Shown: in pieces, positions 1 through 64,000 of the stretch | Layout: each line of letters opens with the position of its first letter | Position numbering within the stretch: position 1 is the stretch's first letter | Assembly (NCBI GenBank): GCA_964627935.1 | Contig: CAZVLB010000017.1 | Location: 6,853 to 70,852 of the forward strand | DNA from: an uncultured Ignavibacteria bacterium | GTDB lineage: Bacteria > Zixibacteria > MSB-5A5 > JAABVY01 | Length of the DNA: 64,000 nt | Direction: 5' to 3' | Translations under genes and position numbers: made by a program | The notes under the pieces: generated by a model | Database searches by the model: none | Told to the model about the DNA's origin: nothing | Seen by the model: the letters and a program-made list of their open reading frames with translations, nothing else

Positions 1-375
1 CACAAACGATCTATTCCAGTTGGGCAGGCCGATACCCAGCGGAGTGGAATCACCCAGAAGCAGTATCCGGAATTTTCCGGGTGGTTTTTTATGTTCGACC
101 TCGGGACCGGTCAGGCCGTGGGAGTTTGTGTTTACGAATGATTTATTGAGATTGGGTTTCATGACCCATAAAAGATCCGGATCGGGCTGATGAATTCCCA
201 TAAACCCCGCAAACAGGTTTTCCTGCCAGCTTGCTGAGGAGGTTCTTTTCTCGAAAAGCCGATCTGCCGGAAACATACCGGCTAATCGCAGGATAGTTTC
301 CAGTATTACTATTATGCCTGCGACCGCGATCAGGCCGTAGACGACTTTCCGTCCGGTGGATAACTTATGGGCCAT
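1..375 (-). CDS. SGNH/GDSL-type hydrolase family membrane-anchored protein (partial, runs off window)
   Basis: Manually translated: MAHKLSTGRKVVYGLIAVAGIIVILETILRL...FRILLLGDSTPLG; N-terminal TM helix, GDS block-I motif, GGAGG RBS upstream of ATG at 375; not in ORF track. Confidence 0.75.
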   Translation of the reverse strand, partial: MAHKLSTGRKVVYGLIAVAGIIVILETILRLAGMFPADRLFEKRTSSASWQENLFAGFMGIHQPDPDLLWVMKPNLNKSFVNTNSHGLTGPEVEHKKPPGKFRILLLGDSTPLGIGLPNWNRSFV

Positions 376-521
376 ATTCCTCCGCCTGAAAAAAACCTGT
401 TTATAACTCCATATTATTGATATGATTTAATTTAAGATCTGTTCGGCTTCTTTTCAAGATTTCTTTTAGACTTGATTTTGTGAGAGCCAGCCTGTAATAT
501 GCCATCATCCAAGGAGGTGTA

Positions 522-1868
522 ATGAGGATTGCCATAATTTTCTCCCTTATAATGATAATGTTAACCGCAAACCTGTCTGCCCAGGAACTGGACCTGCAGG
601 TGGATAGAACTGTACTGGATAATGGCCTGACTATCCTGACTTATGTCGACCATTCATTTCCGACTGTGTCCTACCAGACCTTTGTCAACGCCGGCTCGCG
701 TGATGAGCTCCGGGCCGGGGCGACCGGGGTGGCCCATGTTTTTGAGCATCTCATGTTTCGCGGCACTGAAAAGCATCCCGATCTGGCCGCCGCCTATGCC
801 CATATGGGTCCCCAGGAAAATGCCTATACCGGGCAGGATTATACCTGCTATTTTGTCAATGCGGCGGCTCAGTTTCTCCCGGAAATTATCAGTATCGAAG
901 CCGACAGGATCAGAAATCTGCAATTAACCCCGGAAACATTTAACCGCGAAATGGGTCCGATTCGCGAGGAACGGCGACGATTCGTTGCCAACAGCCCCGA
1001 TGGCTACCTGGAGGAACAGCTCTGGAAACTGGCCTACACCCGTCATACCTATGAACATCCGGTGATTGGATGGGAAAACGATGTAGAAAAAAATCTGAGC
1101 TTCCGCGATGCCAATGATTTCCGGGAGGTATTTTATTCGCCCAATTATATCACGATTTTCATTGCCGGAAATTTCGACAGCCGTGAGGCCTTGAACCTGA
1201 TCCAGCAATACTACGGCGACTGGCCCTCGCATCTGCCACCCATCGGACGCATAAAGCAGGAGCGCAAGCAAACCCGCGAACGAAAGATGAACATGACATG
1301 GAAATCAGCCGAAATACCGGCCAAAATCGCAATCGGCTATCATATCCCCGATCTCAATTATCATGACTTCGGGCTGATATCATTGCAGGTCGCGGAACGG
1401 ATATTGTTTTCCGATGGTGGCAAGCTGCAACGAAAACTCAAGGATCAACTCGGGCTGGTGGAGAAGATTGAAAGTGACTGCGAAGGCATGAAAGATCCCG
1501 GTCTGTTCACGATCTGGATCGATCTTGCCGATCCCGCCTACCGCGATTCAGTGCTGAGTATAATTTACAATGAATTTGAGGATGTGAAGCAGAATGGCGT
1601 GGCTCCGGATCAGATCAAAAGAGCGGTTAACAGCCTCAAATCAGGCCTGATTTACCGCCTTGATCGTCCCGCCGCAGTGGCCGGTACACTGGGTTACTAT
1701 GAACTGGCGGGAGGCGATTATAAGTTGATCTTCGAATACTATGAAATGCTGGACAAGGTCAAATCGGAACATCTCAGGCAGGCTGCCTCCGATTATCTAA
1801 TTGCAACAAATCGTAACGTGGTTACGCTTATGCCGGCCGAAAGGGAGCAGGAGGTGGAGAATGACTAA
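522..1868 (+). CDS. M16 (pitrilysin/insulinase) zinc peptidase, catalytic subunit, signal peptide
   Basis: Inverted zinc motif HVFEH, LDNGL N-terminal motif, HPVIGW, AAGGAGG RBS, Sec-type signal peptide. Confidence 0.9.
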   Translation: MRIAIIFSLIMIMLTANLSAQELDLQVDRTVLDNGLTILTYVDHSFPTVSYQTFVNAGSRDELRAGATGVAHVFEHLMFRGTEKHPDLAAAYAHMGPQENAYTGQDYTCYFVNAAAQFLPEIISIEADRIRNLQLTPETFNREMGPIREERRRFVANSPDGYLEEQLWKLAYTRHTYEHPVIGWENDVEKNLSFRDANDFREVFYSPNYITIFIAGNFDSREALNLIQQYYGDWPSHLPPIGRIKQERKQTRERKMNMTWKSAEIPAKIAIGYHIPDLNYHDFGLISLQVAERILFSDGGKLQRKLKDQLGLVEKIESDCEGMKDPGLFTIWIDLADPAYRDSVLSIIYNEFEDVKQNGVAPDQIKRAVNSLKSGLIYRLDRPAAVAGTLGYYELAGGDYKLIFEYYEMLDKVKSEHLRQAASDYLIATNRNVVTLMPAEREQEVEND

Positions 1869-3372
1869 GAGAATATTCATAGTGCTGCTCCTGGTTGGTC
1901 TTCTGTTTGGTTGCTCGGGCGATAAGGAAGCTGTAACGGATGATGAAATCTCTCGTGCACAATTCATCCAGATCAGCGCAGATAATATGCCCGTGGTATA
2001 TTTCCATCTGGTGGTAAAATCCGGTTCGGCTGATGATCCGGCCGGCAAAGAAGGGCTGGCGTGGTTTACGGCCAACCTGATGAAACGTGGCAGCAAGCTT
2101 TATACCGCACAGGAACTCGAAGAGAAGCTGGAACTTATCGGCGCACGGCTGGATGTGCGCGTGGATCGTGAACTGATAGAATTCACGGGCAAAACCCTGC
2201 TGGTCAACCTCGATCAGTATTACGAAATCCTGAAACAGGTGTTGCTCGAACCGTCATTTTCGGCCGATGAAGCTGAAATTTTAAGGGCCGAGCAAATTGC
2301 CTCGCTGAATGGTATTGTTCGTGATGACGCCAGTCTTTCGCAACAGGCATTGATAGCATATTTATACGCAAATCATCCCTATGCCCATCCTCCGCAGGGA
2401 ATGTTCGAATCAATCGAGGACCTGACTGTGCGGGATGCACGGGAATTTTACAATACTCATTTTGTGCGCGGTAATATCGTTGCCGGCCTGGCGGGCATGT
2501 ATTCGCCCGAATTTGCCGTATTGTATGAGAGTGATATGAACCTGTTTCGGGGTGGTGATGCACCGATCACAACGATGCCGGAAATAAAACAGCCCGATGG
2601 TCGGCGGGTGATCATAATCGAAAAGCAGGGACGGGACCAATCTCAGATTCGTCTCGGACGCCTGGTTGATTATGACCGCGGCGACAGCGCCTGGTATGCA
2701 ACACTGGTTGCCAATGCTTATCTCGGGCAGCATCGCGAGATGTTTGGCCGGCTGTTCCGCACTGTACGCGCAGAGCGCGGCTTGTCCTACGGTGCCTACA
2801 GCTATTCTGTTCATTTTCAGCAGGCCGGATGGTCCAAAATGCCGCGACCGTTAATTCCACTTAAGCAGCAGTACTTTTCGGCCTGGACATACCCGCGCAC
2901 CGAAAACACCGAGTTTGCGATCAAGATGATTCTGCATGAAATGAATAAGATACTGAGCGAGGGTATCCCGCCGGATCAGCTGGAAGTCGCCAAAAGCTTT
3001 CAGATAAATCATCATGCCTTCATGATCGAAACTGTCGAGCAGAGACTGGCCCGCAGTGTTGAAGAATTGTACTACGGTCTGCCCGGTTTTCAGGATAATT
3101 TTGGATCATCAATCGCGGCCATCGATAATGAGCAGGTCAACTCGGCTGTAAAAAATCACTGGTCGACCGGCGATCTTCTGATTCTGATCCTGACCGGTGA
3201 TGCCGAGGCGATGAAAGCAGATCTACTTGATGATGTAACTGTTCTGGATCTCCCAGCCGGAGCGACCGAAACCGGCCTGGAGGAAGTCAACCGAGTGGTT
3301 AAAGCCATTGATCCGGGCATTACGCCCGAGGATATTGATATAGTAAATGCAGAAAAACTTTTCCACAAGTAA
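1861..3372 (+). CDS. M16 peptidase non-catalytic partner subunit, predicted lipoprotein
   Basis: M16-like sequence lacking HxxEH; VRAERGLSY R/Y motif; lipobox LLFGC after ATG 1861; overlaps upstream gene. Confidence 0.85.
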   Translation: MTKRIFIVLLLVGLLFGCSGDKEAVTDDEISRAQFIQISADNMPVVYFHLVVKSGSADDPAGKEGLAWFTANLMKRGSKLYTAQELEEKLELIGARLDVRVDRELIEFTGKTLLVNLDQYYEILKQVLLEPSFSADEAEILRAEQIASLNGIVRDDASLSQQALIAYLYANHPYAHPPQGMFESIEDLTVRDAREFYNTHFVRGNIVAGLAGMYSPEFAVLYESDMNLFRGGDAPITTMPEIKQPDGRRVIIIEKQGRDQSQIRLGRLVDYDRGDSAWYATLVANAYLGQHREMFGRLFRTVRAERGLSYGAYSYSVHFQQAGWSKMPRPLIPLKQQYFSAWTYPRTENTEFAIKMILHEMNKILSEGIPPDQLEVAKSFQINHHAFMIETVEQRLARSVEELYYGLPGFQDNFGSSIAAIDNEQVNSAVKNHWSTGDLLILILTGDAEAMKADLLDDVTVLDLPAGATETGLEEVNRVVKAIDPGITPEDIDIVNAEKLFHK

Positions 3373-3895
3373 TCTCAGGCCGTTTCGTGACCGGGATGTT
3401 GTCTGGTACACACCGCTGCTGCCGTTTGTATGCGGCGGATTCGTGTTTTTGATGATAGTTCTGTCCAACCGGCTGGAGGAACTGGTATCTTTGCCCGAGA
3501 GTTTTATGCCCCATGATATGGCGGCCCGTGGTGTCGGGGCGGTGATTGCCATGATCGGACTGATTTTCTTTACATTCGGGCTGGGACGATCGTTTTTGTT
3601 TCTGAGTAAGAGGCGGGCCCGGAAATTTATAACTACCGGTGTATTTAAGTACACCCGCAATCCGTCATCGTTTGGCATGATGTCGGCCATGTTCGGCGTG
3701 GCGCTGATCCTGGATTCGCTGGCGCTTTTTCTGCTGGCGCTGTTGATGCTGATCGTGTTTACGATTACAGTGCATTTCGCGGACAGGCTGATGTATGAAA
3801 CCTATGGCCAGAAATTCAAACGCTATAAAGAATCCACCCCTCGTTTTATTCCCAATTTTAACAGGCTGATAAGAAATACTTTCGGGCTGGACTGA
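3347..3895 (+). CDS. Isoprenylcysteine carboxyl methyltransferase / PEMT family membrane protein
   Basis: TM helices, FITTGVFKYTRNP motif, YG..F..Y....PRFIP C-terminus; start uncertain. Confidence 0.7.
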   Translation: MQKNFSTSNLRPFRDRDVVWYTPLLPFVCGGFVFLMIVLSNRLEELVSLPESFMPHDMAARGVGAVIAMIGLIFFTFGLGRSFLFLSKRRARKFITTGVFKYTRNPSSFGMMSAMFGVALILDSLALFLLALLMLIVFTITVHFADRLMYETYGQKFKRYKESTPRFIPNFNRLIRNTFGLD

Positions 3896-3911
3896 TTTAA
3901 TCCAGCCCGAA
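3881..3911. terminator. Inverted repeat between convergent genes, possible bidirectional terminator
   Basis: TTCGGGCTGGA-9nt-TCCAGCCCGAA perfect 11-bp stem. Confidence 0.55.
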
Positions 3912-3923
3912 TATCTGTATCAA

Positions 3924-5660
3924 TTAGTTGTCCCTTTGCAGGGGATTGAGCACTATCGGCTGCTTTTTGGAGCGTGAAGAGGACTTGGTTATTTCCATCT
4001 CCTCGAACAGAATCGAGGGCATCACTACCGAGGCCAGGTTGTTGAAGCTGCGGTCAAACATGATCGTGTTTACATCAAGGTCATCTCCGACCGCCAAAAT
4101 ATCCTTCAAAATACGCTCATTGATATTTTCGAACTCCATTCCGCGCACCGGTGTCATACTGCCGTCCTTGACAGATACCTTGTAGGCGCTGAGAATCGGC
4201 TGAAGCTGCGATTCCTGTCCCGGACGGGAGAAGAAGATGGCGGCTTCATCGGGATTGTTGACTCCCGAATAATTCAGCTGATCCACTATGATTCCATATT
4301 CCAGATCGAGCGATTTGCAAAATTCGATCATCTGGTTCTTGAGCTCATCGATACTCAATCTCTCCTCGGATTGCAGGATAACATTGCCCGGCTTGCCGAC
4401 CACCTGTATTGCCCCGATAGAGCTTTCCTCCAGACGGCCATGGCCATTGGACTCCTGCATCTTCTTGGTCGGCACACGGCTCATGTAATAGCTCCTGAGC
4501 CGGCCATCTTCGACCAGGCTGATCTGCTCTGCAGGAACACCGTTATCATCATATTCATAATGGCCCAGAAGCTTATGGCCCTTGTAGCTGTCTATCGTGG
4601 GATCATCGATTACGCTCAAGAAGTCGGGCAAGACACGGAAACCGACCTTCCTGACCAGCTTGGCGCTATGCAGATATGAATCGAAGCGATTATCGGCGGT
4701 CAGGGGCCTGCGAGGATTGGAAAGGTTGTCTATAAATAATGTACTGAAAACCTGCGTGGCCGCGCGCGGAGTCAGTATGACCGGCCCTATATAATTATCG
4801 ATTTGCTCTGCCTCAACAAGTTGCGCCGTCTTTTGGGCAAATTCTCTCACCCAGGCGGTAAGCTCCGATTCGGTCGGAAAGTCATTTATATCATCAACAA
4901 TGATCCGGTCATACATATAAACCGGCAATCCCTGCTTATCCTGTGCCGCGGCATCGATGAACATATAATGTACATGGCGTCCGCGACGGATTGCGCTGCC
5001 CTCGGAATTGATCACATACCTGTTTTCAGTCCTGGTATTGAGATTGACAGATGATCTCTTGAATTGGGGGTAGTCCAGGAATATGGCCGATAATTCCCTG
5101 ATCCGTTCTTTCCATAAAGTCGTATCGACCTGCAGCTTGGCCATCTCGCCAATATTAATCACCGGTTCGGCATGCGCCAGATCGGGGATAGTATCATCGG
5201 GAATCAGCGACTGCAAAATTGCTTTTTTCTGGGCCAGCTTCTCGACTGCGTCTTTATAGGCGCCATCGATCTGCAGCCAGGCATATTTGCGGATGATATC
5301 GTAATCCAGTTCAATCGGGAGGTTGATCATGTTCATACCTATGCCAAAAAAACCGGCCAGGACATTGGTATTGTCAAATTCGTAGTCACCCACGCGCAGA
5401 TCGAGAAACATCTGATTGGCCCTCTCCAGATCACATTTCAGGATTGAACCGTACTGGCCGATAATCTGGCTGTTTTCTTCCATATTTACCAGGTATGCCA
5501 GAAAATAGGGAGGATCATTGTCTTCAAGTTTGAGCTGGTTTTTGGCCCGTTCGATTTCATCCTGAAGGCCCCGGATAACCGGATCCTCCTGCGCATATAG
5601 CGTCACCGACGAGGCTGTCAGCATTGTTAAAAGTGCTATTATGATGAAAACTCTATTCAT
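3924..5660 (-). CDS. TldE/PmbA-like non-catalytic metalloprotease subunit with signal peptide
   Basis: Paralog of adjacent TldD (DDPT, YDDNGV, LVEDGRL, SNGHGR motifs), no HExxxH; hydrophobic N-terminal signal. Confidence 0.8.
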   Translation of the reverse strand: MNRVFIIIALLTMLTASSVTLYAQEDPVIRGLQDEIERAKNQLKLEDNDPPYFLAYLVNMEENSQIIGQYGSILKCDLERANQMFLDLRVGDYEFDNTNVLAGFFGIGMNMINLPIELDYDIIRKYAWLQIDGAYKDAVEKLAQKKAILQSLIPDDTIPDLAHAEPVINIGEMAKLQVDTTLWKERIRELSAIFLDYPQFKRSSVNLNTRTENRYVINSEGSAIRRGRHVHYMFIDAAAQDKQGLPVYMYDRIIVDDINDFPTESELTAWVREFAQKTAQLVEAEQIDNYIGPVILTPRAATQVFSTLFIDNLSNPRRPLTADNRFDSYLHSAKLVRKVGFRVLPDFLSVIDDPTIDSYKGHKLLGHYEYDDNGVPAEQISLVEDGRLRSYYMSRVPTKKMQESNGHGRLEESSIGAIQVVGKPGNVILQSEERLSIDELKNQMIEFCKSLDLEYGIIVDQLNYSGVNNPDEAAIFFSRPGQESQLQPILSAYKVSVKDGSMTPVRGMEFENINERILKDILAVGDDLDVNTIMFDRSFNNLASVVMPSILFEEMEITKSSSRSKKQPIVLNPLQRDN

Positions 5661-5686
5661 TTTTTATCTCCTTGGCTTTCTCGGAC

Positions 5687-7381
5687 TTACTGCTGCTTGG
5701 TTAAGGGCGAGGGCAGCAGCGGGGGACGATCCTGTCCCTTCTGGCTGCGCTCAATTTCAATTTCCGAAAGCAGCAGGCTGGGCGATACGGCAGAAACCGG
5801 CACCCATCCCGATTCCGCTCCGCAGGTACCATTGAAAACATCCGGATCATCACCGGCCATGATAATCTTGGAAAAGCTGGTCAACGGCGTACCGACAATA
5901 TCCACCCCGCGAATCAATTCAGTATGACCATCGTCGACATAGACTTTGTAAACAATCAATGGAATCACCTTGAATGACTGTGGCATATACCTGCCGGTAA
6001 ATGTAAATCCGCCCGAGATATCATCAAAAATCAAGCCATAGGGTTTACCCTGCCTGCGGCATTCCTCGAGAAGCATTTTCTTCAGATTCTCGAACTCGGT
6101 GGTTTTTTCCGATTCAATGATCAGGTTGGATTGACGGGCGACCACATTAAATCCATAATGACGTCTGCCGTGACCATTGGAATGCGGAAAATTCTCGATC
6201 GGCGTACGGGACATCATAAAGTTTTTCAAGATGCCCTTTTCAACCAGTGCAATACGCTGGCCCTCAACGCCCTGATCGTCATATTTGTAATAGCCACGCA
6301 GGTCTATATCGCCGAAACGTGAACGGGTCGGGTCGCTGTAGACGCTGATAAATTCCGGTAATACGCTTTCGCCCACTTTCTTCGTAAATGTCTGGCCCTC
6401 GGATTCGCTTTTCTGGCGATGGCCCTCCATGCGATGGCCGAATATTTCGTGGAAGAAAACGCCGCTGGCTCGTCCGGTCAGAATCGCCGGGCCGGAATAC
6501 GGTTCCGCCAGGGGAGCGTTTTTGAGCGCTATCAGCTCATCGATCAGCCTCTTGATCGTGCCGATAATCTCATCATCATCCGGCATACTGGCAAAATCGG
6601 AAGCGTCGAAGCTTTCGAAACGCCTCAGGTTCATGCCATCATCGGCAGTACTCATACAGGAAACATACAGGCGTATATATTTCTGGCCCTCCTGGATTTT
6701 TGTGTCCTCGGTATTGACCAGGTAGCTGTTGCGCGTGCGGGCCGAAAGGCTTACCGATGATCTTTCTATTTCCGGATGATTTGTAAATATTGCGCTGTAT
6801 TTTTTGAGCTTTTCGATCCATACATCTTTATCGAATTCAAGTTCGGCTTCCTCACCGATATAGACACGCGGTTCTTCTTTGGAAAAATCATTCGACTGAT
6901 CCTCGGCCTCGACTTTTACCGCCATGCTGGTCAGGACATTGGTATAGCGTTCCTGGGCCGATTTATACTCGCGGTCGGTGGCCTCCCAGATACGCATCTT
7001 GACGGCCTCAGGATCATTGCCCAGTGGAAGCTGTACCGCGCCTCGGCTGGCCATTCCTCTGCCTCCGGGAATCTCGCGCGTATTGTCCATCTGGTATGAT
7101 CCGACCCGCACATCGATATCCAGGTAACGGCCGTGATTCAGATTGTCGGCCGTCAATGACCCCAGTTCGGCCCCAAGTGAATATTCTTTTTCATCCACCA
7201 CCTGATAGGCCAGGTAATAAAGTTCGGCGCTGTCCGCATTTTGCAACTTGGCAAAATTAAACTGAAGCTCATCTTCGAGCACATCCAGGAGAAGATTTTC
7301 CGCCGACCGGGCCTGAATAACAGGCATAAATATCAGCAGGAAAAAGAATGCTTTAAGCAATGAAATCCATTTTTTCGGCAT
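5687..7381 (-). CDS. tldD: TldD-like metalloprotease, catalytic subunit with signal peptide
   Basis: FFHEIFGHRMEG (HExxGH), SNGHGR, C-terminal TCGAESGWVPV metal-ligand Cys. Confidence 0.85.
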   Translation of the reverse strand: MPKKWISLLKAFFFLLIFMPVIQARSAENLLLDVLEDELQFNFAKLQNADSAELYYLAYQVVDEKEYSLGAELGSLTADNLNHGRYLDIDVRVGSYQMDNTREIPGGRGMASRGAVQLPLGNDPEAVKMRIWEATDREYKSAQERYTNVLTSMAVKVEAEDQSNDFSKEEPRVYIGEEAELEFDKDVWIEKLKKYSAIFTNHPEIERSSVSLSARTRNSYLVNTEDTKIQEGQKYIRLYVSCMSTADDGMNLRRFESFDASDFASMPDDDEIIGTIKRLIDELIALKNAPLAEPYSGPAILTGRASGVFFHEIFGHRMEGHRQKSESEGQTFTKKVGESVLPEFISVYSDPTRSRFGDIDLRGYYKYDDQGVEGQRIALVEKGILKNFMMSRTPIENFPHSNGHGRRHYGFNVVARQSNLIIESEKTTEFENLKKMLLEECRRQGKPYGLIFDDISGGFTFTGRYMPQSFKVIPLIVYKVYVDDGHTELIRGVDIVGTPLTSFSKIIMAGDDPDVFNGTCGAESGWVPVSAVSPSLLLSEIEIERSQKGQDRPPLLPSPLTKQQ

Positions 7382-7448
7382 GTTTACTCCTTATTCCGTT
7401 GATTTATTTTCAAAATCGATAACACATAAATACAATTCCTGATCCCGT

Positions 7449-7958
7449 TTAGCCGCCTTTTTCCAGATGGTATTTGAGATATAATTCCCCCCTGTCGGTC
7501 AGTTGATAATACGTGTGATTGCGATGCTTGATCCATTTGTTATCAACTATTCCTTTGCGGTACTGGATTATCAGTTTTTCCACACGGCTCAGAAGGCCCA
7601 TTTCTCGCAATTTCGAATGGCTGTCGAAAACATCCTGTTTGGGCCGGTTCAGCATTTTTGCCACCTTGAGCGAATAGTCCACCCCGTATTCCTGATGGTG
7701 AATCAGGATCTCAAAATCTATTTCTTTAAGTTCTGTGTAATCGTCATCCGGGGTTTCCGGCGGTTTATCAAGGATGTCTTTCCATTTGAGGGGCACTCGA
7801 CGCGCCTCCTCGACCTTTTCAAGGTTGGGGCAGTCCATTTTATGCACGATCATGACACCATTGTAGCTGTAATAACCACAGATTGAATCATCCTTTACAG
7901 GTTTGCAGCAGTTGGCTCGTTTATAGCCCTCGGCGAAAATTAGATTATCATCAGACAT
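7449..7958 (-). CDS. RelA/SpoT-type zinc-finger (ZFD/RIS) domain fused to winged-helix (DUF2250-like) domain
   Basis: ANCCKP...GYY...IVHKMDCPNL matches RSH CC-H-C zinc finger; C-terminal HRNHTYYQLTDRG wHTH wing. Confidence 0.7.
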   Translation of the reverse strand: MSDDNLIFAEGYKRANCCKPVKDDSICGYYSYNGVMIVHKMDCPNLEKVEEARRVPLKWKDILDKPPETPDDDYTELKEIDFEILIHHQEYGVDYSLKVAKMLNRPKQDVFDSHSKLREMGLLSRVEKLIIQYRKGIVDNKWIKHRNHTYYQLTDRGELYLKYHLEKGG

Positions 7959-7967
7959 ATATGTTGC

Positions 7968-8954
7968 TTACATTTTTGATTCAATATCCTGAAGATATTT
8001 TATTAATTTCCGCATATCTTCAGGCAGTTCGGATTTCAATGTGTGAATTCGTCCACTTTGCGGATGATTGAATTCGAGCCGATAGGCATGCAGGGCCTGG
8101 CGTCCGATCATATCAATCAATTCACGGGCCTCGCTACGGTACTGATCAAAGAGCCCGCTGAGGATTTTTTCATCGCCGCCATAATCATAATCTCCCACCA
8201 GTGGATGACCCAGGTGTGAGAGATGCACGCGGATCTGATGAGTGCGGCCGGTTTGCAGAGATATATCCAGATGATCCGCAAACTTGTAGCGGCTGATTAG
8301 TTTATATCTGGTGATCGCCTGGCGAGAGGTTTTACTTTCAATAACCGCCATTTTGCGCCTGTCGCCCGGCGATCGGCTGATCGGAAGTTCAATCCGTCCC
8401 TCTTCCTCGTTCAGATGTCCCCAGACAATCGCCTGATAGCGCCTCTTTACACGGCGCTCTTTCAACTCGTTCTGCATAAAATTCAGAGTCTGATCATCCT
8501 TGGCGGCCATTATCAGCCCGGAGGTGTCCTTGTCCAGCCTGTGTATCAGGCCGGGCTTTTTTGTGGCTTCGCCATTTTGCTGCTGTACATGATATAAAAT
8601 CCCGTTCAGCAAGGTCCCATGCCAGTTGCCCACCGCCGGATGAACCACCATGCCGGCCGGCTTATTGATCACCAGCAGATAATCATCCTCAAAGACAATA
8701 TCCAATGGCAGCTCCTCGGCCTCGATCCTGAAAACGGGGGCATCCGGTATCGATCCGGTTATCAGGTCGTCGGTCCTGAGCCTGTAATTCGACTTTACCT
8801 TCTGGCCGTTGATCCTGATCTCGCCTTCCTTGATCAACTTCTGTATGCGTGTGCGGGAGACATCTTTGAGGGCGTCTACAAGATAGTGGTCGAGCCGCAT
8901 TTCATCATCGTCTTCCTGCACGCTATATTCGAATTTTTCGGACTCACGGGCCAT
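7968..8954 (-). CDS. rluD: 23S rRNA pseudouridine synthase, RluD/RluA family with S4 domain
   Basis: RLDHYL S4 domain, NKPAGMVVHP, HRLDKDTSG, TGRTHQIRVH, QALHA. Confidence 0.93.
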   Translation of the reverse strand: MARESEKFEYSVQEDDDEMRLDHYLVDALKDVSRTRIQKLIKEGEIRINGQKVKSNYRLRTDDLITGSIPDAPVFRIEAEELPLDIVFEDDYLLVINKPAGMVVHPAVGNWHGTLLNGILYHVQQQNGEATKKPGLIHRLDKDTSGLIMAAKDDQTLNFMQNELKERRVKRRYQAIVWGHLNEEEGRIELPISRSPGDRRKMAVIESKTSRQAITRYKLISRYKFADHLDISLQTGRTHQIRVHLSHLGHPLVGDYDYGGDEKILSGLFDQYRSEARELIDMIGRQALHAYRLEFNHPQSGRIHTLKSELPEDMRKLIKYLQDIESKM

Positions 8955-8965
8955 TAGCTTATACC

Positions 8966-9460
8966 CTAACCTTTCTGATCCAGCATCATCTCGAACTCGA
9001 TTTCATCCCTGAGCGGGATGCCATCTATTCCGAGCAAAGGAATCTGCGGCTTTAATTTGCGCGATTTCTCCAGCGCATTGATATGAATACCGGCAATCAC
9101 AAAACCCCTTTTCTGATAATAACGTATGGCGTGCGTATTATCGTTGGTGGTAATCAGCCAAAGCCTGCCGCAGCCTCTTTCATGCGCCTTCTTCATTACT
9201 GCATCTATCAGCATCCGGCCTACTCCCTGGTTTTCGATCAGGCTGTCCAGTGTCACGATTTCGCACTGATCAGATTCAATATTATATGTTGTCAGGCCGG
9301 CTAGATCATCATTGCGATAAGCTGCAAAGCCGGGAAGCCGGCAGGCCTCATGAACCATTCCGCGCGAAACCACTTTTTCCGATCCCCAGGCCCGGATCAT
9401 AAAATCTTTAAGCCAACCCCGGTCATCCAGGGATAAGGGACGAATGGAAAAATCATGCAT
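8966..9460 (-). CDS. GNAT family N-acetyltransferase
   Basis: NQGVGRML acetyl-CoA motif A, TTNDN..AIRYYQKRGF. Confidence 0.88.
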   Translation of the reverse strand: MHDFSIRPLSLDDRGWLKDFMIRAWGSEKVVSRGMVHEACRLPGFAAYRNDDLAGLTTYNIESDQCEIVTLDSLIENQGVGRMLIDAVMKKAHERGCGRLWLITTNDNTHAIRYYQKRGFVIAGIHINALEKSRKLKPQIPLLGIDGIPLRDEIEFEMMLDQKG

Positions 9461-9615
9461 AGCGGCTCCTGACAGAATAATAGATTATAGAACCGCTCAT
9501 CTGTAACGTCAAGAAATTTTCTTTTAAACGATTGACAGTTTGCTGCGTATTGCCTTTGTTGCGTAACCTTTATGCCTGGTTGAAGCTTCATTGATTTTTG
9601 AAAGGTAAACGTAAA

Positions 9616-9750
9616 TTGAAGAAATTACTTCTTGTACTGGCAACTTTGTTGATATTGGCCGTGGGCGCCGGATGTAGCGGCAAAAGTGTGGATGGCGACG
9701 GAAGCGTGATCGAGGATCCCTCCGGAGGCGGTCTGCCTGGCGAAAGATAA
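9616..9750 (+). CDS. Small 44-aa predicted lipoprotein
   Basis: Manually translated TTG-start MKKLLLVLATLLILAVGAGCSGKSVDGDGSVIEDPSGGGLPGER; lipobox GAGC; AAAGGT RBS. Confidence 0.65.
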   Translation: MKKLLLVLATLLILAVGAGCSGKSVDGDGSVIEDPSGGGLPGER

Positions 9751-9965
9751 TTCGATATATCGCGCTAATTCTATATCATATATTGTTTTAAAATATTGAG
9801 CGTTTCACTTTTCAGAGCACCGAAACGTTCGTTCCTGCATCTCTGTCTTTCCTGGCACGAGCGCCATGCGCCCGCTGGACGATAAATATTTATCTGAACG
9901 TCAGTGCCATTTTTACCGTTTAATATATGCATTCAGTCAATTTGATTTTACTAAAAAGGGCATCT

Positions 9966-11120
9966 ATGTTCAGACGGTTCGCATTGTATCTGTTCATTTC
10001 AATCGCGGTCATACTGGCCTGCAGTGAAAATTCGACCGATCCGGTGGCTGAAAACCAGCCGATCGTTTTGCGGGTCCCCCTGCAATATGCCACCATCCAG
10101 GAGGCCATCGATGCCGCCTCTGACGGTGATACTGTTATGGTCGCCGATGGCAGCTATAGCGGGACGGGAAATCGCAATATAAATCTCAATGGTAAGGCGC
10201 TGGTATTGCGCTCGCAAAATGGAGCGGAAAACACGATTATAGATATTGCCGCCACATTTGAGGATAACTACCGGGCCTTTATTTTCAACAGCGGCGAGAG
10301 GCATTCATCAGTTATCGATGGATTTACCATTCGCAATGGTTACGGGTATGTTACTCGCGCTGAACGTGAGGGTGGTGCGATATATATTCGCCGGGCCTCG
10401 CCACTGATTAGAAACTGCATTTTCGAGGACAATTCCGGTGATAAAAACGGCGGGGCAATCGCTGCCATAGTTTCCAGTCTTAAAATAGAAAACTGTGTAT
10501 TTATAGGAAATTTCGCGGAATATGGAGCCGCTATTTATATATCCGGCCTGGACAATGATCAATTCGAGGGCCCGGTGACACCGTCTATAAAAGGCTGCTC
10601 ATTCGAACACAATTTCGGCGTTATCGGCGAGGGCTTCGGCGGTGCAATTTATATTCAGTACGGTAATATGGTGCTCGAGATTGAGGACTGCCTCTTTACC
10701 GGCAATTCATCCGGTGCAGGCGGGGCGATCGGAGCCGGTTTTAACTCCAGCGTGATGATAGACAACTGCACTTTCTATGACAATTCCGGAAAACTTGGAT
10801 CTGCGGTATATCTTTTTGGCAACAGGCCGGATACGATCACTAATACGATTATGGCCTTCAACAACGGCGGCGCGGCGCTGGAATGCAATATCCAGAACAA
10901 CATGACCATCACGAAATCCAATCTTTACAGAAATCAGGGTGGCGACTGGACCGGATGTGTGGCCTTTGAGTTCAATAAAAACTACAATATCTGGAGCAAC
11001 CCCCGCTTCTGTGATCCCGAATCCGGAGATTTTACACTTATGAACGATTCTCCCTGTAGTGCAGATAACAATGCCAGCGGTGAATTGATCGGTGCGTTCG
11101 AGGTGGGTTGCAGCCGATGA
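9966..11120 (+). CDS. Right-handed parallel beta-helix (pectin-lyase-like, Pmp-type GGAI repeats) lipoprotein
   Basis: Lipobox ILAC, TIQEAIDAA..GDTV.VADG.Y, repeated GGAI / F.xN motifs, NPRFCD..GDF C-terminus. Confidence 0.8.
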   Translation: MFRRFALYLFISIAVILACSENSTDPVAENQPIVLRVPLQYATIQEAIDAASDGDTVMVADGSYSGTGNRNINLNGKALVLRSQNGAENTIIDIAATFEDNYRAFIFNSGERHSSVIDGFTIRNGYGYVTRAEREGGAIYIRRASPLIRNCIFEDNSGDKNGGAIAAIVSSLKIENCVFIGNFAEYGAAIYISGLDNDQFEGPVTPSIKGCSFEHNFGVIGEGFGGAIYIQYGNMVLEIEDCLFTGNSSGAGGAIGAGFNSSVMIDNCTFYDNSGKLGSAVYLFGNRPDTITNTIMAFNNGGAALECNIQNNMTITKSNLYRNQGGDWTGCVAFEFNKNYNIWSNPRFCDPESGDFTLMNDSPCSADNNASGELIGAFEVGCSR

Positions 11121-11227
11121 TTCGCAGAAACTGCGCCGTTTATAAGTTGTATAATACTTATGCGGAATGCGATGGGACAGTATAAATTGAGGTGATAATG
11201 CGGCGGGTATGTTTCGGTTCTTGCGCA

Positions 11228-11240
11228 TAAGTCCTTGATT
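11228..11240 (-). promoter_or_regulatory. IHF-type binding site candidate
   Basis: Reverse strand AATCAAGGACTTA = exact WATCAANNNNTTR consensus, adjacent to -35 element. Confidence 0.4.
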
Positions 11241-11244
11241 TTAC

Positions 11245-11273
11245 TTGACAAATCAGTGTTGTATAAATATAAT
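11245..11273 (+). promoter_or_regulatory. Consensus sigma70 promoter upstream of peptide/TPR-bEBP operon
   Basis: TTGACA (11245-11250) - 17 nt - TATAAT (11268-11273). Confidence 0.8.
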
Positions 11274-11404
11274 TGGATTTAGAAAACTGACTTTCCCCGA
11301 CACCCTTATAAACCGCCCGAATTTTAATTAATCACTGTTTGTGTATTTACGTCTATTTTTCGGGTTGATAATTTTTGTTTTATAATATCCAAGGAGCGTG
11401 CCCC

Positions 11405-11719
11405 ATGCATTGCAAGAAAATTTTAATTTTCACTGTTCTGCTCCTGTTCCTGGCTGTCAATTCTGTCCCATTGATTGCCTCTGATCGTCCGATGCAGGAT
11501 CCGACGATCGAAAATGCTCATAACAATGAGGCGGATGGCGGCGGTGGTGGTGAGGAACACCCCTGGCAGGACAATGATGATGACGATGATGGGCTTTTCA
11601 ATTACAAGAAAGGCTTGCAGTATCTGATCAGCCTGTTTACCAGAGACAAAGAGGCCGACCAGAAACCCGAAAGGTCCAAAAAGGCCGAACCGGTCAAGAA
11701 ATTTGATAAGAAGAAATAA
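11405..11719 (+). CDS. Small exported protein (104 aa), candidate signalling pro-peptide
   Basis: AAGGAG RBS; signal peptide MHCKKILIFTVLLLFLAVNSVPLIA; low-complexity GGGGG-EEHPWQD-NDDDDD segment; Lys-rich tail. Confidence 0.75.
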   Translation: MHCKKILIFTVLLLFLAVNSVPLIASDRPMQDPTIENAHNNEADGGGGGEEHPWQDNDDDDDGLFNYKKGLQYLISLFTRDKEADQKPERSKKAEPVKKFDKKK

Positions 11720-11736
11720 GCTTATCGCAAACAGAT

Positions 11737-13965
11737 ATGAAATCAATTAGCGCGACAGAATTAGCGGAGCAGGCGGTTATTTCGATCAGGGCCGCAATTG
11801 AGGAAGGCGACTACAAGGGCGCATTGGCCGCCCTGCGTGAGGCCGAATCTCAGGACAGCGGAGTGCTGGAAAATTCACCCCGTTTCCTGGAAATGAAGGC
11901 CCGGATCCTCAATTTGATGGGCGATTACGGTACTGCCCTGGATGCCGCGCAATCCGCCTATAAGCTGGCTCGTTCCGGAACGGACAATGATCTGATTGCC
12001 CGTATCCAGACGCAAACAGCCAAGGCCTATCTGTCGCTTGGTAAAACCGAGCAGGCTGAACGGGAATACGGCGATGTTATCGCCTCTTACCGCAGGTCAG
12101 GCAATGTCGGCGGTATCATAGATACATTAAACCGCCTGGCCCAGATCAACTTTATCGAATCCGATTTTGAGCGGGCCGCACGGGTACTGAATGAAGCCCT
12201 GGAATATGCCCGTCAAAACGGCCTGACCGACAGAATTGCCAAGCTGACCGGAAACCTGGGCCAGATTGCCAGTATGCTGGGCGATTACGATCAGGCGGTT
12301 GAACATATCGGCATATCGATCGCAAGAAATGCCGAGATCAAAAATTTCCCCAACCTGTGTCGCGCCTATCTATCATTGGCTTATGCGGAAATTCGCCTGG
12401 GCAATTTCGATTCTGCCCGCAAATCATTGCATAGAGCCGAGAGATTGATAGAAAAACATAACCTGACCCGTGAATACGGTATCTTCAATGAATACCTGGC
12501 CGATCTCGAATACGAGGTGGGCAATTATGATCAGGCGCTCGAGGCAATCAGTAAGACACTCGAACATGCCTATAAGCTCAGTGCCGCTTCCGCGCTCATT
12601 TCTCAGGGAGAGAGATTGAAGGCTGAAATACTACTCCAGAAGAATGACCTCGATGGGGCACGCAAAGCAGCCCGGAGCGCATTGGAAGTTGCCGAAAAGA
12701 TCGGTGAAAAGCTGGAAGCCGGTTCGGCCAAACGAGTACTGGCCGAGCTGGCCTCATTGCGACGCGAGAACCAGAAATCGCGGGACCTGATCTATTCGGC
12801 CATCGACCTGATCAAGGGCAGTTATGCACGCCATGATCTGGCCCTTGCTTATGTCTCGGCCTACCGTATTCATCGCGGCAATATCGGCCAGTCACAGTAT
12901 TATCTGCAGATGGCGCGGGAGTTGTATTCGGCTATGGGGCTTGATTTTGAGCTGAATCACAGTGCATCGCATAAGCAGTCCGAGGAAACCAATTATGAAA
13001 TCGCCAGCTCAGAGGGCGAAATCATCAGCATCATAACATCAGACCGTCGCATGAAAGCTATCATGAGAGCGGTTGACTCGATCAAGGATTCAGATATTCC
13101 AATCTTAATCGGCGGCGAAACCGGAACCGGCAAGGACCAGCTGGCAAAATATATTCATTATTCCTCCAAACGAAGGAGCAAAAATTTCATTCCGGTCAAC
13201 TGCGCCGCGATACCTCATGAACTGGCCGAATCCGAGCTGTTCGGGCATGTCAAAGGGGCCTACACAAATGCCGTGCAAAACAAAGATGGCCTCATAGTTG
13301 CGGCCGATGGGGGAACGCTATTCTTAAATGAGATCGGCGAACTCTCGCCTGCTATACAGGCCAAACTGCTGGGCGTGCTTGAGAATAAGAGAGTTATGAG
13401 GATAGGCGATCCTAACCCGCGCGAGGTTGATTTCAGGCTGATCTGCGCCACAAATCGTGATCTCGAAGAAGAGGTGCGCGAGGGCACATTCCGGCAGGAT
13501 CTCTATTTCCGTATTGCCGTGATGACATTCGAACTTCCGCCCTTATCGCAGCGAGGCGATGATCTCTTTGAGCTTATTACACATTTCCTGAGGCAGCATG
13601 GTTTCGAGGTAAATCTGGAAAAAGATTTTACTTCAAAAGAGCTCAGGTCCAAACTTATGGGCTATGACTGGCCCGGCAATATCCGTGAATTACGCAATGA
13701 GATCAATCTGCTGGCGCTTTCATTCCCGGGAGATACGCATAAGGTTCTTGAGGAGCTGGCCTCCAAGCTGTCCGATGAAGCCAACCAGGCCAAGGTGGAT
13801 CATGATGCCGGCCTTGCCGACCAGATCAACGCCTTTGAGAGGGGCAAGATTCTGGAGGCTCTGGCACAGACCGATTATGTTATCCGCCAGGCAGCATCTC
13901 ATCTCAAGATGCCGGAGGCTACCTTGCGTTCGAAGATAAAGAAACATAATATTATTATTGCGTAG
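11737..13965 (+). CDS. TPR-domain sigma54-interacting transcriptional regulator (bEBP)
   Basis: ~400 aa TPR-like helical repeats; Walker A GETGTGKD; ESELFGH; GAYTNA (GAFTGA variant); FRQDLYFR; WPGNIREL; Fis-type HTH. Confidence 0.9.
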   Translation: MKSISATELAEQAVISIRAAIEEGDYKGALAALREAESQDSGVLENSPRFLEMKARILNLMGDYGTALDAAQSAYKLARSGTDNDLIARIQTQTAKAYLSLGKTEQAEREYGDVIASYRRSGNVGGIIDTLNRLAQINFIESDFERAARVLNEALEYARQNGLTDRIAKLTGNLGQIASMLGDYDQAVEHIGISIARNAEIKNFPNLCRAYLSLAYAEIRLGNFDSARKSLHRAERLIEKHNLTREYGIFNEYLADLEYEVGNYDQALEAISKTLEHAYKLSAASALISQGERLKAEILLQKNDLDGARKAARSALEVAEKIGEKLEAGSAKRVLAELASLRRENQKSRDLIYSAIDLIKGSYARHDLALAYVSAYRIHRGNIGQSQYYLQMARELYSAMGLDFELNHSASHKQSEETNYEIASSEGEIISIITSDRRMKAIMRAVDSIKDSDIPILIGGETGTGKDQLAKYIHYSSKRRSKNFIPVNCAAIPHELAESELFGHVKGAYTNAVQNKDGLIVAADGGTLFLNEIGELSPAIQAKLLGVLENKRVMRIGDPNPREVDFRLICATNRDLEEEVREGTFRQDLYFRIAVMTFELPPLSQRGDDLFELITHFLRQHGFEVNLEKDFTSKELRSKLMGYDWPGNIRELRNEINLLALSFPGDTHKVLEELASKLSDEANQAKVDHDAGLADQINAFERGKILEALAQTDYVIRQAASHLKMPEATLRSKIKKHNIIIA

Positions 13966-14174
13966 AAATTAAAAAATCCGACGGTAATTCTTACGGCTTC
14001 ATAATTCGCTTATATTCAACAACTTACATTAGTCATCCCATATTTGGTGATTGCATCGAAGCAAATTCTGCGCTTATTGGATATTTCCCATTTTTAATAA
14101 CCGGCTTATCGTCATCCTGTCTAATATATTGTCTAATAATGGATTAAGCCAGCCGATTGTCAGCATTTGTTTTT

Positions 14175-14190
14175 TGGCACAATGATTGCA
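14175..14190 (+). promoter_or_regulatory. Sigma54 (-24/-12) promoter
   Basis: TGGCAC-AATGA-TTGCA, GG-N10-GC spacing exact; 210 nt downstream of a bEBP gene. Confidence 0.85.
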
Positions 14191-14200
14191 TTATATATGA

Positions 14201-14315
14201 GTGCTTTTATAAGCATGTGAGCTTTTTCTGGGTTACCTCCCTTTTTGAAAGAGTAATTCGGGAGGCTTTGGGCATTAATCCCTTCATCCTTGGCGGAGGA
14301 TGAAGGGATTTTTTT
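14201..14315 (+). ncRNA. Putative sigma54-dependent small RNA (~115 nt)
   Basis: Begins at predicted +1 of sigma54 promoter, 5' hairpin GTGCTT-TTAT-AAGCAT, CCTCCC/GGGAGG stem, ends in intrinsic terminator; no translatable ORF. Confidence 0.6.
14277..14315 (+). terminator. Intrinsic terminator
   Basis: AATCCCTTCATCCT-TGGCGG-AGGATGAAGGGATT perfect 14-bp stem followed by T run. Confidence 0.85.
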
Positions 14316-14319
14316 ATCA

Positions 14320-14348
14320 TTGCGAAACATTTTCCGTTTAAATATCAT
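14320..14348 (+). promoter_or_regulatory. Candidate sigma70 promoter of DUF202 gene
   Basis: TTGCGA - 17 nt - TATCAT. Confidence 0.45.
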
Positions 14349-14378
14349 TATAATGAAAACAGATTGTGGTGATAAAAT

Positions 14379-14765
14379 ATGACAATGGATAAACCCGCAA
14401 AAAATTTCAAGGGCTGCGAAAAGCCTAACGAATCAGAGATTATTGGACGGATTACCATGCTCCTGGCGGCCAAACGAACATCGTTGGCTGTGCTCAGGAC
14501 CGGAATAGCAATCCTTACCCTGCCGTTTTCGGTTGTAACTGTTTTGATTGCAACATCCAAAAGCTATGAATTTACCGAAAACCTGCTTTTCATTATACCT
14601 TTGATGGCTCTGAATACCCTTCTGGTTGCGCTGAGTATGTATCTTATGGCTCGTTCCATATTGCGCATCCATAAAATAGATATCCTCATTACCAAATTGA
14701 AAGAGGAGGATCCCCAGGTCATGAAAACCACTGACTGGGAGCATGAGCTTACCGATGTGAAATAA
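14379..14765 (+). CDS. DUF202-like small inner membrane protein
   Basis: LAAKRTSLAVLRTGIA motif followed by two TM helices. Confidence 0.65.
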   Translation: MTMDKPAKNFKGCEKPNESEIIGRITMLLAAKRTSLAVLRTGIAILTLPFSVVTVLIATSKSYEFTENLLFIIPLMALNTLLVALSMYLMARSILRIHKIDILITKLKEEDPQVMKTTDWEHELTDVK

Positions 14766-14854
14766 CATCCTCTCGGCGTTCACTTTAACCCCCAAAAATC
14801 GGTTTACAAATCAGCAAAAATAGATTATACTCCTGATCATTCTGGAGGTGTGTT

Positions 14855-16252
14855 ATCAGCAAGCAGAGAACTATCGGCAGAACAGTGGAATTACGGGGTG
14901 TTGGCCTGCATACCGGATGTGAATCGATTACCCGTTTTTGCCCGGCGGGCATTGATGAAGGCATCACATTCAAGCGCACAGATGCTCCCGGATGTCCCAA
15001 AATTCCCGCACTGCTGGAAAATGTCGTTGACCTCAACCGTGGCACAACATTGGGGGTGGGCGAATACAAGGTACATACCGTAGAACACGTCCTATCGGCT
15101 TTAGCAGGTATGGAAATAGACAACATTGTTGTTGAGCTGGATAATATTGAGCCTCCGATCATGGATGGTTCCATGAAACCGTTCGTGGACAAAATCATCG
15201 AAGCCGGGATAGTCGAGCAGGATGCCGAAAAGAACTACCTTGTCATAGACCAGCCGATTTCATATTCCGAACCGGATCGCAATATTGATATTGTCGTGAC
15301 TCCCTCTGAAGCAATTAGAATAACCTTTCTGATAGACTACAAAAATCCGGCTCTGGGTACCCAGTATACATCCCTGGTGAACCTGGAGGAGGAATTCGTC
15401 GATGAATTTGCGCCGGCGCGCACATTCTGCTTCCTGTCCGAGGTCCAGACCCTGCGTGAACAGGGCATAATCAAAGGCGGTGCACTGGATTCCGCGATTG
15501 TAATCGTGGACAGTGACCTGGATCAGGATCATAAAAATGAGATCAAGAATCAGTTCAATCTGAAAGAAGATATCTTTATCGGCAAGACCGGTATCTTGAA
15601 TGATATACCGATGCGTTTTTACAATGAGCCGGTGCGTCATAAAGCGGCAGATTTATTGGGCGACCTGATGTTAATCGGTATGCCGATCAAGGGGCATATA
15701 CTTGCCGCCCGCTCGGGACATGCCGCCAATGTCGCCCTGGCGCGCAAAATTAAGTCTGTCCATGAAAAGAAGCAGATGTCGGAGAAATTCTCCAGTACTG
15801 CAGCCAGGGGCAGGGATTTTATGTTTGATTCGGTGGCGGTCATGAATATCATGCCGCACCGTTACCCATTCCTTCTGGTGGACCGAATCATCGACCTGGA
15901 GCCGGGCAAGAAAGTTATCGCCCAGAAAAATGTTACCATCAATGAGCCCTTCTTTCAGGGCCATTTCCCCGGCCACCCAATCATGCCGGGAGTTTTAATA
16001 ATAGAGGCGCTGGCACAGGCGGGCGGTTTTCTGCTTTTGCATACACTTGATGATCCGGACAGCAAGCTGGTATATTTCATGTCAATCGAACATGCCAAAT
16101 TCAGAAAACCGGTGCTTCCCGGGGATGTGCTCAGATTCGAACTGGAACTGAAAGCCCTGCGCAGGAACACATGCAAGATTGCGGGCAAGGCTTATGTCGA
16201 CGGGCAGGTGGCCGCCGAGGCGACCTTTATGTCCGCCATCGTGGATAGATAA
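14855..16252 (+). CDS. lpxC/fabZ: Bifunctional LpxC (UDP-3-O-acyl-GlcNAc deacetylase) / FabZ dehydratase; likely non-canonical start
   Basis: KQRTI..GVGLHTG, TVEHVLSAL, ARTF, RHKAADLLGD, HRYPFLLVD, GHFPGHPIMPGV; first canonical start (GTG 14885) lies after KQRT. Confidence 0.95.
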   Translation: MSKQRTIGRTVELRGVGLHTGCESITRFCPAGIDEGITFKRTDAPGCPKIPALLENVVDLNRGTTLGVGEYKVHTVEHVLSALAGMEIDNIVVELDNIEPPIMDGSMKPFVDKIIEAGIVEQDAEKNYLVIDQPISYSEPDRNIDIVVTPSEAIRITFLIDYKNPALGTQYTSLVNLEEEFVDEFAPARTFCFLSEVQTLREQGIIKGGALDSAIVIVDSDLDQDHKNEIKNQFNLKEDIFIGKTGILNDIPMRFYNEPVRHKAADLLGDLMLIGMPIKGHILAARSGHAANVALARKIKSVHEKKQMSEKFSSTAARGRDFMFDSVAVMNIMPHRYPFLLVDRIIDLEPGKKVIAQKNVTINEPFFQGHFPGHPIMPGVLIIEALAQAGGFLLLHTLDDPDSKLVYFMSIEHAKFRKPVLPGDVLRFELELKALRRNTCKIAGKAYVDGQVAAEATFMSAIVDR

Positions 16253-16253
16253 T

Positions 16254-17033
16254 ATGGCTGAATCCAAAATTCATCCTACAGCAATAATCGACCCCGGGGC
16301 AAATCTCGATTCATCAGTGGAGGTCGGGCCCTATGCCATTATCGAGGATGATGTAGAAATCGCCGCCGGATGTAAAATCGGCCCGCGCTCATTGATTGCC
16401 TCCGGCACCCGCATGGAGGAGAATGTCCAGGTCTTTCATTGTGCCACAGTCGGAACCATTCCCCAGGATTTGAAATTCGGGGGCGAAAAAACAATCCTCA
16501 AAATCGGCGCCAATTCAATCATTCGCGAATATTGTACCCTCAATCGCGGTACCGACTGGTCGGGCCAGTCTGTGCTGGGCAGGAACTGCATGATGATGGC
16601 CTACTGCCATATTCCCCATGATGCTGTCGTTGGCGATAATGTTATCATGGCCAATTGCGTGCAGATGGGCGGGCATGTGGTTGTCGGTGATTATGCTATA
16701 ATAGGGGGTGGTTCGGTCGTTCATCAGTTTACCAAGATCGGCGCGCATGTAATCATTGGCGGCGGGCTCCGTATCACCCAGGATATAGTTCCCTTTGCCG
16801 TGATCGGCGGCTATCCGCTGGAGGTCGGCGGTGTAAATATAGTGGGCCTTAAAAGGCGCGGCTTCAAACTGGATCAGATCAAGGTTCTCAAACAGGCCTT
16901 TCGCTTTCTGTTTGAGTCTGGTCTGAATACCTCCCAGGCGGTCGATAAAATAAGGGCCGAACTGGAGCAAACCGATGAGATCAGGCTGCTTCTGGATTTT
17001 ATCGAAAAATCGGACCGGGGCCTGATAAAATAA
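16254..17033 (+). CDS. lpxA: Acyl-ACP--UDP-N-acetylglucosamine O-acyltransferase
   Basis: IHPTAIID, PQDLKF, IREYCTLNRGT, hexapeptide repeats, VHQF, N.VGLKRRGF. Confidence 0.95.
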   Translation: MAESKIHPTAIIDPGANLDSSVEVGPYAIIEDDVEIAAGCKIGPRSLIASGTRMEENVQVFHCATVGTIPQDLKFGGEKTILKIGANSIIREYCTLNRGTDWSGQSVLGRNCMMMAYCHIPHDAVVGDNVIMANCVQMGGHVVVGDYAIIGGGSVVHQFTKIGAHVIIGGGLRITQDIVPFAVIGGYPLEVGGVNIVGLKRRGFKLDQIKVLKQAFRFLFESGLNTSQAVDKIRAELEQTDEIRLLLDFIEKSDRGLIK

Positions 17034-17135
17034 ATCTTCGCCGGTCTTTCCCCATTTATTCTTGAAGACTCGCTTTCAATTACGTATAATTCTTATAAGC
17101 AACTAACTGCTAATACTTTACAAAAGAGGTCCGAA

Positions 17136-17498
17136 ATGGCGAAGATTGCAATTCTGGGATGTAAGCGGGTTCAGGATCAGCTTTGCATTGCCTGCGCAAA
17201 ATGTATGAAAGCGATTCACGAACGCGAAGGCGAATTCGCAAGATATTCCGAGGATGATGAGATCGATCTGGTGGCATTAGGCAATTGCGGAGATTGCCCC
17301 GGCCTGTATATTCCCAAGATCAAGCTGATGAATGAGATCGTGGACTATATCGAACGCGATTACGATATCCTGCATCTGGGCACATGCATGGTCAAGGCCA
17401 AAAAGACCGGCCAGTGCCCGATCGATTTCGATCAGCTGGCCACCCTGGTCAAAGAAAACTTTGGCAAGGAAGTTGTCGTCGGGACACATACATATTAG
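17136..17498 (+). CDS. CGGC domain metal-binding protein
   Basis: IAILGC...C..C..C, CGDCPG, HLGTC, CP, VVVGTH pattern. Confidence 0.8.
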   Translation: MAKIAILGCKRVQDQLCIACAKCMKAIHEREGEFARYSEDDEIDLVALGNCGDCPGLYIPKIKLMNEIVDYIERDYDILHLGTCMVKAKKTGQCPIDFDQLATLVKENFGKEVVVGTHTY

Positions 17499-17598
17499 TT
17501 ATCCCCATTTTATCGCGGCAGGAACAAAGATCAAGCCGCCATTGTTTATGTGGATAAATTTAATCCACTATTGATTTTGTTTGAAAGGGAAAACTCGA

Positions 17599-17979
17599 AT
17601 GGTCAGGATTGCCGTGATAGGATGCAAGAAACGCAGAGAAAGCCCCGGTTCGATGTGCTCCGATTGCCGCGAGGATATGCAGGAACGCGACAGCCAGTTC
17701 AAACGCTATAAATCCGATGATAAGCTGGTGGCGATAGCAAATACAGGCGAGACCAAAAATCTGATTGGGCCTGATGTTTCGGATATGAATCAGGCGGCCG
17801 AATATATAGCTTGCAATTATGATGTCCTGCATGTGGCCAAGTGTCTTCCCAAGAAAAAGAAGAAGGGCAAGCAAACATTCGATTTCGAATCTCTGGCCGA
17901 GAAGCTGAACAACGAGCATGGCAAAACCGTGGTTGTCGGTAAATACAGCTATGATCAATGGAAAAACAAAAAGGACTGA
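17599..17979 (+). CDS. Degenerate CGGC domain paralog
   Basis: Aligns end-to-end with upstream CGGC protein but CGDC replaced by TGET and GTH by GKY. Confidence 0.7.
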   Translation: MVRIAVIGCKKRRESPGSMCSDCREDMQERDSQFKRYKSDDKLVAIANTGETKNLIGPDVSDMNQAAEYIACNYDVLHVAKCLPKKKKKGKQTFDFESLAEKLNNEHGKTVVVGKYSYDQWKNKKD

Positions 17980-18068
17980 TCCCTCTTTTCTCTCTCCCGA
18001 TACAATGTTATCGCAATAGAACTGTCTGATTGACTTTTAATCCGCATAGTCATATCTTTCATGCTATT

Positions 18069-19076
18069 ATGAATGATAAACCAAAGGTCGGCCTGGTCGG
18101 TGTGGGTCATCTGGGACGTATTCATCTGGCCAAGCTGCAAAAGATAGAAACAGTCGATTTCGCTGGTTTCTACGATATCGACCGGGAAAAATCGGCTCGA
18201 GTTTCCCATGAAACAGGCGCATTTCCGGCCGAGTCGCTTGATCAGCTTCTGGAAAAATCGGATATAGTCAGCGTGGTTGTGCCGACCCATGATCATTATG
18301 ATGTCGGCATGAAAGTGACCGAGGCGGGATGTCATTTGTTCATGGAAAAACCGATGGCCGAATTCGGCTGGCAGGCCAGGGAGATTCTCGATCTGGCAAA
18401 TCAGAAACAACTTAAAATCGGTGTCGGTCATATCGAGAGATTCAATCCCGCCGTGCAGGCCATGAAAGACAAAATCGGCAAGCCCGTCTTTATCGAGGCT
18501 CATCGCCTGAATCCCTTCAATCCCCGCGGCCTGGATGTTGCCGTTATCCTTGAATTGATGATTCATGATATTGATTTGTGCCTGATGTTTACCAATTCGC
18601 AGGTGGATGAAATTCATGTCTCGGCGGTGCAGGTGCTTTCCAATCAGATGGATATTGCCAATGCCCGTTTGAGCTTCAAGTCGGGATGTGTGGCTAATCT
18701 GACTGCCTCACGAATCTCGCCCGCGGGTATGCGTAAAATCAGGATTTTCCAGCGCAATAACTATCTCTCATTCGATCTGAAGCAGAAACAGGTGGACAGC
18801 TTCTCTCTGGTTGATGACCGTTTCGATACCAGCAGCCTGGAGGGCGCCTCGACCTCATTTGAATACTGGGAAACCGGCAAAAAGATAGTCCACAACAGGC
18901 CCCAAAGCTCCGATTATGATATGCTCGAAACCGAATTGCGCGCCTTTCTTGATGCTGTTATCACCGATGTTGAGCCGCCGGTAACCGGCCAGGATGGTTA
19001 TCGTGCATTGTATGTGGCTCGCGAAATCGAAAAGAAGGCCTGGAAAAGCCTGGAGAGAATGAATCTGGTCCCATGA
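18069..19076 (+). CDS. Gfo/Idh/MocA oxidoreductase, GnnA-like (UDP-GlcNAc 3-dehydrogenase candidate)
   Basis: GVGHLG, MEKP, VGHIERFNPA, LMIHDID; located between lpxA and lpxB. Confidence 0.8.
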   Translation: MNDKPKVGLVGVGHLGRIHLAKLQKIETVDFAGFYDIDREKSARVSHETGAFPAESLDQLLEKSDIVSVVVPTHDHYDVGMKVTEAGCHLFMEKPMAEFGWQAREILDLANQKQLKIGVGHIERFNPAVQAMKDKIGKPVFIEAHRLNPFNPRGLDVAVILELMIHDIDLCLMFTNSQVDEIHVSAVQVLSNQMDIANARLSFKSGCVANLTASRISPAGMRKIRIFQRNNYLSFDLKQKQVDSFSLVDDRFDTSSLEGASTSFEYWETGKKIVHNRPQSSDYDMLETELRAFLDAVITDVEPPVTGQDGYRALYVAREIEKKAWKSLERMNLVP

Positions 19077-20218
19077 CATCCCCCATAAAAATCTTCATAG
19101 CGGCAGGTGAATCCTCCGGTGATATCCATGCCGCCGGACTTTTAAAAGAACTTCAGAAATTAAATGACAACCTGCTGGTCTCTGGCCTTGGAGGAGAAAA
19201 CCTGAAAAGTCTGGGAGCCGACCTGCTCTATCGTGTCCGTGACCTGGCCGCATTGGGTTTCTGGGAGGTGGCCGGAAAAATAGGTTTTTACCTTAAAGTA
19301 AAAAAGGACTGCGTAAAACACTTTCGCGAAAACAGGCCGGATCTGGTTATACTGGTGGATTATCCCGGCATGAATCTCAAGCTTGCAAAGGCGGCTCATA
19401 AACTGAACATACCCGTGGTTTACTTCATTTTGCCGCAGGTCTGGGCCTGGAAGGAGAAACGGGTCAGGGCATTAAAAAAATATTGCGATATGCTTATATC
19501 TATCCTTCCCTTCGAAAAAGATTTCTTCGCAAAGCATGATACACAGGTTGAATATGTCGGCCATCCGCTTCTGGATTTGATACCGCTGAGTGATCCCTTA
19601 TCCAATCCCAAAGAGGCCGTTGATCTGGCTCCGGAAGAGAAGCTTGTTGTTCTCATGCCCGGGTCGCGGACGCAGGAGATCGAAAAAAATCTGCCGGTAA
19701 TGCTTGACGCTTTGAAGCTTGTGCGATTGAGACATAATGACATTAAAGCGATTATCATAAAGGCCCCGGATATTGATACGGATGCTTACAAAAAGTATCT
19801 TGATGATGATTATAAATCATATATCAGTCTTCAGCATAAAGACAAATATCGTATTATCGAAGCTTCCGACGCCGCCCTGGTGGCATCCGGTACGGCAACA
19901 TTGGAAACGGCAATCTGCCGTACACCGGGTATAGTCGTTTATCGCATCAGCACCCTGACATATCTTCTTGCCAGAATGTTTGTGAAAGTTAAGCAGATCG
20001 CGCTGGCCAATCTGGTTGCCGGGGAAGTTGTTTTTCCCGAATTAATTCAACATAATGCCAATCCACGGCGCATTGCCGCCGATCTGGAAAATCTGCTGAC
20101 CGATGTGCACAGGCGTATGCAGATAAAGGAATTCCTGGCCAGGATCCGCGGCGAGCTGGAACCTCATGGAGCATACAGGAACGCCGCCGGATTGATATCT
20201 GATAAATTTTTGAGGTAG
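19073..20218 (+). CDS. lpxB: Lipid-A-disaccharide synthase
   Basis: AGESSGD, DYPGMN, PQVWAW, VGHPL, PGSR..E, SGTATLE. Confidence 0.95.
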   Translation: MTSPIKIFIAAGESSGDIHAAGLLKELQKLNDNLLVSGLGGENLKSLGADLLYRVRDLAALGFWEVAGKIGFYLKVKKDCVKHFRENRPDLVILVDYPGMNLKLAKAAHKLNIPVVYFILPQVWAWKEKRVRALKKYCDMLISILPFEKDFFAKHDTQVEYVGHPLLDLIPLSDPLSNPKEAVDLAPEEKLVVLMPGSRTQEIEKNLPVMLDALKLVRLRHNDIKAIIIKAPDIDTDAYKKYLDDDYKSYISLQHKDKYRIIEASDAALVASGTATLETAICRTPGIVVYRISTLTYLLARMFVKVKQIALANLVAGEVVFPELIQHNANPRRIAADLENLLTDVHRRMQIKEFLARIRGELEPHGAYRNAAGLISDKFLR

Positions 20219-20222
20219 ATTT

Positions 20223-21491
20223 TTGAGATTTTTGTACTGGCTGTTTTATAAGATTATTCTTTTTGCCGCCGCCGTTTTTTATCTGCCGCGCTACTATTTT
20301 GGTGGTAAATTTTCCAGGGGAGTATATACAGAGGCCCTGGGCAAATATGAATCGGGAAAACCAGCCGATACAAAACAATCAATCTGGATTCATTGCTCAT
20401 CGGTTGGCGAGGTCAGGATCGCCTCGGCATTACTGGATGAACTGAACGAACAGAACAGAAATTGCAGGTATGTGCTGACTGTCAGGACCGAAACGGGACG
20501 GGCCGAGGCCGAGAGACTATGCGCAGATAAGGCGGAGATCTATTATGCTCCGCTTGACCTTAAGAGATATGTAAAACGGGCGCTGAAAAAATTTCGGCCA
20601 CGCAAACTGGTTTTGATTGAAACCGAACTCTGGCCGCATATGATCCGGCAGGCATTGAAAAGCGGTGTCGATTTGTACCTGGTCAATGGCCGCATATCCG
20701 ACCGGACATTCGGGCAGTATCGCGCATTCAAACCGCTTTTCGGACCTTTGCTGAGGTTATTCGAGGCAATCCTGATGCAGTCCGAACGGGATCGTCAGCG
20801 AATCCTTGAAATCGGCGCAACAAATGAAAATTGCCATGTCCTGCATAACATAAAATATGATCTGATGCGCAAAAATGTCGGCCGGATAGATCCGGATCAG
20901 GTCCGGAAGATGCTCAGGATCGGCCCCGATGACAGATTTATAATTGCTGGCTCGACACGTGGCGGTGAAGAGAAAACAGTGATCCGCGAATACAGCAGGC
21001 TTAAAGAAAAGCATTCCGATCTTAAGCTGATTATCGCACCCCGTCATCTGGAAAGAAATGCTGAAGTTGAAGCATATCTTAAAGATGCGCATTTGAGCTA
21101 TGTTTTCAGGAGCAGTCTTGATGATGCCACTGAGGCATCGAATTATGATGTTATTTTGGCCGACAAGATGGGCCAGTTGATGCAGCTTTATTCTATTAGC
21201 AGAACGGCATTTGTGGGCGGTTCACTGGTCGACAAAGGCGGGCAGAATCCATTGGAGCCGGTGGCATTGGGCGTGCCGACATGTTTCGGTCCCAATATGC
21301 AAAATTTCGAGGAGATCGCGGATACCTTGATTCATATGCGTATGGCCTTTAAAATCAATGATAGTTCCGGGATGTATGATTTCTTCGATCAGGCTCTGCA
21401 GGGCAAGATTGCCACTCCTGATCCGCGGGAATTGTTCCAAAAATACGGTCGTTCGGCCGAGAAAAGCGCGGAGATTATCCTCAGGGCTTGA
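20223..21491 (+). CDS. waaA: Kdo transferase
   Basis: WIHCSSVGE, ETELWP, NGRISD, IIAPRHLER, GGSLVDKGGQNPLEP. Confidence 0.93.
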   Translation: MRFLYWLFYKIILFAAAVFYLPRYYFGGKFSRGVYTEALGKYESGKPADTKQSIWIHCSSVGEVRIASALLDELNEQNRNCRYVLTVRTETGRAEAERLCADKAEIYYAPLDLKRYVKRALKKFRPRKLVLIETELWPHMIRQALKSGVDLYLVNGRISDRTFGQYRAFKPLFGPLLRLFEAILMQSERDRQRILEIGATNENCHVLHNIKYDLMRKNVGRIDPDQVRKMLRIGPDDRFIIAGSTRGGEEKTVIREYSRLKEKHSDLKLIIAPRHLERNAEVEAYLKDAHLSYVFRSSLDDATEASNYDVILADKMGQLMQLYSISRTAFVGGSLVDKGGQNPLEPVALGVPTCFGPNMQNFEEIADTLIHMRMAFKINDSSGMYDFFDQALQGKIATPDPRELFQKYGRSAEKSAEIILRA

Positions 21492-21493
21492 TT

Positions 21494-22576
21494 ATGAATA
21501 CTGCGCAAGGAACATTCTGGCAGGATTATCTCAATCGCAAAAGCGGCAATGTATTGCATTTCGCTTTGCGGTTGATATTATCGCCCCTGGCGTTCCTGTA
21601 CGGACTACTTATGATTCTGCGCAGGTCGTTTTACGGTACAGGCATATTCAGATCGGTATCGCTTGATCATCCGGTCATCTCTGTAGGTAACCTGACCACC
21701 GGGGGCACCGGCAAAACGCCGTTTGAAATCTATCTGCTGAAACTTTGCAATCAAATGAATATCAGGCCGTTATTATTATCACGCGGTTATGGTTCAGGGG
21801 GAGTATCGGGGATAATCAAAGCGGGTGATGAACGAATTGCGCATCTGCCGGATGAATTAAAGATGATAGCCGAGAGTAATCCTGATATCATGATCGCTTA
21901 TGGCGCGAATCGTCTGGAAGCATACAATATGGCCATGAATCAGGGGAAATTTGATTTAGTAATCCTCGATGACGGTTTCCAGCATTTAAGGATTCAGCGT
22001 GATCTGGATATTCTCATGGTAGATATCGGGAAACCGTTTGGAAGCGGATTCCCGTTGCCCTCGGGCAATCTTCGTGAGCCGAAATCATGCATGAAGTATG
22101 CCGATCTGATCGTGGCCAATCATAAGCTGGGCAAAAAAGAGGGGGCACCTGTAGCAGTCACGCAATGGGGCCTGCCGATTTTTGAAGGCGAATACAGGAT
22201 AAATGAAATCAAATTCCATCACGATGATTCGAATGTGCCGGCCGAAGAACTCAGGGGCATGAAAACCGGTGTGGTTACGGCCATTGCCGATCCGCAAAGC
22301 TTTATTGATCTTCTGGAAAAGGCGGAGCTTAAGCCTGAGGCTGTTTTCACCTACCGGGATCATCACAGGTTCACTGCCGATGATCTGCAGCAGATCCGCC
22401 GGAACTCACTGAGGCTGGGGATTCATGCGCTTCTGGTAACCGCAAAGGATGCTGTCAAGATACCAAGAAATTGCTTTGAAAAACCGGATATATATATTAT
22501 TAAAATAGAATTCTCTCCGCTTGGAGATGAAAATTCCCTGAAGGAAAGGATCAGGCGCTTTGCCCAAAACGATTAG
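21494..22576 (+). CDS. lpxK: Tetraacyldisaccharide 4'-kinase
   Basis: SVGNLTTGGTGKTP, SRGYG, LDDGFQH, P.GNLRE, DHH, TAKDAVK. Confidence 0.95.
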   Translation: MNTAQGTFWQDYLNRKSGNVLHFALRLILSPLAFLYGLLMILRRSFYGTGIFRSVSLDHPVISVGNLTTGGTGKTPFEIYLLKLCNQMNIRPLLLSRGYGSGGVSGIIKAGDERIAHLPDELKMIAESNPDIMIAYGANRLEAYNMAMNQGKFDLVILDDGFQHLRIQRDLDILMVDIGKPFGSGFPLPSGNLREPKSCMKYADLIVANHKLGKKEGAPVAVTQWGLPIFEGEYRINEIKFHHDDSNVPAEELRGMKTGVVTAIADPQSFIDLLEKAELKPEAVFTYRDHHRFTADDLQQIRRNSLRLGIHALLVTAKDAVKIPRNCFEKPDIYIIKIEFSPLGDENSLKERIRRFAQND

Positions 22577-24182
22577 AAAATTCAATTTTCTGGTAATCGG
22601 CTCCGGAATCGCCGGGCTTTCCTTTGCCCTGCGTATGGCCAAACATGGCAAGGTTGCAATCGTTACCAAGAAACGTCAATCGGAAAGCAACACCAACTAT
22701 GCCCAGGGCGGAATTGCCTCGGTAATAAGCAGCAAGGATTCTTTCAAAAAACATATAAAAGATACACTTGAAGCGGGGGCAGGGCTTTGTGATCGTGAAG
22801 TTGTCGAGAAGGTTGTCAAGGCCGGTCCGGATGCGATCAAGCGTCTGATCGAGCTGGGTGTGCAGTTCAGTTATCAGGATGAGTCCCAGCAGCTTAGAAG
22901 CCTGTCATTGGGTCAGGAGGGCGGCCATTCCGAAAAACGCGTGGTTCATGCCGCCGATTATACCGGACGGGAAATTGAAACCAGTCTCTTGAACGCCGTT
23001 AAGGCGGATTCAAATATCACCGTGATGGAAAACCACAGCGCTGTTGACCTGCTCTACAGAAATATTGACGATCGCATACACTGTTTTGGAGCATGGGTTT
23101 ATGATGTGCGCGGGATTCAGCTTTCGCGGGTTGTGGCCGAGGTCACTCTGCTGGCCACGGGTGGATTGGGACAGGTTTATCTGCATACGACCAATCCCAA
23201 AATCGCCACCGGTGATGGCGTAGCAATGGCTTACCGTGCCGGGGCAGAAATCGCCAACCTGGAATTTATGCAGTTTCATCCCACAGCATTGTTTCATCCG
23301 GAGGCCGAAAGCTTCCTGATCTCCGAAGCAGTGCGTGGCGAGGGAGGCAAGCTGCGTCTGCGCAATGGGCGACGCTTTATGCAGGATTATGATCCGCGTA
23401 TGGAACTGGCCACTCGCGATGTTGTGGCCCGTGCGATTGACCGCGAAATAAAGCTTTCCGGCGATCCCTGTGTGTACCTGGATATGACCCATCTCAAGGA
23501 AAGCTTCCTGCGTCAGCGTTTCCCGAATATTTACAACAAGCTGAAAACGCTGGGAATCGATATGGCCACCGATTGGATACCGGTTGTACCGGCGGCACAT
23601 TATATGTGCGGGGGGGTGGTTACCGATCAAAATGGCAAGACCAGCCTGGAAAATCTTTATGCAGTTGGGGAGGTTGCTCACACGGGAATGCATGGCGGCA
23701 ACCGTCTGGCTTCGAATTCCCTTCTGGAAGCGGTTGTGTTTGCCGAATTCGCTGCCAGGGCGGCCCGGCAGGGTGATCACAGGACCTACAACGGCAACAA
23801 AATTTTATCGGAATTCGATCGTATGCTGGATGGCAAGGTGTCCGTGTCAGAGGAAGAAAGGATCCTGGTCTCACATGCCATGCTGGATATCAAGCAGGTC
23901 ATGTCCAATTATGTGGGCGTGGTGCGTTCAAACAAACGCCTGAACTGGGCAATGCGCCGTCTGGACACCATAAAAGCGGATATCGCGGAACTATGGGAGA
24001 ATTTTCCGCTTTCATATGATTTACTGGAATTGCGTAACCTGGCCACCTGCGCCGGTTTGATAGTGCGCTGCGCCACATTGCGCAAGGAATCCCGCGGCTT
24101 GAATTACAATATCGATTATCCTGAAAAGGATGATGAAAACTGGAACAAAGATACTATTCTCGATAAACAAAGCCTGCTATGA
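22560..24182 (+). CDS. nadB: L-aspartate oxidase
   Basis: GSGIAGL, AQGGIA, EGGHS, QFHPT, PAAHYMCGG, HGGNRLASNSLLE. Confidence 0.95.
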   Translation: MPKTIRKFNFLVIGSGIAGLSFALRMAKHGKVAIVTKKRQSESNTNYAQGGIASVISSKDSFKKHIKDTLEAGAGLCDREVVEKVVKAGPDAIKRLIELGVQFSYQDESQQLRSLSLGQEGGHSEKRVVHAADYTGREIETSLLNAVKADSNITVMENHSAVDLLYRNIDDRIHCFGAWVYDVRGIQLSRVVAEVTLLATGGLGQVYLHTTNPKIATGDGVAMAYRAGAEIANLEFMQFHPTALFHPEAESFLISEAVRGEGGKLRLRNGRRFMQDYDPRMELATRDVVARAIDREIKLSGDPCVYLDMTHLKESFLRQRFPNIYNKLKTLGIDMATDWIPVVPAAHYMCGGVVTDQNGKTSLENLYAVGEVAHTGMHGGNRLASNSLLEAVVFAEFAARAARQGDHRTYNGNKILSEFDRMLDGKVSVSEEERILVSHAMLDIKQVMSNYVGVVRSNKRLNWAMRRLDTIKADIAELWENFPLSYDLLELRNLATCAGLIVRCATLRKESRGLNYNIDYPEKDDENWNKDTILDKQSLL

Positions 24183-25711
24183 CAGAAGAAATATTGATAC
24201 TCGATTTTGGCTCGCAGTACACGCAGTTGATTGCCCGCAAGGTCAGGGAACAGAATGTGTATTGCGAAATAGTGCCGTTTAATTTCCCGCTGGAGGAAGC
24301 CCGTCAGAAAAACCTTAAGGGTATTATCCTGTCCGGAGGACCCGCCTCCGTTCTGGCCGATGATGCTTATATCTGCGATGAAGAATATTTCAATCTGGGT
24401 GTTCCGATTCTGGGTATCTGCTATGGTTTGCAGCTGATGGGCAGGATTATGGGCGGTAAACTGGTCAGGTCCACCGACCGTGAATATGGTCCGGCGCAGT
24501 TTATGCCCACGAAGGAATCGCCATTGTGGGATGGCCTGATGGAGCAGTCGCAGGTCTGGATGAGCCACGGCGATACTCTGGTGGAACTGCCTCCCGGATT
24601 CGAGAATATCGGCAAGACCCTGCAGGTTCAACATGCGGCCATAGCCAATCCTGACAAGAATATGTATGCTCTGCAGTTTCATCCGGAGGTCTACCATACT
24701 GAACGGGGTCGTGAAATTCTGGGCGGTTTCCTGAAAAATGTCTGCCAGACAACCTCTGAGTGGACAATGGAATCGTTTATAGAGGATTCCATAGAAAAAA
24801 TACGCAATCAGGTCGGCGAAAGCCGTGTGCTCTGTGCAGTGTCCGGTGGCGTGGATTCATCGGTATGCGCCCTTCTGTTATCGCAGGCAATCGGCAAAAA
24901 TCTGGTGGCGGTATTTGTCAATAACGGGCTCCTGCGTAAAAACGAGGCGCTTCAGGTTATCGAAGAACTTGCCAATCTGAATGTGGATATCCGCAATGTC
25001 GACGCCTCCGATCTTTTCCTGAGCCGTCTGGCGGGTGTGATTGATCCCGAGGAAAAAAGGAAGATTATCGGACGGACATTCATTGAGGTGTTTGACCAGC
25101 AGGCCTCGGAACTGGGAGAAATCGACTATCTTGCACAGGGAACTTTGTATCCGGATGTTATTGAATCGGTTTCATTTAAGGGCCCATCGGCGACTATAAA
25201 ATCACATCATAATGTGGGTGGGTTGCCGGAAAAAATGAACATGAAGCTGATCGAGCCATTACGGGAGCTGTTCAAAGACGAGGTTCGTGTCCTGGGTGAA
25301 AAACTGGGCCTGAAGCGTGAATTATTATGGCGCCATCCGTTTCCCGGCCCGGGGCTGGCGGTACGGATTCTGGGCGAGATTACACCGCAACGTCTGCACC
25401 TGGTACGTGAGGCGGATGATATTTTTATCAGCGCCCTGCATGAATTCGGCGAATACGACAATGTCTGGCAGGCTTTCTGTGTATTGCTTCCGGTTCAGGC
25501 TGTGGGGGTCATGGGTGACGAACGGACCTATGAAAATGTGGTCGCATTGAGGGCAGTATGTTCAACCGATGGCATGACGGCCGACTGGGCTCGTCTTCCT
25601 GCGCCATTATTGCAACATGTGTCCTCCACTATTGTCAATAAGATAAAGGGCATAAACAGGGTGGTCTATGATGTCTCCTCCAAACCGCCCGCCACAATTG
25701 AATGGGAATAG
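24179..25711 (+). CDS. guaA: GMP synthase (glutamine-hydrolysing)
   Basis: DFGSQY, GICYG, QFHPE, SGGVDS, KPPATIEWE. Confidence 0.97.
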   Translation: MTEEILILDFGSQYTQLIARKVREQNVYCEIVPFNFPLEEARQKNLKGIILSGGPASVLADDAYICDEEYFNLGVPILGICYGLQLMGRIMGGKLVRSTDREYGPAQFMPTKESPLWDGLMEQSQVWMSHGDTLVELPPGFENIGKTLQVQHAAIANPDKNMYALQFHPEVYHTERGREILGGFLKNVCQTTSEWTMESFIEDSIEKIRNQVGESRVLCAVSGGVDSSVCALLLSQAIGKNLVAVFVNNGLLRKNEALQVIEELANLNVDIRNVDASDLFLSRLAGVIDPEEKRKIIGRTFIEVFDQQASELGEIDYLAQGTLYPDVIESVSFKGPSATIKSHHNVGGLPEKMNMKLIEPLRELFKDEVRVLGEKLGLKRELLWRHPFPGPGLAVRILGEITPQRLHLVREADDIFISALHEFGEYDNVWQAFCVLLPVQAVGVMGDERTYENVVALRAVCSTDGMTADWARLPAPLLQHVSSTIVNKIKGINRVVYDVSSKPPATIEWE

Positions 25712-25763
25712 GACGAAAATGTTTGACTTCCATTGGTTTTTTGATATTATCCTAAGCTGAGGT

Positions 25764-26744
25764 ATGGACAGAGCAGAATTAAACGAATTTTTGAAGCCGG
25801 TCGAGAAGGACCTGCTTAAATTTGATCGGATCAGCGACCGTGTCCTGCAGGCCGAATCGGATCTGATCTCCGGCGTGGTACGCCATTTATTGCGCAAAAA
25901 GGGCAAGCGCATCCGGCCGGCGATTTCTTTCCTGGTCAGCCGCGCCGCCGGCTTTAATCATCCCAAAATGGTTCAGGCGGCACTGGCAATCGAACTTATC
26001 CATACCGCCACATTGCTTCATGATGATGTTGTCGATGAGTCCGATACACGTCGCGGGCAGGAGACAGTTAATTATAAGTGGAACAACCTTGTCTCTGTTT
26101 TGATGGGTGATTTCTTCTTTGCCAAGGCTTTTCGTCTGCTGGTTGAAACAGAATCATCGGAACTGGTCAGCCAGGTATCCCGTGCCACGGAAAAAGTTTC
26201 ATTTGGCGAGTTGCGCCAGATCGAGGAGACATTCAACTGGGAACTGGATGAAAAACAATATTACGATATAATTCGAGACAAGACAGCGGCCCTGTTCAGC
26301 GTTTCCTCGGCCTCATGCGCGATCTTGAATCGAGAAGAAAAAAAGCGTATAAAACAGTTTTCAACTTTCGGCGAACGGGTCGGCAAGGCCTTTCAGATTG
26401 CCGATGATATCCTCGACCTTGTCGGGGACACATCAACCACCGGTAAAAGTGTCGGGCTCGATCTCCTGCAGGGCAAAGTGACGTTGCCATTGATCTATAC
26501 TCTCAAGAAGAGTGACCCGCAGGAGTCCAAACAGCTTATGGGCATACTGAATAACGGTCTCAACAAGAAATCGCTGGGCAAGATACTGAAAGCCATAGAT
26601 AATCGCGGCGGAATAAAATATGCCCGCCGTAAGGCATCATATTTCGGCGACAACGCCCTTAATTTCATATCTGAATTTCCAAAATCGCCATATCGGGAAT
26701 CCCTCGAGAACCTGATTCAGTTTTCTATCAATCGTGATAATTAA
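25764..26744 (+). CDS. Polyprenyl diphosphate synthase
   Basis: GKRIRP, LHDDVVD and FQIADDILD aspartate-rich motifs. Confidence 0.92.
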   Translation: MDRAELNEFLKPVEKDLLKFDRISDRVLQAESDLISGVVRHLLRKKGKRIRPAISFLVSRAAGFNHPKMVQAALAIELIHTATLLHDDVVDESDTRRGQETVNYKWNNLVSVLMGDFFFAKAFRLLVETESSELVSQVSRATEKVSFGELRQIEETFNWELDEKQYYDIIRDKTAALFSVSSASCAILNREEKKRIKQFSTFGERVGKAFQIADDILDLVGDTSTTGKSVGLDLLQGKVTLPLIYTLKKSDPQESKQLMGILNNGLNKKSLGKILKAIDNRGGIKYARRKASYFGDNALNFISEFPKSPYRESLENLIQFSINRDN

Positions 26745-26782
26745 TCCCAAACTATCCGGAGTTTGTGCGGTACAATACTGTA

Positions 26783-28960
26783 ATGTTTGTCTTAGCCGAC
26801 ATATCACTTTCATTTAATAACAGCTGGCTGTGGTTTGCCCTGCTGGGTCTTGTGGTCTACCTGGGCCTCGTGATCCTGCTTTATCGCAAAACCAATCCGC
26901 CTTTTTCCCGTGCTGTCAGGCTGGGTCTGGGAATCGCCCGCTATCTGGCCTTGATATTTGTAATCTTATGTGTGGCAGAACCTGTGCTTTCGATGCAATG
27001 GGAGAAAAAAGATGATCCGCTGGTGGTGTTTTTGGCCGACAACAGCAGCAGCATTAATACGGTTGAAAATTTCGAGGCCAAGCGCAATTTCCTGAACAGC
27101 TTCACGGCCGGCGAATTTCGAAATCTTCTTCCCGATGATACCCGCAGTGATGTTTATCTATTCTCCGATACCCTGCGTTCGGCCGATAATCCTGAATTTG
27201 ACGGCCAGCAGACGGCAATCGGTGATGTCATTAACTATCTGCGCGAAAGATACCGTGATGAAAACCTGACATCGATCGTAATCGCTTCCGATGGTCTTTC
27301 CAATTTCGGCATTGATCCGGTCATGGCCGCAAGACAATCTGGTGTGCCGATATATACAGTTGATCTGGGCCCGCAGAAAATCAGCCGCGATATCAGGATT
27401 GTGGATATAAATCATGACCCGGTGGCATATTCGGATAAACCGTTCGAAATCGAGATCGAAATCGAGGGCCGCGGATTTGAGCGTATGAACATGCCCATGG
27501 TTACCTCATTGGGCGAGCAGGAACTGGATCGCAAAAATATCGAGGTCCTGGGGGCGGGCCAGAGGCAGAGATACACTGTCGAAATAACGCCTCGTGAACC
27601 GGGAGTGAAAAACTTCAATGTGCGCCTTCCGGTACAGCCCGAGGAAGAACTGTCCGAGAATAATTCGCGTAATTTCAGCCTCAAAGTTTTGCAGTCCAGG
27701 AAACGAATTCTGGTCGTTACCGATGAACTGAACTGGGATGTTACTTTTCTCAATCGCGCCATATCGGAATCACCCGACTATGAAACCGCGTTGTATGTAA
27801 CCGAAGGCCGGGGCCGTCTGGATATATCGCGTTTCCCGAATAACCAGGATTCACTCAATAGCTATGATATTGTGATCTTCCTCAGGACCTCTGGACGGTT
27901 TGTGGCGGAACATATGCCGCTTCTGAACAGCTATGTCCGCTCCCATGGCGGGTCGGTCTGGTTCATTCCAGGTTTGTCATCAATGGAACGTCTGGCGCAA
28001 AGCGAGGATGAAAATATTCTTCCCTATGTTCCGCATTATGATGATCGCTATTTTAATGATTTCAACTTTCATGCAACCCTGACCGAGGATGGACGGCTTC
28101 ATCCGGTTACCCGCCTGCGTGAAAATGCCCGCGAGAATTCGGAACTGTGGCAGTCAATCCCACCGTTCGAGGAGCATGTAATTTACCGTGAAATCAAGCC
28201 GGAAGCAAAAATCCTGGCGGTTCATCCCGAGAAAGAAATCAACGGCAGGGTAATTCCGGTCATATTCTATCATACTTTCGAGGCCGGCAAGGTGCTGACA
28301 TTTGCGGCCGGGCCGATCTGGAAAATCGATTTCGTAAGTGCCGGATATGGCGATGAAACAGCTGCTTTTAAAAAGCTTATCATGAATTCGATCAGCTGGC
28401 TGACAACGCGTGAGGATGTCGACCGGATTCGGTTGGCCACAGATAAGAATATCTACCGCAGCGGAGAAAGGGTGCAGATGGAGGCCACCGTTCTGGACCA
28501 GAACTATTCACCGCTGGAAAACGCCGTGGTCGATGTTGTCGTCAGGTCCGCTGATTCTGATGACAGCTTGATTGTCTCAATGAACCAGGGCTCCTCGGGT
28601 CAATTCAATGCCGACCTGGGGCTTTTGCAGTCCGGCGATTATACCTTTACCGGCACTGTAGTCTGGGAGGATAAGGTGCTGGAGGAAATCAGTGGCGATT
28701 TCAAGGTCGAGGGCTTCTCGCTGGAACAGGAAACGCTCTTTCTGCCGCCGGATATGATGCAGAAAATCAGCCAGGCTTCCGGCGGCCGTCATTACAATAT
28801 CGATAATTTCAATAACCTGCGCGATGATGTAAAAGCAGACGCCCGCTTGACCATGCAGACCTCAGAAACCCGCCTGGCCTCCAACCTGTGGATGCTGATA
28901 ATCATACTGGGCCTGCTTTCGATTGAATGGCTGATCCGTAAGCGTTTGCAGCTTCTGTAA
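26783..28960 (+). CDS. Membrane-anchored vWA-domain protein with Ig-like and GATase-like domains
   Basis: N-terminal TMs, DNSSS MIDAS-like motif, SDG, ENN Ig motif, C-terminal TM EWLIRKR. Confidence 0.7.
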   Translation: MFVLADISLSFNNSWLWFALLGLVVYLGLVILLYRKTNPPFSRAVRLGLGIARYLALIFVILCVAEPVLSMQWEKKDDPLVVFLADNSSSINTVENFEAKRNFLNSFTAGEFRNLLPDDTRSDVYLFSDTLRSADNPEFDGQQTAIGDVINYLRERYRDENLTSIVIASDGLSNFGIDPVMAARQSGVPIYTVDLGPQKISRDIRIVDINHDPVAYSDKPFEIEIEIEGRGFERMNMPMVTSLGEQELDRKNIEVLGAGQRQRYTVEITPREPGVKNFNVRLPVQPEEELSENNSRNFSLKVLQSRKRILVVTDELNWDVTFLNRAISESPDYETALYVTEGRGRLDISRFPNNQDSLNSYDIVIFLRTSGRFVAEHMPLLNSYVRSHGGSVWFIPGLSSMERLAQSEDENILPYVPHYDDRYFNDFNFHATLTEDGRLHPVTRLRENARENSELWQSIPPFEEHVIYREIKPEAKILAVHPEKEINGRVIPVIFYHTFEAGKVLTFAAGPIWKIDFVSAGYGDETAAFKKLIMNSISWLTTREDVDRIRLATDKNIYRSGERVQMEATVLDQNYSPLENAVVDVVVRSADSDDSLIVSMNQGSSGQFNADLGLLQSGDYTFTGTVVWEDKVLEEISGDFKVEGFSLEQETLFLPPDMMQKISQASGGRHYNIDNFNNLRDDVKADARLTMQTSETRLASNLWMLIIILGLLSIEWLIRKRLQLL

Positions 28961-29042
28961 TTGCATTTTTATATTGATTTAAAGGGCGTTGCTTTATACT
29001 TTCCTGCTTACTGTAAACCTGCGAAAATAAAAGGAGCAATAA

Positions 29043-30713
<1,671 letters not shown>

Positions 30714-30727
<14 letters not shown>

Positions 30728-31481
30728 ATCAGATGGTATCATACTGAGACGAGACAGGTCCGGCGAATCATCATTGCTGGTCGAACTGTTTTTGCGCGGC
30801 GAGGGCAAAACCCGCCTGGTTGCAAAGGGAGCCCGTAAACCGGGGGCGGGCATGTCCGGCAAGCTGGAACAGTTTTCGGAAGTGGAACTGACTTATTACC
30901 GCAAAAGTGACGACAGCCTGGGATATATATCCGACATAAACCAGGTGCGCGAAAATTCGGCACTGGGGGGCGATATTCGCAGGCTCAGCTATGCCTCGAC
31001 CGTGGTGGAAATTATCGAGAACCTGGTTTATTCCGGCGCACAGGAAGCCCGTCTGTTCGACCTGCTCAGGGGCACATTTTATATGATGAATTACTGCCCG
31101 CCGGGAAAGCTGGAGTTTTTTCTGCTTGTTTTCATGCTCAAGGCGCTGGATATTATCGGCTTGTCGCCGCAGCTGGATGTCTGTATCAAGACCGGCAAAG
31201 AAATTACTGGTGAAGAGGTGTTCTTCTCGGTGGAAGAGGGCGGGATTATAGATAAGGAAATGACCCGTGATGAGGGCAAGTATCTAAAGCTGGACCAGGG
31301 GATAATTAAGGTTCTCAAGGAAGCCCGCAAATCCGATATAGATAAAATGAAGGGATTGAACTTCTCTGAGAAGCAGAAATCCGTTATAAAGGACATGTTG
31401 TTTTCATTCATGAGTTATCATACTGAAGGTAAAGCCAGTTTTAAGTCATTGGATTTTCTATCTAAAATTGCCAATTATTGA
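30714..31481 (+). CDS. recO: DNA repair protein RecO
   Basis: GIILR...E..L, AKGARKP N-terminal OB motif, G..PQLDVC. Confidence 0.88.
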
Positions 31482-31493
31482 TCAGGAGGCGGA

Positions 31494-32828
31494 GTGGCCA
31501 AAAAGGAACAGAATTTATTCGATAAGTTAGTCAGTCTCTGCAAGCGCAGGGGATATATATTCCAGTCCTCGGAAATCTATGGCGGCCTGACATCATGCTG
31601 GGACTATGGACCGCTGGGAGTCGAACTGAAGCGCAATGTGAAGGATTTCTGGTGGAAGACAATGACCATGAAGCGTGACGATATCGAGGGGATCGATGCC
31701 TCGATATTGATGCATCCCAGGGTCTGGGAGGCATCCGGGCACGTATCATCATTTACCGATCCGATGGTTGACTGCAAAACCTGCGGCGCGAGATTTCGTG
31801 CCGACAACCTGGAATCGGAAGTCTGCCCCAAAAAACCGTCTCGTTCACCGCTCGATTGCGGCGGGGAACTTACCGAGGCGCGCAATTTCAACCTGATGTT
31901 CAAGACTTTTATGGGCCCGGTTGAGGATGAGTCGGCGGTGGTGTTTTTGCGTCCGGAAACAGCCCAGGGCATCTATGTCAATTTTCATAATGTGCAGATG
32001 CCCTCGCGTCAGAAAATCCCCTTCGGCATAGCCCAGATCGGCAAGGCTTTCAGGAATGAAATTACGACCAAGAACTTTATTTTCAGGACGCGTGAATTCG
32101 AACAGATGGAGATGCAGTATTTTATTTATCCCTCGGAGGATGAGAAATGGTTCGAATTCTGGCGCAATGAACGTATGAAATTCTATCATGATCTTGGAAT
32201 AAAACCGGAGAAACTGCGTTTCCATGAACATGCCGAGGATGAACTGGCTCATTATGCTAAGGCGGCGGTGGATATAGAATATGAATTTCCGATCGGATGG
32301 CGCGAACTGGAGGGCATTCATAACCGCACAGATTACGATCTCAGTCATCACCAGGAGCATTGCGGCAAGGACCTGCGCTATTTCGATCAGCAGCGTAATG
32401 AACGGTACCTGCCCTATATTATCGAAACCTCGGCCGGATGTGACCGGACAATTCTTGTGGTTCTTCTGGATGCCTATGATGAGGAAGAGGTCAAGGGCGA
32501 TCAGCGTGTGGTCCTGAGGATCAACCCGAAGATAGCGCCGATCAAGGTCGGTGTATTTCCGCTGGTCAAAAAAGAGGGCATGCCCGAGATTGCCACGGAT
32601 ATTTTCCATAAGCTTAAAAAGCATTTCAAGTGCTTTTATGATGATGGTGGTGCGGTCGGACGCAGGTATCGTCGCCAGGATGAGGCCGGGACACCTTATT
32701 GTATCACAATCGATGGTCAGACTAAAGAAGATGAAACAGTGACTTTGCGTGACCGCGACAGCATGGAGCAGGTGCGTATCAAGGTCGATGATCTTCTGGA
32801 GGACCTTAAAAAGCGGCTCGAATATTAA
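31494..32828 (+). CDS. glyQS: Glycine--tRNA ligase, homodimeric (alpha2) type
   Basis: [43 protein letters not shown]. Confidence 0.95.
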
Positions 32829-32864
32829 AAATAAGACATCGTGAGATAAAAAATTGGGAGGAAC

Positions 32865-33431
32865 ATGATGGTCAGGATGTTGGTTATTTTGATGCTTTTT
32901 ACCAGCCCGCTGATGGCTCAGGGTATTTCTATCGGCTTACATGGCTGTGGGGCGTGGTCGAAACTGGAGGTGTCATCTATGGGGGGTTCGGCGGAGAGCG
33001 ATGATTACGAGATGTTTTATGGCGCGGGTGCGGATGTCAGCATCAAGCCCCCGCTTTCGCCCCTGGGAGTTGAAGGTGGTTTTACTTACCTGGTAAGAAA
33101 TGAGGATAATGGCGATAGCGAAGGCACCTTCAAAACACACCCTTTATACGTCAATGGCAAGTTTTACCTGTCACCCATGTTCTATGTCGGCGGCGGATTG
33201 AATTACACCTTCTGGAGTATTGAGATCGATGGCATGGACTGGGAGGATCTCAGTTCCAAGATCGGCTTTCAGGTCGGCGGCGGCATTGAACTGGGAGCCG
33301 GCGGGATGAAAATTTACGGTAATGCCTTTTATATGATTCAAAAGGGTTCGTATGAGCCGGAGGGTGTCGATGCGGTCGATCTGGAGACGAAATCAATCCA
33401 GGTCCGTGCCGGTATCCGTTTTGGCGGATGA
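32865..33431 (+). CDS. Small outer-membrane beta-barrel protein
   Basis: Signal peptide, alternating amphipathic strands, C-terminal RAGIRF. Confidence 0.75.
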   Translation: MMVRMLVILMLFTSPLMAQGISIGLHGCGAWSKLEVSSMGGSAESDDYEMFYGAGADVSIKPPLSPLGVEGGFTYLVRNEDNGDSEGTFKTHPLYVNGKFYLSPMFYVGGGLNYTFWSIEIDGMDWEDLSSKIGFQVGGGIELGAGGMKIYGNAFYMIQKGSYEPEGVDAVDLETKSIQVRAGIRFGG

Positions 33432-33478
33432 TTTATCCATAAAGAATCATTCTCGACATATATCATTTGTACATTAAA

Positions 33479-34852
33479 TCAATCCTGGCTCTGGTCGTTT
33501 TTATTCAGGACCAGATATTTCAGGCAACCGGTAAATAGCATCATGGTCAGGATGTTTAATGATAATGGGCCAATGGTAATCAGGCTTTCGAACATTGAGT
33601 GAGACATCCTGGCGAGAAAAAGAGCCAATGCGGCCGATGATATGAGGAATACACTACGGTTATTGCCTTGTTTTAATCCGGAAGCAAGATATTTTGCGAA
33701 TACCACTATTATCCAGATCAGGATTATTAATCCAGGCAGACCAAGTTCTGCGGCCTTTTGAATGAAGCCATTGTGTATATATCCCAATTCTACAGCTTCA
33801 ACCAGGAATATGTTCACCAGCGGATGAGTTGATGGAACGTAGCTGGAAAGCAGCGCCGGAACACCACCAATACCAACTCCCAGAAAAAGATTATCTTTAA
33901 CCAGTTGCAAGCCATATTCCCAAATTAGTACTCTTCCTGTTGTTCCTGATGATAATCTCAGATATTCTATGATCTGCTCTATGATATCCGTTGCGATCAG
34001 GAGGTATAAGATGAAGAGAATAATCGCTGAAGCCAAAAGAACCAGCGTTCTGGCTTTTCTTCTTAGGATGAGCAAAAAGAACAACAGAAATCCCGCATCC
34101 AGAATAGAAGCCCTGGATAAGGTCAGGATTAGTATAATTGACGAAAGAAACATGAAAGCTCTAATCAACCATCTCTTTATTGAGGATTCAGCTTCAATGG
34201 CAAGAAGGAATAAACCTGCCCCGATCCCATTTATGCAGAATATTCCAAGAGTGTTTGCGCTCGAGACAGTTCCATAGGCTCTATAAATATCCATGGCAAA
34301 GGCCTGATAAACTGAAATTGCAAAAATGGGAAGGAGAGAAAGCAGAATAAAATACAGTAACCTTTTCAGGTCCTTTGAAGATTTTATTAAATTGTAGATT
34401 AACAGGAAAATCGCCAGGTAGGTCAGCATTTTTGAATAGGTCAAAAGGGACATGGACGGGGAAACAGCCCATATTATCGAAAGGCCGGTCCAGATGTAAA
34501 ACACAACCAGCGGCAGAAAAACAGGTTTTGGCGGAAGAGTAATTTTGCCGTGAGTCAATAAATACTTGAACCATGCCAGCAGGAGAATTGAAATCAGGAC
34601 TATGAGCCTGAGAACTCGAATAGTTCCATCTTCCGGAAGCACAAATCCCTCGTAGGGAATCCATATAACGAGAAAATACAGGTATCCCAGGGGAGAAATT
34701 ACAAACCATAGCAGGATAAATGACAGGATCAACAGCCCAATAACCGTTATTGGCGGCAGGAAAGCCAAAAAGCTTAAAATCAATAAATCCGCTGCCAGAA
34801 TAATAATAAGAAGCGGATGACTTATGGCGGGTGCCTTCAATGTTGATTGCAT
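33479..34852 (-). CDS. O-antigen ligase / Wzy-like polytopic membrane protein
   Basis: ~12 TMs, RAYGT..AN, TLSRAS, GR..IW, GVGIG, HNGFIQ..AELG. Confidence 0.85.
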   Translation of the reverse strand: MQSTLKAPAISHPLLIIILAADLLILSFLAFLPPITVIGLLILSFILLWFVISPLGYLYFLVIWIPYEGFVLPEDGTIRVLRLIVLISILLLAWFKYLLTHGKITLPPKPVFLPLVVFYIWTGLSIIWAVSPSMSLLTYSKMLTYLAIFLLIYNLIKSSKDLKRLLYFILLSLLPIFAISVYQAFAMDIYRAYGTVSSANTLGIFCINGIGAGLFLLAIEAESSIKRWLIRAFMFLSSIILILTLSRASILDAGFLLFFLLILRRKARTLVLLASAIILFILYLLIATDIIEQIIEYLRLSSGTTGRVLIWEYGLQLVKDNLFLGVGIGGVPALLSSYVPSTHPLVNIFLVEAVELGYIHNGFIQKAAELGLPGLIILIWIIVVFAKYLASGLKQGNNRSVFLISSAALALFLARMSHSMFESLITIGPLSLNILTMMLFTGCLKYLVLNKNDQSQD

Positions 34853-34938
34853 AACTGATCAATAAAGAGATTTGCTATTTTTTTTCAAGTACTTATTTTA
34901 GGGTGGTAGACACGTATGTACAAAATCCAAAGGAAGTT

Positions 34939-36336
34939 ATGAGTCAATTCTTAAACTCGATTATAGAGCAAGTAAAAACTGATTACGATCTATCCGGAAA
35001 AACAGGAGTGTTGATCGGCCTCTCCGGCGGTCCGGATTCCGTATTTCTTACCAATCTGTTTCATACTCTTGCGGAGGATATCGGTTTTCGGCTTCATCTG
35101 GCTCATGTGAACTATCGCCTGCGCGGGCGAGAATCGGATCAGGAGGAGGATTTCTGCCGCAAACTGGCTGAAAAGCTGTCACTTCCGATTGATATCCGGG
35201 TGGCCGATCTCTCGAAGATGAAAAGGGAATCGGGTAATATTCAGAGCGAGGCCCGGGTCAGGCGCATGAGCTTTTTTAATGAATTGCTCGAAAAACATGG
35301 CCTGAACCTGCTTGCCCTGGGCCATACGTTGGATGATAATGCCGAAACCGTGCTGGGAAATATCATCCGTGGTTGCGGGCTGGGGGGCTTGAGCGGGATC
35401 GGATATTCTTACGGAAATATTATCAGGCCGTTACGAAATATGCGTAAATCGGATCTTCTGGCATATCTGGATGAAAACAAAATCGAGTACAAGACCGACA
35501 GTTCCAACCTGGAAAGCGATTATACTCGCAACAAAATCCGCAATAAGCTTATACCTTTGCTGGAAGAGGAATACAATCCGGAGGTTGTCACTGCCATAGA
35601 TCGCCTTTCGCAAATTGCGGGAGAGGTGGATAAGTTTATGAATATACAGGTGGATGGTTTCCTGACCATGTTCGCTGATTATTCCTATCCGCAGGCGGCG
35701 ATTCTTCCATTGGCTAATTTCGCAAATCTCAAGAAGATAGTAATGCGCTATGTGCTCAAGGAACTGACCGCCAGATTCTCGACCTCCGTTCGCACCAGGG
35801 TATCGTATGACCTGATCGACGAGGCCCTGAAACTGGTATTGACCAAGGATTCTGTACGCGCCGACCTTTCCGATAATGTTATGGTCGAACGCAGCTTTGA
35901 AAGTATTATTGTATTTCGCCCGGAATTCGAGGCCGGTCATGAGGAAATCAAGCTGCCGGGATCATCCGTGCTCGAAAAATTCGGCATGGTCCTGCATGGC
36001 GAGGAGGCGCAACCGGATCAGTTTGATTCTCTCAAGGGCGACAATTGGCAGGTGCTGTTGGACAAGGATAAACTCAATGGTGATATGAATATAACCCGCT
36101 TCAGCGAGGGCCAGAGATTTCGTCCGCTGGGAATGTCCGATGATAAGAAGCTGGGAGATTTCTTTACCGACCGCAAAGTCCCGCGTGCGATCCGTGACCG
36201 TATACCGATTTTAATGAGCGGGGATGAAACGGCCTGGATTATCGGATATGAGATATCTGACAGGTTCAAAATCGATGCAAACACAAAACACGCCCTGAAA
36301 CTTTGGGTGCAAAAAAGTGTTAAAAATGTCGAGTGA
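34939..36336 (+). CDS. tilS: tRNA(Ile)-lysidine synthase
   Basis: SGGPDS PP-loop, HVNYRLRG, GHTLDDNAET, DSSN, RNKIR. Confidence 0.95.
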   Translation: MSQFLNSIIEQVKTDYDLSGKTGVLIGLSGGPDSVFLTNLFHTLAEDIGFRLHLAHVNYRLRGRESDQEEDFCRKLAEKLSLPIDIRVADLSKMKRESGNIQSEARVRRMSFFNELLEKHGLNLLALGHTLDDNAETVLGNIIRGCGLGGLSGIGYSYGNIIRPLRNMRKSDLLAYLDENKIEYKTDSSNLESDYTRNKIRNKLIPLLEEEYNPEVVTAIDRLSQIAGEVDKFMNIQVDGFLTMFADYSYPQAAILPLANFANLKKIVMRYVLKELTARFSTSVRTRVSYDLIDEALKLVLTKDSVRADLSDNVMVERSFESIIVFRPEFEAGHEEIKLPGSSVLEKFGMVLHGEEAQPDQFDSLKGDNWQVLLDKDKLNGDMNITRFSEGQRFRPLGMSDDKKLGDFFTDRKVPRAIRDRIPILMSGDETAWIIGYEISDRFKIDANTKHALKLWVQKSVKNVE

Positions 36337-36862
36337 AAACGCAGTATTAACTGTACTGATCAGCGAAGATGAACTTCGCGCAAGAATAAGAAGCCTGGCA
36401 AGCGAGATCGGCCGGGATTACCGGGGCAGAAATCCTATCCTGGTGGGAATCCTCAAAGGATCCTTCATTTTTCTGGCAGATCTTACCCGCGAACTCAAGC
36501 TGGAACACTCGATCGAATTCATGATGGTCTCCAGTTATGATGAAGAGCCGCGTGAGGCCGGAAGGATAAAGCTTTTAATGGAGCTGGAACGAGATATCGA
36601 AGGCAAAGACGTTGTTATCGTGGAAGATATTGTTGACAGCGGGAAGACATTGGATTATATCTACCAGAGCCTTTTGATGCGCAGGCCCGGTTCCTTGGAA
36701 ATTGCTACGCTTCTTGATAAGAAAACGAAACGAGAAGTCGATATCCATATTAGATATGTCGGTTTCGAGATTCCCGACAAGTTTGTAGTAGGATACGGCC
36801 TGGACGAAGCGGAACAATTCCGTGGATTGCCGTATATAGCCTACAGGGACGAGAAAGGATAA
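36326..36862 (+). CDS. hpt: Hypoxanthine phosphoribosyltransferase
   Basis: ILKGS, VEDIVDSGKT, FVVGYGLD. Confidence 0.95.
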   Translation: MSSENAVLTVLISEDELRARIRSLASEIGRDYRGRNPILVGILKGSFIFLADLTRELKLEHSIEFMMVSSYDEEPREAGRIKLLMELERDIEGKDVVIVEDIVDSGKTLDYIYQSLLMRRPGSLEIATLLDKKTKREVDIHIRYVGFEIPDKFVVGYGLDEAEQFRGLPYIAYRDEKG

Positions 36863-36865
36863 AAA

Positions 36866-38827
36866 TTGAACAGGAAATCCAGCATGTTCTTTTCTGATGG
36901 GAAGCCCCCCTTTCCTCAGGGAAAAAAGACTCCCCCCGGTCCGGATGACGGCAAGGATGAGTTCAACTGGAAGAAAAGCGGGCGAACCTTTATATTCTGG
37001 GCGATAATAATTATAATTTTTATATTTGCCTTCAAAACGCTTTCCACCGGCACCGGTGATGTGGTCGAAATCGATTATAGCGAATTCGTCAAACAGCGCG
37101 AAAATGGCAATATCGCCGAAGTCGTGATATCAGACCGTCAGGTGGAAGGCAAGTTCAAGAATCCCTATACCGCCACCCAGGCGGGAACCACCAGGGAATT
37201 CAGTAAATTTGAGACGGTTCTGCTGGTGCAATCTCAGGAAGAAATTGACAGGCTGATCGCCCAGGATGTTCAGGTCAAGGGTGAGATCGAGAATATGGGC
37301 TGGTGGGTGACATTTTTGCTCAGCACCGCGCCCTGGCTCCTGTTGATCCTGTTTTTTTTCTTCATGATGCGCCAGATGCAGTCCGGCGGTCCCAAGGGCC
37401 TGTTCTCATTCGGCAAGAGCAAGGCCAGGCTGGCCTCCGATTCCGGTCCGCGGGTGACATTTGGCGATGTTGCCGGTTGTGATGAAGCCAAAGAAGAATT
37501 AAAGGAAATCATAGAATTTTTGAAGGAGCCCGGCAAATTCCAGAAACTGGGCGGCAAAATCCCCAAGGGCGCACTGCTTCTCGGTTCACCAGGAACGGGA
37601 AAAACGCTTTTGGCCCGGGCTGTTGCCGGCGAGGCTGGTGTGCCGTTTTTTTCCATGTCAGGCTCCGATTTTGTCGAGATGTTCGTGGGCGTGGGTGCAT
37701 CCCGTGTGCGCGACCTGTTTGACCAGGGCAAGAAAAATGCACCCTGTATTATCTTCATAGATGAAATCGATGCTGTGGGACGTCATCGCGGCGCCGGTCT
37801 GGGCGGCGGGCATGACGAACGCGAGCAGACCTTGAACCAGCTGCTGGTTGAGATGGACGGGTTCGATTCAAATGACGGCGTGATTTTGATTGCCGCCACC
37901 AACCGTCCCGATGTGCTCGATCCGGCGCTTCTGCGTCCGGGACGATTCGATCGCAGGATTGTGGTCGATAATCCGGATGTCAAGGGCCGTGAAGGTATTT
38001 TCGAGGTCCATTCACGCAAGATCAACCTCGATGAGGATGTCAATCTGGAGATCCTGGCCCGTGCGACACCGGGGCTATCCGGCGCGGATATTGCCAATAT
38101 CGTCAATGAGGCCGCTTTGCTGGCGGCACGGCGCGGGCATGACAAGGTTTATATGGCCGATATGGAGGATGCCAAGGATAAGGTTATCCTGGGTACCGAG
38201 CGCAGGTCATTGGTGATTCATGAGGATGAAAAGAAGACAACCGCATATCATGAGGCCGGGCATGCACTACTGGGCAAGCTTCTGCCCAAGGCCGATCCGG
38301 TCTACAAGGTAACGATTATCCCGCGTGGAATGTCGCTGGGCCAGACATCATCGTTGCCGGTCGACGAGAAGCGCACCTATACGAAAGAATACCTTGAAGC
38401 GATGCTGGTCGTTTTCATGGGCGGACGTGTGGCGGAAAAGTTGATTTTCGATCATCTCTCCACAGGTGCCGGTAATGATCTCCAGCGCGCCACCGACCTT
38501 GCGCGCAAGATGGTATGTGACTGGGGGATGTCGGATAAACTCGGTGCGCTGACATTCGGAAAGAAGCAGAATGAGGTTTTCCTCGGCAAAGAGCTGGTCC
38601 GTAATCGCGATTATTCCGAAGAAACAGCGCGGCAGATCGATTCCGAAATCAGGAGTATAGTCGACAACGCCGAGAGCAAGGCAATCGAGCTATTGCAGTC
38701 GCAAGAGGATAATCTGCACAAGATTGCCGAGGCCCTGCTCGAGCGCGAGCTTCTGGATGGCGAGGATCTGGATGCCATTCTCAAAGGTGACGAATTAAAA
38801 GAGGTCCCGACGACATCATCAAAATAG
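36866..38827 (+). CDS. ftsH: ATP-dependent zinc metalloprotease FtsH
   Basis: Two TMs, [26 protein letters not shown]. Confidence 0.97.
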
Positions 38828-38836
38828 AACAGGACT

Positions 38837-39685
38837 ATGCCCGATAAACCAACTCCGATTAAGATCGGACGAGTCAATTTCGATTTTTCCCGTCCCTATA
38901 TCATGGGCATAGTCAATGTCACACCTGATTCATTTTCCGATGGCGGTAAATTTTATGAGCGGCGTGATGCAATTGATCACGCCCTCAAGCTTGCCGATGA
39001 GGGCGCTGATATAGTAGATATCGGCGGTGAATCGACCCGTCCGGGTGCCGATCCGGTATCCGAAGACGATGAGCTAAAACGCGTAATCCCGGTTATCGAA
39101 GCTCTTTTTGACAGAATAAAAGTACCCATCTCGATAGATACCTGCAAGCCCGGAGTAGCTGCCGAAGCGATTTCGGCCGGGGCCTCGCTGATTAATGATA
39201 TCAGCGGTTTTCATTCCCATCCGGAAATGGCCGAACTGGCCGCCCAAAAAGATATTCCGGCAGTGGTTATGCATATCAAGGGCACCCCGCGAGATATGCA
39301 GAAAAATCCAGATTATGATGACCTGATCGGCGAGATCAGCGAATATTTCGAAGAAAGCATCGCTATCGCTGAAAAAGGCGGGATGAAAAAGGAAAACCTG
39401 ATCCTGGATCCGGGTATAGGCTTCGGCAAGACATTCGAGAATAATTTTACGCTGATAAAGAGAATTTCCGAATTCAAGAGATTCGGCCTGCCTCTTCTGG
39501 TGGGAGCCTCGCGCAAACGATTCCTCTCGATGGGAAATAAATATGTCGAAAGTGAGCGCATCGAGCAGTCCCTGGCGGCGTCATGCGCGGCGGTGATGAA
39601 CGGCGCAAATATGGTTCGTGTGCATGATGTGCTGGCGACCCGCAAGGCGCTCTGGGTTATCTCGAAAATTGAATCATCGGCGTAA
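38837..39685 (+). CDS. folP: Dihydropteroate synthase
   Basis: NVTPDSFSDGG, GGESTRPG, DPGIGF, SRK, RVHDV. Confidence 0.96.
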   Translation: MPDKPTPIKIGRVNFDFSRPYIMGIVNVTPDSFSDGGKFYERRDAIDHALKLADEGADIVDIGGESTRPGADPVSEDDELKRVIPVIEALFDRIKVPISIDTCKPGVAAEAISAGASLINDISGFHSHPEMAELAAQKDIPAVVMHIKGTPRDMQKNPDYDDLIGEISEYFEESIAIAEKGGMKKENLILDPGIGFGKTFENNFTLIKRISEFKRFGLPLLVGASRKRFLSMGNKYVESERIEQSLAASCAAVMNGANMVRVHDVLATRKALWVISKIESSA

Positions 39686-39758
39686 ATTAAATCATATATA
39701 TCATTTGCTTGCGAATTACCCTAAATATTAATATTTTACTAATTCGAATCCCGGGGTA

Positions 39759-40523
39759 ATGATGGAACTTATCACTTATCAATTTTTAGACTTTTCGATT
39801 GTTGACCTTCTGGATGTCATCATAGTGGCATTCATTATATATAAGCTTCTGGAGCTGGTCAAGGGCACCCGTTCGGCGCAGATGATGATCGGCATGGTAA
39901 TCATCTTTATCGTGGCCTTCATGGCTTACTGGTTCCAGCTCGAGGGGCTCAAATGGCTCTTTTCGAATCTGGCTACGGTCGGCTTTATTGTGCTGGTTGT
40001 AGTTTTTCAGCCTGAGATACGCGGGGGGCTGGCCCAGATTGGCCATACCCGTTTCATGAGGCGTTTTATAAAAAGTGATTCGGTGAAAGCCATCGATGAG
40101 GTTGTGCGTGGAGCAATCAGGCTTTCCGAACTGCGTTATGGTGGCCTGATTGTGCTGGAGCGAAGCGTGGGGCTGAAAAATATCATTGCCACCGGACGTG
40201 AAATCAACGCCGAGGTGTCATCCGATCTTTTGACAACCATCTTTACTCCATATACACCTTTGCATGACGGCGCGGTTATTGTGCGAAATGAGAAGTTGAT
40301 CGCGGCGGCATGTGTTCTGCCGATGACCCAGAATCCGCGTTATGCCGACCTTTTCGGTATGCGTCATCGCGCCGCAATCGGGGTCAGCGAAGAATCGGAT
40401 GCGGTCTGCCTGGTGATATCGGAAGAGACAGGGGCCATATCCCTTACAATCAAAGGCACTTTCAAACGTGACCTCGAGAAACTGACCCTCAAAGAGAGCC
40501 TTTTGGAAGTTCTCAAATCCTGA
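39759..40523 (+). CDS. cdaA: Diadenylate cyclase CdaA
   Basis: Three TMs, FQPEIR, LHDGA, GMRHRAA, SEETG. Confidence 0.93.
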   Translation: MMELITYQFLDFSIVDLLDVIIVAFIIYKLLELVKGTRSAQMMIGMVIIFIVAFMAYWFQLEGLKWLFSNLATVGFIVLVVVFQPEIRGGLAQIGHTRFMRRFIKSDSVKAIDEVVRGAIRLSELRYGGLIVLERSVGLKNIIATGREINAEVSSDLLTTIFTPYTPLHDGAVIVRNEKLIAAACVLPMTQNPRYADLFGMRHRAAIGVSEESDAVCLVISEETGAISLTIKGTFKRDLEKLTLKESLLEVLKS

Positions 40524-40525
40524 TT

Positions 40526-41530
40526 ATGTTTGTTGACCTGGTTGAAATCGAAGTTCAGAGTGGACGGGGCGGTCCCGGATGTATATCCTTTCGACGGGAG
40601 AAATTTATCCCCAAGGGTGGTCCGAATGGCGGCGATGGCGGCCGGGGTGGATCGGTTTATTTCGAGGTGGATAGTAACCTGAATACACTGATGGATCTGA
40701 AGTATCGCCGCAAGTACAAGGCCTCCAATGGCATGCCGGGCCAGGGGTCCAATAAGCATGGCGAGATGGGGCGCGATGTCACTGTTCGAGTGCCCCCCGG
40801 AACATCAATATATAACGCCGAAACCGGCGAGCTTCTGGCAGACCTTGTGGAAGATGGCGAAAGATATCTGGCGGCCAAGGGTGGAAAGGGCGGACGGGGC
40901 AATACTCATTTTAAGTCGCCGACCAATCAAACTCCGCGCAAGGCCGATACCGGTATGCCGGGAGTTAACCTGAAACTGCGCATAGAATTAAAGCTGATTG
41001 CCGATATTGGGTTGGTGGGTTATCCCAACGCCGGCAAATCGAGCCTTTTGAAAGCCCTTTCACGGGCCAGGCCGAAAATCGCCGAGTATCCGTTTACGAC
41101 TCTCAATCCTAACATCGGCATTGTGCCTGTCGATGAATATAAGATGCTCAAGATGGCCGATATCCCCGGGATCATAACCGGCGCCAGTAAGGGCAAGGGC
41201 CTGGGATTGACATTTTTGCGGCATATCGAGCGCACCTCGGTACTACTGTACATTCTGGATGGGTCCAAAGAAGATTTTCTTGAGGATTACCGTATACTGC
41301 AAAATGAGCTGGAGGAATACAACTGGCGCCTTCCGCAGAAACCGAGCCTTGTATGTATAAATAAGATTGACCTGTGGGATGATCAGACATTAAATGATTG
41401 GCAAAACAGGCTGGGTGAGCAATATTTATTTATCTCCGCTAAAGAGGAGATAAATCTGGATGATCTGAAAGCACGCCTTTTACAGTTGATGGAGGAAAAA
41501 CAGGCTGCCGATGAGCAGGGAATACAGTGA
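40526..41530 (+). CDS. obgE: GTPase ObgE
   Basis: MFVD, FRREK..P.GGP.GGDGG, GYPNAGKS, YPFTT, DIPG, NKID. Confidence 0.96.
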   Translation: MFVDLVEIEVQSGRGGPGCISFRREKFIPKGGPNGGDGGRGGSVYFEVDSNLNTLMDLKYRRKYKASNGMPGQGSNKHGEMGRDVTVRVPPGTSIYNAETGELLADLVEDGERYLAAKGGKGGRGNTHFKSPTNQTPRKADTGMPGVNLKLRIELKLIADIGLVGYPNAGKSSLLKALSRARPKIAEYPFTTLNPNIGIVPVDEYKMLKMADIPGIITGASKGKGLGLTFLRHIERTSVLLYILDGSKEDFLEDYRILQNELEEYNWRLPQKPSLVCINKIDLWDDQTLNDWQNRLGEQYLFISAKEEINLDDLKARLLQLMEEKQAADEQGIQ

Positions 41531-42614
41531 CATATACTACTGGCTGGCGTTGAGCAGTGTGCCCGGTATGGGCGCGGTGCGTTTCAAGCAGCTTGTGAAG
41601 GCAATTGGGGATCCTCAGAATGTCCTGAAAGCTCCGCAAAATGATCTTGAGCAGATTGACGGTGTCAGTCAGTCTCTTGCCCGTGCAATCAATAAGGAAG
41701 CCGATTATGATTTCGCCGAGAAGCAGATCGATTTACTGCAAAAGGGCGGGTATCAATTTACAACCTATCTTTCCGATGACTATCCCGAAAAGCTGAAGAA
41801 CATCTATGATCCGCCGGCCTTTTTGTTTTATGATGGTGATCTGGAATGCTTGAAGAGTCCCTGTCTGGCGATAGTCGGCTCGCGCAATTTGAGCGATTAT
41901 GGCCGGGCTATGGCCGAACGCATGGCGCGTGAACTTGTGCAGGCCGGCTTTACCGTGGTATCCGGATTCGCACGGGGAATCGATACCGCCGCTCATCGCG
42001 CGGCGATTGAATCCGGCGGTCTGACTGCGGCAATATTCGGATGCGGCCTGGATATAGTCTATCCTTTTGAAAATAAGGCACTGTATAAAAATTTAATTCT
42101 AAACGGCTGCGCCATATCCGAGTTTCCCTTTGGCGAAAAGCCCGATCGCTATCATTTCCCGCGCCGTAACCGCATAATTTCCGGCCTGAGCCTGGGTGTT
42201 CTGATAGTCGAGGCGGCCGATAAATCCGGGGCGCTTCTGACCGCCGACCATGCGCTCGAGCAGGGCCGTGAGGTTTTTGCAGTGCCGGGCAGTGTGGTCT
42301 CCAAAACATCTGCCGGGACAAACAAAATCATCAAGCAGGGAGCCAAGCTGGTGACCTGCGTGGAGGATATCCTGGAAGAACTGAAATTCCTGGTACCAAA
42401 ACAAAAGAAACAACCCAGACCGGTCCTGAAAATCGATCTGCCTGAGGAGCAGAAGAAGATTTACGAGGTGCTGACCGATGAGCCACTGCAGGTTGACAGG
42501 ATTGTCAAGGACAGCGGTGTACCTGTTTCACGAGCGCTGGAGCTTCTTCTGGACCTGGAGTTAAATGGACTGATAAGGCAACTATCGGGAAAAATGTTTG
42601 TCAAACAATTCTAA
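41511..42614 (+). CDS. dprA: DNA processing protein DprA
   Basis: AIVGSR, SGFARGID, FPRRNRIISG, SGALLTA, FAVPG. Confidence 0.95.
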   Translation: MSREYSDIYYWLALSSVPGMGAVRFKQLVKAIGDPQNVLKAPQNDLEQIDGVSQSLARAINKEADYDFAEKQIDLLQKGGYQFTTYLSDDYPEKLKNIYDPPAFLFYDGDLECLKSPCLAIVGSRNLSDYGRAMAERMARELVQAGFTVVSGFARGIDTAAHRAAIESGGLTAAIFGCGLDIVYPFENKALYKNLILNGCAISEFPFGEKPDRYHFPRRNRIISGLSLGVLIVEAADKSGALLTADHALEQGREVFAVPGSVVSKTSAGTNKIIKQGAKLVTCVEDILEELKFLVPKQKKQPRPVLKIDLPEEQKKIYEVLTDEPLQVDRIVKDSGVPVSRALELLLDLELNGLIRQLSGKMFVKQF

Positions 42615-42632
42615 ACTGCTTATAATAACGGA

Positions 42633-42908
42633 TTGTATAGTAAAGACGTAAAAATATCCAATAAATACGGCCTTCATGCACGGCCTTCAGCCCAGCTCGT
42701 AAAAACCGCCGCCTTTTTCAAGTCGGATATTTATCTTGAAAAAGACGGACTCAAGGTTAACGGTAAATCCATAATGGGCGTGATGATGCTTGCTGCCGAA
42801 TATGGCTCGACTGTCTTGATCTCAGCCGAGGGCCCGGATGAACAAGAGGCCGTGGAAGCAATCCACAAACTTTTAAGCAGCGACTTTAAAGAAGCATACG
42901 ATGAGTAA
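42633..42908 (+). CDS. ptsH: Phosphocarrier protein HPr
   Basis: GLHARP (His15) and KSIMGVM (Ser46). Confidence 0.95.
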   Translation: MYSKDVKISNKYGLHARPSAQLVKTAAFFKSDIYLEKDGLKVNGKSIMGVMMLAAEYGSTVLISAEGPDEQEAVEAIHKLLSSDFKEAYDE

Positions 42909-44685
42909 AAAGGCGCTGGACAGAGATGAACTCAGGGGCATCGCGGTTTCGCCCGGAATCGCCTGTGGTGAAGCATACCTGCATATTTCCGGCTTTCCCG
43001 AATATAAGGAAGAACTGATTTCCAGAGACAGGATTTATGCCGAACTGAAAAAGGTCGACCGGGCATTTGAGCACACTCTCAATGACATGGAACGGATCAA
43101 GTCCCAGGCCTCGCATTCGGACGACCTTGATCTGAATGGCGTGCTCGATGCCCAGATATTGATTGTCAACGATATCGAGTTCAAAAATCAGATCAAAGAG
43201 CTGGTATCATCCTCGCTTTATTCGGCCATCTATGCTTTCACCTCGGCCGTGAATGACAATATCGAGCTGCTTTCGCGCTCCAATGATCCGTATATGCGCG
43301 AGATGGTTGCCGATATCGAGACGGTCTCCAATCATATATTAAAATATCTTCTGGGCGAGCGACATAAACAGCTGGCCGGATTTGAAGACCCGGCAATTCT
43401 TTTCGCATCCTATTTCAATCCGGGTGAAATCCTCGAGATGCCCAAGCTCAATGTGGCCGGTTTTGTGGCCGAACGGGGAGGGCTGACCTCGCATATGGGG
43501 CTGTTTGCCAAATCCCTGGGCATCCCGGCGGTAATTGGAGTAAGGGCTGATTTAAAGCAGATTCCGACAGGATCGCGAATAGTCGTGGATGGCACTCAAG
43601 GGCTGGTAGTTATCAATCCGCCTGATAATGAATGGAAAAACTTCCAGAGGCAGGCCGAGGAACATTCCAGGAACCGTTTCCGACGTTTCGAGTTTATCAG
43701 CGAATTGCCATCGTCCACAACAGATTCTCATCGGGTTGAGGTTATGGCCAATCTGGATCTGCCGACTTCGCTGGATGAGGTCCTGGCTCATGAACATCTG
43801 GGAATCGGCCTTTACCGTACTGAGTTTCTGTATCTGAGACATACCAATTTCCCGACCGAGCAGGAACAGGCGCGCATATATAAGGAGATTGCCCACAAAT
43901 TCGCACCCCAGCCGGTGATATTGCGCACATTTGACCTGGGTGGCGATAAGCTGACCGATTATTTCAAGTCAGATTTTGAGGATAATCCGGCTCTGGGATG
44001 GCGCGCAATTCGGTTTTCACTCGATGTTCCGCGAATTTTTGAGGATCAGATCAAGGGTATGCTGCGTGCCTCGGACAAGAAAAATGTACAGATAATGCTG
44101 CCGTTGATTACAAAGCTGGATGAGGTTCGTGATGCCAAAGCAATTATCAAGGATGTTATAAAGGAATTCAAAAAGAAAAAAGTCAGGTTCGACCAGAATA
44201 TAAAGATCGGCATCATGATCGAAACTCCCGCCGCTGTGCACCTGGCCGATTTGCTGGCCAAAGAAGTCGATTTCTTCTCGATCGGTACCAATGATCTGAC
44301 GCAGTACAGCCTGGCGGTTGACCGCACCAACCTTCGTGTGGCCAAGCATTTCCAGATTTATCATCCTGCCGTATTGCTTTCTGTCAAAAAGACTGTCGAA
44401 GCGGCCCATAAAGCCGGCATACCATGCGGGATGTGCGGCGAGCTGGCCGGGGATCCTATGGCCACCAAGCTTCTGGTTGGACTGGGTCTGGATACACTTT
44501 CGATGAACCCATCATCGATTCCCACGGTTAAGAATATACTTCCGCATATTAACTTCGAGGAAGCGCTGGAGTTTGCATCGGAGGTGCTAAAACTCGCTAC
44601 GCATGGCGAAATCAAGGAGTTTCTTGCGGAAGATTATAAGAAGAGCTTTTCGCAGATTTCAGTATTAAGAACAGGGAGAGTTTAG
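42901..44685 (+). CDS. ptsI: PTS enzyme I (PEP-protein phosphotransferase)
   Basis: GGLTSH, GLYRTEF, RTFDLGGDK, SIGTNDL, CGMCGE. Confidence 0.95.
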   Translation: MSKKALDRDELRGIAVSPGIACGEAYLHISGFPEYKEELISRDRIYAELKKVDRAFEHTLNDMERIKSQASHSDDLDLNGVLDAQILIVNDIEFKNQIKELVSSSLYSAIYAFTSAVNDNIELLSRSNDPYMREMVADIETVSNHILKYLLGERHKQLAGFEDPAILFASYFNPGEILEMPKLNVAGFVAERGGLTSHMGLFAKSLGIPAVIGVRADLKQIPTGSRIVVDGTQGLVVINPPDNEWKNFQRQAEEHSRNRFRRFEFISELPSSTTDSHRVEVMANLDLPTSLDEVLAHEHLGIGLYRTEFLYLRHTNFPTEQEQARIYKEIAHKFAPQPVILRTFDLGGDKLTDYFKSDFEDNPALGWRAIRFSLDVPRIFEDQIKGMLRASDKKNVQIMLPLITKLDEVRDAKAIIKDVIKEFKKKKVRFDQNIKIGIMIETPAAVHLADLLAKEVDFFSIGTNDLTQYSLAVDRTNLRVAKHFQIYHPAVLLSVKKTVEAAHKAGIPCGMCGELAGDPMATKLLVGLGLDTLSMNPSSIPTVKNILPHINFEEALEFASEVLKLATHGEIKEFLAEDYKKSFSQISVLRTGRV

Positions 44686-44687
44686 AA

Positions 44688-45743
44688 ATGGCTGATTTTA
44701 TAAACTTGAGAAGTGAGTATGACTCGCAGGGGATGTACGACAAGATCGTGGAATTTCCCGATCAGTTTGAGGAAGGCTATAAGATTGGCAAAGAGGCCGA
44801 CCTGCCTGATATAAATCCGGATTCAATCGATAGCATTATTGTCTGCGGACTGGGCGGATCAGCCATCGGCGGCGATCTGGTTCGATCCTATCTGACCTAC
44901 AAAATCAAGGTCCCGTTTCATATCATCAGGCATTACAATCTCCCAAAATTCGTCAATAAAAAATCGCTTTGCATAATTTCTAGCTATTCCGGAAATACCG
45001 AGGAAACATTGTCGGCCTACGATGAAGCCAGGCAGGCCGGGGCAGAGATATTTGCAATTACCTCGAATGGCAAGTTGAAGGAGAAGGCCGAGCAGGACGG
45101 TTTCAAGGCGGTCAGTATTCCCGGGGGCTTCCCGCCACGTGCGGCACTGGGATATTCCTTTGTGCCCATGCTGATGATCCTCTCCCGTCTGGGATTTTTC
45201 GAGGATATCAGCAGGCAGGTCGAGGAAACTGTTAAATTCCTGAGCAAAAATGTAGTGCAGTACCAGATCGACAAGGAAGATAATCCTGCCATGAAAGCGT
45301 CCGAGAATTTGTACGGCAGGCTGGCCCTGATATATGCCGGACAGGATCACTTCGATGCCGTGGCGGTCAGGTTTAAGGGGCAGATTTGCGAGAATGCCAA
45401 GGTACCGGCGTTTTTTAATTTCTTCCCCGAATTCAATCATAATGAGCTGGTTGGATGGGGCCTGGTCGAGGATTTCAAGGACAAGCTGCTGACTTTTATC
45501 ATCCGCGATGAGGGAGATCACGACCGTGTTTCGGTGCGCATGAATATCGTCAGGCGCATAATTGAGGATAAGGATGTGCCGGTTATCGAGGTCAAATCGA
45601 GCGGCCCGAATCTTCTGGCGCGCATGTTTTCGGTTATTCAGTATGGTGATTTTGTCAGTTTGTACCTGGCTTTATTGAACAAGATAGACCCGACTCCCGT
45701 CGAAGTAATAGACTTTTTGAAAAGCGAATTAGATAAGCTTTAA
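44688..45743 (+). CDS. Bifunctional phosphoglucose/phosphomannose isomerase (SIS)
   Basis: GLGGSAIGG, SYSGNTEET, ENAK, PEFNHNE. Confidence 0.9.
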   Translation: MADFINLRSEYDSQGMYDKIVEFPDQFEEGYKIGKEADLPDINPDSIDSIIVCGLGGSAIGGDLVRSYLTYKIKVPFHIIRHYNLPKFVNKKSLCIISSYSGNTEETLSAYDEARQAGAEIFAITSNGKLKEKAEQDGFKAVSIPGGFPPRAALGYSFVPMLMILSRLGFFEDISRQVEETVKFLSKNVVQYQIDKEDNPAMKASENLYGRLALIYAGQDHFDAVAVRFKGQICENAKVPAFFNFFPEFNHNELVGWGLVEDFKDKLLTFIIRDEGDHDRVSVRMNIVRRIIEDKDVPVIEVKSSGPNLLARMFSVIQYGDFVSLYLALLNKIDPTPVEVIDFLKSELDKL

Positions 45744-46594
45744 TGAAAAAACTCCTCTACGCATTTGTCATCACGCTGCTCATAGCCGGAGAGAGCCTGG
45801 GCGCTGAAAGTGTCAGCTGGTTCCGGGCCGACAGGGTCAATACCCTGATCCTCTTGATAGTCTTTACCATAATCCTGCTCATATATATTCGCCTGGCCAA
45901 AAAGGGCCGTCCGCTTTTCATCCGCAAGCTTTCCGGGCTGGATGCTATGGATGAGGCGGTTGGACGTGCCACCGAAATGGGCAAACCGGTGCTTTTCATG
46001 CCGGGCATTCAGGAGGTCTCCGAAATTCAGACAATTGCGGGGCTTTCGATTCTGGGCGAGGTGGCGGCCTATACAGCAGAATACGAGACGCCGCTTCTGG
46101 TTACAGTCCAATATCCAATCGTAATGGCTGCGGCGCAGGAGATTGTCAAGGATTCTTATGTCAACGCCGGCAAGAAGGAGCTTTATTCCGATTCGATGGT
46201 GCAGTATGTGGCCGGGTCGCAGTTTGCTCTGGCGGCGGCGGTCAATGGTATTATGCTGCGAATAAAGCCCGCCGCCAATATATTTATGGGCGCCTTCTAT
46301 GCTGAATCCCTGCTTCTGGCCGAAACCGGTAATCTGACCGGTGCAATTCAGATAGCAGGCACGGCCAACCCGGAACAGTTGCCGTTTTTTATTGCCGCCT
46401 GTGATTACACGCTGATGGGAGAGGAGCTTTATGCCGCCAGCGCATACCTTTCCAAGGAACCGATGATGCTGGGATCGATCAAGGGGCAGGATTTTATGAA
46501 GGTGATCCTGGTTGTTCTGATCCTGGCTGCAATAGTTTTGCTGATGTTCAGCTGGAAGGGGCTGTTTATCTTAAGGCTCCTGGAGACCAGCTGA
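45743..46594 (+). CDS. Uncharacterised membrane protein (DUF6754-like)
   Basis: TM, IRKLSGLDAMDEAVGRATEMGKP, G.FYAESL, QLPFF, GEELYAASAYL; family assignment from memory. Confidence 0.7.
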   Translation: MKKLLYAFVITLLIAGESLGAESVSWFRADRVNTLILLIVFTIILLIYIRLAKKGRPLFIRKLSGLDAMDEAVGRATEMGKPVLFMPGIQEVSEIQTIAGLSILGEVAAYTAEYETPLLVTVQYPIVMAAAQEIVKDSYVNAGKKELYSDSMVQYVAGSQFALAAAVNGIMLRIKPAANIFMGAFYAESLLLAETGNLTGAIQIAGTANPEQLPFFIAACDYTLMGEELYAASAYLSKEPMMLGSIKGQDFMKVILVVLILAAIVLLMFSWKGLFILRLLETS

Positions 46595-46595
46595 T

Positions 46596-47231
46596 ATGCA
46601 GAATTTCGTCCGCAAACAGCTTCCTATGCTGATCGGCTTCACGGCCGGCATGATAATTATCGTGGCCTTTTTCTCCGGTCATCCAAGCATCACCTCTTTC
46701 CGTTCCAGCATGCAGGTATGGGTCTCGATTGTGGGCGGATTCACGTTGCTCCTGGGAGTTGTTTCGATAACATCCATCAATTACAATCGCGTGCGCAACC
46801 TGGAAAAAGACTGGATTTTCAAGCTTATACTTCTTATCAGCCTGGCTGTATCCGGCGGTTTCGGGATTTTTCAGGGTACCGAAAAAGGCACGGTCTATGA
46901 CTGGCTGTTTCAGAATATGGCCTCGCCGATGATGTCATCCATGTTTGCCCTGCTGGCATTTTTTATTGCCTCAGCCGCTTACCGGGCTTTCCGTGCCCGC
47001 ACAATCGAGGCGACAATTCTATTGTTTGTGGCGGTAATTGTGATGCTGGGACGGATACCGTTGGGTGAGGTAATCTATTCGCGCATGCCCTCGATAACCG
47101 AGTGGATCATGAATTATCCCAATCTGGCTGTGCAGAGGGGGATCATTATTGGCGCCGCATTGGGTGCCGCCAGCATGTCGATTCGAATTATCCTCGGTAT
47201 TGAGAGAACCTATATGGGGAAGGGCAAATGA
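46596..47231 (+). CDS. Uncharacterised polytopic membrane protein
   Basis: ~6 TMs, FALLAFFIASAAYRAFRAR, RGIIIG..LG......RIILG.E. Confidence 0.75.
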   Translation: MQNFVRKQLPMLIGFTAGMIIIVAFFSGHPSITSFRSSMQVWVSIVGGFTLLLGVVSITSINYNRVRNLEKDWIFKLILLISLAVSGGFGIFQGTEKGTVYDWLFQNMASPMMSSMFALLAFFIASAAYRAFRARTIEATILLFVAVIVMLGRIPLGEVIYSRMPSITEWIMNYPNLAVQRGIIIGAALGAASMSIRIILGIERTYMGKGK

Positions 47232-48079
47232 ACAGGCAAAGGATTGCTGATATGCTCTCATCGATTGACCGCAGGATTGTTTACCTGGCGGTCTTTGCAG
47301 CTGTTATTCTGCCCTTTATACTGCCGATCCCATTGCCGATTTATATTAGCAAAGAGAGCCGTGAACTGTATGAATGGGTTGAGAATATCCCGAATGGCAG
47401 CACTATCATTCTGACATTTGACTATTACCCATCGACCATTGCCGAGGTCGAGCCGATGTCACGCGCGGCAATCAAACATTGCTGGAGCAAGGATATAAAG
47501 CTTGTTTCCATGTCCACCGTACCATTGGGCGGACCCAGTATTACAGCCAGGGTGCTGGATGAAATGGCCACCGGCTGGGCGGTGGAGGAACTCGGCCGCG
47601 AGATGAAATATGGTGTTGATTATATCAATCTTGGATACAAGCCGGATTACAAGGCCGTGATCCTCGGTATGGGCGAAAATTTCCGAAAAATTTATCCGAC
47701 AGATTTCCGTGGCGTGTCATTGGATGACTATGAAATCATGCGGGATGTTAATTCCTATGATGATGTAGAGTTTCTTTTCATTGTATCTGATAACGGCATA
47801 GTTGATGAATGGGTGACGATCGCCAACCGCCAGTTCGGACTGCCATTGGGAGCAGGGGTTACCGCAGTTATGGCGCCCAAATTTTACTCATACTTGCAGA
47901 GCAATCAGATGGTGGGCCTGCTGGGTGGGATGAAAGGCGGGGCTGAGTATGAGAAACTGATCGACCGGGAAGGCATGTCGACCGTTTTCATGGGCCCGCA
48001 ATCCTCGGTCCACATGATTATTATCATATTCATCCTGATCGGCAACACCGCCTATTTCCTGGGAGGCCGCAAGAAATGA
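47228..48079 (+). CDS. Uncharacterised membrane protein with extracytoplasmic alpha/beta domain
   Basis: N- and C-terminal TMs, DYYP...E, YGVDYINLGY, GLLGGMKGGAEYE. Confidence 0.75.
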   Translation: MNRQRIADMLSSIDRRIVYLAVFAAVILPFILPIPLPIYISKESRELYEWVENIPNGSTIILTFDYYPSTIAEVEPMSRAAIKHCWSKDIKLVSMSTVPLGGPSITARVLDEMATGWAVEELGREMKYGVDYINLGYKPDYKAVILGMGENFRKIYPTDFRGVSLDDYEIMRDVNSYDDVEFLFIVSDNGIVDEWVTIANRQFGLPLGAGVTAVMAPKFYSYLQSNQMVGLLGGMKGGAEYEKLIDREGMSTVFMGPQSSVHMIIIIFILIGNTAYFLGGRKK

Positions 48080-48720
48080 GCGAGTCGGTGGTAGCCTTTC
48101 TGGAGATGTCGGTGGCCGGATTTTTGATCCTGTGCATCTTCTCCTTTTTATATAAAGACAATCCATTTTATCGTCTGGCTGAGCATATATTTGCCGGACT
48201 CACGGCAGGCTATTATGTGGGGCTGATCTGGCAGCAGGTGATTGTCCAGCAGTTGTGGATCCCGATGACCCAGGAGAATAAACTGGAGCTTGTGGTCCCG
48301 GCTCTTCTGGGTATTATGATGTTTACGCGCCTGTTTGACCGCTTTTCGTATATTTCGCGTATCTCATTGGCATTTGTGATGGGCAATACGGCAGGAATAT
48401 TTCTGATCCAGCAGCTTCATGGGCTGGTTTTGCCGCAGACCCAGGCCACGATAATCAGCCCATTGGCCGGTGACTGGCTGTTTGGTCTTATCCCCGGCGG
48501 ACTGGTAATTATTGTAGGCGTAATCACCACACTGATTTATTTTTACTTCTCCAAAGAGCACAAGGGTTTGATGGGTTACTCGGCTCGCGTGGGCATGGTT
48601 ATTATCATGATCTCCTTTGGGGCGCATTTTGGGTATACGGTCATGGCCCGTATTTCTCTCCTGATCGGGCAGGTAAAATTTTTGACTGTCGACTGGCTGC
48701 GTATATTCACCTTAAATTAG
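48076..48720 (+). CDS. Uncharacterised polytopic membrane protein
   Basis: FSFLYKDNPFYRLAEHIFAG, YFYFS, FGA.FG.TVMAR; ~6 TMs. Confidence 0.75.
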   Translation: MSESVVAFLEMSVAGFLILCIFSFLYKDNPFYRLAEHIFAGLTAGYYVGLIWQQVIVQQLWIPMTQENKLELVVPALLGIMMFTRLFDRFSYISRISLAFVMGNTAGIFLIQQLHGLVLPQTQATIISPLAGDWLFGLIPGGLVIIVGVITTLIYFYFSKEHKGLMGYSARVGMVIIMISFGAHFGYTVMARISLLIGQVKFLTVDWLRIFTLN

Positions 48721-48789
48721 TTGCTTTTTCGCCTCATTCTTTTTTTATTACCGGATTTACTGAAATGATAGTTGAAATCAGGGAGAGAT

Positions 48790-49764
48790 ATGAAGATTAT
48801 AATACCAGTTGCCGGGATTGGCACAAGACTGAGACCGCACACTCATACCGCTCCCAAGGCGCTTTTGTACGTTGCCGGTAAACCGCTATTGGGGCATATA
48901 CTCGATTCAATCAAAGACCTGGATTTCGACGAAATCATCTTCATTGTCGGATTCCTGGGTGACAAAATTGTCGAATATGTGAATGAAAATTATGATTTCA
49001 AGACACGCTTCGTTAATCAGGAAGAGCTTCTGGGGCTGGGATATGCGATCAATATGGGTATTGACAAGGATGAAACCGACGAGCTTTTGATTCTTTTGGG
49101 TGATACAATTATAGAAACCAACTGGCAGGATTTTATCGGTAAGGGCCAGAATCTTCTGGGTGTCAAGCCGGTTGATGATCCGCGCAGGTTCGGTGTGGCC
49201 GAGGTGGATGGTACACGGATTCTAAAGCTGTGGGAGAAGCCGGAGGAACCGCCCTCCAACCTGGCCCTGGTCGGGGTATATTATATCAAGGATACGCAGT
49301 TACTGAAAAGCGCCCTGGAAGAGGTGATCGAATCGGATATCAGGACCAAAAATGAATACCAGGTCACCGATGCATTCCAGGTCATGCTGGATAAAGGCGC
49401 CGAGATTCATACGCATAAAATCGATGGCTGGTATGATTGCGGCAAGTCGGAGACGCTTCTGGCAACCAACCGTCATCTGCTGGATAGATGCAAGACCTGT
49501 GAATATAAAATCGAAGGAACAGTGATAATACCGCCGGTGTTTATCGATGACACAGCTAAGATTTCAAATTCTATTATCGGTCCATATGCCTCGATCGCCG
49601 AGAAAACTGTTGTGGAGAACTCGATTATCACCAATTCAATTATTGCTTATAAATCCAGGGTCAAAAACGGCATGTTGAAGGATTCCCTGGTGGGTCATCA
49701 GGCGGTCGTACGCGGTCATCTGCGCACATTAAACGTGGGCGACTCATCCGAAATAGATTACTGA
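48790..49764 (+). CDS. Sugar-phosphate nucleotidyltransferase (long glucose-1-phosphate thymidylyltransferase-like) with LbH tail
   Basis: AGIGTRLRP..K, LGD, FGVA, EKP, WYDCG, C-terminal hexapeptide repeats. Confidence 0.88.
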   Translation: MKIIIPVAGIGTRLRPHTHTAPKALLYVAGKPLLGHILDSIKDLDFDEIIFIVGFLGDKIVEYVNENYDFKTRFVNQEELLGLGYAINMGIDKDETDELLILLGDTIIETNWQDFIGKGQNLLGVKPVDDPRRFGVAEVDGTRILKLWEKPEEPPSNLALVGVYYIKDTQLLKSALEEVIESDIRTKNEYQVTDAFQVMLDKGAEIHTHKIDGWYDCGKSETLLATNRHLLDRCKTCEYKIEGTVIIPPVFIDDTAKISNSIIGPYASIAEKTVVENSIITNSIIAYKSRVKNGMLKDSLVGHQAVVRGHLRTLNVGDSSEIDY

Positions 49765-49821
49765 CATAGAGAATACCATAGTAAACCGAAGGAATTTGTT
49801 GAGGATAGAAAAGGAGATTCG

Positions 49822-50985
49822 ATGGAGGAGAAAAGATACCTGTTTTCATCGGAATCTGTAACCGAGGGCCATCCGGATAAAATCTGCGACCAGATTTCGG
49901 ATGCGGTGCTGGATGATGTCCTTATACAGGACCGAAACGGCCGGGTGGCCTGCGAAACATTTGTGACAGTCGGCCTGGTGCTGGTTGGCGGCGAAATTAC
50001 CACCACCGGTTATGTCGATCTGCCCAAACTGGTTCGCGCGGTTATCAAGGATATCGGCTATACCAATCCGGACTTCGGATTTCATTACAATACAGTAGCG
50101 TTATTGAATGCCATCGGGCATCAGTCCCCCGATATCGCTCAGGGCGTGGATACCGGCGGCGCAGGCGACCAGGGGTTGATGACTGGCTATGCATCCAATG
50201 AAACCCCCGAATACATGCCCATGCCGATTATGCTCTCGCATAAGCTGGCCAAACGTATGTCCGAGGTGCGTAAGTCGGGCGAGCTGGATTACCTGGGGCC
50301 GGATGGTAAGACGCAGATTTCTGTTGAATATGTCAACGGCAAGCCGGAGCGAATCGATACGATCGTGATCGCCTGCCAGCATACCAATAAAGTTCTTGAT
50401 TATGTCGGTTCCGAGATTACCCAGCAGGCTCGTGAGGAGATGATCGAGCATTTCATTAAGCCCGTGATTCCTGCAGAACTTATCGATGATAAAACGAAAT
50501 ATTTTGTCAATCAAACCGGTAAATTCATCATCGGCGGCCCGCAATCCGATACCGGCATGACCGGCCGTAAGATTATAGTCGACACATATGGCGGTATGGC
50601 AACCCATGGTGGCGGAGCTTTCTCGGGCAAGGATCCTACGAAAGTCGACCGTTCAGCAGCTTACATGGCCCGCTATGTCGCCAAGAATATAGTAGCCGCC
50701 GAACTTGCCGAAAAGTGCACAATTCAGCTGGCCTATGTGATCGGTAGAGCGGACCCGGTTTCGATCAATATCTTCCCCGATCCGGAGCCCAAAATCCCGA
50801 TTCCGCGTATCGAGGAGCTTGTACGCAAACACTTCCAGCTAACCCCGCGGGGAATGATAGAACAGCTTGACTTATTGAGACCGATTTACCGCAAAACATC
50901 GACATACGGACATTTTGGAAGAACCGAACCGGAATTCACCTGGGAACGCACAGATGTGGCCAAGGACCTGGCCCGCGATGCATAG
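49822..50985 (+). CDS. metK: S-adenosylmethionine synthetase
   Basis: [36 protein letters not shown]. Confidence 0.97.
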
Positions 50986-52254
<1,269 letters not shown>

Positions 52255-52276
52255 AAAACTATTATAAATTGAATAC

Positions 52277-52304
52277 AGGCCGCTTCTTCGGGGGCGGCTT
52301 TTTT
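52277..52304 (+). terminator. Intrinsic terminator after ahcY
   Basis: AGGCCGCTTC-TTCG-GGGGCGGCTT stem with UUCG loop followed by T run. Confidence 0.75.
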
Positions 52305-54876
52305 ATTTGCGGGCCCTGATCATCATGAACAAACCAACCACCAGGAAGATGGCATTGACCGACCAGGCAGCAAACATGGGCGGGATTTTGCCGGATGTGC
52401 CCAGGGTGCGAAAGACCTCGAACATAATCATGTAGGCGAATGATATACCTATGGCGAATGCGAATCCGATGGCCGGAGAACCGCGCCGTGGATCGGATGC
52501 CAGGGGTACGGCAATCAGTATGATGATAAAACTGGTCAGGGGCAGGGCATATTTGAAGCGCAGGTAGACCTCCTCGGAGGTGGTCGGCAGGCCGTTTTTG
52601 CTTTTGATGCGGATTTCCTCGCGCAGGTCGCTGATTGTTTGATCATATCCAAAATCACGCGGATCGATACGTCTTTTTGTAAAGCGCTGGGGAGTTTCGG
52701 ATAGGTAATCCAGATAAAGTGTATCGAACTGGATGATCGAGTCCCGGCTGGTGGGATCATCAGGTTCCGCAAATATGGTGCGTTTGCCATCCAGGGCCAG
52801 CCAGACTGAATCCTGCCAGTTTATTTCGCGGACTTCGAGGATTTCCTGCAGGTGATTTTCGCTGTATGTATGAATCTGCACATCTTTGCCCATTAGCTGT
52901 CTGGGGCTGTAGAGCCGGAAATTGAATATGCGGCCCTCATCGCCTCGACGGTGAAAATTCGAGTAGTATTCCTCACGGTATTCGGGTATCCGCTCGATTT
53001 TACCGTAGCGTATTTCCGATTTCATTTGATTGGTATAAGGCAATATTTTCTCTGATGCCACGAATACTATAACTGAAATGGTCAATCCGGCCAGCAGAAT
53101 GGGCAGGGCCACGCGCCATAATGATACTCCCGAGGCCTTGATTGCCAGCACCTCATTTCTTCGAGCCATCAGGCCGATAGTGAAGATCGCCGATAACAGC
53201 ACAGCCACCGGTATGGTGAGCACAATCAGGAAGGGGGTATAGTACAGGTAGAACCTGAGCACATCAATGATATTGGCCTTCTTATCGATATATGTATCGA
53301 GGTGTTCGATCAGATGCACAAGATGCATGATCAGGATGAAAATTACCAGTGACAGAATCAGGGTCTTGGCGAATTTACCCAGAAGATATCCATCGAGGAT
53401 TTTTGTGGGCCGCAGACGTGCTTTCCAAACTGACCGTTCCCGTGGAGTGCTTTCGACATTATCCAGCTCGCCACGCATCAGCCTGGAGAATCTCTCCATC
53501 CATTCACGCAATTTGAGCATAGGCGTCGACCTTCTGAGCGTGCCCAGGAATGCCAGAAGCGGTTTTTCCGTTATCAGTCTATACAGCAATATCAGTCCAA
53601 CGGCGCCGATCAGGATATTGGGCATCCACATTGACAATACCGGTGAGACAAATCCGCGGTCGGAAAGTTCCTCACCGCCGATCAGGAAGGCCCAGTAAAT
53701 TATGAATAGTCCTAACGAAAGGCCGATTGCAGTACCCATACCTCCTCGACGGGCCAGCATGCCCAGCGGTGCGCCGATAAGAACAAACACAATGCAGGCG
53801 GCCGGTATGGAAAATTTCTTGTGCACCTCGAGCAAATAGACATTTTGTGATTTTTCCAGCTGGTTGATTTTACGCAGGTTGCTCTTGATAATGTTTTTTG
53901 TGTTGCGCATATGTGTCAGGGCATCCAGCACGAATTCGAACTGAACCTTCTCCTCCGGCGCGGCATCGACGAACTGCGGCTTTTGTATATCGCCTCTTAA
54001 TATCCTGTTGGGATCGCTGTGGCTCAGTATAATTTTGTCGTTTTCTTCCTGATAGCGGTCGATATTCTCCTGCAGTTTGTCGGTTTCGGCCAGCATTTCG
54101 GCGCTTGACATTTCACGGTCACCCCGATGAGATGAGGATGTCTTGCGCAATTCCCGGCTGATATCGCGGATGTTGAAAACCTGCTTTTTGAAAAGCACAC
54201 GCCTGTAACGCGTGGGATCGGTTTCGCTGGATTCATAGATTTCGCCATCCTCCAGTTCAAAGGAAAGCACCTGGCCGCCCTCAAGAAATTCCAGGTAGCC
54301 CCGTTCGGCTGTGATGGTGCGATCAGTTCGCGGGGAGCGCTGGTCATAGATAAGCACGTCCTTAATGCGCGAGGTCTGGTGATTTACATCGCCGATCAGG
54401 ATGAAATAGCCGGGAATATCATTAATGAAGACATTGCTTTGAATCGAGAGGGTGGGTCGCATAACGCGAATATCGCCCATCAGCACGCGCGCCTCATGGT
54501 TGGCATCGGGCAGGACATCATTATTGAACCAGACCAGAAGCCCGGCCAGGATTGAGGCCGCAATCAGCACCGGCAGGAGAATTCTGAGGACATTTACGCC
54601 GGAGCTTTTCATTGCCAGCACCTCCATATCCGCGCTCATCCGGCCGAAAGCCATCAAGGTCGCGATCAGGGTGGCCATCGGCACCGCCAGTGCGGTCATC
54701 CAGGCCAGATTGAGAATAAAAACCCAGATAACCGTGAGGGCATCGAGATTTTTTCCGATAATCATCTCGACCACATTGGGAATCAGGTCGAGTACCAGCA
54801 CGAATATGGTTACAATAAAGGCAAAGATAAAAGGGGCCAGATGTTCTTTTAGGATATGGCGCGAAAGTATTCCCAT
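52303..54876 (-). CDS. lptF/lptG: Fused LptF-LptG LPS export permease
   Basis: Two tandem YjgP/YjgQ repeats (ILSRHIL...EVLAMKSSGV...HKKFSIP; ILDGYL...EVLAIKASGV...KYALP) in one ORF. Confidence 0.9.
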   Translation of the reverse strand: MGILSRHILKEHLAPFIFAFIVTIFVLVLDLIPNVVEMIIGKNLDALTVIWVFILNLAWMTALAVPMATLIATLMAFGRMSADMEVLAMKSSGVNVLRILLPVLIAASILAGLLVWFNNDVLPDANHEARVLMGDIRVMRPTLSIQSNVFINDIPGYFILIGDVNHQTSRIKDVLIYDQRSPRTDRTITAERGYLEFLEGGQVLSFELEDGEIYESSETDPTRYRRVLFKKQVFNIRDISRELRKTSSSHRGDREMSSAEMLAETDKLQENIDRYQEENDKIILSHSDPNRILRGDIQKPQFVDAAPEEKVQFEFVLDALTHMRNTKNIIKSNLRKINQLEKSQNVYLLEVHKKFSIPAACIVFVLIGAPLGMLARRGGMGTAIGLSLGLFIIYWAFLIGGEELSDRGFVSPVLSMWMPNILIGAVGLILLYRLITEKPLLAFLGTLRRSTPMLKLREWMERFSRLMRGELDNVESTPRERSVWKARLRPTKILDGYLLGKFAKTLILSLVIFILIMHLVHLIEHLDTYIDKKANIIDVLRFYLYYTPFLIVLTIPVAVLLSAIFTIGLMARRNEVLAIKASGVSLWRVALPILLAGLTISVIVFVASEKILPYTNQMKSEIRYGKIERIPEYREEYYSNFHRRGDEGRIFNFRLYSPRQLMGKDVQIHTYSENHLQEILEVREINWQDSVWLALDGKRTIFAEPDDPTSRDSIIQFDTLYLDYLSETPQRFTKRRIDPRDFGYDQTISDLREEIRIKSKNGLPTTSEEVYLRFKYALPLTSFIIILIAVPLASDPRRGSPAIGFAFAIGISFAYMIMFEVFRTLGTSGKIPPMFAAWSVNAIFLVVGLFMMIRARK

Positions 54877-54968
54877 GCCGCTCAAGGTAATTAGATTGAT
54901 TGATCTGAACAACTATTTTTCCTTGATGTTTATAACCCCGCTGTTTAGATTTGATCCCGAGGACAGAT

Positions 54969-55889
54969 ATGATCAAAGATTTCTCGTTGAATGAAAAGGT
55001 AGTCGATTTCTTTCTGCTCAAACAGATCGAAGTCAGGGCGCATGGCGGCGGATCCCGTCTGGTAATGATACTGGGCGACCGCACCGGCGATATTGACGCT
55101 GTTTTGTGGGAGGATGCCGAGCAGGTTATGGAAAGCCTGCGGGGTGCCGAGGTGGTCAAGGTTGCCGGCACTGTCGGCAGTTATCGTAACCGTCCGCAAT
55201 TATCCGTGGCCAAAATACGACGGGCCGAGACGGGTGAGTATGAACCGGCCAACCTCAGGCGCGCATCATTGAAAAGCCCGGAGGAGCTCAAGGCCGATTA
55301 TCTCGAACTGGCGGAGTCCCTGGAAAGTGAACATCTCAAAACGCTTCTGGTAAATCTGTCAGAGAAAGAGGCTGTATTTGGCAAATGGCTGATCTGGCCG
55401 GCGGGCAAGAAATGGCACCATGACTACTTTTCCGGACTTGCCGATCACAGCCTGTCGCTGGCGCGTCTGGCGGAATCGGTCTGTGCCCAATATAAATTCC
55501 TGGACCGCGATCTTTTGATAGCCGGCGCTCTTTTGCATGATCTCGGCAAGGTGGTTGAGTTCGAGGGTGAGATGGTCTATGATTATTCCACACCGGGCCG
55601 GCTGGTTGGACATATCGTGATGGGGGATCAGATGGTGACCGAGATGATTCGCCAGATCGAGGATTTTCCCAGGGATACCGAGATGAAACTCAGGCACCTG
55701 ATACTTTCTCATCACGGTGAGATGGATAAAGGGGCGGTAGTCAGGCCAAAGACCCGCGAGGCTTATGTTCTGCATCTTCTGGATGAAATCGACAGCAAGC
55801 TTGATGCTATTAATAAAATTGCCGAAAAAGCCGATGATATATGGAGCGAGTATATCAAACCGCTCGAGGATTATTTGTATTTTGGCTAA
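54969..55889 (+). CDS. OB-fold + HD domain 3'-5' exoribonuclease (YhaM/CBF1-like)
   Basis: L.DRTG.I OB fold, HH...GL.DH, LLHDLGK, GHI, ILSHHG, LDEIDSK. Confidence 0.88.
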   Translation: MIKDFSLNEKVVDFFLLKQIEVRAHGGGSRLVMILGDRTGDIDAVLWEDAEQVMESLRGAEVVKVAGTVGSYRNRPQLSVAKIRRAETGEYEPANLRRASLKSPEELKADYLELAESLESEHLKTLLVNLSEKEAVFGKWLIWPAGKKWHHDYFSGLADHSLSLARLAESVCAQYKFLDRDLLIAGALLHDLGKVVEFEGEMVYDYSTPGRLVGHIVMGDQMVTEMIRQIEDFPRDTEMKLRHLILSHHGEMDKGAVVRPKTREAYVLHLLDEIDSKLDAINKIAEKADDIWSEYIKPLEDYLYFG

Positions 55890-56004
55890 AGGGAATCCTG
55901 CCGTAAAATATTATTGTATGTAAATTGGGGCGATTCAGCAAATTTTTGTTGAAAAGTTAAAAGGCAGGGTCTATACTCAGATAATTAAACAGGGAAGTTG
56001 AAAT

Positions 56005-57033
56005 ATGTCGCTTTTTAGGTTTTTTTCTAACGATATCGGTATAGATTTAGGAACCGCCAATACTCTTATCTATGTTGCGGGGCAGGGCATAGTGTTGAAT
56101 GAACCCTCGGTAGTGGCGGTCGAGGTGGCCAGCGGTAAGGTCGTGGCAATAGGCAAAAAGGCCAAGGAAATGCTGGGACGCACCCCGGGAGAAATCCGCG
56201 CCATCCGTCCCCTCAAAGACGGCGTTATCGCCGATTTCGAAATCACCGAAAAGATGCTCTCGGCCTTCATCAAGAAGGTCATCCGTCATAAATACCTGAT
56301 GAAACCACGTATATTGATCTCGGTGCCATCCGGGATTACCGAGGTGGAAAAGCGGGCGGTTCGTGATTCAGCCGAGAATGCCGGTGCCCGTGAGGTCTAT
56401 CTTATTCATGAACCGATGTCGGCCGCTATCGGCGTGGGCCTTCCGGTCGACCAGCCCTCCGGTATCATGATCATCGATATCGGCGGAGGTACCTCGGAAA
56501 TCGCGGTGATCGCACTCTACGGCATTGTCAATAATAAATCGATCAGGATTGCCGGCGATGAGATCAACGAGGCGATCGTGATGTATCTGAAAAAGAACTA
56601 CAACCTCCTGATCGGTGAGCTGACCGCCGAGGAGATTAAGATAAAGATCGGTTCGGCCTTCCCGCTCGAACGTGAAGAATCGCTGGAAATCAAGGGCCGT
56701 GACCTTGTGGCGGGTGTGCCCAAGAATATGAAAATATCCTCGGCCCAGGTGCGTGAGGCCCTGACTGAACCGGTTGAGGCTATTATCGAGGCGGTCAGGC
56801 TTTCGCTGGAACAGACTCCGCCCGAGCTGGCATCGGATATCCTCGATCGTGGAATCGTGCTGACCGGCGGCGGTGCGCTGTTGCGCGGACTGGCAAAGCG
56901 TATCAGGCATGAAACCAATCTGCCTGTGTATGTGGCCGATGATCCGATGACCTGTGTGGCGCGCGGAACCGGTATCGTACTGGATCATATGTCATCCTTC
57001 AGCAAGGTGTTGATCAAGTCGCGCAATGATTGA
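56005..57033 (+). CDS. mreB: Rod shape-determining protein MreB
   Basis: [33 protein letters not shown]. Confidence 0.97.
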
Positions 57034-57065
57034 TCGGATGAATTCTGTCTGATATTTGATTTAGT

Positions 57066-57094
57066 TTGACTTTCCCTTTTACTCTCCTTAATAT
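57066..57094 (+). promoter_or_regulatory. Candidate sigma70 promoter of rnr
   Basis: TTGACT - 17 nt - TAATAT. Confidence 0.4.
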
Positions 57095-57118
57095 TCCGAT
57101 TAAACCTGAAGGATTGTT

Positions 57119-59296
57119 ATGGAGATTAATGCAGAAAAAATAGTGGCTTATGTATCTAAAGCCAACTATCGTCCCATCCGGCCGCGTGAACTTGCGCACG
57201 AAATGAAAATTCCCGAAAAGAACTATCGCAAATTCAGGAATCAGCTCAAGGAACTGATCCGTGAAGGTGAACTTGTCAGAATCAAGGGTGGAAGAATCGG
57301 GCCGCCCGATAAGATGAACCTCAAGGTCGGCAAGATTCAGATCACCCGTCAGGGATTCGGTTTCCTTGCGCCCGATGACGGCAGCGAGGAGATCTATATC
57401 CGTGCCAATGACACCAAAACGGCCCTGAATCATGACCGGGTAGTGGTTCGTGTCAAGCCTACCCGGCGGGGGAAGAAGCCCGAGGGCGAAGTGGTCAAGC
57501 TTCTGGAACGGGCTACGGATACTATTGTAGGCACATATCACAGTTCCAAATATTTCGAGTATATCGAACCGGATGATCCGACATTCAAGCGCGATGTATA
57601 TATCATGCCGGATCATGGTCTGGAGCCGAAAGAGGGCCAGAAAGTTGCCGTGATTCTCAAGGAATGGAAGAATCAGTTTCTGAATCCGGAGGGCCGGCTG
57701 GTTGAGATCCTTGGCTTCCCGGATGAGACCGGTGTGGATGTCCTGACGGTGATCAAAAAATACAATCTGCCGACCGAATTCCCGGTCAATGTAAAAAACG
57801 CTGCTCAAAAGATAAAACCGGGCATCACCCCGCAGGAAATCCGCAAACGTGAGGATTTACGTGAGCTGGTCACCTTTACGATCGATCCCGAGGATGCCAA
57901 GGATCATGATGATGCGGTTTCGATCAGCTTCACCGACAAGGGCAATTATGTTCTGGGTGTGCATATTGCGGATGTTTCGCATTATGTAACCGAGGGCAGT
58001 GCATTGGATAAAGAAGCCCGCGAACGCGGAACCTCGGTCTATCTTGTCGATCGGGTATTGCCCATGCTTCCCGAGGAACTTTCCAACGAGGCCTGTAGTC
58101 TTCAGGATGATGTCGACAGGCTTTCAATGACCTGCGATATGGAAATAACTCCGCGAGGTCATGTCGAGAACTACAAGATTTATAAATCGATCATCAACTC
58201 GCGTGCCAGCCTCAATTATGAGCAGGTGCAGACATTCTATGATACCGGTGACCTGAATGGCATGTCCGAGGAGGTCGGCGAATCATTAAATATCATGCGC
58301 AGGCTGGCCAAAATTCTGAGAAATGACCGCTTTAAAGGCGGCAGCCTGGATTTTGATCTTCCCGAACCTGAGGTGAAAATCGATCAATCGGGCGAAGTCG
58401 TTGATATTGCGGTCAGGGCCCGTAAGGAGAGCCATAAGCTGGTTGAGGAATTCATGCTGATGGCCAACAAATGCGTGGCACATTATTTTATGAACCTCAA
58501 TTTGCCCACGCTCTATCGTGTCCATGATCAGCCTGACATAGAAAAAATCCAGGCCTTCCGTGAATTTGCCAAATCGTTTGGTTATGATTTCCAGATCAGT
58601 GACCCGGTCCGCCCCAAACAGCTGGCCGAATGTATCCGTCAGATCGAGGGCAATCCGGAAGAGGATCTTTTGAATGAAATTCTGCTCAGATCATTAAAGA
58701 AAGCACAGTATCAACGCGAAAATATAGGCCATTTCGGACTGGCGTTTAAACACTACCTGCATTTCACATCGCCAATCAGGCGCTATCCGGATTTGATGGT
58801 CCATCGGCTTCTGGGTGAAATCAAAAACAAACAGTATCCGCCCAAGCGGCGTGAGAACTTGCTGCCGCTCCTGGATAAGATCGGGGCGCACAGCACCGAT
58901 ATGGAAATAATCGCCGAGAAGGCTGAACGTGAGACGATCAAGATCAAGCAGGTGATTTATCTGTCTCGCCACAGCGGAGATATATTCGAGGGCATAATTT
59001 CGGGAATTACTTCGGGCGGCTTTTTTGTGAGGCTCCTGAAATTCTCGGCCGAGGGCATGGTACGGCTTTCCTCGATGACTGACGATTATTACTATGTTGA
59101 TGAGCAACGCTATGTCGTGCAGGGCCGTCATACCAAAAAGCGCTACCGTCTCGGTGACAAAGTATATGTAAGAATCGTATCTGTAGACTTGGTATTTTAC
59201 CGCATCGATCTCGGGCTTGTTGAGGAAGATGCCAAGCCGAAAAGGGCCATAAAGAGAAAAAAGAAAAAGAAAAACCAGCTTAAACATGGAAAATAG
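57119..59296 (+). CDS. rnr: Ribonuclease R
   Basis: N-terminal HTH, GFGF CSD, TIDPEDAKDHDDA, HFTSPIRRYPD, S1, Lys-rich tail. Confidence 0.96.
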   Translation: MEINAEKIVAYVSKANYRPIRPRELAHEMKIPEKNYRKFRNQLKELIREGELVRIKGGRIGPPDKMNLKVGKIQITRQGFGFLAPDDGSEEIYIRANDTKTALNHDRVVVRVKPTRRGKKPEGEVVKLLERATDTIVGTYHSSKYFEYIEPDDPTFKRDVYIMPDHGLEPKEGQKVAVILKEWKNQFLNPEGRLVEILGFPDETGVDVLTVIKKYNLPTEFPVNVKNAAQKIKPGITPQEIRKREDLRELVTFTIDPEDAKDHDDAVSISFTDKGNYVLGVHIADVSHYVTEGSALDKEARERGTSVYLVDRVLPMLPEELSNEACSLQDDVDRLSMTCDMEITPRGHVENYKIYKSIINSRASLNYEQVQTFYDTGDLNGMSEEVGESLNIMRRLAKILRNDRFKGGSLDFDLPEPEVKIDQSGEVVDIAVRARKESHKLVEEFMLMANKCVAHYFMNLNLPTLYRVHDQPDIEKIQAFREFAKSFGYDFQISDPVRPKQLAECIRQIEGNPEEDLLNEILLRSLKKAQYQRENIGHFGLAFKHYLHFTSPIRRYPDLMVHRLLGEIKNKQYPPKRRENLLPLLDKIGAHSTDMEIIAEKAERETIKIKQVIYLSRHSGDIFEGIISGITSGGFFVRLLKFSAEGMVRLSSMTDDYYYVDEQRYVVQGRHTKKRYRLGDKVYVRIVSVDLVFYRIDLGLVEEDAKPKRAIKRKKKKKNQLKHGK

Positions 59297-60767
59297 TTTC
59301 TCGATCTGGATATTATCCCGCCGGCCGGAAATTTTCGACTGGCGCAACAGCAATATCTGGCCGGAGGGCTTCAATGTTGTTGTTTTCGAGAAGATAGACC
59401 TTTTGCTGAGCAACCTGGCCAAACGCAGCCCCGAGTTTATTATTCTCGACTGGGACCTTGTCAGCCAGAATGTCCAGCCGGTGGTCAGCAAGATATCACG
59501 CACCAGCCCCTTAAGCGAAATCTACCTGATCAACCTGCCCGAGGATCACCCAATCTATACCGACATCGGCAAGCATGAGCTTTCCGGGATCTTTCCTCCG
59601 GATTATGAAAGCGGGGACCTGCGCAGGAAAATCCAGGAAAATGCGGAATTAAAACAGCTCCTCAATCGCGCCGGAATAGTCGGCCGATCTCATCATCACA
59701 AGCGCATAGCCTCGGTTATCAGGCAGATTGCGCCAACCGACGCGACTGTCTTGATCACCGGGGAATCCGGTACCGGCAAGGAATTTATCGCGCGGGCCAT
59801 GCATGACAACTCCAATCGCAGCGGAAAGCCATTTATATCAGTAAACGGCGCGGCAATTTCCGAGACACTTCTGGAAAGCGAACTGTTCGGTCATGAGAAG
59901 GGAGCTTTCACTGGAGCGGATAAACGCCGGGCCGGATATTTCGAGACCGCTTCAGGTGGCAGCATATTTCTGGATGAGATCGGTGAGTTCAAGCTGGATT
60001 TGCAGTCTCGGTTGCTGCGTATCCTGGAACAGAAAGCATTTTACCGCGTGGGCGGCAATGAACAGATCAAGGCCGATGTGCGCGTGATCTGTGCCACCAA
60101 CCGTGAACTGAAACAGCTTGTCGATGAGGGACGATTCAGGGCAGATCTATATTATCGCCTCTCGGTGATACATATTATCACCGAACCATTGCGTAACCGT
60201 CCCGAGGATATCGCGCCGCTGGCTAATTATTTTTTGCATGAGCTGAAAAATGATGTGGGCGAAATGAGCATCTCTCCGGAGGCGATGGCCCTGCTTGGCC
60301 GCTACAGCTGGCCCGGCAATGTACGCGAATTGAAGAATTTCATACAGTCGGCCGCCTATCTGTCCTCGGATAACGTGATTACCGGCGATGATGTCGAGCA
60401 GTTCGTGCGCCGGACCGCCTCTGAAAACCGGGCCCTGCCGGTGATTACAGGCAAGACAGACCGCCAGGCGGATTTTGAAATGATCTATCATGCGCTCATC
60501 AACCTGGCCCGTGAAGTAGCTGAAATGAAAGAGATTCTGGTGTCGCGCCGTGCGCCGGCCTCACCGGATTATTACGATGATATGCAGATCCGTCCCGAGA
60601 ACGGGATGGAGGTCAGCCCGCAGTCGAAAACCATTAAGGAGATGGAAAAGGAGATGATCGAGCGGGCATTACAGGAGTCCGGCAATAATCGCAAGGAGGC
60701 TGCCCGGGCCCTGGGGATAGGCGAAAGAACCCTATACCGCAAAATTAAAGAATACGGCATAAGCTAA
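59286..60767 (+). CDS. Sigma54-dependent Fis-family transcriptional regulator with divergent receiver-like N-terminus
   Basis: GESGTGKE, GAFTGA, FLDEIGE, FRADLYYRL, WPGNVREL, HTH. Confidence 0.92.
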   Translation: MENSFSIWILSRRPEIFDWRNSNIWPEGFNVVVFEKIDLLLSNLAKRSPEFIILDWDLVSQNVQPVVSKISRTSPLSEIYLINLPEDHPIYTDIGKHELSGIFPPDYESGDLRRKIQENAELKQLLNRAGIVGRSHHHKRIASVIRQIAPTDATVLITGESGTGKEFIARAMHDNSNRSGKPFISVNGAAISETLLESELFGHEKGAFTGADKRRAGYFETASGGSIFLDEIGEFKLDLQSRLLRILEQKAFYRVGGNEQIKADVRVICATNRELKQLVDEGRFRADLYYRLSVIHIITEPLRNRPEDIAPLANYFLHELKNDVGEMSISPEAMALLGRYSWPGNVRELKNFIQSAAYLSSDNVITGDDVEQFVRRTASENRALPVITGKTDRQADFEMIYHALINLAREVAEMKEILVSRRAPASPDYYDDMQIRPENGMEVSPQSKTIKEMEKEMIERALQESGNNRKEAARALGIGERTLYRKIKEYGIS

Positions 60768-60776
60768 GGGGGAAAA

Positions 60777-62396
60777 CTGAAGCTTATTCTGGGACTTCTG
60801 GTCCTGGTGATGCCGCTCGTGGCATCGGGCCAGATGGTGAATACTATTGTGCTGGATTCGCACGAGGAGCTGGAATACCTGTTCCAAAGCGGGCAGATCG
60901 ATGCCGAGCAGTATCGTGTTCTGGATGAACTGCTCAATTCCATGCCTGTCACCCAACGGTATTTCCATGATGATTTAATGCGTTCAGTCCGCCAGCAAAA
61001 TGAGTTTCTGGAAATCGATCTCGAGGATACGATCGAAGTCGAAGCTGCAGAGGATCATCAGGATGGATGGCTTACCGGATTTGACAGCCGGGTGAAATTC
61101 AGGCTGTATCATGATCTGGATCAGAAAAGCCCGTACCGTGAGTATTTCTCCTATTCCGGCAATTCAGAGCAAAACCTGTCATTATATATCGAAGCCGAAC
61201 GTCATGAGAACTGGAACGACTATTATCTCAGGCGACGGCACCTGGATTTCAGGCGGAATCGCTTCAAAATATCTGCCGGGAATTTTGCGCCTGACTGGGG
61301 TATGGATGTATCATTGGGGTATCCGGCAGATATCCTGCATAAATCCGATGATCCGCTGTATCAAAGTGTCCTGTTTCCATCAAGGGGCAGGTATAACGGC
61401 CTGATGATAAGTCATTCGTCGAACTACAATCCAACTATTCTTTTCTCCTATGACAGATCTCGAAGTAATCGCTCGAGATTGGCCGCCGGTATGTTCGACT
61501 ATGGAAATCAGGATTTTCATGGAGGCTTGCTGGTTGGGATTTTCAGGCTTGATGATCCGGGAGCAGGCAACCAATTCGATTCATATATCACATCAGGTTA
61601 TCTGGCATTGACACGGGGCAAAACATCATTTGAGAGTGAGTTTTCGTTAATCGATATTAAATACCCGGCCTTCAATGCCGAATTGTCCAGCCGTTATGAA
61701 CGCGCCGGGATACGGATAATGGCCTGGAATTATCATCGTGGATATGTCAATCCCTATGGCTCCGGACGAGCCAATCCCGATTCACGCCGGATTTATATCG
61801 ACAGCAATGAACTGAATTATACCAGCAGGCATAATGGCGAATACGGATTACTCCTGCGAACAGACATTTATGATATGCATGGCCATAATCCGCAGATCAT
61901 GGCCAACTACTGGCGAGACGGCATCGAAGAGGAAAAAGTGCGTATCAGGATGGTTGACCGTTATGCTATATCTTCAAGAATCGATGCCATGCTGACATAT
62001 CTATGGGGGAATGATAATCTCGATGATGCAGGTTATGGAGATCGTCAGCATATCAGGGTTGACCTGAATTATAAACCTGCGCGCAGGCTTCGATTTCGAA
62101 TTTCAGCCGAGGCTCGTCGGGTTTACTACTCCTATGGCAGACGGGATTACCTGCGCGGTGAAGCCAGGTTTGCATTTCCGATAGACGATGATATTTCGGT
62201 CTGGTTCAGGTTCAGCCGGATTGACAATGACCTGGCGGATGGTTCCCGCGGATACTGGCTGATCTACCTGGGGGAAAACATGGCGCTGGGTGATAGCTTT
62301 TACCTGCGAGTATCGATGTCGACCAGAGAGGGAATAAAATATAATATGATAAAATCAGCGAGGCTTAACCTTCAAATCATATGGACGACAAGATGA
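60777..62396 (+). CDS. Hypothetical exported/outer-membrane beta-barrel protein (likely CTG start)
   Basis: In-frame signal peptide (M)KLILGLLVLVMPLVASG begins at CTG 60777; Tyr/aromatic-rich alternating strands; C-terminal LQIIW. Confidence 0.6.
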   Translation: MKLILGLLVLVMPLVASGQMVNTIVLDSHEELEYLFQSGQIDAEQYRVLDELLNSMPVTQRYFHDDLMRSVRQQNEFLEIDLEDTIEVEAAEDHQDGWLTGFDSRVKFRLYHDLDQKSPYREYFSYSGNSEQNLSLYIEAERHENWNDYYLRRRHLDFRRNRFKISAGNFAPDWGMDVSLGYPADILHKSDDPLYQSVLFPSRGRYNGLMISHSSNYNPTILFSYDRSRSNRSRLAAGMFDYGNQDFHGGLLVGIFRLDDPGAGNQFDSYITSGYLALTRGKTSFESEFSLIDIKYPAFNAELSSRYERAGIRIMAWNYHRGYVNPYGSGRANPDSRRIYIDSNELNYTSRHNGEYGLLLRTDIYDMHGHNPQIMANYWRDGIEEEKVRIRMVDRYAISSRIDAMLTYLWGNDNLDDAGYGDRQHIRVDLNYKPARRLRFRISAEARRVYYSYGRRDYLRGEARFAFPIDDDISVWFRFSRIDNDLADGSRGYWLIYLGENMALGDSFYLRVSMSTREGIKYNMIKSARLNLQIIWTTR

Positions 62397-63223
62397 AATA
62401 TGTTTGGCTATTCTTTGTTAGCATAATTTTATACTCAGCTGTCTTGTCGGGCCAGGTTGTTATCTCAGAATTCATCCCTGATCCGTCAGATCCGCTGGAC
62501 AGCGAATGGATCGAGCTTTTCAATCTGTCCGATCAAATAATTGATTTATCCGCATGGTCACTCTGTGATCTGGTGGGATGCGCTGACATTTCCGATATAA
62601 ATATCGGCCCCTCGGAATTTCTGATCGTCTGCCAGGACATCACGTCCTTTAAGGCATTTTATGATCTTGATGACGGCTCAATAATCGAAGTCGATGGCTG
62701 GCGGGCTTTGAATAATGGCGGCGATGCTATTGTCTTGAGGGATAATCAAGGCCATACCGTAGATTCTGTTTTTTATCAATCCGGCAATGGCAATAATATC
62801 TCATGGGAGCGAATCAGCTATGACGCCCCCGGCTATGATCCGGCTAACTGGCATCAGTCGCTCGATCCGGAAGGCTCCACACCCCTTGCTGAAAACTCGG
62901 TTGCGGGCGGATTTGCCACTGATGTGCGTTTAAATCTTACTGACAAATTATTTTCTCCGGGTTGCGATTGTCCTGATGATCAGCTGGCCATCGAAATCGA
63001 TTTGCCGCGTGATTGTTTGGTATCGCTTTATGTCTATGATCTTGAGGGCCGCATGATCGGGACAATTGCCGAGGAGAAAGCTGTGTCTGCAACTGTTATC
63101 TACTACAATGGCCATGATGATGCCGGGATATTTCTGGATGTCGGCATGTATATCCTGCTGGCCGAGGTTGACGGGGAATGTTCATATTCGCAAAAATTAG
63201 TATTCGGGGTGGCAAAAAAATGA
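62393..63223 (+). CDS. Lamin-tail-domain protein with C-terminal FlgD-like Ig (sorting-type) domain
   Basis: VVISEF..DP..SEWIELFN, LNNGGD.I.L, TP.AENS, FSP..D, VYDLEGR, GMYIL. Confidence 0.8.
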   Translation: MKYVWLFFVSIILYSAVLSGQVVISEFIPDPSDPLDSEWIELFNLSDQIIDLSAWSLCDLVGCADISDINIGPSEFLIVCQDITSFKAFYDLDDGSIIEVDGWRALNNGGDAIVLRDNQGHTVDSVFYQSGNGNNISWERISYDAPGYDPANWHQSLDPEGSTPLAENSVAGGFATDVRLNLTDKLFSPGCDCPDDQLAIEIDLPRDCLVSLYVYDLEGRMIGTIAEEKAVSATVIYYNGHDDAGIFLDVGMYILLAEVDGECSYSQKLVFGVAKK

Positions 63224-64000
63224 GAAAATTATCAGGGGCTCTATTTATCTGCATTCTTCTATTTCAAACTGCTAATTGCAATAATATTGTCAGATATATA
63301 TCACCATCCAATACCGCTATGGGCGGAACATCAAATTCATTATTCCTGTCTGTAACCGCGGTGAATCTGAATCCGGCTCTGCTGGAATATTCCGATGGTA
63401 TGATCATCTCAACCGGATTCAGCAGGCTCTATGATCTGGCTGAACTGGATATGATATCGACCGGGATTGTGTATGATGCCAGATTTATGACTACAGCCTT
63501 GCTCTATTCCAATTTCGGTGATGCAGAAATACTGAGTGAAAACAATTTTGCGCTGGCTCTTTCAAAATCATTTGCATCAAAAATCTCACTGGGAGCGAAA
63601 TTCGATTATCATAGAGTCAGCTTTGCTGGTGATTACGTTGACCTCAGTACGATGTCATTTGCAATCGGCTCATCGATCAGATTCACCGATGTTATCCTGC
63701 ATGCTTCCTTTGCGGACTTGAACCGTCCCGGCTTAAGCGATAATGACAACAAAACAGATATCGCTTATCGAGGTGGGTTGTCATTTATCGCCATAGAAAA
63801 TACAATTCTGAATATCGAATTATCCGGCCGTTTTAATCAAGAAACGAGATTTCATTTCGGACAGGAGATGTTATTGGAGGACATTTTAATTCTCAGGCTT
63901 GGCCTGGTCACAAATCCGACCATGCCATCGGGCGGGCTGGGAATCAAATACGGCAAATTCATGCTTGATTACAGCATATCTCATCACAACAAACTGGGGG
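63220..64000 (+). CDS. PorV/PorQ/FadL-like outer-membrane beta-barrel protein (partial, runs off window)
   Basis: Manually translated MRKLSGALF...AMGGTS...NPALL...LRLG...GLGIKY...DYS; ATGA overlap with upstream gene; not in ORF track. Confidence 0.65.
   Translation, partial: MRKLSGALFICILLFQTANCNNIVRYISPSNTAMGGTSNSLFLSVTAVNLNPALLEYSDGMIISTGFSRLYDLAELDMISTGIVYDARFMTTALLYSNFGDAEILSENNFALALSKSFASKISLGAKFDYHRVSFAGDYVDLSTMSFAIGSSIRFTDVILHASFADLNRPGLSDNDNKTDIAYRGGLSFIAIENTILNIELSGRFNQETRFHFGQEMLLEDILILRLGLVTNPTMPSGGLGIKYGKFMLDYSISHHNKLG

Follow-up and report, generated by a model that had tools for sequence, protein, structure and literature searches.

What does the sigma-54 activator encoded at this locus sense, and why does the gene for a small exported protein lie directly before it? 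Sigma-54 activators are known to sense small molecules, phosphorylation or protein anti-activators. Our full-text literature searches turned up no described activator in which a TPR-superhelix sensor has its counterpart in a short linear motif of an exported protein encoded beside it, and in the literature on Zixibacteria, sigma-54, RRNPP, TPR and quorum sensing (the last searched by title and abstract) we found no paper describing the cassette. We analyzed the locus within the window, that is, the whole 64-kb stretch of DNA under study, together with its counterparts in other genomes. The reading we arrived at, about which we are evenly divided, is that a motif in the exported pro-protein is the cognate ligand of the TPR-sigma54 activator and would reach it through export, cleavage and re-uptake, with a small RNA as the output.

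The small gene and its activator are a conserved pair

The small gene lies at the head of a two-gene operon, and the activator gene starts 17 nt after its stop codon.

11245..11273, + strand: sigma-70-type promoter of the two-gene operon, TTGACA-17-TATAAT, 12/12 consensus and the sole 12/12 site in 10900-14400
11391..11396, + strand: AAGGAG, the ribosome-binding site 8 nt ahead of the ATG of the small gene, with the spacing kept in orthologues
11405..11719, + strand: small exported protein gene, 104 aa, ATG at 11405 and TAA at 11717-11719, with homologues across Zixibacteria
11737..13965, + strand: TPR-sigma54 activator, 742 aa, with TPR sensor at residues 1-413, Sigma54_activat at 432-598 and HTH_8 at 699-737

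The 5' leader of the operon is about 125 nt long, and a strong terminator comes only past the small-RNA region further downstream. The preliminary description had placed here a small protein with a signal-peptide-like start, a Gly/Asp linker and an HPW motif, and its coordinates proved accurate to the base.

The small ORF is almost certainly a real gene, beyond what chance would produce. In all of the order-level loci that were read (9/9), AAGGAG precedes the homologue at unchanged spacing. A word-indexed search with the protein matched itself and one metagenome protein that was 71% identical, and a six-frame search of related genomes recovered it from all 4 other genomes of the genus, from the other genus of the family and from 3 genomes of the sister family. 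By profile search it was present in 12/12 genomes of the order. Phylum-wide, a 25-row profile detected it in 136 of 285 Zixibacteria genomes, which corresponds to 90/198 when high-quality genomes are considered and to 68/130 when genera are counted. An exhaustive profile search of 1.84 billion proteins returned 100 cluster representatives at E<=0.001, all of them 83-136 aa long. A pattern search from a 10-row alignment yielded 93 matches, of which 3 were confirmed, all on Zixibacteria contigs of the same genus. Ten representatives were looked up by name, and all 10 were unnamed or called 'hypothetical protein'. Pfam had no family for the small protein; among 25 members compared with NCBIfam, no model matched more than one member and all matches were weak (best E 0.0025). 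Scoring of 7998 candidates brought up no longer or fused form at E<=0.001, a negative that carries little weight.

In its output half the partner is a sigma-54 activator. Its AAA+ domain matched PF00158 (Sigma54_activat) at E 3.2e-64 and carries the Walker A sequence GETGTGK, and its C-terminus is a Fis-type HTH (HTH_8), so that it has the AAA+ domain with Walker A and the C-terminal HTH by which a bEBP is recognized. The sigma-54-contacting loop reads GAYTNA rather than the canonical GAFTGA; across 24 activator relatives GA[FY]TNA is the consensus loop, and G507, T510 and A512 are invariant. This conserved variant of the loop counts against the reading that we favor. Sigma-54 itself (rpoN) is encoded in the genome (Sigma54_DBD, 8.7e-57). 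A -24/-12 promoter, the other element expected of a bEBP system, is present as an exact site at 14175 that is conserved in relatives.

The sensor half is a MalT-like TPR region (TPR_MalT 1.7e-24, TPR_12 5.4e-19). An AF2 model of activator residues 1-425 had a pLDDT of 89.5 and contained 21 helices, and the best sequence and fold matches of the sensor were peptide-binding TPR superhelices, namely LGN/Pins, kinesin light chain KLC1/2 and NprR. Profile matches included NprR at E 5e-8 and RapF at E 2e-7, and as a fold match NprR ranked 41, with TM scores of 0.62/0.72.

The two genes travel together. The small protein and the TPR-sigma54 activator were paired in 12/12 genomes of the order, with the activator next in every order-level locus. 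In the 20 of 23 loci where the activator begins with ATG, its start lies -4 to +35 nt from the small-ORF stop; in the other 3, GTG starts chosen for the activator lie about 10 nt or less from the small-ORF stop. When 18 weaker class-level hits were inspected, 13 were a clear pair, 3 had an activator whose small ORF the filter did not resolve, and 2 were unrelated proteins. In 58 of 60 further loci, a long ORF that could be aligned with the sensor comes after the gene of a small [HDQN]PW protein.

The same arrangement recurs within the genome. Scanned for the motif, the whole genome yielded exactly three small proteins of this kind and one spurious 45-aa ORF, and each of the three small [H/D]PW proteins is encoded directly upstream of one of the three MalT-like TPR proteins of the genome. 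The paralogue on contig 10 (ASA|LDHPWDG), in which the motif begins two residues past the predicted cleavage site, precedes a 979-aa TPR-sigma54 activator. The paralogue on contig 3 (GDGDPWDDP) precedes a 337-aa TPR-only protein without an AAA+ or DNA-binding part. Beside the 17 other bEBP-like ORFs of the genome the motif scan placed no [H/D]PW small protein. In a related genus the contig-3-type pair is a single fused 404-aa ORF that comprises signal peptide, DPW, helix and TPR. Among 5.8 billion proteins the fused form occurs only once (its N-terminal 110 residues, compared with proteins of 221-706 aa, match only itself), and for that reason we give the fusion little weight and regard it only as a hint. 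The split form of the contig-3 paralogue in the present genome was identical in contigs of 4 runs.

The Trp-acidic motif and its predicted groove

The small protein divides into a signal-peptide-like start, an acidic stretch that holds the motif, an amphipathic segment and a basic tail.

11405..11479, + strand: signal-peptide-like residues 1-25, made up of MHCKK, a 17-residue hydrophobic core and VPLIA, with a putative signal peptidase I site after A25 (cleavage expected from the sequence)
11546..11578, + strand: Trp-acidic motif GGEEHPWQDND, residues 48-58, predicted to occupy the TPR groove; its core EEHPWQD (E50-D56) is at 11552-11572
11594..11638, + strand: amphipathic segment LFNYKKGLQYLISLF, residues 64-78, with F78 nearly invariant and no membrane span here
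11639..11716, + strand: Lys-rich tail of 26 residues, net charge +5 by charge count

We judged the signal peptide from its n, h and c regions and from the conserved L-x-A|x-D site. The hydrophobic core has a 15-residue hydropathy of 2.59, K5, L23 and A25 are nearly invariant, and both the signal peptide and the L-x-A|x-D site are kept in every member of the family, so export appears to be under selection. By these sequence features the protein looks as if it were exported by Sec, with about 78 residues in its mature form. The sequence continues from the putative cleavage site (VPLIA|SD) through DGGGGG-EEHPWQD-NDDDDD to LFNYKKGLQYLISLF and the Lys-rich tail. The acidic Gly/Asp-rich stretch, which includes EEHPWQD, spans about 40 residues with a net charge of -12. 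Because a conserved basic N-terminus precedes the hydrophobic core and an acidic region lies behind it, the motif is expected on the periplasmic side.

Around the Trp the protein reads EEHPWQDNDDDDD, with acidic residues on both flanks. Only M1, P53 and W54 are invariant in 25 aligned small proteins. The Pro-Trp pair is invariant in 100/100 representatives, the residue before it being His in 81, Asp in 17 and Gln in 2, and the motif logo over these 100 is [DE]-[DEG]-[HD]-P-W-[QG]-[DG]-[DNE]. The preliminary description had staked its proposal on conservation of HPW among syntenic homologues; Pro-Trp held throughout, and His gives way to Asp and rarely to Gln or Asn. Across the family the motif lies 10-40 residues from the amphipathic segment, and the tail is 20-49 residues long.

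The amphipathic segment and the Lys-rich tail that had been described earlier are both there, whereas a helix serving as a second membrane span is not: the best 19-residue Kyte-Doolittle mean is -0.07 and reaches >=1.6 in only 5/25 relatives, and we rejected a hairpin or type I topology here. We also considered a C-terminal sorting signal of the PEP-CTERM or LPXTG type and rejected it, given that the motif lies 10-40 residues away from a segment that is mostly not span-like and that no NCBIfam model is shared. A RiPP precursor was considered briefly and set aside, there being no radical-SAM or maturase gene among the annotated neighbours.

We predicted the complex of sensor residues 1-425 (24-row alignment) with residues 27-104 of the mature small protein (25-row alignment). 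The score was 0.79 (runs of 0.82, 0.79 and 0.78), whereas the three controls gave 0.00-0.01, with 0.01 the highest. A mark of 0.79 is reached by 116/157 solved complexes and by 2/215 mismatched pairs, and the pass may partly reflect memory of solved TPR-peptide complexes such as those of LGN and kinesin light chain. The runs agreed in at least 29% of contacts. The pLDDT of the partner in the complex was only 37-40, so apart from the contact the small protein appears to be disordered. The sole partner residues in confident, low-error contact were 48-58, GGEEHPWQDND, and the predicted sensor interface comprises 38 residues. H52, P53, W54 and Q55 are predicted to lie against sensor residues 132-139, 168-180, 194-216, 245-252 and 278-291, including the invariant N173.

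12121..12717, + strand: predicted ligand groove, TPR residues 129-327, with invariant N173 and specificity positions 176, 180, 198 and 206

Ligand and receptor residues in this predicted contact vary together. In 24 aligned pairs, ligand position 52 (H/D) tracks sensor position 180, and ligand position 55 (Q/D/G) tracks sensor positions 176, 198 and 206; the held-out paralogous pairs obey the rule in 3/3 cases. We then counted the combinations over 85 ligand/receptor pairs, 58 of them from the further loci.

Ligand D52 with sensor R/K180: 12/12 among the 85 pairs
Ligand H/Q/N52 with non-basic sensor 180: 73/73 among the 85 pairs
Ligand Q55 with sensor N198: 34/34 among the 85 pairs
Ligand Q55 with sensor N206: 33/34 among the 85 pairs
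Ligand G55 with sensor E206: 34/40 among the 85 pairs
Ligand D55 with sensor R176 and S206: 8/8 among the 85 pairs

Of the 400 TPR columns, sensor column 180 alone gives a perfect prediction of ligand position 52, and the change is chemically sensible in that a ligand Asp meets a sensor Arg or Lys of opposite charge. For ligand position 55, sensor column 198 ranks first of the 400, column 206 fourth and column 194 seventh, all of them within the predicted interface. Independent switches, counted on a tree built without the interface columns, number 3 for 52/180, all concordant, and 2-4 for position 55, where G55/E206 is mixed. Sign tests on these switches gave p values of 0.25-1; they cannot reach significance because the independent switches are too few.

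The suggestion that the motif is a TPR-binding ligand thus gained in silico support from the complex prediction, the covariation of contacts, the fixed adjacency and the three cognate pairs per genome. We consider it quite probable that the motif of the small protein is the cognate ligand of the neighbouring TPR sensor.

A comparable mode of recognition is known from eukaryotes. For the kinesin light chain TPR, PMC6214655 describes a W-acidic motif in a disordered chain that is bound in the concave groove, with the Trp between successive repeats and an electrostatic component. As in kinesin light chain and LGN/Pins, the Trp of the small protein is flanked by Asp or Glu in a disordered chain, the contact with the groove being a prediction here. 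Unlike those eukaryotic cytoplasmic adaptors for cargo or polarity, the present system pairs an exported bacterial protein with a TPR fused to a transcription activator, and its motif differs from those of kinesin light chain in the fixed Pro before the Trp and the His or Asp before the Pro. The likeness to kinesin light chain motif recognition may be convergent.

How an exported motif might act on a cytoplasmic activator

On the reading that we favor, the one invariant feature of the mature protein, a Trp amid acidic residues ([D/E]-x-[H/D]-P-W-[Q/G/D]-[D/G]), would lie stretched out along the concave groove formed by the TPR superhelix, where the model places the Trp between successive repeats and Asn173 at the contact. 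Receptor position 180 would read ligand position 52, and positions 176, 198 and 206 would read ligand position 55. Occupancy by the ligand would switch the AAA+ activator and with it the sigma-54 promoter and small RNA. The route would run from Sec export and signal-peptide cleavage to release of a motif fragment in the periplasm and its re-uptake into the cytoplasm.

We hold this route of export, processing and re-uptake, and with it the suggestion of a processed pheromone, only tentatively, at somewhat under an even chance. It is favored because export appears to be under selection and because three insulated ligand/receptor classes per genome resemble private channels; the position of the motif close behind the predicted cleavage site of the contig-10 paralogue speaks for it as well. 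Against this reading stands the fact that the motif is exported while the activator must be cytoplasmic. We found no protease, processing site, exporter or importer linked to the locus; the genome has a single SBP_bac_5 (OppA-type) gene, which shows little. It also counts against this route that the small protein is longer than typical propeptides and that its conserved C-terminal half (F78 and the basic tail) would be needless for a mere propeptide. A polyanionic peptide of about 1.2 kDa is unlikely to pass the outer membrane via general porins, so cell-to-cell signalling is doubtful.

The closest known arrangement is found in the RRNPP systems. PMC10075063 gives a five-point signature for them (a propeptide of 10-100 aa, a Sec/SPI signal, a receptor of 250-500 aa, peptide-binding TPRs and neighbouring genes) and ascribes to Gram-positive bacteria (Firmicutes) the pairing of a cytoplasmic TPR receptor with a secreted peptide encoded next to it. 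As in Rap-Phr, NprR-NprX, PlcR-PapR and AimR-AimP of Firmicutes and phages, a small gene with a putative Sec signal adjoins a TPR-receptor gene here, directly and with a gap of 17 nt; the peptide is predicted to lie within the TPR superhelix, and ligand and receptor vary together. The TPR_MalT and TPR_12 domains and the NprR and RapF matches agree with the point on peptide-binding TPRs. The propeptide, in contrast, is just over the length range at 104 aa (83-136 aa in the family), and the receptor is well outside it at 742 aa, the TPR sensor alone being about 413 aa. The receptor is a sigma-54 AAA+ activator with a Fis-type HTH instead of an HTH or phosphatase protein. The motif is in mid-protein with a conserved C-terminal half behind it, the small gene precedes that of the receptor, the system belongs to a diderm host from the FCB group, and the output is a candidate sigma-54-dependent small RNA. 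Because of the receptor and propeptide lengths, the unlike output domain and the diderm host, we do not regard the cassette as a member of the RRNPP family.

A circuit of the RRNPP kind in a diderm, in which an HPW peptide is cut in the periplasm, re-imported and read by the TPR-sigma54 activator to drive one small RNA, is possible, though we think it rather unlikely; the same parts could instead serve as a read-out of periplasmic proteolysis. If such a circuit exists, it would combine an input like that of Rap-Phr with an output like that of LuxO-Qrr, and the H/D52 and Q/G/D55 classes, with three insulated pairs per genome, would be pherotype-like private channels. TPR-receptor/secreted-peptide logic would then extend to a diderm phylum without a cultured model. 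The cassette would also be a convenient system for the evolution of ligand-receptor specificity and a possible source of orthogonal peptide-controlled switches. The predictions can be tested directly with the 11-residue peptide, the pocket (N173, M180, Q176, N198 and N206) and the natural charge-swap pairs.

A different use of the same contact would be export gating: the precursor, while unexported, would bind the TPR sensor by its motif, Sec export would remove it, and the activator would report on export. This explanation, which we rate as unlikely, rests on the same binding evidence and needs neither processing nor re-import. The two genes are tightly or translationally coupled, so the receptor is produced along with its ligand. 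The model allows the full mature chain to bind through a motif that lies inside it, other parts of the activator could be touched by the conserved C-terminal half, and one paralogue is a single fused ORF in a related genome. That fused form is nevertheless a singleton whose counterpart is split in the present genome, and an efficient Sec signal peptide would hold a cytoplasmic ligand near zero. Three insulated classes per genome and class switches between genera would be superfluous for monitoring one general pathway. FlgM (in the pair with sigma-28) and ExsE (in the pair with ExsC) are analogous in being small disordered regulators whose export alters a cytoplasmic transcription factor. Those proteins leave through dedicated type III machines and have no Sec signal peptide, whereas no such machine is linked to the locus here.

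It is distinctly improbable, in our estimate, that the motif-TPR contact is an artefact of modelling and that the small protein belongs to the envelope or periplasm (where it might bind cations or sit at a membrane surface) and is merely co-expressed or co-regulated with the activator. The disorder of the partner (pLDDT 37-40) and the abundance of TPR-peptide complexes among solved structures speak for such an artefact, but the controls, put through the same prediction, scored only 0.00-0.01. AF2 left the motif undocked in the fused paralogue, where the TPR was confident and residues 16-97, including the motif, had a pLDDT below 50, and the independent covariation events are few; yet the sole TPR column that tracks the ligand His or Asp falls in the predicted interface and flips to the opposite charge, and three held-out pairs obey the rule. 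The acidic run with its His or Asp could bind metal ions. It also counts against this explanation that the adjacency persists even for a TPR protein without an AAA+ or DNA-binding part.

The preliminary description had also offered a different role, in which the small protein stays uncleaved and anchored in the membrane as an anti-activator and sequesters the activator there, in the manner of PspA, NifL and HrpV. This we consider very improbable. In its favor, the protein has a hydrophobic segment near its start and ends in a basic tail, and the second segment is span-like in 5/25 relatives, where it would place the tail in the cytoplasm. That second span is absent here and in 20/25 relatives and so is not conserved, and the motif is put outside by the conserved basic residues at the N-terminus together with the acidic ones that follow the first span. 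The prediction brings the motif, and not the tail, into contact with the sensor, and L-x-A|x-D shows the conservation of a cleavage site.

The downstream promoter and candidate small RNA

The re-uptake reading ends in a simple, ready-made output of one promoter and one candidate small RNA, located behind the activator gene.

14058..14073, + strand: candidate activator-binding site GAAGCAAATTCTGCGC, a GCA-N6-TGC inverted repeat conserved in order-level loci, with a putative function
14175..14189, + strand: sigma-54 promoter TGGCACAATGATTGC, TGGCAC-N5-TTGC, the sole exact match in the 64-kb window
14200..14316, + strand: candidate sigma-54-dependent small RNA of about 115 nt, with a terminator hairpin at 14277-14310 and a T run

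The sigma-54 promoter sits 210 nt past the activator stop, and the GCA-N6-TGC inverted repeat lies about 115 nt upstream of it. When up to 2 mismatches were allowed, the sigma-54 pattern showed no enrichment in the window (51 observed versus 58.7 expected), and only the exact site was used. A GGCA[CT]-N5-TTGC site occupies the equivalent place in 9/9 order-level loci, and with a simple pattern we located a sigma-54 promoter and a small-RNA-like element within about 310 nt downstream of the activator in 19/25 loci. Genome-wide, the 12-mer with a sigma-54-type promoter no more than 120 nt after it occurs only here and behind the contig-10 paralogue. The downstream promoter and its candidate small RNA are the most likely direct target of the activator.

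An output of this kind has a counterpart in Vibrio, where the sigma-54 enhancer-binding protein LuxO directly drives an adjacent small RNA gene (Qrr) as the output of a cell-signalling pathway. The present locus is similar in that a sigma-54 activator has a neighbouring candidate small RNA target. LuxO is a response regulator in a phosphorelay, whereas here a TPR sensor replaces the receiver, the ligand would be a protein or peptide, and the RNA is without an Rfam match.

A search of 11000-14500 against Rfam returned no match at E<=1. The duplex predicted between the candidate small RNA and the ribosome site of its own operon was no better than shuffles in 6 loci (z -0.56 to +0.56). The terminator hairpin has 15 pairs, and 8 of the 24 predicted pairs of the RNA show a compensatory change, mostly in the terminator. 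Within the family the candidate RNA contains the invariant sequence CGGGAGGCTTTGGGC. The candidate RNA of the sister family differs in its body and has TTTGGGC in common.

The activator loop and the downstream element

The TPR-sigma54 activator carries a variant sigma-54-contacting loop, and directly 3' of its gene lie a promoter and an RNA-like element.

13255-13272, sigma-54-contacting loop, activator residues 507-512, reading GAYTNA
14058-14316, conserved inverted repeat, sigma-54 promoter and RNA-like element
14175-14189, the sigma-54 promoter within this region, an exact match

The loop reads GA[FY]TNA in all 24 aligned relatives, as opposed to the canonical GAFTGA, and the change from Gly to Asn is family-wide. 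The RNA-like element 3' of the gene is approximately 115 nt long, ends with a terminator and has CGGGAGGCTTTGGGC as its invariant core. A search of Rfam returned no family for this element, a candidate sigma-54-dependent small RNA.

Further pairs in the same genome

Two more pairs of a small exported [H/D]PW protein and a TPR protein encoded directly downstream were found in this genome outside the window, and a one-ORF version of the last was found in a related genus (G005).

Contig C10, ~107600-111240, minus strand, second cognate pair
Contig C3, 27390-28647 (locus L069:3061-4348), minus strand, third pair
Locus L040:451-1662, minus strand, one-ORF version of the C3-type pair, 404 aa, genus G005

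The small protein of the C10 pair is 107 aa and exported, with HPW two residues past the predicted signal-peptide cut (ASA|LDHPWDG), and it is directly followed by a TPR-sigma54 activator of 979 aa. Downstream of this pair are the same inverted repeat as in the window and a weaker -24/-12 site, TGGCAT-N5-TTGT. The repeat occurs once more ~225 nt 5' of the small gene.

The C3 pair consists of a DPW protein of 111 aa and a TPR-only protein of 337 aa that lacks an AAA+ or HTH domain, with a gene for an HTH_3 protein immediately upstream. The two reading frames share a 58 nt overlap that spans two A6 runs. The sequence was identical in contigs from 4 runs, which excludes an assembly error as the source of the split. 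The 404-aa ORF of G005, which adjoins a receiver-domain gene, runs from signal peptide through DDDPWED and a helix to TPR. It was a singleton in a collection of 5.8 billion proteins, and therefore may be either a true fusion or the product of an indel in that MAG.

Leader and neighboring genes

The following features flank the small gene and its activator.

9927-11120, exported right-handed beta-helix protein (Beta_helix, DUF5123, Chlam_PMP repeat), upstream of the cassette
11280-11404, leader of the small gene, ~125 nt, downstream of a consensus sigma-70 promoter
14885-16252, fused LpxC-FabZ gene
16179-17033, lpxA-like gene, following LpxC-FabZ

For such a small operon, the leader is long. 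Fusion of LpxC to FabZ is typical of the FCB group, and its presence here is consistent with the Zixibacteria assignment. The neighbors of the cassette differ between families; the beta-helix neighbor recurs at some loci of the same genus but was not seen in distant families. At two loci of one such family (L074 and L085, family f8), the activator is followed by a sigma-54 promoter and a short RNA-like element, and the next gene resembles a bacterial-microcompartment shell protein.

Follow-up and report, generated by a model that had tools for sequence, protein, structure and literature searches.

Several sigma-54-dependent RNAs are encoded beside the gene of their own activator, as in the luxO-qrr1, cbrB-crcZ, and glmY-glrK pairs, with the Qrr RNAs feeding back on luxO and CrcZ being an activator-linked sigma-54 RNA that acts as a protein sponge. 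Here we describe a predicted RNA of this type from the Zixibacteria, located in a 64,000-nt stretch of DNA (the window, to whose positions all coordinates refer unless another contig is named) that belongs to a 3.75-Mb, 98.7%-complete assembly, the window's own genome (G000). The Qrr RNAs of Vibrio (LuxO/sigma-54-dependent, RF00378) resemble it in several respects: they too are roughly 100 nt long and have a sigma-54 promoter together with a terminator of their own, they act by base pairing (a prediction in our case), they are represented beside an activator gene (qrr1 beside luxO), and copies of our RNA in a sister family may likewise feed back on the mRNA of the activator. The differences are that our RNA does not reach the RF00378 threshold, that in its activator a TPR sensor takes the place of the receiver domain, that its predicted target is an anti-sigma gene, and that Hfq was not found in the 98.7%-complete genome, so that no chaperone can be named. 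OmrA and OmrB, which are under OmpR and are not known to be sigma-54-dependent, and which need Hfq, differ from our RNA on both of these counts.

What OmrA and OmrB are reported to have in common with the circuit proposed here is the inhibition of anti-sigma factor synthesis by a small RNA, the factor being FlgM in E. coli (PMC7549644). The fuller logic, in which sigma-54 acts through a small RNA and an anti-sigma factor on a second sigma factor, is described for CJnc230 (FlmE) of Campylobacter jejuni, an RpoN-dependent sRNA that is reported to repress FlgM directly and to raise FliA-dependent late flagellar genes, e.g., flaA (PMC11187230); unlike our RNA, CJnc230 is reported to be a processing product of the flgE mRNA, whose 3' end it derives from, and to act on the flagellar FlgM/FliA pair and not on an ECF pair (PMC11187230), and it is not linked to an activator gene. 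The layout, namely an ncRNA driven by a sigma-54 promoter that lies after an activator gene, is described for Desulfovibrio vulgaris, where sigma-54-dependent ncRNAs are reported directly downstream of the EBP genes DVU0653 and DVU0679 and the regulons are ascribed to post-transcriptional regulation (PMC4641369); this organism belongs to another phylum, the activators are given in that source as two-component response regulators, and the likeness is one of layout (PMC4641369). A literature search on small RNAs in Zixibacteria found no regulatory RNA of this phylum. The RNA represents a new family, and within the phylum such a circuit would be a novelty, the kind of system being one that is already known.

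The unit begins with a gene at 11737-13965 on the + strand, which encodes a sigma-54 activator (bEBP) with a MalT-like TPR N-terminus, an AAA+ sigma-54 interaction domain, and a C-terminal Fis-type HTH (Pfam Sigma54_activat 3.2e-64, TPR_MalT 1.7e-24, and HTH_8 1.3e-6); Pfam detected no receiver domain in it, its sigma-54-contact loop reads GAYTNA as against GAFTGA, and its closest named record is a Candidatus Zixiibacteriota MAG at 71% identity. The 413-bp intergenic gap between this gene and the next (14379-14765) holds a promoter, a non-coding stretch of about 115 nt, and a terminator hairpin. The promoter, TGGCACAATGATTGCA at 14175-14190 (+ strand), matches the -24/-12 consensus TGGCAC-N5-TTGCW exactly (here TGGCAC-N5-TTGCA), and its spacing places the +1 near 14201, in agreement with the sigma-54 promoter and the start of transcription that had originally been predicted. 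It is the sole exact match in the window, where matches with at most one mismatch number three as compared with 2.19 expected by chance; over the 3.75-Mb genome there are seven exact matches against three for a reversed control pattern. The genome encodes rpoN (Sigma54_DBD, 192.5 bits, on contig C7).

For comparison with relatives, we refer to the window's family as f1 (six genomes, G000-G005, five of one genus and one of a second genus), to its sister family as f2 (six genomes, G006-G011), and to a further family as f5. The GG-N10-GC of the promoter is retained in all 13 copies of the f1 and f2 types, that is, in seven from f1 (one of them the metagenomic copy L264, described below) and six from f2. 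Upstream lies a candidate activator-binding site (UAS), the near-palindrome GCAAATTCTGCG of the form GCA-N5-TGC(G) at 14061-14072 (+ strand), with the distance from GCA-N5-TGCG to the first base of the -24 element being exactly 114 bp in 6/6 f1 genomes and 120-132 bp in 6/6 f2 genomes. Among 48 loose sigma-54-like sites in G000, a motif of this type occurs within 300 bp upstream of the window's promoter and of one other only.

The predicted sRNA, of about 115 nt, would extend over 14201-14315 on the + strand, its ends following from the promoter spacing and the terminator. The fold of 14201-14316 has an energy of -45.4 kcal/mol (z = -4.5), and none of 200 shuffled sequences was as stable. A 5' hairpin at 14201-14216 appears in the single-sequence fold, as originally proposed. 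The middle hairpin (14236-14265, + strand), which had been predicted to pair CCUCCC at 14236-14241 with GGGAGG at 14260-14265, has these positions right: the single-sequence fold shows a shifted register, and the consensus fold of the relatives pairs both hexamers. There follows an intrinsic terminator at 14277-14315 (+ strand), in which a terminator scan finds a stem at 14277-14310, a loop with GGCGG, and a T-run to 14315; the predicted terminator is thus present, with a stem of 15 pairs instead of the 14 that had been given. Overlapping the middle hairpin and reaching up to the terminator is the invariant core CGGGAGGCUUUGGGC, followed by AU in G000 (14259-14275, + strand), which is the proposed target-pairing region and whose 3' part, UGGGCAUU, is left unpaired when the RNA is folded.

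Structural conservation was assessed on seven distinct sequences, in which 95.8% of the cells in the modelled structure as a whole and 95% of those in the middle hairpin are paired. Compensatory changes occur in 9 of the 12 modelled terminator pairs, and the observed covariation of the whole 24-pair structure was reached by 0/500 shuffles, the signal being lost on sliding the pairing partners. The changes in the middle stem are all one-sided, from C-G to U-G on the 5' arm, with no pair showing a compensatory change, while its 3' arm together with the linker is unchanged across the six-sequence f1 alignment and in L264. Rfam 15, including Qrr, GlmY, and CrcZ, gave no match at the gathering threshold anywhere in the window; the sub-threshold list (E <= 10) is noise, with the best entry at 22.3 bits against a threshold of 51. 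Indels of one and two bases among the RNA copies of the six-sequence f1 alignment argue against a conserved reading frame. Inspection by eye for a small peptide led to rejection of this reading in both families: in f1 there is no ATG, GTG, or TTG 5-10 nt past GGGAGG, and in f2 the frame that opens at an invariant ATGG does not survive an indel in G009 or the compensatory stem changes. The fold, the terminator scan, and the indels support the non-coding RNA of about 115 nt with its own terminator that had been proposed, and we regard it as highly probable that 14201-14315 is a real, stand-alone, sigma-54-dependent sRNA.

The relatives carry the same unit. In 6/6 f1 genomes the stop codon of the activator gene is followed by a spacer of about 200 nt, a (T/C)GGCA(C/T)-N5-TTGC(A/G) promoter, an RNA of 112-119 nt, the terminator, and a DUF202-like gene. 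From the six f1 copies we derived a covariance model, which over 151 genomes of the class recovered 6/6 f1 genomes at E <= 1e-18 and nothing credible in the other 145 sampled genomes; weak matches in G149, G143, and G033 were rejected as CCCCCTTT-type repeats. BLASTN over 41 genomes (40 relatives plus G000) found the terminator half alone, and this within f1. A pattern scan of metagenomes matched 92 stretches, and among the 80 of these 92 loci to which the model was applied there were three true copies: two that score as G002 and G003, and a new one, L264, which is more divergent, carries an exact sigma-54 promoter of its own, and is followed by a DUF202-like gene.

The f2 RNAs were located solely via the activator orthologues, by using the TPR region alone as the query and reading the DNA after each orthologue; a homology search with the full activator alignment was dominated by AAA+ paralogues, its useful loci being L073-L075. 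All six f2 orthologues (39-41% identity in the TPR region) precede a sigma-54 promoter, an RNA of some 120 nt, and a terminator, with about 230 nt between the activator stop codon and the promoter. Two boxes of the f2 RNAs, UGGUUGGCUC and AUGGUUUUGGGCG, show no variation, and a joint alignment places GGYUUUGGGC, common to the f1 and f2 RNAs, immediately 5' of the terminator. The promoter-RNA-terminator unit hence follows the activator orthologue in 12/12 genomes of f1 and f2, which is what the original prediction had suggested looking for by covariance modelling of the regions after homologous TPR-bEBPs. In a third, more distant group (four f5 genomes, L074, and L075), a GGCA-N6-TTGC promoter and a structured RNA follow the activator gene at 6/6 loci examined, with the sequence of the RNA and its downstream context differing from those of f1 and f2. 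G037 has no promoter-RNA unit after its activator orthologue, and G040 has a promoter there but a different downstream sequence.

A target was sought by complementarity to the core. Counts of a 10-mer complementary to it in the five f1 relatives were 14, 7, 11, 26, and 7, against 4, 11, 2, 10, and 7 for a control; they are thus not consistently above the control, and the excess comes partly from a repeat element. An exact-match scan of the genome for core complements likewise showed no enrichment, with matches falling mostly inside ORFs. When the contexts of 30 of the 65 sites in the relatives were clustered together with the G000 sites, two contexts proved homologous, one at the RNA's own gene and one at the start codon of a particular gene, the latter being represented in G000, G001, G002, G003, and G005; further conserved targets may exist beyond the 30 sites that were clustered. 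Two other G000 sites match the core over 12 nt.

The gene singled out by its start codon encodes a 76-aa anti-sigma-like protein, begins at position 62807 of another contig of the genome (C10), and is the second cistron after an ECF sigma gene at 62224-62793 of that contig (Sigma70_r4_2 1e-15, Sigma70_r2 6.1e-14, Sigma70_ECF 1.1e-10); an ECF sigma gene lies upstream of it in 11/11 other loci examined. In G000 the core is complementary to +1 to +20 of the 76-aa gene over 18 bp with a 2-nt bulge, the predicted duplex being formed by UCGGGA, directly followed by GGCUUUGGGCAU, with AUGCCCAAAGCC-UA-UCCCGA. The site is present in 6/6 f1 genomes with two substitutions, both of which are compatible with pairing: GCC to GCU in G004, where a G-U pair results, and, in G005, A to U inside the bulge. 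Between G000 and each relative, 24-25 of the first 25 nt of the gene are identical, as compared with about 52% for the rest, and at columns where the amino acid is invariant the codon is identical in all six f1 genomes in 6/7 cases within the first eight codons (one of them being the ATG) and in 1/16 elsewhere. The predicted target site is, by this count, unusually conserved at synonymous positions, a conservation that could also reflect protein function or a constraint on translation initiation and not RNA pairing.

Thermodynamic comparisons rank the site high, within the limits of target statistics that rest on crude start-site calls and not on a validated predictor: RNAduplex against the core region places it third among 12,343 start-region windows of G000, with two windows above it. 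The net co-folding energy in G000, charging for the opening of the RNA's own stem, is -14.7 kcal/mol, against a background of 400 windows with an SD plus an ATG that has a mean of -5.8 and a standard deviation of 2.7, one of the 400 being as favorable as the target. A point against the pairing is that CGGGAGGCUU, which makes up most of the core, is paired in the RNA's own stem, and UGGGCAUU alone is free to initiate pairing. Cognate RNA/target co-folds are favorable in 12/12 cases, at -10.0 to -27.9 kcal/mol, with combinations within a family mostly stronger than those across families.

In f2 the predicted contact is shifted. For G007, G009, and G011 it joins UCUCUGGUU to AACCAGAGA of the SD region, and for G006 and G008 it joins GGCAUAUAC to GUAUAUGCC at the start codon. 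The longest helix is matched in length by 0/200 shuffles in G007 (19 bp) and by 4/200 in G011 (13 bp), but by 19/200 in G008 (11 bp), 27/200 in G006 (11 bp), 37/200 in G009 (10 bp), and 183/200 in G010 (8 bp); chance helices of G/U-rich RNAs are long, at about 9 bp on average, and the evidence for pairing in f2 is mixed because shuffles match the helix length in G010, G009, G006, and G008. A CsgG-like gene that follows the target operon in G000 is not conserved nearby in the relatives.

Whether the 76-aa protein is an anti-sigma factor bears directly on what the pairing would do. Its zf-HC2 match lies below the Pfam cut-off (14.3 bits against 22.2, E = 0.046), and a profile of the protein searched against PDB sequences gave no anti-sigma match and spurious helical matches only. 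The alignment of the protein contains YLDGEL...F...L, which we take to be the pattern of anti-sigma N-terminal domains. A complex model of the protein with the adjacent sigma scores 0.79, against 0.00 for the best control, on a scale whose mark 58 of 80 solved complexes attained, along with 2 of 110 mismatched pairs; at least 84% of the contacts are common to the three runs, the pLDDT of the partner is at least 84, and the contacts lie on both the sigma-2 and the sigma-4 regions. This pass may stem from likeness to known complexes and not be specific to the pair, since sigma/anti-sigma complexes have already been solved. Homologues of the 76-aa protein occur in 5/5 f1 relatives, in 6/6 f2 genomes, and in 0/9 genomes of other families, a distribution that coincides with that of the f1- and f2-type RNA; shared ancestry could explain the coincidence.

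These observations can be arranged into a proposed relay, the steps of which are predictions. The TPR-type activator would bind the candidate GCA-N5-TGCG site some 114 bp before the promoter and drive sigma-54 RNA polymerase from the -24/-12 promoter, with transcription ending at the terminator of the RNA. In the mRNA of the ECF sigma/anti-sigma operon the invariant core UCGGGAGGCUUUGGGCAU would then pair with the second cistron at +1 to +20, and by covering the start codon it would prevent the anti-sigma factor from being translated, whereas the sigma cistron could still be read by ribosomes; with less anti-sigma factor the ECF sigma would be freed, and a signal sensed by the TPR region would pass from sigma-54 to the ECF sigma regulon through the RNA. 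We put the chances of this relay as a whole, in which the TPR activator and sigma-54 give rise to a stand-alone, trans-acting sRNA that silences the anti-sigma factor and thereby releases the ECF sigma, at slightly better than even. The same pairing might conversely lead to decay of the mRNA of the entire operon. More tentative, and in our judgment somewhat short of an even chance, is a broader version in which the sRNA is the sole direct output of the TPR activator, silences the anti-sigma cistron, and switches on the ECF regulon, with RNA and target having co-evolved across an order of Zixibacteria as the contact moved from the start codon in f1 to the SD region in f2, and with feedback on the activator mRNA in f2. 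If the target is true, sRNA control of anti-sigma factors, known so far from the flagellar FlgM, would also join sigma-54 to an ECF sigma in a distant phylum, and it would offer a handle on the role of receiver-less, TPR-type sigma-54 activators. The unit also forms a compact circuit that is testable outside its uncultured host, in which a sensor-activator would work through a single promoter and a single RNA on a single predicted 20-nt target site.

Other readings of the same RNA have to be weighed against this relay. It might be a terminator-gated leader of the DUF202-like membrane protein gene at 14379-14765 (+ strand), such that sigma-54 transcription would mostly end at 14315 with conditional read-through, and a gene of this kind does lie downstream on the same strand in 7/7 f1 copies, including L264. 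The homologous f2 unit, however, precedes an FKBP-type lipoprotein gene at 6/6 loci and the third group precedes yet other sequence; because the unit follows the activator in f1 and f2 while the downstream gene differs, the RNA belongs with the activator and not with the following gene, which is the main argument against a leader. Further points against it are a terminator with a 15-bp stem and a T-run, the absence, on inspection by eye, of a conserved alternative pairing that would disrupt this terminator, and an invariant core that the trans target explains better. The original prediction had argued for a stand-alone product from a separate sigma70-like promoter at 14320-14348 ahead of what it called a DUF202 gene. 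The conclusion is supported, on the grounds of the activator linkage in 12/12 genomes and the differing downstream genes; the argument from the promoter is weak, since the match is to 9 of 12 consensus positions and a scan of 2.5 kb gave eight matches of this quality where 4.6 were expected, and this modest match can even be counted on the side of the leader. The gene resembles DUF202, with a Pfam score of 20.4 bits that is below the cut-off of 23.4, and is probably outside the unit. The sequence comparison supports a product in its own right, and we consider a leader improbable. The original prediction had also assigned the working part of the RNA to the C-rich tract UUACCUCCCUUUU, as a seed that would block the Shine-Dalgarno sequences of several mRNAs. 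CCUCC is indeed present in 6/7 f1 copies, and a target that binds the GGGAGG arm would open the stem and release the C-rich arm. Yet the tract is paired in the consensus structure (95% of cells), it varies (CUUCCC in L264, CUCCUCC in G005) where the arm facing it does not, it is missing from f2, and it lies outside the predicted duplex with the conserved target, so that this part of the prediction is not sustained; the invariant core CGGGAGGCUUUGGGC, for its part, is G/U-rich and, judged by its base composition, unable to pair with an SD sequence. We accordingly rate an anti-SD seed as unlikely.

The RNA might instead bind or sequester a protein through its conserved G/U-rich boxes and GGCGG loop without pairing to any mRNA, in keeping with the precedent of CrcZ and with the conservation of two G/U-rich boxes and of a G-rich terminator loop in both f1 and f2. 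Set against this are the number of motifs, just two or three short ones with no repeat array, the want of a candidate protein in a genome where Hfq was not found, and the conserved complementarity to a start codon, which points to base pairing; we regard protein binding as very unlikely. Finally, the RNA might chiefly feed back on the mRNA of its own activator in the manner of Qrr and luxO, a reading to which we give the lowest probability of those considered: the surroundings of the activator start are free of such a site in 6/6 f1 genomes, G007 is without one, and results on activator-mRNA complementarity in the third group were inconsistent. With regard to the window, feedback would be at most an extra function in relatives, alongside the relay through the anti-sigma cistron; in the sister family, 5/6 activator mRNAs carry, at about +13 to +30, either GCCCAAAA(CC) or a variant compatible with wobble pairing, and GCCCAAAA(CC), which is complementary to the invariant box GGUUUUGGGC, occurs there in two different reading frames.

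Within the sister family of six genomes (loci L061–L066), the mRNA of the sigma-54 activator carries, at about +13 to +30, the sequence GCCCAAAA(CC) or a wobble-compatible variant of it in five of the six members, and sequence comparison shows this site to be complementary to GGUUUUGGGC, the invariant box of the RNA of the same family. The site is read as Ala-Gln-Asn in G009 and as Ser-Pro-Lys in G008, G006, and G010, and a site of this type is absent from the activator start in the remaining sister-family genome, G007, as well as in the window's own family (six of six genomes). The complementarity in the sister family could represent a feedback of the Qrr/luxO style.

Six loci with more distant activator orthologues (L067, L069, L071, L072, L074, and L075) constitute a third group. 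A first hairpin there, GAAUCCGCCCGG...CCGGGCGGAUUC, lacks a T-run, and downstream of it lies another conserved block, C/U-rich and of sequence GTTCTTGCTTCTTTCAGATCGGGTTCACTTCAAA, with a proper terminator after it. Because the block and the terminator come after this first hairpin, the RNA of the third group may, judging from its sequence, be about 250 nt long. The C/U-rich block is present at four of the six loci, with L067 carrying a variant form, and was not found in the stretches read for L074 and L075. Candidate activator sites of this group have the form GCGTGAGATTTCACGC.

The 10-mer of the predicted sRNA target site is also contained in a dispersed repeat, which accounts for the excess of this 10-mer in some genomes. 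Within the repeat lies a short palindrome, GCCCAAAGCCAGTTTGGGC(A/G)TGCCACCC, seen at L155, L156, L160, L164, and L181 (own-family genomes G001, G003, and G004), and similar copies occur in the window's genome on contigs C19 (10985) and C21 (39565 and 39772).

The sigma-54-contact loop of the window's activator reads GAYTNA (13240–13260 region; residues about 507–512), and the consensus of 13 activator orthologues is GAFTNA, against the canonical GAFTGA. A small ORF of 114 aa (11375–11719), ending 18 nt upstream of the activator start codon, encodes a hydrophobic N-terminal segment followed by acidic and Lys-rich stretches, has zero Pfam matches, and may share a transcript with the activator gene.

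Across the window's genome, about 48 sites match a loose sigma-54 promoter pattern, and many of them are followed, within 30–100 nt downstream, by an SD and a gene with a signal-peptide-like start, which suggests that this organism has a large sigma-54 regulon made up of exported proteins. At L084, a contig of a MAG labelled archaeal (Methanosarcinaceae) encodes a TPR-type sigma-54 activator paralogue, and a promoter-like site, TGGCATGATTCTTGAT, and then a gene lie 3' of the paralogue; this contig may be a bacterial contamination of the bin.
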